Source of the DNA: Idiomarina loihiensis L2TR
GTDB lineage: Bacteria; Pseudomonadota; Gammaproteobacteria; Enterobacterales; Alteromonadaceae
Assembly (NCBI RefSeq): GCF_000008465.1
Contig: NC_006512.1
Location: 2,580,001-2,612,000 of the forward strand
Length of the DNA: 32,000 nucleotides
Reading direction: 5' to 3'
The notes beneath the pieces were generated by a model, which was not told the DNA's origin, did no database searches, and worked only from the letters and a program-made list of their open reading frames with translations. Position numbers and translations under genes: made by a program. Numbering within the stretch: position 1 is the first letter of the stretch; every line of letters starts with the position of its first letter. Shown piece by piece: positions 1 through 32,000 of this stretch.

Positions 1-1
1 T

Positions 2-637
2 ATAGCGTCGAGATACCGCTATAACCCCGACGTTAAAAGCTTGCCAGCCATGGTGCCTGCTGTCATTCCACTGTTGTTAATGCTTTTCCCATCGATATTG
101 ACGTCACTGTCGGTAGTGAGAGAGAAAGAACTGGGCTCTATTACGAACTTTTATGTTACCCCAACTCGCAAAAGTGAGTTTTTTATTGGTAAGCAACTCC
201 CCTATGTCGTTCTCGCAATGGCGAACTTCTTAATATTGGTTGCTCAGGCGTTGTTTATTTTTAACGTAGAACTCACCGGAAGTTTTCTGGCCTTCTCACT
301 CGCGACCTTTCTCTATGTTCTGTGTGCAACCGCACTTGGACTTATTATGTCAGCTTTTCTTAACAGTCAAATTGCCGCGCTTTTTGGTACTGCACTTGCC
401 ACCATCCTGCCTGCATCGCAGTTCTCAGGAATGATCACACCGGTTACTTCGCTGGAAGGTTTTGCTAAGGTTATCGGCGAAATTTATCCGACAACTTACT
501 ATATGATTGTCAGCCGAGGCGTGTTTTCGAAAGCTCTGTCGTTTAATGAGCTGCAGGTCATGTTAGTCGGGCTCAGCATCGCAGCCATTCTCTTCATTGC
601 CATTGGTATTAGCTTAGTCAGGAAACAGGAGCAATAA
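2..637 (+). CDS. ABC-2 type transporter permease, YbhS-like (5' end lies outside the window)
   Basis: The frame is open from base 2 (..RYRYNPDVKSLPAMVPAVIPLLLM..), so the Met at 41 in the ORF track is internal. The product is a multi-TM hydrophobic C-terminal half typical of ABC-2 permeases. The TAA stop (635-637) directly abuts the ATG of a paralogous permease, as in ybhS-ybhR pairs. Confidence 0.75.
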   Translation: MASRYRYNPDVKSLPAMVPAVIPLLLMLFPSILTSLSVVREKELGSITNFYVTPTRKSEFFIGKQLPYVVLAMANFLILVAQALFIFNVELTGSFLAFSLATFLYVLCATALGLIMSAFLNSQIAALFGTALATILPASQFSGMITPVTSLEGFAKVIGEIYPTTYYMIVSRGVFSKALSFNELQVMLVGLSIAAILFIAIGISLVRKQEQ

Positions 638-1753
638 ATGCGATCAGTTAAAAATATTGCTCATTTAGGTGTGAAAGAGCTCATTAGCTTGTCGCGTGAC
701 CCTATGTTACTGCTGTTTATTATGCTGGCTTTTACCGTATTTATTTATACCGCGGCATCCGCCACGCCACAAACTTTGTACAAAACACCAATAGCCGTTA
801 TCGACAATGACCGTTCCCAGCTTTCTAACCAACTGATCAACAGTTTCTTAATGCCTTATTTTTTGCCTCCGGAAGCGGTTTCAGCTCAAGAAGCAGATGA
901 GCTTATGGACGAGGGGCGCTACACCTTTATTATTGATATTCCTGAAGGGCTGCAGCGTGATTTGCTAAGCGGTGAGCAGCCTCAGCTACAGCTCATTGTT
1001 GACGCCACTCGAATGAGTCAAGCCTTTACTGGTAACGGTTACATTCAATCTATTATTAATCGCGAAGTCAGCTCCTTCACGCAGTCCGACACTCAGTTAC
1101 CTGTCGATATAGCCGTAAGGGCGCAGTTTAACCCAGAGCTTGATAGCGGATGGTTCAGTGCCATTATGGAATTGATTAACCAAATTACCATGTTGTCGAT
1201 TATTTTAACCGGTGCAGCCCTGATAAAAGAACGGGAACACGGCACCATTGAACACCTTATGGTAATGCCGGTCAGCCCTTTTCAAATTATGGTCAGCAAG
1301 GTTTGGGCTATGGCCTTAGTGGTATTAGTTGCCTCTGCGTTCTCACTCACTGTGATAATTAAACAGGCGCTTGCTATACCTACCAGCGGTTCCTTAACAC
1401 TGTTTTTATTCGGTACCGCTCTGCACCTTTTTGCCACCACGTCTATTGGCATTTTCTTAGGAACCTATGCCCGCTCTATGCCTCAGTTCGGGTTACTGTT
1501 TTTGCTCATTATTATGCCAATGCAGATACTCTCCGGCGGCATGACACCTTTTGATAGTATGCCGGCTGCAGTTCAGGCTGTGATGTACTTTGCTCCTACC
1601 TCTCACTTTACCGAATTTGGTCAAAGCATCTTATTCCGTGGTGCAGGGTTAGGCATTGTTTGGCCACAGCTACTTGCACTAAGCGGTATTGGAGCCTTAT
1701 TCTTTTGGGTTTCCTGGCGCCACTTTCATGAGCGATTAGCGGATATGGTGTGA
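638..1753 (+). CDS. ABC-2 type transporter permease, YbhR-like
   Basis: 371 aa with one N-terminal TM, a ~140-aa soluble loop and a C-terminal cluster of about 5 TM helices (ABC-2 membrane domain layout). The ATG is immediately adjacent to the upstream stop, suggesting translational coupling. Confidence 0.75.
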   Translation: MRSVKNIAHLGVKELISLSRDPMLLLFIMLAFTVFIYTAASATPQTLYKTPIAVIDNDRSQLSNQLINSFLMPYFLPPEAVSAQEADELMDEGRYTFIIDIPEGLQRDLLSGEQPQLQLIVDATRMSQAFTGNGYIQSIINREVSSFTQSDTQLPVDIAVRAQFNPELDSGWFSAIMELINQITMLSIILTGAALIKEREHGTIEHLMVMPVSPFQIMVSKVWAMALVVLVASAFSLTVIIKQALAIPTSGSLTLFLFGTALHLFATTSIGIFLGTYARSMPQFGLLFLLIIMPMQILSGGMTPFDSMPAAVQAVMYFAPTSHFTEFGQSILFRGAGLGIVWPQLLALSGIGALFFWVSWRHFHERLADMV

Positions 1754-2632
1754 ACTATTTTTTAAGTCATAACAATGACAAATAGCCTGCCAAGCGTCTT
1801 CTGCACTATCCACAATCTGGAACAAATCTAAGTCGTATTCTGCAATAGTGCCTTCTTCTACCAGCAAATCGAAATCGATTGCCCGACGCCAAAATTCAGA
1901 GCCCACCAAAACAATAGGAACTGGCTCAGACTTTTTGGTTTGTACCAAGGTTAAAGTTTCGAATAACTCGTCCAGTGTTCCAAAGCCGCCGGGAAAAGCA
2001 ACCAACGCACGGGCTCGTTGCAGAAAGTGCATTTTGCGAATGGCAAAATAATGAAATTGGAAGCAATATTCCGGGGTTATGTATGGGTTTGGGCGTTGCT
2101 CATGAGGCAGTACAATATTCAGTCCAATACTTTCACCTCCGGCTTCCATCGCTCCCCGATTCGCAGCTTCCATGATGCCGGGGCCACCGCCACTGACAAT
2201 CATCAGGTTTTCATCGTTGTGACGGAGATTGTGTTCGGTCGCTATACGGGCAAACTCCATTGCCTGCTGATAATAAGCGCTATTTTTTAATGCCCGCTGA
2301 GCACGCTTTAAGTTACCCTTTAAGCTGTCGTTTCCCGGTTCTTCTGCTAATGCCTGCTCGGCCATGCGAGCATCATGTTGCGCCTGTTCAGGGGATAAGA
2401 ATCGAGCACTACCGAAGACAACAATGGTTGCGTCTATCTGATGCTTTTCCAGAGTTAACTGAGGCTTTAAATATTCCAGTTGCAAACGTACCGCACGCAA
2501 ATCGTCCTGAAGTAAAAAATCATGATCGGCAAATGCCAGCTTATACGAACTTTGTCCTTCTATTTTTGCGATAGATTCTTCAGACTGCTTTGCTGAAATT
2601 AAGCGGCGTCGATGTAATTCATTTTCTGTCAT
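1736..2632 (-). CDS. LOG-family (TIGR00730-type) nucleotide phosphoribohydrolase / 'lysine decarboxylase-like' protein
   Basis: 298 aa carrying the family signature PGGFGTLDELFE together with the GGGPGIMEAANRGA motif. It overlaps the end of the ABC-2 permease gene by 18 nt in convergent orientation. Confidence 0.8.
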   Translation of the reverse strand: MTENELHRRRLISAKQSEESIAKIEGQSSYKLAFADHDFLLQDDLRAVRLQLEYLKPQLTLEKHQIDATIVVFGSARFLSPEQAQHDARMAEQALAEEPGNDSLKGNLKRAQRALKNSAYYQQAMEFARIATEHNLRHNDENLMIVSGGGPGIMEAANRGAMEAGGESIGLNIVLPHEQRPNPYITPEYCFQFHYFAIRKMHFLQRARALVAFPGGFGTLDELFETLTLVQTKKSEPVPIVLVGSEFWRRAIDFDLLVEEGTIAEYDLDLFQIVDSAEDAWQAICHCYDLKNSSHHIR

Positions 2633-2709
2633 GGGAAGTCCGTATACATGAATTTAATGGCAATCAATAGCGGCTAGTTTATCTTAAATACAAGGCAAAG
2701 CCTTTTGAA

Positions 2710-3174
2710 TTATTCTTTCTCCAGCCGCATAGCAACCATACCGCTATTCTCTCCGGCTTCGTGGAAGCCAAGGCTTTTATAGAGTGACCGCGCCGGCGTA
2801 TTTTCGGGGTATACATTCAACGTAATAAACCGCGTTTGCTGCTGCGCCCAGGCATTTCCCAGTAAGGCTTTTACAAACAACCGGCCCAGTCCTTTGCCTC
2901 TAACTTTCGGGTTAACAATAAGGCAGGCTATGTGAATACCGTTCTCGACTTTTTCATAAGCCTGGGCAAAACCAACCAGCTCTTCATTCTGGTAAAACCC
3001 AAAAGTCCCGCGTTCGTTACCTTTAATCTGTTGCCAGATGGCCTCAGCCGGACTGCCATACCGAACTTTATCGCCAAACCACAGCCGGAACTCGGCGGCA
3101 TTCTCAGGCCAGGTCAGCGCCTCTTTTAACTCGTTGATTTCAGCTTTCTTTAACATCGCTCTTTGTTTTAACAA
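2710..3174 (-). CDS. GNAT family N-acetyltransferase
   Basis: 154 aa with an acetyl-CoA binding motif R-x-x-G-x-G (VRGKGLGRLF) and a C-terminal YKSLGF segment typical of GNAT folds. Confidence 0.75.
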   Translation of the reverse strand: MLKQRAMLKKAEINELKEALTWPENAAEFRLWFGDKVRYGSPAEAIWQQIKGNERGTFGFYQNEELVGFAQAYEKVENGIHIACLIVNPKVRGKGLGRLFVKALLGNAWAQQQTRFITLNVYPENTPARSLYKSLGFHEAGENSGMVAMRLEKE

Positions 3175-3289
3175 TGGGTTTCCAACTTAAATTAGCACAG
3201 AAGAAAACCTAACGTCGCGTTAGTTCGCTAACTAAGGTAATGTAAGGCAAATAAAAAATGACCTCCTAAAAGATGCAACTAACGGCGCC

Positions 3290-4468
3290 ATGCTAAGCAA
3301 TACCAAACTGCACCAGCAACTCGCTTTACCCTTGATTATTCTCTCTCAATTACTGGGCACGTCCTTGTGGTTCAGCATTAACGGTGTCTGGCTTCCTTTA
3401 TCGGCAGAGCATCACCTTAACGAAGCAGACTTAGGCGCTTATACCCTGGCTGTGCAGCTGGGCTTTATTATCGGAACTCTAACGCTGGCGTTAACCGGTT
3501 TTGCTGATCGTTACCGAGCCAGTCAGATATTTTTACTCTCGAGCATTGCCGGTGCCCTGGTTAATGCCCTATTTATTGTTGCAATTGATCACTCAACTCT
3601 CGGCTGGCTATTACGTTTCTTAACCGGACTTTGCCTGGCAGGAATTTACCCAATGGGAATGAAACTGGTGATATCCTGGGTTCCACGCTACGCTGGCAGT
3701 GCCCTTTCCTGGTTATTAGCCATGCTAACGCTCGGAACAGCGCTACCACATCTTATGCGTGGCATTACTCTGGACTTTTCCTGGGAAATTCCTCTTTTAA
3801 CTTCGTCAATACTGGCATTGCTTGGCGGTTTATTAGTGGGCTGGCTTGGTAGTGGGCCTCATTTACCTAGCGTAGCGACACCCCAAACGTTACGTTCCGG
3901 ATTACGCGCATTAACCCAACCTAAGTTTCGTGCCATAGCAATAGGCTACTTTGGTCATGCCTGGGAACTCTACGCCTTTTGGATGCTGACACCATTGTTG
4001 GTATTGCACCCATTAGCGACTCTCAACGTGCCGTTAGGCACAGTGCCATGGCTGGCCTTTAGCATTATTGCTATTGGTAGCCTGGGCTGCATTGGCGGCG
4101 GTATCATGAGTAAAAAAATAGGCGGTTTACGCGTTGCCCGACTGGCTTTATTCAGTTCCGGTGCTATTTGCTTACTATACCCTTTAATGACAGAGCTTCC
4201 GGCAGGGTTTATTTTCGCTTTATTACTACTGTGGGGACTGACTGTTATCGCCGACTCCCCACAATTTTCGGCACTAGCCGCCCAGTTTGCGCCAAAGGAG
4301 AATATTGGTTCGGCACTGGCTATAATGAATGCCATTGGCTTTTCTTTAACACTACCGGCAATATGGCTAACCAGCAATTTGTGGTCTATACATAATGAAT
4401 GGGTAACCTGGCTTTTACTGCCCGGCCCCGTTATTGGTTTATGGGCAATGCGTAAATTATCAGCATAG
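3290..4468 (+). CDS. MFS transporter
   Basis: 392 aa with about 12 predicted hydrophobic helices in a 6+6 arrangement separated by a short basic loop. The substrate is not identifiable from sequence. Confidence 0.7.
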   Translation: MLSNTKLHQQLALPLIILSQLLGTSLWFSINGVWLPLSAEHHLNEADLGAYTLAVQLGFIIGTLTLALTGFADRYRASQIFLLSSIAGALVNALFIVAIDHSTLGWLLRFLTGLCLAGIYPMGMKLVISWVPRYAGSALSWLLAMLTLGTALPHLMRGITLDFSWEIPLLTSSILALLGGLLVGWLGSGPHLPSVATPQTLRSGLRALTQPKFRAIAIGYFGHAWELYAFWMLTPLLVLHPLATLNVPLGTVPWLAFSIIAIGSLGCIGGGIMSKKIGGLRVARLALFSSGAICLLYPLMTELPAGFIFALLLLWGLTVIADSPQFSALAAQFAPKENIGSALAIMNAIGFSLTLPAIWLTSNLWSIHNEWVTWLLLPGPVIGLWAMRKLSA

Positions 4469-4477
4469 AGAAAAAGC

Positions 4478-4585
4478 ATGACGACAGAACGGAAAGACCA
4501 GCGTATCTACAAACACGGCATTTTCACCATTGTCGGGGTAATTGCTGCTTTAGCTCTTATTTTTCTTATTGCCAGGTTTGGCTAA
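4478..4585 (+). CDS. Possible 35-aa single-pass membrane peptide (MTTERKDQRIYKHGIFTIVGVIAALALIFLIARFG)
   Basis: Not in the ORF track because it is under 60 aa. The ATG lies 9 nt after the MFS stop. The peptide has a charged N-terminus, one 20-residue hydrophobic helix and a basic C-terminus. The SD is weak (GAGA). Confidence 0.3.
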   Translation: MTTERKDQRIYKHGIFTIVGVIAALALIFLIARFG

Positions 4586-4603
4586 GTGAGTACTCGCTAC
4601 CCC

Positions 4604-5026
4604 TCACTCACCCTGCAATGTCAAAACTAAAGTACGGGCGCCACCATGATCTCTATGTTCACATAGGTATATACCTTGCCATGTTCCCATATTCAGACCA
4701 CCTTCGGTAACCGGAACCGTCACGCTACTTCCCAGAATACTGGACTTTAAATGCGCGGGCATGTCGTCAGAACCTTCAAATGTATGCCGGTAATAGGGCG
4801 CATTCTCCGGTATCATTTCATTAAAGTGGCTTTCAAAATCCTGCCGCACTGTTGGATCAGCGTTTTCGTTGATGGTCAGGGACGCTGATGTGTGCTTTAT
4901 AAATACGTGTAATAGCCCCACTTTAACCACGCCGAGTTGCGATAAAGCTTGCTCAACTTCATGAGTAATAAGGTGAAACCCTCGTGTTTTGGGCTTTAAC
5001 TGAACTTCGGTCTGTTTAGTAAGCAT
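4604..5026 (-). CDS. yjbQ: YjbQ/UPF0047 family protein (secondary thiamine-phosphate synthase-like)
   Basis: Family-typical sequence (KTRGFHLITHEV.., HTSASLTINENADP, DDMPAHLKSS, WQGIYLCEHRD). Starting at the second Met (5026) gives 140 aa, the usual family length. The ORF-track start at 5062 is the alternative. Confidence 0.8.
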   Translation of the reverse strand: MLTKQTEVQLKPKTRGFHLITHEVEQALSQLGVVKVGLLHVFIKHTSASLTINENADPTVRQDFESHFNEMIPENAPYYRHTFEGSDDMPAHLKSSILGSSVTVPVTEGGLNMGTWQGIYLCEHRDHGGARTLVLTLQGE

Positions 5027-5112
5027 ATGTAAACCTATTTGCCGCTTATGAAAGCTTGCCATATGCTGACAGCATACAGAAAATAAAAGTATAACTTAAA
5101 GGAAGAATAACC

Positions 5113-5547
5113 ATGCGATACTTAATTATAGTTTTTACCTTGCTATTCAGCAGCGCGGCTTTAGCGCAAGAGAGCGTAGAAGAGGCTACAACGAAAGCTG
5201 TCGAGGGCTTTCTTTATGGCGCCAGCATTAACGACCCTCAAGCTCACGACCGTTTCTGGGCAGATGAGTTAACTTATACCAGCTCCAGCGGTAATCGCTT
5301 CGATAAAGAGCACCTTATGTCCGGCGTGAAAAGCTCAAAAACCAAAGAACCGGAAAACGTCGAAGTTTGGTACGGTGCCGAAGATATCGAAGTAAAACAA
5401 TTCGGTGACACGGTGGTTTTTAATTTCACACTAACCGCCGAAGAAGAAGGAAAAGTGACAAAATACTATTACAATACCGGCGTTCTCATTGAGCTGGATG
5501 GTCGCTGGCAGGCAGTTAACTGGAACGCGACTGAAGTCCCTGAATAA
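5113..5547 (+). CDS. Secreted NTF2-like (DUF4440/SnoaL-like) protein
   Basis: 144 aa with a cleavable signal peptide (..SSAALA/QE). Its size and alternating beta-rich pattern fit an NTF2-like fold. The family call comes from memory only. Confidence 0.45.
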   Translation: MRYLIIVFTLLFSSAALAQESVEEATTKAVEGFLYGASINDPQAHDRFWADELTYTSSSGNRFDKEHLMSGVKSSKTKEPENVEVWYGAEDIEVKQFGDTVVFNFTLTAEEEGKVTKYYYNTGVLIELDGRWQAVNWNATEVPE

Positions 5548-5573
5548 AACCGACATAAACGCCGGGGGTAAAA

Positions 5574-5852
5574 ATGGCAAGAGCACACGCATTACATATT
5601 TTAGTCGAGACTAAAGATGAAGCCGAAAAACTAAAAGAGCAACTGACCAAAGGTGCTAAGTTTGCCGAGCTTGCACGTAAGCATTCACTTTGCCCCTCGG
5701 GCAAAAAAGGTGGTGACTTAGGCGAGTTTAGCCGCGGACAAATGGTTCCTGCTTTTGACAAAGTAGTGTTCGGCAAGCCCACTCTTGAAGTGCATGGCCC
5801 GGTCAAAACCCAATTTGGCTGGCACTTAATTAAGACGTTGTCTCGCAGCTAG
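5574..5852 (+). CDS. ppiC: Peptidyl-prolyl cis-trans isomerase C (parvulin)
   Basis: 92 aa, close to collinear with E. coli PpiC (ALHILV.., [19 protein letters not shown]). Confidence 0.92.
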
Positions 5853-5873
5853 CTAGCCGGGGCGGTGCCGGAC

Positions 5874-6344
5874 TTAATTATTTTGTTCCGGCTCAACGCC
5901 TTTCTCGTTTTCAGATTTTACATAAATAGCAATGCCTTCTCCGGTTTTATCAGTCAACCCAAAAGCCTTACCCACACTCACTCCTAAGCCCAAGTTACCA
6001 GAGTATTTCCCGGCACCGGTGCCGACATAAACAGAGTTACCTTCTTTTTCACCCGTTTTTTGAAGCAAAATTCCATTCGCCCCAACTTTTGCCGCTTCCT
6101 GTTTCAGGCGCTTTAATACAGCATCCATTTTCGCCTGCTCACCAAAGCTCCATGAGGAGTCGCTGGTTGCTTCAATTAAGGCAATTTCCTCATAGTTATC
6201 TGGCTTTTCTAAATAGACTTTTACCTGCTCAACCGGAATTTCCGGACGGGCATCACCAATAAGCACGGAAGAAGACGGTGACGCACAGCCCGCCATTAAC
6301 AACGCCAGACCAAAAACTAAACCATAAGAAATGTTGTGTTTCAT
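5874..6344 (-). CDS. Lipoprotein of unknown function
   Basis: Starting at the internal Met (6344) gives MKHNISYGLVFGLALLMAG/C, a signal peptide with a canonical lipobox. The 24 codons upstream in the ORF track have no signal-peptide character. Confidence 0.6.
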   Translation of the reverse strand: MKHNISYGLVFGLALLMAGCASPSSSVLIGDARPEIPVEQVKVYLEKPDNYEEIALIEATSDSSWSFGEQAKMDAVLKRLKQEAAKVGANGILLQKTGEKEGNSVYVGTGAGKYSGNLGLGVSVGKAFGLTDKTGEGIAIYVKSENEKGVEPEQNN

Positions 6345-6487
6345 AATACGACTCTCGTTTTTAATTCCATCCTTAATCAATAGCACAGAAGTGGAGATTT
6401 CACTCAACTCTTTCAATATCTTTAAGGAGCCGTAGAATGCAGTTGGAATAAACGCTGTTCATGCTTTATTAAAAGAGGAGCTTTCAA

Positions 6488-6631
6488 TTGGCGCACCAAA
6501 AACCGCACCTGCCCAGTAAGCTATGTTCTGTTTGCCAGCGTCCGTTTATTTGGCGTAAAAAATGGAAGGACTGCTGGGGTGACGTTAAATACTGCTCTGA
6601 GCGCTGTCGAAGACAAGGTCGTCAAAACTAG
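6488..6631 (+). CDS. DUF2256 domain-containing small zinc-ribbon-like protein (47 aa, TTG start)
   Basis: My own translation gives (L/M)[46 protein letters not shown]. This is the DUF2256 signature (LPSK.C..C.RPF.WRKKW...W..[9 protein letters not shown]). A strong SD, AAGAGGAG (6473-6480), lies 7 nt before the TTG at 6488. The ORF is absent from the track. Confidence 0.75.
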   Translation: [47 protein letters not shown]

Positions 6632-6891
6632 CCACACCTGATGATACCGAGGGTCATCAGCGCCAATAGTCGGGTGGTATTTTCGCCAATATTTCATAAA
6701 ATTCTTTAGCCGCTTTTCTTCTATGCTAGCGTGGTTTTGTAAAGATTGGAATGTGTATACTGAACCTACGAACATAAAATTACGTACTAAATCGCACAGG
6801 AGAAAACCTGCTTAAAACAGTGGACAATGGTTTTGCTTAAGCGTAACCATGTCCATATTCCTATTTACACCAGCCGGGTCTTATATTTTCA

Positions 6892-7791
6892 ATGAATAAA
6901 GCCGCGTTCGCCGATCTTGCCGAATACATGGATTTGCTATTAGATGCGATTTGCGTTGTTAATAAGCAGCACCAGTTCAGTTATTTGAGCCCGGGTGCAG
7001 CCCGTGTTTTTGGCTATACCCCTGAAGAAATGATTGGTCGTTCAATGTTTGACTTTATGCACCCCGATGACCATCAGGCAACCATGGCTATCGCTCAACA
7101 AGTCAACTCAGGTAACGAGGTTGTTCAGTTCGAGAACCGATACATACGTAAAGACGGCTCAATAGTGCATTTGCTATGGTCCGCGCGCTGGTCTGAACGA
7201 GACCAGATGCGGGTTGGCGTTGCCCGGGATGTATCTGAGCAAAAGCAACTTGAAGCAGAACGTGAAGCTTTAATAGCGCGCTTAGAGCATATGGCACTGA
7301 CCGATCCATTAACCCAGCTCCCCAACCGCGCACTATTTTATGACCGGGTTCGTACATCACAAACACGAGCAGAACGCGATGGCGGCGGCCTGGGTCTGTT
7401 GTATTTAGATCTCGATAAATTCAAAGTTATCAATGACGCCTATGGGCACGCAACCGGAGACCAGTTACTGAAGGGAGTTGCTGAACGGATTGCAGCTTCA
7501 GTTCGTGCAACCGACACGGTAGCGCGCTTAGGTGGCGATGAGTTTGTGGTACTTATTGATGCGGTTCCGACAACAGATGAAGGAGTCGATATAGTGCGAA
7601 CCGTTGCTGAGAAAATTCGTCAGGCAATGCAGGCACCATTAATACTGCCGCATGGAGAAGAGGTTGTTACCGCCAGTATAGGAATGGCTCTGTGGCCTAA
7701 ACACGGAGACACCGTAGACGCTCTAATAAACCGGGCAGATCAAGCTATGTATCAGGCCAAGCGCGGCGGTGGGAATCGACTAAGTGAATAG
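6892..7791 (+). CDS. PAS-domain diguanylate cyclase (GGDEF)
   Basis: 299 aa with an N-terminal PAS domain (..SYLSPGAARVFGYTPEEMIGRSMFDFMHPDD..). The GGDEF domain has an intact active site (RLGGDEFVV) and an RxxD I-site (RATD) 5 residues upstream. Confidence 0.9.
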   Translation: MNKAAFADLAEYMDLLLDAICVVNKQHQFSYLSPGAARVFGYTPEEMIGRSMFDFMHPDDHQATMAIAQQVNSGNEVVQFENRYIRKDGSIVHLLWSARWSERDQMRVGVARDVSEQKQLEAEREALIARLEHMALTDPLTQLPNRALFYDRVRTSQTRAERDGGGLGLLYLDLDKFKVINDAYGHATGDQLLKGVAERIAASVRATDTVARLGGDEFVVLIDAVPTTDEGVDIVRTVAEKIRQAMQAPLILPHGEEVVTASIGMALWPKHGDTVDALINRADQAMYQAKRGGGNRLSE

Positions 7792-7801
7792 CCAATGAAA
7801 G

Positions 7802-7843
7802 CAGCGCATCACCGCAGAGTTAGTGCGGTGATGCGCTGTATTT
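7802..7843. terminator. Bidirectional intrinsic terminator between convergent genes
   Basis: Perfect 15-bp stem CAGCGCATCACCGCA (7802-7816) / TGCGGTGATGCGCTG (7824-7838) with a 7-nt loop, followed by TATTT on the + strand. Confidence 0.8.
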
Positions 7844-7854
7844 AGGGAAAAGAT

Positions 7855-9723
7855 TTAAGAACTTTTCGTTTCGCTAATATAGTCGTTAACGAATTGCTCA
7901 AGTACATTAAGTGGTACCGGACCACTACCCAGCACAACGTCATGGAATTCACGAATATCAAACGCATCACCAAGCTCTGATTTAGCTTTTTCGCGCAATT
8001 CAAGAATTTTGTTCATACCAATTTTATAGGCTGTTGCCTGGCCTGGCATAACAATATGACGCTCAACCATTTTCACGGCATCGGCTTTCGCGTTCGGCGT
8101 ATTGTTCACGTAGAAATCGATACCCTCTTCACGAGTCCATTTTTTGTCATGGATACCGGTATCAACAACCAAACGCACTGCACGCCAAAGCTCCATAGCT
8201 AAACGACCAAAGTCAGAGTAAGGGTCTTCATAAAGGCCAATCTCTTTTGGAAGTTTTTCGGTATATAGCCCCCAGCCTTCTGTATAAGCCGTGTAACGGC
8301 CATACTTTCTGAAACTCGGAATACCTTCTAGCTCCTGCGCCATTGCAATTTGCATATGGTGGCCCGGAATACCCTCATGATAAGCCAAAGCTTCCATCTG
8401 ATACGTCGGCATAGATGACATATCGTACAGGTTGGCGTAATAGATTCCCGGACGTGAACCGTCCATTGACGGCTGCTGATAGAATGCTTTACCTGCAGAC
8501 TTCTCGCGGAAAGGCTCTACCGCTTTTACCGTTAACTCAGCTTTTGGTTTATTAAGAAACAATTCATCAAGGCGTCCACGCATGTCATCAATAACCGCAG
8601 TGGCTTCATCCAGATAACGTTGACGACCTTCTTCCGTACTCGAATAAGTAAAGTCGTCACTGTTGCGCATATGTACAAAGAACTCCTGAAGCGTGCCGTC
8701 AAAGCCAACTTCTTTCATAATGCCGCGCATTTCTTCGTGAATACGCTCTACTTCGTCCAGACCAATTTGATGAATTTCATCGGCAGTCAGGTCGGTCGTG
8801 GTGGTGCGTTTTAATGCGTTATTGTAAAAAGCTTCGCCATCAGGAAATTTCCAGGCGCCGTCTTTAGTATCCGCTTGCTCAGCAATGCCCTCTACTGAGG
8901 TGATCAAGCTTTCATAGGCCGGTTTTACTGATTCCAGCATCGCTTTTTTCGCCGAATCTAAAAGCTCATCGCGCTGACTGTCATCAATATCTAAGCCGTC
9001 TATTTTCTTAGAAAAGTCTGCCCATAACGCGCTGGGTTCACCATCATCAAACGGCGCACCGGTAATGATATTTTCACTGTCGCTAATGACATAAGGGTAA
9101 ACGAACTTAGGTGCGATAATGCCTTTCTCAGCCCGCAGCTCCAGGTTCTCTGCCAACTGCTCAAATAATTCCGGCAGGCCATTAAGACGCGCAATATAGT
9201 CTTCTGCATCATCCACTTCGCTAATACCGTGCTGATTAATTAGCAACGATGCTACGCTGGAGTGCATACCGAACATTTGGTTAACCGGGTAGTTATAGTG
9301 ACGCCATTTAAAGTCAGCAATGTCGTTTTCCAGCTTCTGCTTCATTAGCGTCCAGCTAATTTTAGTCTGCTCGTTAAGCTTAGATTCATCAATAGCCATT
9401 ACCCGTTCCAGCTGTGCTTTCTGAAACTCTAAATCTTCTTTTGCGCGCTCTTCAGAAATATCGTCCCATTTATCCTGATCATCTTTAATACCAAGGTAAG
9501 ACTGATACATAGGGCTGCGCATAACATTTTCCATGAAAATGTCTTCAAACAGCTTATTCGCCTTTTCCGATTCGGTTTGCTCCGCATTTTGGGTAGTGTT
9601 TTCAGTCGTCGCAGTTTTCGACTCCACAGTTGCCGTCGTCGCTTCTTCTTTGGAAGCGTCAGAGCAGGCTGTTGTCATTAACACTAGCGAGACCGCCAGC
9701 GCTATCTTTTTATATTCAAACAC
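7855..9723 (-). CDS. DUF885 family (metallopeptidase-like) lipoprotein
   Basis: 622 aa with a signal peptide ending ..LMTTA/C. The C-terminal region carries HEGIPGHH and the YTEGWGLY / PGQATAYKIG motifs characteristic of DUF885. Confidence 0.8.
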   Translation of the reverse strand: MFEYKKIALAVSLVLMTTACSDASKEEATTATVESKTATTENTTQNAEQTESEKANKLFEDIFMENVMRSPMYQSYLGIKDDQDKWDDISEERAKEDLEFQKAQLERVMAIDESKLNEQTKISWTLMKQKLENDIADFKWRHYNYPVNQMFGMHSSVASLLINQHGISEVDDAEDYIARLNGLPELFEQLAENLELRAEKGIIAPKFVYPYVISDSENIITGAPFDDGEPSALWADFSKKIDGLDIDDSQRDELLDSAKKAMLESVKPAYESLITSVEGIAEQADTKDGAWKFPDGEAFYNNALKRTTTTDLTADEIHQIGLDEVERIHEEMRGIMKEVGFDGTLQEFFVHMRNSDDFTYSSTEEGRQRYLDEATAVIDDMRGRLDELFLNKPKAELTVKAVEPFREKSAGKAFYQQPSMDGSRPGIYYANLYDMSSMPTYQMEALAYHEGIPGHHMQIAMAQELEGIPSFRKYGRYTAYTEGWGLYTEKLPKEIGLYEDPYSDFGRLAMELWRAVRLVVDTGIHDKKWTREEGIDFYVNNTPNAKADAVKMVERHIVMPGQATAYKIGMNKILELREKAKSELGDAFDIREFHDVVLGSGPVPLNVLEQFVNDYISETKSS

Positions 9724-9822
9724 GTGTTCTCTCCTTTCAGTTTTCTAAACTTGATATCTGTTGTAGCACAGTATGTCAACGCAGGCACGACCACAGGGTA
9801 AATTGTTAAGGCAGGCAGCTGC

Positions 9823-10119
9823 TTATTGCAGTCTATGTTCCCGGCAGGCTTCAATTTGCGCCGCAGGCAAGGACTCACCTATTACCGGTTCAAGAGCTAA
9901 CTGCACTTTTGGGATCAGTGCCTGAAACTCCGCCAGCAAAACCTCTTCGCTTACGCTTTCATTAAACACAAGTGTCACCTTTAAGCTTTGCGGGAAACGC
10001 TGATAATTAACCTCGTGCGTCAGCCAGATAAAACCTTCATGATCAAACTTTGCGGCTTCGCACATTTGAGTCAGTTCGCGGATTATCTCGCGCTCAATTT
10101 TTTTGTCCGTTTTTCGCAT
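9823..10119 (-). CDS. Hypothetical protein (98 aa)
   Basis: Clean ORF with an AAAGG SD 6 nt upstream and normal codon usage. I recognise no motif. Confidence 0.5.
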   Translation of the reverse strand: MRKTDKKIEREIIRELTQMCEAAKFDHEGFIWLTHEVNYQRFPQSLKVTLVFNESVSEEVLLAEFQALIPKVQLALEPVIGESLPAAQIEACREHRLQ

Positions 10120-10221
10120 AGAAACCTTTCGTATTCGTTCAACAGAAAGCCTCGGCTATATTGGTATGGAAAGCGTATTTATTACGGTGCTCTATGCTGG
10201 TAGCATGTGGTTGTCGATAAG

Positions 10222-11325
10222 TTAGGTAGAAGCCTTATAACGCGTACTTCGCCCACCGCCTTCTGTTTTATAAAGCAGCCCTTGTGCAACCATATCCGCC
10301 AAATGTCGCGTCGCCGTTGCTTTGCTCACCTTAGCCACCGACTTATACTGCGATGCATTAATGCCGTCCGAAAAATCACCATCCAACAACCGGTTAAGCA
10401 CCTTTTGCTGATTTGGTTGAATATTTTTATCCGCGTGGTGAGCCCAGAATTTTGCCTTAGCGACAACCCTGTCAATTTTTATTAGGGCGGCATCAACAGC
10501 CTCAGCAAGTGTTTGTAAAAACCAAACAAGCCATGGCGTTATATCAACCCCATGTTTCTGAGTATATTCCAGTATGTCGTAATAACCCGTACGATTTGCC
10601 AGAATCGCTTCAGACATCGCAAATAATCGAATACTTTGTCTGTCCGCCTGAGCCAGAGCTCTGTCGGTAAGCGCTCGAGTTATTCGCCCATTACCATCCT
10701 CAAATGGGTGTATTGTCACAAACCACAAATGGGCAATAGCAGCACGTAACAAAGGGTCATAGTGCAAGTCCTGCTGCGTTTCGTTGTACCAATTAACAAA
10801 GCTTTCGAGCTCTGTTTCTATATTGGCTCTTGGCGGGGCTTCAAAATGAACGGTCGGCCGTGTAATAGGCCCAGAAACAATTTGCATGGGTGCTTCACCG
10901 CGCAAAACGCCAGGCTCTACTTTTTGCATAAGTGATTCATGATGTTCAAACAACCACCTATGCCAGTTTAGTAGCCTTTCTAAGTTAATTGTCTCATCCA
11001 GGTCTGTTACTGCAGAGCGCATTAAACTGGCTAACCCTTCCGACGAACCATCTGTCTTTACCGGTGATTTGTCATTGATACCAAGTTGCCGAGCTAAGGA
11101 GGAGCGCACCGCGTACACATCAACTTTTTCACTTTCTATCGCCGACGATGCAACAATATTTGCCAAGAGCGTATCCAGACTAAACTCAGCGTCATTCTCA
11201 ACTAGTGCAGATTTACCCTTTAGCTGACCAAGACGATCATAAACACCACGCAACAAAGGCGTCAGCTGTTGTTGCTGCCACACCATGTTCGGCCAGTCTT
11301 TGTGCTGCCAAAGCCACGCGGTCAT
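10222..11325 (-). CDS. Fic family protein (DUF4172 N-terminus, Fic core, C-terminal winged-helix)
   Basis: 367 aa. The N-terminal WLWQHKDWPNMVW is the DUF4172 signature. The canonical Fic motif HPFEDGNGRITR is present. The C-terminal ..ATATRHLADMVAQGLL.. looks like a wHTH. The architecture matches class II SoFic-type AMPylators. Confidence 0.9.
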   Translation of the reverse strand: MTAWLWQHKDWPNMVWQQQQLTPLLRGVYDRLGQLKGKSALVENDAEFSLDTLLANIVASSAIESEKVDVYAVRSSLARQLGINDKSPVKTDGSSEGLASLMRSAVTDLDETINLERLLNWHRWLFEHHESLMQKVEPGVLRGEAPMQIVSGPITRPTVHFEAPPRANIETELESFVNWYNETQQDLHYDPLLRAAIAHLWFVTIHPFEDGNGRITRALTDRALAQADRQSIRLFAMSEAILANRTGYYDILEYTQKHGVDITPWLVWFLQTLAEAVDAALIKIDRVVAKAKFWAHHADKNIQPNQQKVLNRLLDGDFSDGINASQYKSVAKVSKATATRHLADMVAQGLLYKTEGGGRSTRYKAST

Positions 11326-11354
11326 TTGCTGATTACCTTAGTTGCTTGCGTCGT

Positions 11355-11415
11355 GAGCTGAATACTAAAGTTATTCGGCTCGATTTATGAGCCAAATAGT
11401 AGGTGTATTCGGCTC
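11355..11415. promoter_or_regulatory. Two tandem 27-bp palindromic sites upstream of fic (putative operators)
   Basis: U1 (11355-11381) is GAGCTGAATA-N7-TATTCGGCTC and U2 (11389-11415) is GAGCCAAATA-N7-TATTCGGCTC. Each has 9/10 arm complementarity, the units share 20/27 positions, and a 7-bp spacer separates them. They lie 30-90 bp upstream of the fic start codon. Confidence 0.4.
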
Positions 11416-11452
11416 ATTTTGCAAACATTGGTACTTCTGTACCTTTTACCTG

Positions 11453-12097
11453 CTAAAGCCAATACGGGACTAAATCTACTAAAAGACTACCTGCGATCAG
11501 ATACATTACCGCACTGATTAATGCATTGATAATACGCCAGGTTCTTGGTTTATTCAGTTTGTTCGCAAGTTTTTTTGCAACAAATACCAGTGTATAGAAC
11601 CAGGCTGCCGAGGCACATAAAGCTCCGGCAACGAACCACGGTCTATAGACTTGCTCAAAGCCAGCAGTAACACCGCCAACCAGAACAACAGTGTCTATAT
11701 AAACGTGTGGGTTTAGAAATGTCATTGCAAAAGCCATCAATAATGCGCTTTTAAGCGATGTTCTTTTGCTTTCACCCTTTTCTATCGATAATCGACTTTC
11801 ACCTTTTATCGCAGCTTTTAGCGCATTACTTCCATACCAGATTAAGAAAATAGCACCCGCTAAGCTCAGCATTTGCCCCCAGATGCTTTCAATCGAAAAG
11901 AGCGCGCCAACGCCAAATACGCCCGCACCAATAAGTAGAATATCGCCGATAAAGCAAACGGTCGCCGCTGCAAACGGATGATTATTCGTTAGCCCGGTTT
12001 TTAACAGAAAGGCATTCTGGCTACCAATTGCAATAATCAATCCACCAGAAATTACGGCACCCATAACGAATACACTGACAAACTCGAACATTATCAC
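11453..12097 (-). CDS. LysE/ArgO family amino-acid exporter
   Basis: 214 aa with about 6 TM helices. GSQNAFL and LNPHVYIDT motifs align with E. coli ArgO (GPQNAFV, LNPHVYLDT). Confidence 0.8.
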   Translation of the reverse strand: MIMFEFVSVFVMGAVISGGLIIAIGSQNAFLLKTGLTNNHPFAAATVCFIGDILLIGAGVFGVGALFSIESIWGQMLSLAGAIFLIWYGSNALKAAIKGESRLSIEKGESKRTSLKSALLMAFAMTFLNPHVYIDTVVLVGGVTAGFEQVYRPWFVAGALCASAAWFYTLVFVAKKLANKLNKPRTWRIINALISAVMYLIAGSLLVDLVPYWL

Positions 12098-12126
12098 TTC
12101 CTGCGTTGTTCTAATCGTTTAAGTCA

Positions 12127-12146
12127 ACGATAATGGAAATTATCGT
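12127..12146. promoter_or_regulatory. Perfect 8-4-8 palindrome in the divergent promoter region (putative XRE-regulator operator)
   Basis: ACGATAAT-GGAA-ATTATCGT lies between the divergent LysE-family exporter and XRE-cupin regulator genes. Confidence 0.4.
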
Positions 12147-12179
12147 CAGTTTAATATAAAGAAACAAATAGTCAATATA

Positions 12180-12755
12180 ATGACCGATAAAGATAAAACA
12201 GCTATTAACGAAGCTATCGCAAAACGCGTTTACACCTTTCGTAAGCAATACGGAATGTCCCTTGATGAGCTGGCTAAAAATGCCGAAATCAGCAAAGGAA
12301 TGCTAGTGCAAATAGAGAAAGGGCGTGCAAACCCAAGTATCGGAATTCTATGCAAATTAGCCAATGCACTTGCCGTTTCTGTGGCGGATATAGTAGCTGT
12401 ATCAGACGACCCTAAAGTAACGATTCGACAGCCTCAGGACATTCCGACACTCTGGAATGGTGATCATGGGGGGGTTGCTCGACTGCTTGCAGGTTCAAAG
12501 GGCACAATCATGATCGAGTTATGGCGATGGTCTATGTTTCCCAAAGAACAATTTGTATCTGAGGCGCACTCTAAAGGAACCATTGAACTCATTCACGTTG
12601 AGGGGGGTTGTTTAGACGTTTTGGTGAATGAAGAAACTTATACTTTATCGGCAGGTGACTCAATGACCGCCGAAATGGACGTTGCGCACACCTACCAAAA
12701 CAGCACTAACGAACCCGTTCACTTCACAATGACGGTCTACGAAAAGTCGAGGTAG
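12180..12755 (+). CDS. XRE-family HTH transcriptional regulator with C-terminal cupin domain
   Basis: 191 aa with an N-terminal HTH_3-type segment (..YGMSLDELAKNAEISKGMLVQIEKGRANPSI..LCKLANAL..) and a C-terminal beta-rich cupin-like half. It is divergent from an exporter gene, a common arrangement for this regulator type. Confidence 0.8.
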   Translation: MTDKDKTAINEAIAKRVYTFRKQYGMSLDELAKNAEISKGMLVQIEKGRANPSIGILCKLANALAVSVADIVAVSDDPKVTIRQPQDIPTLWNGDHGGVARLLAGSKGTIMIELWRWSMFPKEQFVSEAHSKGTIELIHVEGGCLDVLVNEETYTLSAGDSMTAEMDVAHTYQNSTNEPVHFTMTVYEKSR

Positions 12756-12803
12756 AGGTCTCATTGAAAGTTTCTCTTCAAATATCAAATCAAATTTTGA
12801 CCT

Positions 12804-13382
12804 ATGGACCCAAGTATCGTGAATTCCAACAGGCTTTATCTAATAGTCGATCTTGAAGCCACCTGCTGGGACGGCAATGTTGAAGGTTTAGACCGAAAGC
12901 AAACCGTCGATGATATGGAAATTATCGAGTTCGGTTGTGTTATCGCGGAAGACAATGGCACCGTAAGAGACTACCGCTCTTTCATGGTGCGCCCACAATC
13001 ACACCCTAACCTTAGTGAGTTTTGTACACAACTGACCAGCATCGCACAAAGTGATGTTGACGCGGCTCCTGTTTACCAAAGTGTTGTCCCTGAAATAGAC
13101 CAGTGGTTAAAGAATTATAAGTTAGAGGGTTGGGGGTCATGGGGTAATTACGACAAAAACCAAATTAGCGCGGAGCAAAGACGTCATAACCTGGCGCCAG
13201 AGTTTTTCTCACTGTCGCACATGAACATCAAGCAAGAGTGGCGGCGGGGCAAAGTGAATAGTCGTAGCGCTGACTTAGCCAATGCTATGAAATATCATGG
13301 TTTATCGTTTGAGGGAACGCACCATCGCGGTATTGATGATGCGTTGAATATTGCCCCGTTGTTGCGGTTTACTGACTTATGA
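12804..13382 (+). CDS. DEDDh 3'-5' exonuclease (ERI-1/KapD-like)
   Basis: 192 aa with an Exo I motif DLEAT, an IIEFG segment and a C-terminal H-x4-D motif (HHRGIDDALN). Confidence 0.75.
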   Translation: MDPSIVNSNRLYLIVDLEATCWDGNVEGLDRKQTVDDMEIIEFGCVIAEDNGTVRDYRSFMVRPQSHPNLSEFCTQLTSIAQSDVDAAPVYQSVVPEIDQWLKNYKLEGWGSWGNYDKNQISAEQRRHNLAPEFFSLSHMNIKQEWRRGKVNSRSADLANAMKYHGLSFEGTHHRGIDDALNIAPLLRFTDL

Positions 13383-13424
13383 GATCGCACCTGCGATAAT
13401 AACCGCAGGCTACGTCAAAATGCA

Positions 13425-14288
13425 TTATTCGATGTTCTGGATCTGCTCACGCATCTGCTCAATCAAAACCTTTAATTCCACCGCAGCCGCGGTAATGTCA
13501 GAGTTGATAGACTTAGAGGCGAGTGTATTTGCTTCGCGGTTGAACTCTTGCATCATAAAGTCCAGGCGTCGTCCGCAAGGGCCGCCTTTTTTCAGTATTT
13601 TGCGGGCTTCTTCCACGTGGGCGTCTAAGCGGTCGAGCTCTTCGGCTACGTCGGTTTTCTGCGCCAGCATCACCATTTCCTGCTCTACGCGCTGCGGCTC
13701 TAACTCAACTTTAGCTTCTTCAAAACGGGTTAGTAAGCGCTCACGTTGCCAGGCCATCACTTCCGGCATGCGCTCACGCACAAAAGCCACCTGCGTGGTC
13801 ACACCGTCGAGGCGTTCCTGCAGCATTTTATCAATGGCTGCGCCTTCGCTTTTGCGGTTCTCGATAAAGTCGTTAGTGGTCTTTTCCAGTGCGGCCAAAA
13901 CGTCTTTTTGCAGCTCGTCCATGTCCTGGTCCTGAGCAGCAACAACGCCAGGCCACTTTAAAACATCAATAGGGTTTAACTGCCCTGCAGCGGAATGCTG
14001 ACTCACCCACTTGGCGCTGGCAATCACGCTTTTTGCCAGGTCTTCGTTAATCGACAAAGCGCTTTGCTGCGCTTCGTCTACCTGCAGGCTAAGCTTGCAC
14101 TCGACTTTGCCGCGCTGCAGCTTTTTACGAAACTGCTCACGTAGTGAATTTTCCAGAGAGCGAAAGGTTTCCGGCAGGCGGAAGTAGGTTTCCAGATACC
14201 GTTGGTTAACGGAACGAATTTCCCAAACTGCGGTGCCCCAGTCGGCTTTTTGCTCGTAACGAGCATAACCGGTCATACTTTGAATCAT
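13425..14288 (-). CDS. yicC: YicC family stress-induced protein
   Basis: Starting at MIQSMTGYAR (14288, with an AGGA SD) gives 287 aa, the same as E. coli YicC (MIRSMTAYAR..). The conserved C-terminus is ..EFNREANTLASKS.. The ORF-track start at 14339 adds 17 unsupported residues. Confidence 0.9.
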   Translation of the reverse strand: MIQSMTGYARYEQKADWGTAVWEIRSVNQRYLETYFRLPETFRSLENSLREQFRKKLQRGKVECKLSLQVDEAQQSALSINEDLAKSVIASAKWVSQHSAAGQLNPIDVLKWPGVVAAQDQDMDELQKDVLAALEKTTNDFIENRKSEGAAIDKMLQERLDGVTTQVAFVRERMPEVMAWQRERLLTRFEEAKVELEPQRVEQEMVMLAQKTDVAEELDRLDAHVEEARKILKKGGPCGRRLDFMMQEFNREANTLASKSINSDITAAAVELKVLIEQMREQIQNIE

Positions 14289-14499
14289 GTCGGTTCCTTT
14301 GCTGCTAAGCAGCCGTTGCGGATGACGTTGTGATAACAATGTGCGCTGATATTACCTGTGATCCCGACCAAGGTGAAGTCAAAGCCTCGATAAATAAAGA
14401 TGTCACACTTATAACGGCCAACCTGACTTTATTACTGAGTACGCAACATTAAGCCACACAGTAAACCGCCGTAGCCGGCCACAACAAAGGAAATAAAAG

Positions 14500-15396
14500 A
14501 TGAAATCCACAATAGCCGTTATTTTGTCATTCATAGTCAATGCCAGTATGAACCCCACGTTCGCCAATGAACACTCAGACATTCTTTCAAGTCAGGTGTC
14601 GGGTAGCGGACAGGATATGCTGCTAATACCCGGCCTTACCAGCGACAGTCGAGTTTGGCAGGATACTGCACATAAACTTAGTAAAAATTATCGGGTTCAT
14701 CAGCTCAGTATTGCCGGGTTTGGTGACCAACCACATTACCGGCCACTACGGCAGCAATTTACCCAGCCCGTCATGGCTGCCATAACCAACTATCTAACTG
14801 ACCATACCTCTGGGAATGCGGTGATTGTAGGTCATAGTCTGGGCGGCTTCCTCGGTTACCAGTTAGCCGTAGCCGATAAGCCTGCCATAAGCTGTGTGGT
14901 TGCCGTTGATGGCGTCCCGTTTTTCTCTGCATTGGTGACGAGGAACCCGGCCTTAACTGCAGACCAGGCCAAACCTCAGGCACAGCAATTACTGTCGGTT
15001 TATCAGCAAATGTCTGCAGCAACCATGGCGGCTCAAACAGCGCAGGGAGTCTCCCGTCACACCGCTTTAACTCAAGGGCAAGAACTTATTGTAGATATGG
15101 CTAAATCGTCCGATCCGAAAACGGCAGGGCGTGCTATCTATGAGTTGATGACAACAGATTTAAGGCCTCAATTAACACAACTGGAGATTCCGGTGTTACA
15201 GATGGCAGCAACGGGTGCATTTCCGAAAGAGCAACGCGCTGCCGCTATGACGCATTACCAAAAACAAGTCAGTGGTAGCAACCTGATAACCTTGGTAGAG
15301 TTTGATCAGGCGCGGCATTTTATTATGTGGGACCAGCCGCAATCCTTTATTCAGCAAACCACCGACTTTATCGAGGAGCGTTGTCATGCACAGTAA
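14500..15396 (+). CDS. Secreted alpha/beta-fold hydrolase
   Basis: 298 aa with a signal peptide (..NPTFA/NE), a nucleophile elbow GHSLGG and a C-terminal ..ARHFIMWDQP.. His region. Confidence 0.75.
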   Translation: MKSTIAVILSFIVNASMNPTFANEHSDILSSQVSGSGQDMLLIPGLTSDSRVWQDTAHKLSKNYRVHQLSIAGFGDQPHYRPLRQQFTQPVMAAITNYLTDHTSGNAVIVGHSLGGFLGYQLAVADKPAISCVVAVDGVPFFSALVTRNPALTADQAKPQAQQLLSVYQQMSAATMAAQTAQGVSRHTALTQGQELIVDMAKSSDPKTAGRAIYELMTTDLRPQLTQLEIPVLQMAATGAFPKEQRAAAMTHYQKQVSGSNLITLVEFDQARHFIMWDQPQSFIQQTTDFIEERCHAQ

Positions 15397-16459
15397 CATC
15401 GCTGCGTTAACTCAACACGTCAAACACGCGCAAGCCGGTGATAAATCAGCTTTTGCTGAAATTGTTCAGTGCACACAAAACCTGGTTGCCAGTGTCGCGC
15501 TGGCCATTGTTCAGGACGTTAAAGCTAGTGAAGATGTGGCCCAAGAAGCCTATATACTGGCCTGGCAGAAAATGAACCAGTTGAAACAGGCACAAAGCTT
15601 TTTACCCTGGCTGCGGCAAACCACCCGCCATTGTGCTTATCAGTGGCTTGAGAAGGAAAAACACAATCACCGGCAACACCAAAAACCTCTCGACAAAGAG
15701 CTGGAACAGCTAATAGCAACTGAACAGCCAGATGAGGACTTTACACAGCAACAGCGGAACCAAATTATTGCACAAGCACTCACTCGCCTGCCCGATGACA
15801 GCCGCGATATTGTGCTGCTGTACTACCGAGAGCAACAGTCCAGTGAGCACGTTGCTGAACTGTTGGGTGTTGACGCCGCAACGGTGCGTAAACGTTTGTC
15901 CCGCGCCCGCAAAATGCTTGCGGCGAACTTACTGAGTCGAGTCGGGAAAGCCGCCTTACTCAGTGCTCCGTCACTCAGCGTCACCACGATACTCAGCTCG
16001 GCACTAACATTTGGCAGTCCACCGGCAGCAGCGGCTGGCTTATCCGCTTCCGGCGCACTCGGTAGCGGAATCAAGTGGATCACCTTTTTGGGTATTGCAG
16101 CCATTGGTATTTTTGCCGCTTTAGCCGGCTTGTTTATCGGCTCTCGTCAAGCACAGAAGTACGCCCCAACACACCAGGCGAAACAGCATCTGGTTCGTTT
16201 GCGAAATCGGGCAGCCGTATTCTTGGTCGTTATAGGCGGTTTGTTTTTTGCCAGTTATGAGCTGGACCCCGGCTGGATTCTTCCGCTTGCGACTTACAGT
16301 CTTTTAGTGACTGGCATCATGTACTATCAAGTTCAGGTGCAGCGTCACGTTAATAACCCAAAATCAAAACGCTGGAGCTGCTATTTAGGCGCCATTCTGG
16401 GTTTTGGTGGCGGGGGAATATCATTCATTGCGGGTTTAATCATGAGTGGCCGACTCTAG
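15386..16459 (+). CDS. ECF-type sigma-70 family sigma factor fused to a C-terminal ~4-TM membrane domain
   Basis: The ATG at 15386 has a GAGGAG SD 7 nt upstream and overlaps the hydrolase stop by 11 nt. The ORF-track start at 15302 is out of frame with the hydrolase gene and unsupported. A sigma2-like segment (..DVAQEAYILAWQK..) and a sigma4 HTH (..SSEHVAELLGVDAATVRKRLSRARKML) are followed by about 170 aa with four hydrophobic helices. Confidence 0.75.
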   Translation: MHSNIAALTQHVKHAQAGDKSAFAEIVQCTQNLVASVALAIVQDVKASEDVAQEAYILAWQKMNQLKQAQSFLPWLRQTTRHCAYQWLEKEKHNHRQHQKPLDKELEQLIATEQPDEDFTQQQRNQIIAQALTRLPDDSRDIVLLYYREQQSSEHVAELLGVDAATVRKRLSRARKMLAANLLSRVGKAALLSAPSLSVTTILSSALTFGSPPAAAAGLSASGALGSGIKWITFLGIAAIGIFAALAGLFIGSRQAQKYAPTHQAKQHLVRLRNRAAVFLVVIGGLFFASYELDPGWILPLATYSLLVTGIMYYQVQVQRHVNNPKSKRWSCYLGAILGFGGGGISFIAGLIMSGRL

Positions 16460-16479
16460 TCGGCCGTTACCTTAATTAG

Positions 16480-17067
16480 TTACCGCTTAGCGTGCTTTTC
16501 ACGGTTCTTTTGTTTCTGTTCGGCGTTCTTTTTCATCATTATGTAGGCTGCGCCGCGGCCACCATGCGGTCGCTGTGCGCTATGAAACGCCAGTACAGGT
16601 TCCAGCTCGCGCAGCCACTTATTCACGTAACTTTTTATCAGTGCCGGATGCGGCTTAGTGTGCTTGCCCATGCCGTGGATGATTAAAGCCGTACGTACAC
16701 CCGCGCCGTGACAATCTTTCACAAAGTTAAACAGTGCCGTGCGCGCCTCTACCAACGTATGGTGGTGCAAGTTCAAACTGGCTTCCATGCTGTAACGCCC
16801 CTGTTTAAGGCGTTTATACACTCCAGCCTGAACACCATCGCGATGAAACTCAATAACGTCCTCCGGCTCAACCAAGTCTACATACTCAGTCGATAAAAAG
16901 TTTTCGTTTTCAGCTTCTTCTGCCTCAGCGGCACGGCGGCGCTCTTTTTGCGCCAGCGTCGGTTCAAAAGCCTGCTTAATATCAGCAACTTCTTCACCCG
17001 CCAAGGGCGTTACGTCAGTCATTTCCTGACGAAACAACTCAAATTCTTCATCATCTGAACGCGACAT
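16480..17067 (-). CDS. smrA: Smr-domain DNA endonuclease SmrA
   Basis: 195 aa, collinear with E. coli SmrA (YdaL). Shared features are the ..LNLHHHT.. segment, IIHGMGK, the HGG-GA motif and the same C-terminal tail (..EKHAKR versus ..ERHAKR). Confidence 0.8.
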   Translation of the reverse strand: MSRSDDEEFELFRQEMTDVTPLAGEEVADIKQAFEPTLAQKERRRAAEAEEAENENFLSTEYVDLVEPEDVIEFHRDGVQAGVYKRLKQGRYSMEASLNLHHHTLVEARTALFNFVKDCHGAGVRTALIIHGMGKHTKPHPALIKSYVNKWLRELEPVLAFHSAQRPHGGRGAAYIMMKKNAEQKQKNREKHAKR

Positions 17068-17203
17068 ACTGCCTCCCGCTCATATTCTTTTGCTCGGTCT
17101 AGTGTAATACGTTGCTGCGCGAATCGCGATCCATTAATCGTCCAATTCTGCTACAATTGCGCTCAATTTATACATCGCGACATTCACTCAGTAAGGAGAT
17201 GAC

Positions 17204-17917
17204 ATGCGTCCAAGTGGCCGTACGGCACAACAAATTCGACCGGTAACCATTACCCGTAACTTTACCAAACACGCAGAAGGCTCGGTTTTAATTGAGTTTG
17301 GCGAAACCAAGGTGCTTTGTAATGCCTCGGTAGAAAGAGGTGTTCCTCGCTTTTTAAAAGGTAAAGGCCAGGGCTGGGTTACCGCTGAATACAGCATGTT
17401 ACCACGCGCAACTCATACCCGTTCTGCCCGCGAAGCCTCCCGCGGTAAACAAGGCGGTCGTACCTTAGAAATTCAGCGCTTAATTGGCCGTTCACTGCGT
17501 ACCTGCATCGACATGAGCGCCTTAGGTGAGCACACCATTACTATCGACTGTGACGTGATTCAGGCCGACGGCGGCACACGTACCGCGTCTATTACCGGTG
17601 CTTGTGTCGCCTTAGTTGACGCGCTGAACTGGATGCGGGCGCAAGGTATGGTCAAAGTGAACCCGTTAAAAGAAATGGTCGCGGCAATTTCAGTCGGTAT
17701 TTTAGATGGCGAGCCGGTCAGCGATCTTGAATACATTGAAGACTCAAAAGCCGATACTGACATGAACATAGTGATGACAGAAGCCGGTAAGTTTATCGAA
17801 ATTCAGGGCACAGCCGAGGGCGAAGCCTTCAGTTTTGACGAAATGAACAGCCTGGTTGAAATGGCGCGTCACAGTATTCGCGAGTTGATTGATATTCAGA
17901 AACAAGCTTTAGCATAA
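17204..17917 (+). CDS. rph: Ribonuclease PH
   Basis: 237 aa, near-collinear with E. coli RNase PH (MRP.GR...[25 protein letters not shown].. ; [22 protein letters not shown]). Confidence 0.97.
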
Positions 17918-17952
17918 ATTTGGTGTAACAGTAGGTGAGGAACCCTTCGGCA

Positions 17953-18597
17953 ATGAAAGCGTATCAAAAAGAGTTTATTGAGTTTGCCATAGAGCGTGGC
18001 GTATTAAAGTTTGGTGAGTTTACCTTAAAGTCCGGCCGCACCAGCCCGTACTTTTTTAATGCCGGGCTGTTTAATAAAGGTTCTGACTTAGCACGCTTAG
18101 GCCGCTTTTATGCCGCCGCGCTGGTCGACTCCGGTATCGATTTTGATGTGCTTTTTGGCCCGGCTTACAAAGGCATTCCTATTGCCACTGCCACAGCGGT
18201 CGCCTTATACGACCACCATCAGCAAGACACCCCATATTGCTTTAACCGTAAAGAAAAGAAAGACCACGGCGAAGGCGGTAACCTGGTGGGCTCAGCGCTG
18301 GAAGGCAAAGTGATGCTGGTGGATGACGTGATCACCGCAGGCACAGCTATTCGTGAAGCCATGGAGATTGTCGAAACGAACGGCGCCGAATTGTCCGGTG
18401 TTCTGATTGCTCTGGATCGTCAGGAAAAAGGCAAAGGCGAACTATCGGCGATTCAGGAAGTTGAGCGTGATTTTAATGCCCAGGTGGTTAGCATTGTAAG
18501 CTTGAATGATGTCATCAACTTTTTGAAAGATGACGACACTTTTAACGAATATCTTCCCAAAGTTGAAGCGTATCGCGCCGAGTTCGGCGTCGCCTGA
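17953..18597 (+). CDS. pyrE: Orotate phosphoribosyltransferase
   Basis: Starting at the ATG at 17953 gives 214 aa (E. coli PyrE is 213 aa): [12 protein letters not shown].., with a PRPP-binding loop [13 protein letters not shown]. It follows rph, as in the enterobacterial rph-pyrE operon. Confidence 0.95.
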
Positions 18598-18661
18598 TAC
18601 GAATGTGCGTAGCCTGACGTTTACGTCAGGTCCAATATCTCACCTGACATGAATGTCATAT

Positions 18662-18674
18662 ATGGTCCCCTCCC
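18662..18674. repeat. IS inverted repeat (transposase-distal, 3' end)
   Basis: ATGGTCCCCTCCC is the exact reverse complement of 20022-20034. Confidence 0.85.
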
Positions 18675-18920
18675 GTTTTGCAACGGCAACTCGTGGTAAA
18701 TGTCGGGGCGCTCGCATATATACGGCCTGTTTATGGTGCGCGCTTTGCGCACCTGGCCTGGATGAACTCCGCACGACAACTGGCTTATCAGGCTAACGTA
18801 CTTTATGTACGGACGTTCAACAGTCTCAGTTGTCGTCGGTTTACCCTATTTTACCATCCTGTTGACGTTTGCAACTCCCGGAAGGAATGAACCTTCGCTG
18901 TGCTCTTTTACTGAATGCTG
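18675..18920 (-). ncRNA. Candidate IS1111-type bridge (guide) RNA region in the 3' non-coding end of the IS
   Basis: A 10-bp long-range stem (18773-18782 / 18827-18836) encloses a two-sided internal loop and a distal 5-bp hairpin (18797-18801 / 18807-18811). A further 7-bp hairpin lies at 18735-18753. The loop segment 18784-18795 is 11/12 identical to the chromosomal flank 20035-20046. Strand and exact ends are not determined. Confidence 0.3.
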
Positions 18921-19952
18921 TTAAGCAGCAGTCATCCGGTAATCTTCTTTATTCTTTAACATCGCCCAGATTATCCGGGCGTGCTTGTTAGCCAGTGCCA
19001 CCGCTGCAACGTTGTTGCCTCTGCGTTTAGCGACATCCTGTGCCCAGAGGCTCAGCCTGTCGTGGCGCTGTTGTGCCACCCGCAGTGCCGAGCGGGCGCC
19101 ATGCACCAGCAGTGTCCTGAGTTTGGTGTTCCCTTTTTTGGTAATACCGCCTAAACGGTCTTTACCGCCACTGCTGTTTTGCCGTGGTACCAGTCCCAGG
19201 TATTCCGACAGGTTGCGGCCGCGTTTAAATTCACTCACATCACCTATCAGTGCCAGCAGCGAGGTCGCTGTTATCGGTCCGATACCCGGCAGGGTCATCA
19301 GCCGCTGACTGTCTTCATTCCTTTCGGCCTGTGTCGCTAAGTGCTTATCCAGCGCTTTAACTTCTTCATCCACCGCTCGCAGCATCTGATAGAGCCGGTT
19401 GATGAGGTCCCGTGACTGAAGCGTCAGCGCATTGCTGTCGTCTTCCAGTACCTCCGGTACTCTCTGTAATATCGTACCGACTCGCTTCGGTAAAAGAATG
19501 CCGTATTCGGCCAGTTGCCCCCGCAACCTATTCGAGAACTGCGTTCTCGTCTGCACGAAGCCTTCCCGCTGATTGACCATCAATGCTAAGTCCTGCTGCT
19601 CAATGCTTTTCAGCCTGACCGTCTGACGGTTGGGTCGTGATGCCGCCTCGGCTATCGCCCGGGCGTCATTCGCATCGTTCTTCTCACCCTGCAGGTACGC
19701 TTTGACGAAACGCGGTGGCAACGCCACCGTTTTATAACCCAGCTTTTCACATTCGCGGCGCCAGTAATGACTCATGCCGCAGGACTCAACCGCTACTTCA
19801 CAGTCATCCGTACGGCTCAGCGTCGCCAGCTTCGCTAACACTTTATTGCTGCGCAGTTTTTTATTAAAAACTTCCTGCTCATTTTCATCCAGCGCCAAAA
19901 CCTGAATAAAATCCTTTGCCAAATCCAGGGCAATTCTGTTTACAATAGCCAT
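18921..19952 (-). CDS. IS110 family transposase (RuvC-like DEDD domain + C-terminal Tnp domain)
   Basis: 343 aa. The N-terminus reads IALDLAKDF.., followed by ..VESCG.. and ..KNDANDARAIAEA (DEDD pattern). The C-terminus reads LMTLPGIGPITATSLLALIGDVSEFKRGRNLSEYLGLVPRQNSSGGK..GITKKGN..LRTLLV (IS116/IS110/IS902 signature with the SSGG serine). A GGAGAGG SD precedes the ATG. Confidence 0.93.
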   Translation of the reverse strand: MAIVNRIALDLAKDFIQVLALDENEQEVFNKKLRSNKVLAKLATLSRTDDCEVAVESCGMSHYWRRECEKLGYKTVALPPRFVKAYLQGEKNDANDARAIAEAASRPNRQTVRLKSIEQQDLALMVNQREGFVQTRTQFSNRLRGQLAEYGILLPKRVGTILQRVPEVLEDDSNALTLQSRDLINRLYQMLRAVDEEVKALDKHLATQAERNEDSQRLMTLPGIGPITATSLLALIGDVSEFKRGRNLSEYLGLVPRQNSSGGKDRLGGITKKGNTKLRTLLVHGARSALRVAQQRHDRLSLWAQDVAKRRGNNVAAVALANKHARIIWAMLKNKEDYRMTAA

Positions 19953-20021
19953 TGGTCCTCTCCACTCCGTTCTATAGAATCTTCGAAACTCTATATTGGC
20001 ACATTGCGATGCCGCTTAGGA

Positions 20022-20034
20022 GGGAGGGGACCAT
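20022..20034. repeat. IS inverted repeat (5' end)
   Basis: GGGAGGGGACCAT is the exact reverse complement of 18662-18674. Confidence 0.85.
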
Positions 20035-20050
20035 CTCATCAGGCTACCAG

Positions 20051-20079
20051 GAAAACGGCAATAAGTGATTGCCGTTTTC
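20051..20079. terminator. Palindromic hairpin, probable bidirectional terminator (likely the original pyrE terminator displaced by the IS)
   Basis: Perfect 12-bp stem GAAAACGGCAAT / ATTGCCGTTTTC with a 5-nt loop. A U-run (TTTTC) forms the 3' part of the stem on both strands. Confidence 0.55.
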
Positions 20080-20254
20080 ATTCACGCCAGGTGGAATATC
20101 GGGGAATAAGAGTGCGCCTGACGGTTGCGAGGGGTCTTGTGGAGGTGTGCAGCGCCGTGGATGGCGCTGCTCAAGTCCTACAAGGATGTATTCACGGGCG
20201 TCCTCCAAAAGACTCCTCGTAACCTCAGCACTCGCTTTCCCAGTTTCCCAGCCG

Positions 20255-21931
20255 CTACAGCTTTTCCTGTGGCTGCCAGGCAATACCAATGCTGCCGTTT
20301 ACAATCTGGCATTCGCCACCTGAAGACTGCACGCGACTGGATTCCCCGCGCTGTGCAATTAGGCGGAAGTCTTTATTTAGCAAGCTAACCTGCTTACGCT
20401 CGCCACACAAAATGCGCATAGAATCGATTAAGCCACGATCACTGAGAAAGTTTGTTGTTGGCTCTTCCTGAACAACATCATCGCCTTTCGCAAACTCGGC
20501 GGTTTGTAATCCATACGGAGAGATAACCCCCGATGCTCCGGCGACCAGATAATGAAACGTAGCAGCTACGGCATTATCGGTTCCTTGTGCATCTTCCACC
20601 ATAAACGCACCACGCTCACCAATAATGTTGAAAGCGCCGCTTTCTAAATTCACTTCCATTGCGGTGTTTTCGTCAATACCAATAGATAATGGTGTGGAAC
20701 TCGCAGCCGCCAGACGCATTAAGCGCCCCTGCCGCCCGCGCTCAGAAAACTCAGTATCCAATGTGGCATAGTGAAACAAACTTAAGCCGCCCAGCGGATG
20801 GTAAGTCAGGCTATCAGGTCCAACATTCGGCGGACAGGTGGTGTCTAAATTGCAACCAAATGGAGGAGGATCGGAAGCAATCGCTCCCTCTTTTATGGCC
20901 TGAGCGGTTGTGCCATTAGAAATCATAGGCTTAGAAGTCATAACCGCAGTGCCGGCACCCGTTCCGCCAATAACCACTTCCTTTTGTTGCACAGCTGCAA
21001 TAATCGTCTTCAGCACATCGCCGGGTTCATTATTCGCCTTAATAAAGGTTGAACGAGTCAGGTTCTGATCACCATCATTAAAAAACAGTCCATCGGCATC
21101 GGCCAGCATCTCTGCGGCCGCATCAGAATCTTTGCAAAAAGCGACTTGCTCCTGATACCGGTCTTTATGCACCCGGTCACGTTCATAAGCACCTAATTGC
21201 TTTTGCTGAATTTTTGCCAGTTCATCGCAACGACCTTCCCGCTGAGCTTTTACTACAGCAGAATCCAGTGGCAGCCAATGCACTTCTGCTCCCAGCTGTT
21301 CAAATACACTATTGTAAAAATCTATCTTATCGTACGGATTACGTGATGCAGAGGTCAGGAAATACACCTTTGGCTTCCGTTCATCTCCGGCAACTGACTG
21401 CGCCATTTCAACAAAGCGCTGAAAAATTGCTTTTGACTCACCTTTGAGGTTTTCATCCAGATTAACCACTTCACGTGCGGAATCCGGAACCGGTAGCTCA
21501 ATTAAGTCAATAATCCGGTTCCACTCAGCATCTGACAACGAGTTATAAAGCTGTTGTGTCGCCCGCCGGGTAAACTCACGCAGAAAAACGCGCTCAGGAA
21601 CAATGTCTTCTTTTAAACGCTCGTGAATTAATTCCAGCGCATCAGCAACTTTTTTGCGAGTTTCTTCACGGTAACTAGGCCAAACCGACTCTGCCGTTGC
21701 TCTCGAACGAAATTTTTTCGACAGGTTTAAATACCTGTCGGTGCGCATCGTTTCCTTATCAATCCAGTCAACGTCATCACAGTTATCCGACGCGAAACTG
21801 GAACAGGCCGTCAGACCGCCACCAGCCAACAATAAATGTCGGTATGTATCGTCATCGGCAGCATTTGACGGCGCCGCAAAAGCTGATGACAATGCCGCCA
21901 AAGAGAGCAAGGAAAACAACGACTTAACCAT
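20255..21931 (-). CDS. Secreted cyanophycinase-like (peptidase S51 family) protein with substituted catalytic residues
   Basis: 558 aa with a signal peptide (..SSAFA/AP). S51-type blocks are present: LLLAGGG, KVYFLTSASRNP, FFNDGDQ, IGGTGAGTAVM, FSERGRQGRLMRL and GIDENT. A ~140-aa insertion follows the first block, and there is a ~100-aa C-terminal extension with several Cys pairs. Confidence 0.65.
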   Translation of the reverse strand: MVKSLFSLLSLAALSSAFAAPSNAADDDTYRHLLLAGGGLTACSSFASDNCDDVDWIDKETMRTDRYLNLSKKFRSRATAESVWPSYREETRKKVADALELIHERLKEDIVPERVFLREFTRRATQQLYNSLSDAEWNRIIDLIELPVPDSAREVVNLDENLKGESKAIFQRFVEMAQSVAGDERKPKVYFLTSASRNPYDKIDFYNSVFEQLGAEVHWLPLDSAVVKAQREGRCDELAKIQQKQLGAYERDRVHKDRYQEQVAFCKDSDAAAEMLADADGLFFNDGDQNLTRSTFIKANNEPGDVLKTIIAAVQQKEVVIGGTGAGTAVMTSKPMISNGTTAQAIKEGAIASDPPPFGCNLDTTCPPNVGPDSLTYHPLGGLSLFHYATLDTEFSERGRQGRLMRLAAASSTPLSIGIDENTAMEVNLESGAFNIIGERGAFMVEDAQGTDNAVAATFHYLVAGASGVISPYGLQTAEFAKGDDVVQEEPTTNFLSDRGLIDSMRILCGERKQVSLLNKDFRLIAQRGESSRVQSSGGECQIVNGSIGIAWQPQEKL

Positions 21932-22229
21932 AAATAAAACCCCTAGTTACCGACGGCTTTCACCGCTAGAATATTTCAACTAACAAAATCAACAGGCTGC
22001 AACGCTAGAGCGTTAACAACCCAACTGTCAAATATAGGACAATAGATTAACGCATTTATTATAGACAGACCTAAAATTCTCGCAGAATTAACTTATGTGA
22101 TACGGCATAGTAAACTCACTGTTAATAAGCGTAAACCTATGAAAATAAATAATTTTCAGGGCTCGTGACGAGCATCCGAACACTGCTATACTAATCTCTC
22201 TTTTATGAAATAAGATCACACGTGTTGTT

Positions 22230-23570
22230 ATGAAGTCACCGTTACGTTTTTGCGTTCTGTTACTGCTCGCGGGCCTGCTCCCGATGACCAGTTTTGCCTT
22301 CTCAGAGCAGAAACTGACTTTCCGTGCTCCCGAGGAAGGTCCCTTTACGCAATATGTAACAGCGGTGCTTGAAGAGGCATACGAAAAACTCGGTATTGAA
22401 CTCGAGTACATCGAACTTCCCCGCTTACGAGGTGAGCAGTTGGCTGCTGAAGGTACCATCGCCGGGGAGCTGGGAAGAACAGCGCTACTTGAAGACAAGC
22501 GCCGGCACCTGCGCCGGGTGCCTTTTCCACTATTCACTTTCGATATTATCGCGGTAGCCGATCGTCGTAACTGTGGTTACTGCCCATTGTCAGAAATGAA
22601 AAGTCTGGCCTATGTTAACGGTATGGACTCAATTACCAAATTGGTCGAAAACCTGCCTTACGAACCGTCTATTGTCACCCCTATTGATATTGAGCAAGTG
22701 GTAAAATTACTCGATTCGGGGCGCATTCAAATGGCATTTATGGGGGATTTTCAATTTGAAAATTCAGATCTGAAAGATAACCCTCATTTAATTACTCATA
22801 AGTTATCGACAGAGGTTGGTTTTCATTATCTGAATGAAGAGCATGCGAGACTGATACCTCAACTGACTTATCACCTGCAAACTATGCGCGACAACGGCCG
22901 GATGAAGGCACTGCGCGAGCAGTATGGTGTCACCCTGGAAACACCAATACAGCCCATAAAGCGTCCTGAGCAACTGACGGTTGTAGGAGCCATACACCAG
23001 GGCTTACTGAATGCCGACGGCACGGGCAAATTATGGAATTTGGCTAAATCCGTATTTCCGACTTTTACCTCCCGGCTCAATACGGTTGTCAGCAGTTGGC
23101 AGCGAAGTATTCAATTACTACAGGAAGGCCGTGCAGATGCGTTAATCGGTGTTCGTCCTGATCAGAAAATAAAAAATATCATTCTGTCTAAATATCATAT
23201 TGGCTACGACGACAGCATTTTTCTTTTCACCCTTGAACAACCGAATGATGGTCCTATTTGTGTATCCGGCCCTCGCTTCATGCAAACCTTAGTGGATACC
23301 GACCGACCCTTTTACCGGGCCTCGAATTCACTGGACTGCTTTGCACTGCTGGATATGGAAAGGGTCAGTGCGGTAATAGACTACAAGGACAACCTGCCTG
23401 ACTGGACCGAAAAGCCCTACAAGAAACAGAAGCTGTCGGGACCACAACCTTTATTCATGGCCTTTCTCGACAACAACAGAGGCCGTGCACTTCGTCAACT
23501 ATTTGATAACACGCTGTTCGAACAGACAATTGAAAAAAGGGCTAAACAGCAAATTAACGAGCGCCTGTAA
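22230..23570 (+). CDS. Periplasmic protein with two tandem family-3 solute-binding-protein-like domains (function unknown)
   Basis: 446 aa with a signal peptide (..PMTSFA/FS). There are two repeats of an SBP_bac_3-like pattern (..Y...A......G..L....LP..R......G.ADA/GEL..). No ABC permease or ATPase gene is adjacent. Confidence 0.5.
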
Positions 23571-24018
23571 AATCGTTCTGGCGCCAGGCTTCATAAGCAA
23601 AAATAGCCACTGAATTGGATAAATTCAGGCTTCGGCTGGTGTCCGCCATTGGCAACCGCAACCAGTTCTCTTGTGGAAAAGTTTCCAGGACCTCCATTGG
23701 CAGCCCGCGAGTTTCAGGGCCAAACAACAAAACATCGCCGGCCTCATAAGCCACTGCAGAGTAATTTGTCTTACCTTTGGTTGTGCACGCAAAAATGCGG
23801 TTAAACGAGGTACTATTCAGAAAGCTCTGCCAGTCTTTATGGATATTTACAGAAGCTAAATCGTGATAATCAAGACCCGCCCGACGTACTTTTTTTTCAT
23901 CCAGCTCAAACCCTAAGGGCTCAATTAAATGCAAGGACATGCCCGTGTTCGCCGCCAAACGAATAACGTTGCCGGTATTAGGGGGAATTTCAGGCTCAAA
24001 CAGTACAAGGTGCAACAT
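23554..24018 (-). CDS. trmL: tRNA (cytidine/uridine34-2'-O)-methyltransferase TrmL
   Basis: Starting at [26 protein letters not shown] (24018) gives 154 aa, collinear with E. coli TrmL/YibK ([26 protein letters not shown]..). The C-terminal SPOUT knot motif LNLSNSVAI is present. Confidence 0.92.
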
Positions 24019-24072
24019 GGTCGTTTTCATCACTTGGGTAAAAGCGGTAGAATAGCAGAATATCTTTTATAA

Positions 24073-25002
24073 ATGTGTACCGGTACTGTGGCAAATCAGA
24101 AAAACTACCAACAGAATTATGCTTTTTGGGTACGACTGGCTAGTACAGCGTCGGTTATCGTTGCCATAATCCTAATTACCATTAAGCTTTTTGCCTGGTT
24201 CCAGACAGAATCCGCCAGTATGCTGGCATCTCTCACCGATTCAATTTTAGACAGCGGCGCTTCCATATTCAGCTTTTTTGCGATTCGCTACGCTTTGCAA
24301 CCAGCAGATGAAGAGCATCGATTCGGTCACGGTAAAGCCGAATCCCTGGCGGCGTTAGCGCAAAGCGCCTTTATTTCCGGTTCCAGCATGCTGCTTATTT
24401 TTCACAGCGTTCAACAGTTTATGCAGGGCGGCAGTGTGCCTAAAGTGGGTTACGGTATCGCGGTTTCTGCCATTGCTATTGTCATTACCTTTGTTTTAAT
24501 TGTTATACAGCGTATGGCTATTCGTCATACCAACTCTCAGGCCGTGCAGGCCGATAATCTTCACTATCAGTCGGACATACTGCTGAACTTAGCCGTTATT
24601 GTGGCGTTAATTTTAAGTAGCTATGGCTGGCTCTGGGCTGACAGTATTTTTGCCATGGGCATTGCCGTTTACCTCATTATTGGCGCAGTTCGTATTGGCT
24701 GGGATGCATTTCAGGCACTGATGGATCGTGAGTTGTCAGAAGAGCTGCAAGAGCAGATTGCTAATATCACAATGGCGGTAAACGGCGTTAAAGGCTTTCA
24801 CGGTCTACGCACACGGGAGGCAGGCCCGGTGCGCTTTATTCAGTTACACATTGAGCTGGCCAACGAATTGTCTTTATTACGGGCTCACGCCATTGCCGAT
24901 GATGTTGAAGCACAGCTGATGAAAGCTTTCCCGGGCGCCGATATTATTGTCCACATGGATCCTGAAATTGTCGCCGTGGTAGAAGGTTCACTTAAGCGTT
25001 AG
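24073..25002 (+). CDS. fieF: Cation diffusion facilitator family Fe/Zn efflux transporter FieF (YiiP)
   Basis: 309 aa. [33 protein letters not shown] is nearly identical to the E. coli FieF segment [33 protein letters not shown]. The exact start is uncertain. Confidence 0.88.
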   Translation: [309 protein letters not shown]

Positions 25003-25996
25003 CAAGTTTCCGGGTTTCTTCAATAAGAGCGTCCAGCACAGGTTGACGAAACTTGTCAGTTTCCATCATAAGCTCGTGCGATGCACCTTTAATGGTCTCA
25101 AACCTAAAGTGGTCCCGGGTAACCGCAGCAGCTACTTTCTTTTGTCCTGACGCGGAAACCACTTTATCATTCCCTGCCTGAAACAGAATGACCGAAATGG
25201 TAATGTCATTTGCCAGTTTCTGCGCGTTGATAGCGGCACTGATGGCCTCATACAGCCAATTAAATGTGGGCCCGCCTAGCTGAACATCCGAAACATTATC
25301 ATAAGCATCCCGAAACGCCTTATATCGCTGTCGGCTATGTGTCAGAACGTTCTCTTCAAAAGGCACCGGCTTATAATTTCCCATACCGAGAAAATACCAC
25401 GGTTTTGCCAGCCAGCGGTTTAACCAGGCTCCCGCAAAAACTATCCAACGCGCGAACCAATAAGGCACTATTCCTGTTTCTATAGAAAACATAGGAGCAG
25501 AGAGTATGAGTTTTTTATAAGGATGCTGGTAAGTGGCACAGTAAATGGTCGCTATTGTTCCGCCCATCGAGTGAGAAAACAGTGTTTTGGGTACATCGCC
25601 AAATCGTGCCACTAACAGGTTGGTAAAGTCCGAAAAGTCACGTACAAAGTCATTAAAGTTTTCGACATGTCCCTGATGAGGGTTCGCCGTCAGGCGCCCC
25701 GACAATCCCTGCCCACGGTGATCCAGTGCCGCAACAGAAAAGCCCTGCTGTGCCAGCTCCCAAAACAGTTCCTGATACTTCAGTGCCGACTCTATTCGCC
25801 CCGGAGCAATAACCACTAAGGGTGCGGAGTCACTATGTCGGTAATAGGCAAAATGTAATTTGAGACCATCAAACGCAGCAAAATACTCAGAGGTAACTTG
25901 TTGTTCCCAAAAGACTTCGACTTGAGCCTTAAAAAACTCCAGCCATTCGGGCGTGTCGTCTGCAGGGCGTTGTTGTGTAGTAGGCGGTTGCTTCAT
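24992..25996 (-). CDS. pldB: Lysophospholipase L2
   Basis: 334 aa, collinear with E. coli PldB: PGRIES..KY.EL, DHRGQGLSGRL, the HSMGG nucleophile elbow, NVLTHSRQRY and GGPTFNW. The ATG overlaps the upstream kinase stop (ATGA at 25993-25996). Confidence 0.8.
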   Translation of the reverse strand: MKQPPTTQQRPADDTPEWLEFFKAQVEVFWEQQVTSEYFAAFDGLKLHFAYYRHSDSAPLVVIAPGRIESALKYQELFWELAQQGFSVAALDHRGQGLSGRLTANPHQGHVENFNDFVRDFSDFTNLLVARFGDVPKTLFSHSMGGTIATIYCATYQHPYKKLILSAPMFSIETGIVPYWFARWIVFAGAWLNRWLAKPWYFLGMGNYKPVPFEENVLTHSRQRYKAFRDAYDNVSDVQLGGPTFNWLYEAISAAINAQKLANDITISVILFQAGNDKVVSASGQKKVAAAVTRDHFRFETIKGASHELMMETDKFRQPVLDALIEETRKLANA

Positions 25997-27354
25997 TCTT
26001 TCTGTTCGGGCTGACTTTTGGGTAAGTCTAACACGACTTCAAGTCCCCCTTCAGAGTGATTATGAGCTTTTAATTCACCACCCAGAACAGCCGCCGCGCG
26101 ATGACTCAAGGCTAAACCAAGACCAACGCCGGCTTTATGGTGTCGCGCCGGATCGCCGCGATAAAAAGGCACAAACAGTTTACTTATGGTGCTCTCATCA
26201 ACCCCCGGGCCGTGATCCCGAATGCGAATATGACAGCCTTTGCCGTAATCGTCACAGGAAAGCTCTACGTTATCTTCGGTGTAGTGCAGTGCATTACGGA
26301 CAATATTTTCCAGAACCAGCCGCAGCAATTCAGGGTCAGTATCAATAACCGGCCAGTTGCTACCATGCCGCAGCAAGCGCTCGCGTACTTCTGGATGCTG
26401 ATAACACATATCATTAATAAGCTGCTGCACCAGTTCACCGCTATCCAGGCTTTCATGGTTCAGATCAACCAGCCCATTCTCCAGTCTCGACAGCGAAAGA
26501 ATTCGCTCAATAATCACACTGAGACGTTCCGTATCGCGGCGCAATTGTTGCCAATTAGGGTCGTCCTCATTGCAATCGGCTAAATCCAGAGCCACCTGCA
26601 TACGCGCCATAGGTGAACGTAATTCGTGCGATACATCGCTGAGTAATCGCCGTTGCGCGTCACGCGAAGTTGCTAAGTCGACCGCCCCTTGCGATAAAGC
26701 CCGTGCCAGTTCACCAATTTCATCACCACGTTTAGGTAAACGTTTAAGTTCAGGCGTTGCACTACCATCAGCCACTTCGCGCATTGCCAGAATCATTCGT
26801 CGTATAGGTCGAATAAGCCAAATACCCAGTAATACTGCGAGTAAACCGCTACCAACCATTAAGGTCAGTATGCGCGCGCGGGTCGATTCTGCTTCCAACC
26901 GCTCACGGTCAACCTGCTCTTCAATGCCTAAGGGCTTAGTCACCAGAATTTTATTGCCGTCGAGCTCGAACGGACCCATTAACAAACGCTCGTCCAGAGG
27001 AATCTGCTGCGGAGACTCTTGACCCAGCATACGCAATAGCGTGGAACCGTGACTTACGCGCAGCATCTCGTCCATTAATAGCTTTTCGCTGCCCTGCACC
27101 GACAACTGTGCGGCAACGCGGTAGTCGCCAGCAATAAGCCGGCCGGGTTGTAGAGAGTGAAAGGTTAACGCATCGCTCAATAAAGGCTGTAACGTCTGAT
27201 AAATCTCCGGCTCCAGTGGTTTAAGTTCAGCTTTAGGTTTGTTCCAAACCGCCAACAAATAACCACTGGCCGCTGTGACCGAAAGCAGCGCCCAAAAAAT
27301 GAAAAGTAATCTCAGAGCAAGCGATCGGTACCACCGCGTACGCCGGTTCTTCAT
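25993..27354 (-). CDS. cpxA: Envelope-stress sensor histidine kinase, CpxA-like
   Basis: 453 aa with TM1, a periplasmic domain, TM2 and a HAMP domain. Kinase motifs are the H-box SHELRSPMARMQ, the N-box LENIVRNALHYT and the G-boxes DHGPGV / GVGLGLAL. The N-terminus (..LRLLFIFWALLS..) resembles E. coli CpxA. It overlaps the RR gene by 4 nt. Confidence 0.65.
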   Translation of the reverse strand: MKNRRTRWYRSLALRLLFIFWALLSVTAASGYLLAVWNKPKAELKPLEPEIYQTLQPLLSDALTFHSLQPGRLIAGDYRVAAQLSVQGSEKLLMDEMLRVSHGSTLLRMLGQESPQQIPLDERLLMGPFELDGNKILVTKPLGIEEQVDRERLEAESTRARILTLMVGSGLLAVLLGIWLIRPIRRMILAMREVADGSATPELKRLPKRGDEIGELARALSQGAVDLATSRDAQRRLLSDVSHELRSPMARMQVALDLADCNEDDPNWQQLRRDTERLSVIIERILSLSRLENGLVDLNHESLDSGELVQQLINDMCYQHPEVRERLLRHGSNWPVIDTDPELLRLVLENIVRNALHYTEDNVELSCDDYGKGCHIRIRDHGPGVDESTISKLFVPFYRGDPARHHKAGVGLGLALSHRAAAVLGGELKAHNHSEGGLEVVLDLPKSQPEQKE

Positions 27355-28031
27355 AAGCTTGCAATCAGTCGGTAGCCGCGACCTCGTATAGTTTGAATAC
27401 GATCAGGTTTTGCCGGGAATTTCTTCCGGATGTTACTGATATGCACGTCAAGACTGCGGTCAAAAGGCTCCATTTTTCGTCCCAGTGCCGCAACAGAAAG
27501 CTGATCTTTACTGACCATTTGACCGGCTTGCTGCATCAGACAACGCAAAATATCAAACTCAGTTGGTGTCAGAATCAGTTCAGCATCATCGCATTTTACT
27601 TCCGTAGTAGCCGGATCCAGCACTATGCCACAAACGTTCAGGCTTTCATTCTGCATGGTTGTGTTTGGCGTGCGACGCAGCAAAGCTCTTACACGGGCAA
27701 TCAGCTCACGTGGATTAAAAGGCTTTGGCAGATAATCATCTGCGCCAAGCTCCAGCCCCATGACTCTGTCATCATCGTCACCACGAGCCGTCAGCATCAG
27801 CACCGCGGTATCACGATGTTGCTGGCGTAACCGCTGCAAAAGCTGCATACCATCAATGCCGGGTAGCATAACGTCCAGCAAAATAAGTTCGTAGTCACCG
27901 TTAAGTGCTTTATCAAGACCAGTGACACCATCTTCGGCGACACTTAAATCCACAGATTCACGTTTAAACAATTCTGTCAGCATGACAGACATTTCAGTAT
28001 CATCGTCAATGAGTAGTACGGAATGTCTCAT
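27351..28031 (-). CDS. cpxR: OmpR-family response regulator, CpxR-like
   Basis: 226 aa. [30 protein letters not shown] and [16 protein letters not shown] match E. coli CpxR closely ([46 protein letters not shown]). Proximity to fieF mirrors E. coli cpx-fieF synteny. Confidence 0.7.
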   Translation of the reverse strand: [226 protein letters not shown]

Positions 28032-28094
28032 AACTTGTTGTTCTCTCCAGAAATAAATCCATGATCCAAAATGCCGGGGATGGATACGACCCTC

Positions 28095-28110
28095 TTTACA
28101 TAACTTTTAC
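28095..28110 (-). promoter_or_regulatory. Possible CpxR box (GTAAA-N6-GTAAA direct repeat) upstream of the cpxR-like gene
   Basis: The minus strand reads GTAAAAGTTATGTAAA, 64-79 nt upstream of the cpxR-like ATG. The E. coli consensus is GTAAA-N5-GTAAA, so the spacing is one nt longer here. Short AT-rich pentamers could also recur by chance. Confidence 0.25.
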
Positions 28111-29513
28111 TTTAGCAGAGTTTTCAACTTTCGGGTTAAGGTATTCCTTCCCCAGCCCAGCCATGCGGCTGCTTTTTGTTTATGTCCGGAAAAACGTTTT
28201 AAAGCAGTCTGTAACGCAACCTGCTCCAGCTGCTGCTGATAACTTTGCAGAACATCCTGCGAGTTTAACGGCTGCTGTTCCAGCTCAGTTTGCAAAAAGT
28301 GTAACCAGGTAAGCTCACCGCCTGGCTCTGTCGAACCTGGCTCTGAAGTCACCAGAATGTCTTCAGGCAAGTCCCGGGGACTTATTTGCTGCCCGGGCGC
28401 CATAACGGTTAGCCAGCGACAGGTATTTTCCAGTTGTCGGACGTTACCTGGCCAATTGTAACTCTTTAATGTGCTAAGCGTTTCATTTAACAATGTTTTT
28501 GGTGTGACATTCAACTCTTCGGCCGACTTTTTAAGAAAGTGTCTTGCCAGAGTATCGATATCTTCCGCCCGCTCACGCAGAGGCGGCAGCCGCAAACGGA
28601 TAACGTTAAGACGATGATAAAGGTCATCCCTGAATGTGCCCTGGTTAACCAAGTGTTCTAGTTCCCGGTGGGTGGCGGCAATAACGCGCACATCCACTTT
28701 TACCGGTTGCAACGCTCCCACCGGGTAAAACTGTCCTTCGGCCAGAACTCTCAACAGCCGTGTCTGAACTGGTAAAGGCATATCGCCAATTTCATCCAGA
28801 AACAAAGTACCACCGTCAGCTTGCTGAAAACGCCCGACGCGTTTACGGTCGGCTCCGGTAAAGGCCCCGCGTTCGTGCCCGAACAGCTCCGACTCAATTA
28901 AATCGGCGGGTATTGCTGCCATGTTAAGCGCAATAAAAGGTTTATCCGCCCGTGGGCTGTGTTTATGCAGAGCTCGCGCGACAACTTCTTTGCCAGTACC
29001 GGTTTCTCCGGTAAGCAGCACACTAACGCTTGAGCCCGACAAGCGACCGATAGCACGAAACACATCCTGCATAGGCGTGGCTTCACCAATAAGCTCGGGA
29101 ACTGAATTTGCGTCTATTTGCGCGGGCGCATTTTCACTTTGTCTGGCATGCTGCAGAGCACGGTCAACGGCGGTAATAGCTTCATCAATGTCAAAGGGCT
29201 TTGCCAGATACTCAAATGCGCCGCCCTGAAACGCTTTTACCGTTGTCTCGAGATCGGAATGCGCGGTCATAACCACAACAGGCAAATGCGCCTCGGTCTG
29301 ATGCAGCCGCTCCAGTACAGCCAGGCCGTTTTCTCCCGGCATACGGATATCGGTGAGCACAACGGTTGGTTTATCGCTCTTTAGAGCCATGAAAAAGTCT
29401 TCGCCATTGGCAAAACTGCGCACGTGATAACGGCTATCAGCAAAGGCTTTTTCCAGTACCCAGCGAATAGAGTCGTCATCATCAATTATCCATAACTGAG
29501 CATTAGTGGTCAT
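28107..29513 (-). CDS. glnG: Nitrogen regulation protein NR(I), sigma-54-dependent response regulator NtrC
   Basis: 468 aa with a receiver domain, an AAA+ domain (Walker A GETGTGKE and the sigma-54 contact motif GAFTGA) and a C-terminal HTH. It follows glnL and glnA in the canonical glnALG order. Confidence 0.92.
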   Translation of the reverse strand: MTTNAQLWIIDDDDSIRWVLEKAFADSRYHVRSFANGEDFFMALKSDKPTVVLTDIRMPGENGLAVLERLHQTEAHLPVVVMTAHSDLETTVKAFQGGAFEYLAKPFDIDEAITAVDRALQHARQSENAPAQIDANSVPELIGEATPMQDVFRAIGRLSGSSVSVLLTGETGTGKEVVARALHKHSPRADKPFIALNMAAIPADLIESELFGHERGAFTGADRKRVGRFQQADGGTLFLDEIGDMPLPVQTRLLRVLAEGQFYPVGALQPVKVDVRVIAATHRELEHLVNQGTFRDDLYHRLNVIRLRLPPLRERAEDIDTLARHFLKKSAEELNVTPKTLLNETLSTLKSYNWPGNVRQLENTCRWLTVMAPGQQISPRDLPEDILVTSEPGSTEPGGELTWLHFLQTELEQQPLNSQDVLQSYQQQLEQVALQTALKRFSGHKQKAAAWLGWGRNTLTRKLKTLLK

Positions 29514-30576
29514 CCGTCACCTCATTACCATTTTCTGCTGAAAGATAAGGCAAATACACTGAAAATCGGGTTTTTCCGGGACTGGAATCAAAATCAATTT
29601 TCCCTTTATGCTGATGCACTAAATTTTGTGCCAGCGACAAGCCGAGTCCGGTTCCTTCAGCACGGCCGCTTATCAACGGATAAAACAGGGTTTCGCGCAA
29701 CTCGGCCGGAATACCGGGCCCATTATCGGTCAAAGTAACCACCGCACATTGTCGATAGCGCTGTCCAAACAGAGTCAATTGGTGTTCTACCCGCGTTTTA
29801 ATTGTAATAGTGCCTTCGCCTGACATAGCTTGTGCTGCATTTTGGGCAATATTCAAAAACACCTGTTCACAAGCTTCCGCAACCACCTGAATATCCGGCA
29901 GCGACGGGTCGTAATCCCGAACTAAATTCAGCGAGTCTCCATATTCGTACACCAAAGTTCTGGCAACTCTTTCCAACACTTCATGAATATTGGTTTCCTT
30001 CGACTCGCCCCTTTTTACCGGCCCTAATAACCTGTCGACCAAATACCTTAACCGGTCCGACTGGGTGATGATCAAGTCCGTATACTCTGTCAGGCTCTCG
30101 TCCGGAAGTTGCCGTGCCAGTAACTGCGCAGCGCCGCGTAAACCTCCCAGAGGGTTCTTTATTTCATGCGCCATACCGCGCAATAAGTGCTGGGTAGCGA
30201 ATAGCTGATTACGCTGTTGATCTTCCTGATTTATTCGCCGCAACTGGTCTACTTGTTTTAATTCCAGTAGCAAAGCACGTCCAAAAGGTTGCTCTACTGT
30301 TTGAATACTGGTTTCCACCCGAATATTGTGCCCGGAATGCAGCGCGAACTGAGCTTCCGCATTCAGCACCGTTTGCTCGCTATTCAGGCACTCCATCAGC
30401 GTTTCTGACGCCAGCGAACACTGATAAAAAGCCGCAGTGAAAGGTTCGCCCAACAGGCGTTTTGCACTGTGATCGAGTAAGGATTCAGCAGACGAATTGA
30501 CGTAACGGATGGTCAGGCGATCATCGAGGATGAGTATGCCTGTGAGTAGTTGGTTAAGTAGCGCGCTATCGTTCAC
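29503..30576 (-). CDS. glnL: Nitrogen regulation sensor kinase NR(II), NtrB
   Basis: Collinear with E. coli NtrB, with a PAS-like N-terminus LLNQLLTGILILDD, an H-box AHEIKNPLGGLRGAAQLL, GTGLGLS and a ..FSVYLP tail. The start is uncertain. GTG at 30576 gives 357 aa. The TTG at 30624 in the ORF track lies inside an upstream hairpin loop and upstream of the putative glnL promoter. Confidence 0.9.
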   Translation of the reverse strand: MNDSALLNQLLTGILILDDRLTIRYVNSSAESLLDHSAKRLLGEPFTAAFYQCSLASETLMECLNSEQTVLNAEAQFALHSGHNIRVETSIQTVEQPFGRALLLELKQVDQLRRINQEDQQRNQLFATQHLLRGMAHEIKNPLGGLRGAAQLLARQLPDESLTEYTDLIITQSDRLRYLVDRLLGPVKRGESKETNIHEVLERVARTLVYEYGDSLNLVRDYDPSLPDIQVVAEACEQVFLNIAQNAAQAMSGEGTITIKTRVEHQLTLFGQRYRQCAVVTLTDNGPGIPAELRETLFYPLISGRAEGTGLGLSLAQNLVHQHKGKIDFDSSPGKTRFSVYLPYLSAENGNEVTDDH

Positions 30577-30582
30577 GAAGGC

Positions 30583-30611
30583 AGGATAAATTACGCACCA
30601 AGTTGGTGCAA
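30583..30611 (-). promoter_or_regulatory. Putative glnL sigma-70 promoter overlapped by an NtrC binding site
   Basis: The minus strand reads TTGCAC-N17-TATCCT. Embedded in it is TGCACCAACTTGGTGCG (30594-30610), which matches the NtrC consensus TGCACCA-N3-TGGTGCA at 13/14 of the consensus positions. This is the same arrangement as the NtrC-repressed glnLp of E. coli. Confidence 0.55.
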
Positions 30612-30638
30612 CCGGGTAAGGCAAGACACCTTACCCGG
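30612..30638 (-). terminator. glnA-distal hairpin (attenuating terminator or mRNA stabiliser)
   Basis: Perfect 10-bp stem CCGGGTAAGG / CCTTACCCGG with a 7-nt loop, 10 nt after the glnA stop. It is followed by only TT, so it is not a canonical intrinsic terminator. Confidence 0.45.
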
Positions 30639-30648
30639 CCAGTAACCA

Positions 30649-32000
30649 TTAAACGCTGTAGTACATATCGAATTCTACCGGGTGGGTAGTCTTCTTCAAT
30701 GTCTCTACTTCGTTGTACTTAAGATCGATGTAGGCATCAATCATGTCGTCGTCCATAACGCCGCCTTGCTTAAGGAAGTCGCGGTCTTTATCCAGCGCGT
30801 CCAGAGCCATTTCCAGTGAGTGACAAACGGTCGGAATGTCTTTCGCTTCTTCAGGAGGCAGATTGTATAAATCTTTGTCCATGGCATCGCCAGGGTGGAT
30901 CTTGTTACGGATACCGTCAAGGCCAGCCATTAACAGCGCAGTAAAGGCCAGGTACGGGTTCGCACTTGGGTCAGGGAAGCGCACTTCAATACGGCGACCT
31001 TTCGCGCTGGAAACCAATGGAATACGGATAGAAGCCGAACGGTTACGGGCGGAATAAGCCAGCATCACCGGTGCTTCAAAACCAGGAACCAGACGCTTGT
31101 ACGAGTTAGTAGAGGCGTTCGCAAAAGCGTTAATGGCACGTGCGTGCTTAATAATACCGCCAATATAGAACAGCGCGGTTTCGCTCAAGCCTGCGTACTG
31201 GTCGCCGGCAAATAAGTTTTCGCCGCCTTTGTTCAGTGACATATGCACGTGCATGCCAGAGCCGTTATCGCCAACCAGTGGCTTCGGCATAAAGGTTGCG
31301 GTCATGCCGTAAGAGTGCGCGACGTTATGCACCACATACTTATAAACCTGCAGTTCATCAGCTTTCTTAGTCAGAGTATTGAAGCGTGTAGCCACTTCGT
31401 TCTGACCTGCTGTTGCTACTTCGTGGTGATGGGCTTCAACAACCATACCCATGTCTTCCATTACTAAGCTCATGGTGCCACGAATGTCGTGCGCTGAGTC
31501 TACCGGAGGTACCGGGAAGTAGCCGCCTTTTACTCCAGGACGGTGAGCCAGGTTACCTTCTGAATATTCACGGCCTGAGTTCCACTTCGCTTCTTCCGCG
31601 TCAATCTTGTAGAACGAACCACTCATGTCTGTGTGGAAACGTACGTCGTTGAACAGGAAGAACTCAGGTTCCGGACCGAAGTAAGCGTCGTCTGCAATGC
31701 CTGATGAGCGCAGGAAATCTTCCGCACGCTTTGCAATTGAACGAGGGTCACGGCTATAGCCCTGCATAGTTTCCGGCTCAAGAATGTCACAACGTACATT
31801 CAATGTGACTTCATCAGTAAAGGGATCAATCACCGCAGACTCGTTGTCTGGCATCAGTACCATGTCTGATTCGTTAATGCCTTTCCAGCCGGAAATAGAT
31901 GAACCATCAAACATTTTACCTTCTTCAAAGAAGTCTTCATCGATTTGCGACACCGGAATAGTGACGTGTTGCTCTTTACCTTTAGTATCGGTAAAGCGTA
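30649..32000 (-). CDS. glnA: Glutamine synthetase type I (5' end outside the window)
   Basis: Near-collinear with E. coli GlnA, including the adenylylation-site region NLYDLPPEE (here NLYNLPPEE) and the C-terminal [11 protein letters not shown]. The frame stays open to base 32000 (..[34 protein letters not shown]..), so the 'M' at 31953 in the track is an internal GTG Val codon. Confidence 0.97.

What the first reader, a model, noticed from the sequence alone, without database searches (positions are those of the whole stretch)
18675..18920. Long structured 3' non-coding end of the IS110-family element has internal-loop sequences matching both chromosomal flanks: candidate IS1111-type bridge RNA
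Seen in sequence:
- The transposase (18921-19952, minus) has only 82 bp between its ATG and the nearer inverted repeat, but 246 non-coding bp lie between its stop and the other repeat.
- In that 3' region a perfect 10-bp long-range stem, ACGACAACTG (18773-18782) / CAGTTGTCGT (18827-18836), encloses a two-sided internal loop and a distal hairpin, CGTAC-tttat-GTACG (18797-18811).
- One loop arm, cttatcaggcta (18784-18795), is 11/12 identical to ctcatcaggcta (20035-20046). That is the chromosomal sequence directly abutting the opposite end of the element, about 1.25 kb away.
- The other loop arm, gacgttca (18812-18819), is a 7/8 reverse-complement match to tgaatgtc (18650-18657), 4 nt outside the near end. 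This match is weaker.
- The two matches are to opposite DNA strands.
- Weaker still, the hexamers accatc (18853-18858) and ctcccg (18875-18880) recur at the element ends (20030-20035 and 18670-18675) and could be donor guides.

Established knowledge: IS110-family recombinases use an element-encoded bispecific bridge RNA whose internal loops base-pair with target and donor DNA. In the IS1111 subgroup the long non-coding end lies 3' of the recombinase.

Inference: this region encodes such an RNA, and the loop at 18783-18826 is its target-binding loop.
Basis: partly seen in the sequence, partly recalled or inferred. Interest (0 to 1): 0.72.

Follow-up and report, generated by a model that had tools for sequence, protein, structure and literature searches.

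The report
Guide RNA of an Idiomarina IS1111 element
The non-coding tail of this jumping gene very probably encodes the already-known kind of guide ("seek"/"bridge") RNA that tells its transposase which short repeated chromosomal sequence to insert into; this is a clear but ordinary new example of a mechanism published in 2024.

Summary
The element is a complete IS1111-type insertion sequence (window 18659-20041, minus strand, 1383 bp). It has a 343-aa DEDD transposase, 13-bp subterminal inverted repeats, terminal extensions of 7 bp and 3 bp, and a long non-coding region 3' of the gene. It sits in a REP-like palindrome, GTAGCC|TGACATTCATGTCAGG.

The stem-loop at 18765-18841 (minus) has the published IS1111 seekRNA/bridge-RNA target-loop architecture. 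Its 5' arm is antisense to the target right of the cut. Its 3' arm is sense to the target left of the cut. The two matches overlap at a TG core.

The decisive evidence is natural covariation. About 58 related loci carry nine different left guides, and each matches its own flank. Right guides track their flanks too. Seven of 13 basal-stem pairs show compensatory changes.

Two corrections apply:
- The proposed donor hexamers are not supported. Better candidates are AUAUAUG (18715-18721), which covaries with the core, and UUCAUC (18761-18766).

No transcript evidence is available. Verdict: a new member of a known kind, of modest interest.

The parts
18659..20041 (-). Complete IS1111-type insertion sequence, 1383 bp by the IS1111 convention, which assigns the left core copy to the IS.
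   Evidence: Boundaries come from 20 junctions in related loci and from uninterrupted REP copies. The 7-bp/3-bp extension rule is stated in PMC11187229.
18921..19952 (-). Transposase, 343 aa. It has DEDD residues D10, E56, D93 and D96 and the motif GLVPRQNSSG at residue 253.
   Evidence: Pfam PF01548 + PF02371. NCBIfam NF033542 'IS110 family RNA-guided transposase', 327 bits. IS621 structure 8wt6, E = 2.6e-9. Motif positions.
20022..20034 (-). Left subterminal inverted repeat, ATGGTCCCCTCCC.
18662..18674 (+). Right subterminal inverted repeat. It reads GGGAGGGGACCAT in transposase orientation.
20035..20041 (-). 7-bp left terminal extension, TGATGAG. Its first two bases, TG, are the IS-borne core copy.
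   Evidence: It is invariant in all copies. The variant CGATGAG in L015/L018/L024 changes together with the guide cores.
18659..18661 (-). 3-bp right terminal extension, ATA.
20042..20047 (-). Left half of the target, GTAGCC, from a REP-like element.
   Evidence: Identical at all 11 left junctions.
18641..18658 (-). Right half of the target: the TG core plus ACATTCATGTCAGGTG.
18765..18841 (-). Target-binding module, equivalent to the short seekRNA. It consists of a basal stem, a two-sided internal loop and a distal hairpin.
   Evidence: Covariance-model hit of 95 bits on the minus strand only. The same fold appears in 14 sequences.
18827..18839 (-). Basal stem, 5' strand: CCGACGACAACUG.
   Evidence: 7 of 13 pairs carry compensatory changes.
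18769..18782 (-). Basal stem, 3' strand: CAGUUGUCGU-G-CGG, with a one-base bulge.
18812..18820 (-). Right-target guide, UUGAACGUC. It is antisense to the top strand G-ACGTTCAA.
   Evidence: It matches its own flank at 7/9. An identical IS in L056 matches its flank at 8/9, with 8 consecutive pairs. It covaries with the flanks.
18797..18811 (-). Distal hairpin, CGUAC-AUAAA-GUACG.
   Evidence: The stem is conserved, the loop varies, and an A-U pair becomes G-C in the methylotroph group.
18789..18795 (-). Left-target guide plus core, UAGCC-UG, in the same sense as the top strand. It is followed by the conserved AUAAG at 18784-18788.
   Evidence: Nine guide variants match their own flanks.
18761..18766 (-). 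Candidate right-donor guide, UUCAUC. It is antisense to GATGAG of the left end.
   Evidence: The methylotroph group has CCCAUU opposite the left end AATGGG. An alternative intramolecular helix with GAUGG (18854-18858) is not excluded.
18724..18758 (-). Second conserved hairpin: GGCC-A-GGUGCGC...GCGCACC-AUAAACA-GGCC.
   Evidence: The structure is kept while the sequence changes: GGUGAC/GUCACC, GGUGU/ACACC, GAGC/GCUC.
18715..18721 (-). Candidate left-donor guide plus core, AUAUA-UG, in the same sense as the right end ATATA plus the core.
   Evidence: It becomes AUAUACG exactly in the IS variants whose left end and left-target guide carry a CG core.
18678..18683 (-). TTGCAA, a -35-like hexamer of a promoter that would form at the circle junction. 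It is followed by a 17-nt spacer and then TA|TGAT across the junction.
   Evidence: Read directly from the sequence. TTGC and the A-run after it are conserved in all lineages. Junction promoters are known for ISEc11 (PMC11187229). No complete sigma-70-like site is found in the integrated copy.
18608..18631 (+). Neighbouring uninterrupted REP copy, GTAGCCTGACGTTTACGTCAGG. It shows what the empty target looks like.

Best explanation
The window carries an intact IS1111-family insertion sequence of Idiomarina. The window is identical to NCBI CP005964.1.

Proposed mechanism:
- The roughly 260 nt between the transposase stop codon and the right end are transcribed in the transposase sense. The likely source is a promoter assembled at the junction of the excised circle.
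- The transcript folds into a guide RNA that binds the DEDD transposase.
- The module at 18765-18841 presents two guide segments in one internal loop.
- UUGAACGUC pairs with the top strand of the target immediately right of the insertion point.
- UAGCC-UG pairs with the bottom strand left of it. The two overlap at the core (TG).
- Together they direct orientation-specific insertion between GTAGCC and TGACGTT of a REP-like palindrome.
- Downstream segments AUAUAUG and, less certainly, UUCAUC are proposed to read the joined IS ends (...CCATATA|TGATGAG...). That would make the RNA bispecific, a 'bridge'.

Status of each step:
- Shown here: anatomy, site specificity, guide/target covariation and stem covariation.
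- Inferred from published relatives: transcription, processing, protein binding and catalysis.
For: Family features:
- Pfam and NCBIfam family hits.
- 13-bp subterminal repeats.
- 7-bp and 3-bp extensions, and a long non-coding region downstream of tnp, as defined in PMC11187229.

Site specificity:
- 11 of 11 left junctions read GTAGCCTG + ATGAG.
- 9 of 9 right junctions read ATATA + TGAYRTT..RTCAGG (one CGATGC variant), all in one orientation.

Left-guide covariation:
- Seven variants were tabulated and permuted: UAGCCUG, UAGCUUG, UAACUUG, UAGGUCG, UAAGGCG, UAGGGCG, UAGCCCG.
- They match their own left flanks at 163 of 175 positions. Shuffled pairings average 113, and 0 of 20000 permutations reach the observed value.
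- Two more variants come from held-out loci: CAAAGCA in L054 and UAGGGCG in a new lineage. The covariance model found both, and both matched their own flanks.

Right-guide covariation:
- Reverse complements match their own right flanks at 172 of 217 positions against a shuffled mean of 88 (0 of 20000).
- Within Idiomarina alone the figure is 73 of 90 against 61.7 (12 of 20000).
- An IS with an identical transposase and guide sits at a perfectly matching site in L056.

Structure:
- 86% of cells pair, against 22-40% when partners are slid.
- 7 of 13 basal-stem pairs have changes on both sides.
- G-U pairs fit only the transposase-sense strand.
- The fold z-score is -4.3.

Agreement with published elements:
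- The top-strand match lies 5' of the bottom-strand match, and the two overlap at the cut, as in ISEc11, ISPa11 and ISKpn4.

Donor side:
- AUAUAUG becomes AUAUACG only in IS variants whose left end is CGATGAG and whose left guide ends in CG.
- UUCAUC/GATGAG corresponds to CCCAUU/AATGGG in the methylotroph group.
Against: - There is no direct evidence that an RNA is made, processed or bound by the transposase.
- No sigma-70-like promoter was found in the integrated copy.
- Rfam 15 has no family that matches.
- The window's own right guide matches its own flank at only 7 of 9 positions.
- The donor-side assignment rests on one covarying core position. That position changes in three loci but is probably a single evolutionary event. 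The assignment also rests on a two-lineage comparison of the other segment.
- In the methylotroph group AUAUACG mismatches the IS-borne CA core.
- RNAalifold offers an intramolecular partner (GAUGG) for the UUCAUC segment.
- No empty site for this exact locus was recovered.
Confidence: 0.9

Rival explanations
1. The RNA guides target choice only. It is a 'seekRNA' in the narrow sense. The IS ends are recognised by the transposase through the 13-bp subterminal repeats, and the AUAUAUG and UUCAUC segments are scaffold rather than donor guides.
For: - IS1111 elements have long conserved subterminal repeats that could serve as protein sites. PMC11187229 stresses that end recognition may differ from IS110.
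- AUAUACG in the methylotroph group does not match the CA with which the left end starts.
- UUCAUC can pair with GAUGG inside the RNA.
- The right-end sequence ATATA never varies, so it cannot be tested by covariation.
Against: - There is a three-way change T to C in L015/L018/L024: left end TG to CG, left-guide core UG to CG, and AUAUAUG to AUAUACG.
- RNA UUCAUC to CCCAUU accompanies left end GATGAG to AATGGG.
Confidence: 0.25
2. The region acts as DNA rather than RNA. It would be a target-like decoy or a protein-binding site within the IS, and it resembles the flanks because it derives from a captured REP copy.
For: The target is a palindromic REP, so REP-like strings could be picked up by an IS. 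No transcript data exist.
Against: - The two arms match opposite strands and are separated by an unrelated hairpin. They are not arranged like a REP copy.
- The arms change coherently with quite different targets, including a target unlike the other REP sequences in L054.
- Stem pairs covary, including G-U pairs that make sense only as RNA on one strand.
- Homologous regions of ISEc11, ISPa11 and ISKpn4 were shown to act as RNA in trans.
Confidence: 0.03
3. The resemblance is chance. The structure is merely a 3' UTR or terminator of the transposase gene.
For: The 7/8 match alone is common by chance (1423 of 20000 shuffles).
Against: - The 11/12 match is rare (21 of 20000 shuffles).
- Guide and flank covary across nine variants, with 0 of 20000 permutations reaching the observed match.
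- There is no terminator-like T-run in the non-coding region.
Confidence: 0.01

Closest known systems
ISPa11 (IS1111 family, Pseudomonas aeruginosa), with its experimentally shown seekRNA (Siddiquee et al. 2024, PMC11187229)
   Same: - It targets a REP sequence at a fixed position and in a fixed orientation.
- It has subterminal repeats and a non-coding region downstream of tnp.
- Its short RNA of 96 nt (this module is about 77 nt) has the top-strand match 5' of the bottom-strand match.
- Its insertion point lies just 5' of a two-base overlap (GTAGGG*CG there, GTAGCC*TG here).
   Different: The host genus, the REP family and the guide sequences differ. RNA production and protein binding were shown for ISPa11 but not for this element. 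Transposase similarity to ISPa11 was not measured here.
ISEc11 / ISXne4 pair (IS1111 family), an example of natural retargeting
   Same: Close relatives keep the stem but differ in both loop arms and sit in different targets. The window IS and its 83%-identical Idiomarina relative (L015-L024) do exactly this.
   Different: The series here is richer. It includes single-base guide variants (UAGCUUG, UAACUUG, UAGGUCG) and fine tuning of the right guide to REP sub-variants within one genus.
IS621 bridge RNA (IS110 group; Durrant et al. 2024, PMC11208160; Hiraizumi et al. 2024, PMC11208158)
   Same: - It has a DEDD/Ser recombinase. The C-terminal domain aligns to 8wt6 at E = 2.6e-9.
- Its internal loop has one guide per DNA strand, and a two-base core is shared by target and donor.
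- It targets REP sequences.
- A promoter forms at the circle junction.
   Different: - In IS621 the RNA lies 5' of the gene in the left end.
- The order of the guides is reversed.
- The subterminal repeats are only 2-3 bp.
- The donor loop is a simple internal loop, whereas here the candidate donor segments lie around a multi-branch junction.

Membership tests
IS1111 family (subgroup of IS110) | DEDD transposase of 330-350 aa with PF01548 + PF02371 and a GL-P----S/TG motif | tested here: met
   343 aa. Both Pfam domains hit. NF033542 scores 327 bits. D10, E56, D93, D96 and GLVPRQNSSG are present.
IS1111 family (subgroup of IS110) | Subterminal inverted repeats of 11-13 bp with terminal extensions of 7 bp (left) and 3 bp (right) | tested here: met
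   13-bp repeats. The extensions TGATGAG and ATA were deduced from uninterrupted REP copies and from loci where the core copies differ. The rule is quoted.
IS1111 family (subgroup of IS110) | Long non-coding region downstream of the transposase gene | tested here: met
   262 nt lie downstream of the stop codon to the IS end. 89 nt lie upstream of the start codon.
IS1111 family (subgroup of IS110) | Insertion at one specific sequence, in one orientation, without a true target duplication | tested here: met
   20 junctions in Idiomarina are all in the same REP position and orientation. The left core copy follows the IS and the right copy follows the target.
seekRNA / bridge RNA of IS1111 elements | Stem-loop whose internal loop carries a segment complementary to the target top strand, placed 5' of a segment complementary to the bottom strand, with the two overlapping at the insertion point | tested here: met
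   UUGAACGUC and UAGCCUG overlap at the core. The order is as published.
seekRNA / bridge RNA of IS1111 elements | Guide segments covary with the target among relatives (programmability) | tested here: met
   Nine left-guide variants and several right-guide variants match their own flanks. 0 of 20000 permutations reach the observed match.
seekRNA / bridge RNA of IS1111 elements | Conserved secondary structure supported by compensatory changes | tested here: met
   7 of 13 basal-stem pairs have changes on both sides. 82-86% of cells pair, against 22-40% when partners are slid. Held-out lineages were found by the covariance model at 56-72 bits.
seekRNA / bridge RNA of IS1111 elements | Second set of guides that pair with the joined IS ends (donor-binding loop, bispecificity) | tested here: inconclusive
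   AUAUAUG/AUAUACG covaries with the IS core. UUCAUC/CCCAUU tracks the left end. However, there is little variation, the methylotroph group has a mismatch, and an alternative intramolecular helix exists.
seekRNA / bridge RNA of IS1111 elements | The RNA is transcribed, processed to about 80-170 nt, and co-purifies with and is required by the transposase | not testable with these tools
   No expression data are available. Only a potential junction promoter, TTGCAA-17-TA|TGAT, can be read from the sequence.
Rfam curated RNA family | Match to any Rfam 15 covariance model | tested here: not met
   There is no hit in 18675-18920, even at E <= 10.

The most novel reading that the evidence does not exclude
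The Idiomarina series offers natural genetic evidence that IS1111 RNAs read the donor junction as well as the target.

- A single T-to-C change of the core appears simultaneously in the IS left end, the left-target guide and the AUAUAYG segment.
- In loci where donor and target cores differ, the left junction keeps the IS core and the right junction keeps the target core.

If this reading is correct, it fixes the crossover point and shows true bispecific 'bridge' behaviour in the IS1111 branch. In that branch donor recognition is still attributed partly to the long subterminal repeats. It would also show fine-scale natural retuning of the right guide to REP sub-variants within one genus.
Probability: 0.45. 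Interest if true: 0.45.

Novelty: new member of a known kind. Interest (0 to 1): 0.3.

Why it matters
The finding adds a cleanly delimited and probably active IS1111 element to the known set. It comes with a graded natural series of retargeted guides, covering nine left-guide variants across four sampled lineage groups.

Such a series is useful for three purposes:
- Defining which RNA positions are programmable.
- Gauging how many mismatches are tolerated.
- Placing the strand exchange relative to the core.

These questions are relevant to engineering bridge or seek recombinases. The finding does not reveal a new mechanism.

Tried and rejected
- Rfam 15 scan of 18300-20400 at E <= 10 gave only sub-threshold, unrelated hits.
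- Megablast of the element against PLSDB plasmids found no match.
- The sigma-70 promoter scan of the integrated copy found none.
- I looked for an empty site at this locus through contigs that encode the identical PyrE. All five either carry the IS or end in it.
Neither tracks changes in the ends.
- I considered reading AUAAG, 3' of the left guide, as a handshake guide for the IS left end ATGAG. I set this aside because GAU(A/U)AG is conserved even where the left end reads ATGGG.
- L013, a 50%-identical partial hit in an Acetobacteraceae MAG, has a different high-GC tail and no covariance-model hit. It was not pursued.
- Literature and supplement searches found no description of an Idiomarina IS of this family. 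ISfinder itself could not be queried.

Full report
**Observation**

- The transposase ORF is at 18921-19952 on the minus strand and is 343 aa long.
- It carries PF01548 (DEDD_Tnp_IS110) and PF02371.
- It scores 327 bits on NCBIfam NF033542, 'IS110 family RNA-guided transposase'.
- It has the residues D10, E56, D93 and D96 and the motif GLVPRQNSSG.
- Its C-terminal domain aligns to the solved IS621 recombinase at E = 2.6e-9.

The inverted repeats are 13 bp, ATGGTCCCCTCCC, at 18662-18674 and 20022-20034. The 11-mer core of the repeat occurs only at these two places in the window. The minus-strand RNA of the non-coding end folds far better than shuffled versions (-88.3 against -69.6 +/- 4.3 kcal/mol, z = -4.3).

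From mononucleotide shuffles of the non-coding region, the 11/12 match is rare (21 of 20000). The 7/8 match alone is not (1423 of 20000 anywhere, 52 of 20000 within one arm).

**Origin and other copies**

The window is identical to NCBI assembly GCA_000401175.1, record CP005964.1. From memory this is Idiomarina loihiensis GSL 199; the tools did not print the name.

A genome-collection scan with the transposase found 13 loci (L001-L012 and L014) of the same IS, about 90% identical in DNA. They come from Idiomarina abyssalis, I. zobellii and I. piscisalsi.

In transposase orientation, the junctions of those loci plus the window read as follows:
- All 11 left junctions read ...GTAGCCTG-ATGAG-ATGGTCCCC.
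- All 9 right junctions read GGGGACCAT-ATA-TGAYRTT...RTCAGGTG, with one CGATGC variant.

Uninterrupted copies of the same palindrome, GTAGCCTGACGTTTACGTCAGG, lie next to several insertions. One is at window 18608-18631. The IS is therefore inserted, always in one orientation, between GTAGCC and TGACGTT of a REP-like element.

**Limits of the element**

IS1111 elements have subterminal repeats of 11-13 bp. They carry a 7-bp extension on the left and a 3-bp extension on the right, and an apparent flanking duplication is assigned to the left end of the IS (PMC11187229).

Here the 13-bp repeats are followed outward by TGATGAG (20035-20041) and ATA (18659-18661). This gives an element of 1383 bp at 18659-20041.

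Loci in which the two 'core' copies differ support this assignment. The left copy follows the IS and the right copy follows the target:
- L004 has TG on the left and CG on the right.
- L037 has CA and TG.
- All the methylotroph-group loci except L037 and L054 have CA and CG.

**The target-binding module**

On the minus strand the RNA reads as follows:
- Basal stem, 5' strand: CCGACGACAACUG.
- 5' arm: AGACUGUUGAACGUC.
- Distal hairpin: CGUAC-AUAAA-GUACG.
- 3' arm: UUAGCCUGAUAAGC.
- Basal stem, 3' strand: CAGUUGUCGU-G-CGG.

UUGAACGUC (18812-18820) is antisense to the top strand, G-ACGTTCAA, right of the cut. UAGCC-UG (18789-18795) has the sense of the top strand left of the cut plus the core, so it would pair with the bottom strand. 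The two matches overlap at the core.

This is the arrangement found experimentally for ISEc11, ISPa11 and ISKpn4. In those elements the top-strand match lies 5' of the bottom-strand match, the two overlap at the insertion point, and the short RNA is 82-96 nt.

**Covariation of guides with targets**

(i) Among the Idiomarina copies the 3' arm and the left flank are both invariant. The 5' arm varies (UUGAACGUC, UUAAACGUC, GUGAAUGUC, GAUAACGUC, GAUAGCGUC, GAUAGCCUC, AGGAACGUC), and the right flanks vary with it (GACGTTCA, GACGTTTA, GACATTCA, GACGTTAT, GATGCTAT, GACGTTCC). Own-flank matches total 73 of 90 against 61.7 +/- 3.6 for shuffled pairings, and 12 of 20000 permutations reach the observed value.

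(ii) An IS whose transposase is 83% identical (P0003, loci L015-L024) sits in a different REP, GTAGCTTGCGCCTTTGGCGCAAG. Its 3' arm reads UAGCUUG, UAACUUG or UAGGUCG in the loci whose left flank reads GTAGCTTG, GTAACTTG or GTAGGTCG. Two sites tolerate one mismatch. Its 5' arm, CAAGGCGC, is the reverse complement of GCGCCTTG.

(iii) Elements about 48% identical, from methylotroph genomes and metagenomes, carry UAAGGCG, UAGGGCG or UAGCCCG next to GTAAGGC, GTAGGGC or GTAGCCC. Their ACGAAUCCG segment lies opposite CGGATTCG.

(iv) Lineages not used to build the model were detected by a covariance model of the module at 56-72 bits. They obey the rule. This includes L054, whose target is unlike the others: CAAAAGCA|GCCGTTGG, with guides CAAAGCA and AACGGCUG.

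Overall, left guides match their own flanks at 163 of 175 positions (shuffled mean 113). Right guides match at 172 of 217 (shuffled mean 88). In both cases 0 of 20000 permutations reach the observed value.

An IS with the same transposase and the same right guide as the window sits at TGACGTTCACGTCAGG, a perfect 8-nt match.

**Structure**

All 14 representative sequences fold individually into the same module.

On the MAFFT alignment, 86% of cells pair, against 22-40% when partners are slid by 1-3 columns. Seven of the 13 basal-stem pairs show changes on both sides, and no shuffle reaches the observed covariation score. The alignment fitted to the covariance model gives the same picture.

G-U pairs occur in several sequences. 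These would be A-C on the other strand, which points to the transposase-sense strand as the RNA. The model finds one hit in the window, at 18765-18841 on the minus strand, at 95 bits. Rfam 15 has no matching family.

**Donor side**

They lie in constant segments that RNAalifold places in helices. Two other segments are better candidates.

AUAUAUG (18715-18721) has the sense of the right end plus core (CC-ATATA-TG). It reads AUAUACG exactly in L015, L018 and L024, where the IS left end is CGATGAG and the left guide ends in CG. This is a three-way change.

UUCAUC (18761-18766) is antisense to GATGAG of the left end. In the methylotroph group the homologous RNA reads CCCAUU and the left end reads AATGGG.

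Between the two candidates lies a hairpin (18724-18758). Its structure is kept while its sequence changes. The layout therefore repeats that of the target module: antisense guide, hairpin, sense guide. It also agrees with the remark by Durrant et al. that IS1111 donor-binding nucleotides often lie in a multi-loop.

I rate this part as plausible but not established, for three reasons:
- The variation is small.
- AUAUACG mismatches the CA core of the methylotroph left ends.
- UUCAUC could instead pair with GAUGG within the RNA.

**Expression**

No sigma-70-like promoter is found in the integrated copy.

Joining the ends would create TTGCAA, a 17-nt spacer, and then TA|TGAT. The methylotroph group would give TTGCAA-17-TA|CAAT. 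This is the kind of junction promoter described for ISEc11. It would drive the transposase gene and the downstream RNA only from the excised circle.

This reading comes from the sequence alone and is not tested.

**Comparison with what is known, and novelty**

The mechanism was published in 2024 (PMC11187229, PMC11208160, PMC11208158). Durrant et al. predicted a bridge RNA in the right end of 93% of IS1111 elements. NCBI's family model already names this protein class 'RNA-guided transposase'.

I found no paper or supplement that mentions an Idiomarina element. ISfinder could not be consulted.

The finding is therefore a new member of a known kind. What goes slightly beyond the routine is twofold:
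- The quality of the natural retargeting series.
- The hint it gives about donor reading and the crossover position in the IS1111 branch.

**Verdict**

Confidence is about 0.9 that this is a functional IS1111 guide-RNA locus. Confidence is about 0.5 that the RNA is also bispecific in the way proposed here. Interest is 0.3.

Noticed in passing
window 18608-18631 (+): An uninterrupted REP copy, GTAGCCTGACGTTTACGTCAGG, lies inverted about 10 bp from the occupied REP. The two form a pair of inverted REPs downstream of pyrE. It matches the left guide perfectly and the right guide at 7/9, yet it is empty. In I. abyssalis (L011) the IS instead occupies the first REP after pyrE.
   Followed up: partly
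L004, L037 and the methylotroph-group loci L027-L045 and L051-L055 (junctions): Where the two core copies differ, the left junction carries the IS-type core and the right junction carries the target-type core (TG/CG, CA/TG, CA/CG). This suggests the exchange point lies 5' of the core on the target, with no heteroduplex signature.
   Followed up: partly
L027-L045, L051-L053, L055 versus L054: Methylotroph-group RNAs keep CG at the core position of both the left guide and the AUAUACG segment, although their left end begins CA. L054 is the only element whose left-guide core is CA, and its target core is CA as well.
   Followed up: no
L055, right junction and 5' arm (about 1950-1960 and after the right end): The right guide CUAUUGCG pairs with its flank CG[T]CAATAG only if one DNA base is bulged out. 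This is either a tolerated bulge or a later mutation.
   Followed up: no
L020 and L022, left junctions: An IS with the left guide UAACUUG is inserted at GTAGCTTG. One guide-target mismatch is therefore tolerated in nature.
   Followed up: no
window 20052-20078 and 20142-20226: A hairpin, AAAACGGCAAT/ATTGCCGTTTT, lies between the upstream 558-aa ORF (20255-21931, minus strand, no Pfam hit on record) and the IS. It resembles a bidirectional terminator. A weak, sub-threshold Rfam hit to Ysr224 (E = 0.25) lies at 20142-20226.
   Followed up: no
window 18862-18885 versus 18662-18690 (minus-strand RNA): The 5' part of the non-coding region (CCUUCCGGGAGUUGCAAACG) can pair with the very end of the element (CGUUGCAAAACGGGAGGGG), which includes the right repeat. 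One compensatory A-U to G-C change occurs in the adjoining long-range helix. This suggests the long RNA form may run to the IS end.
   Followed up: partly
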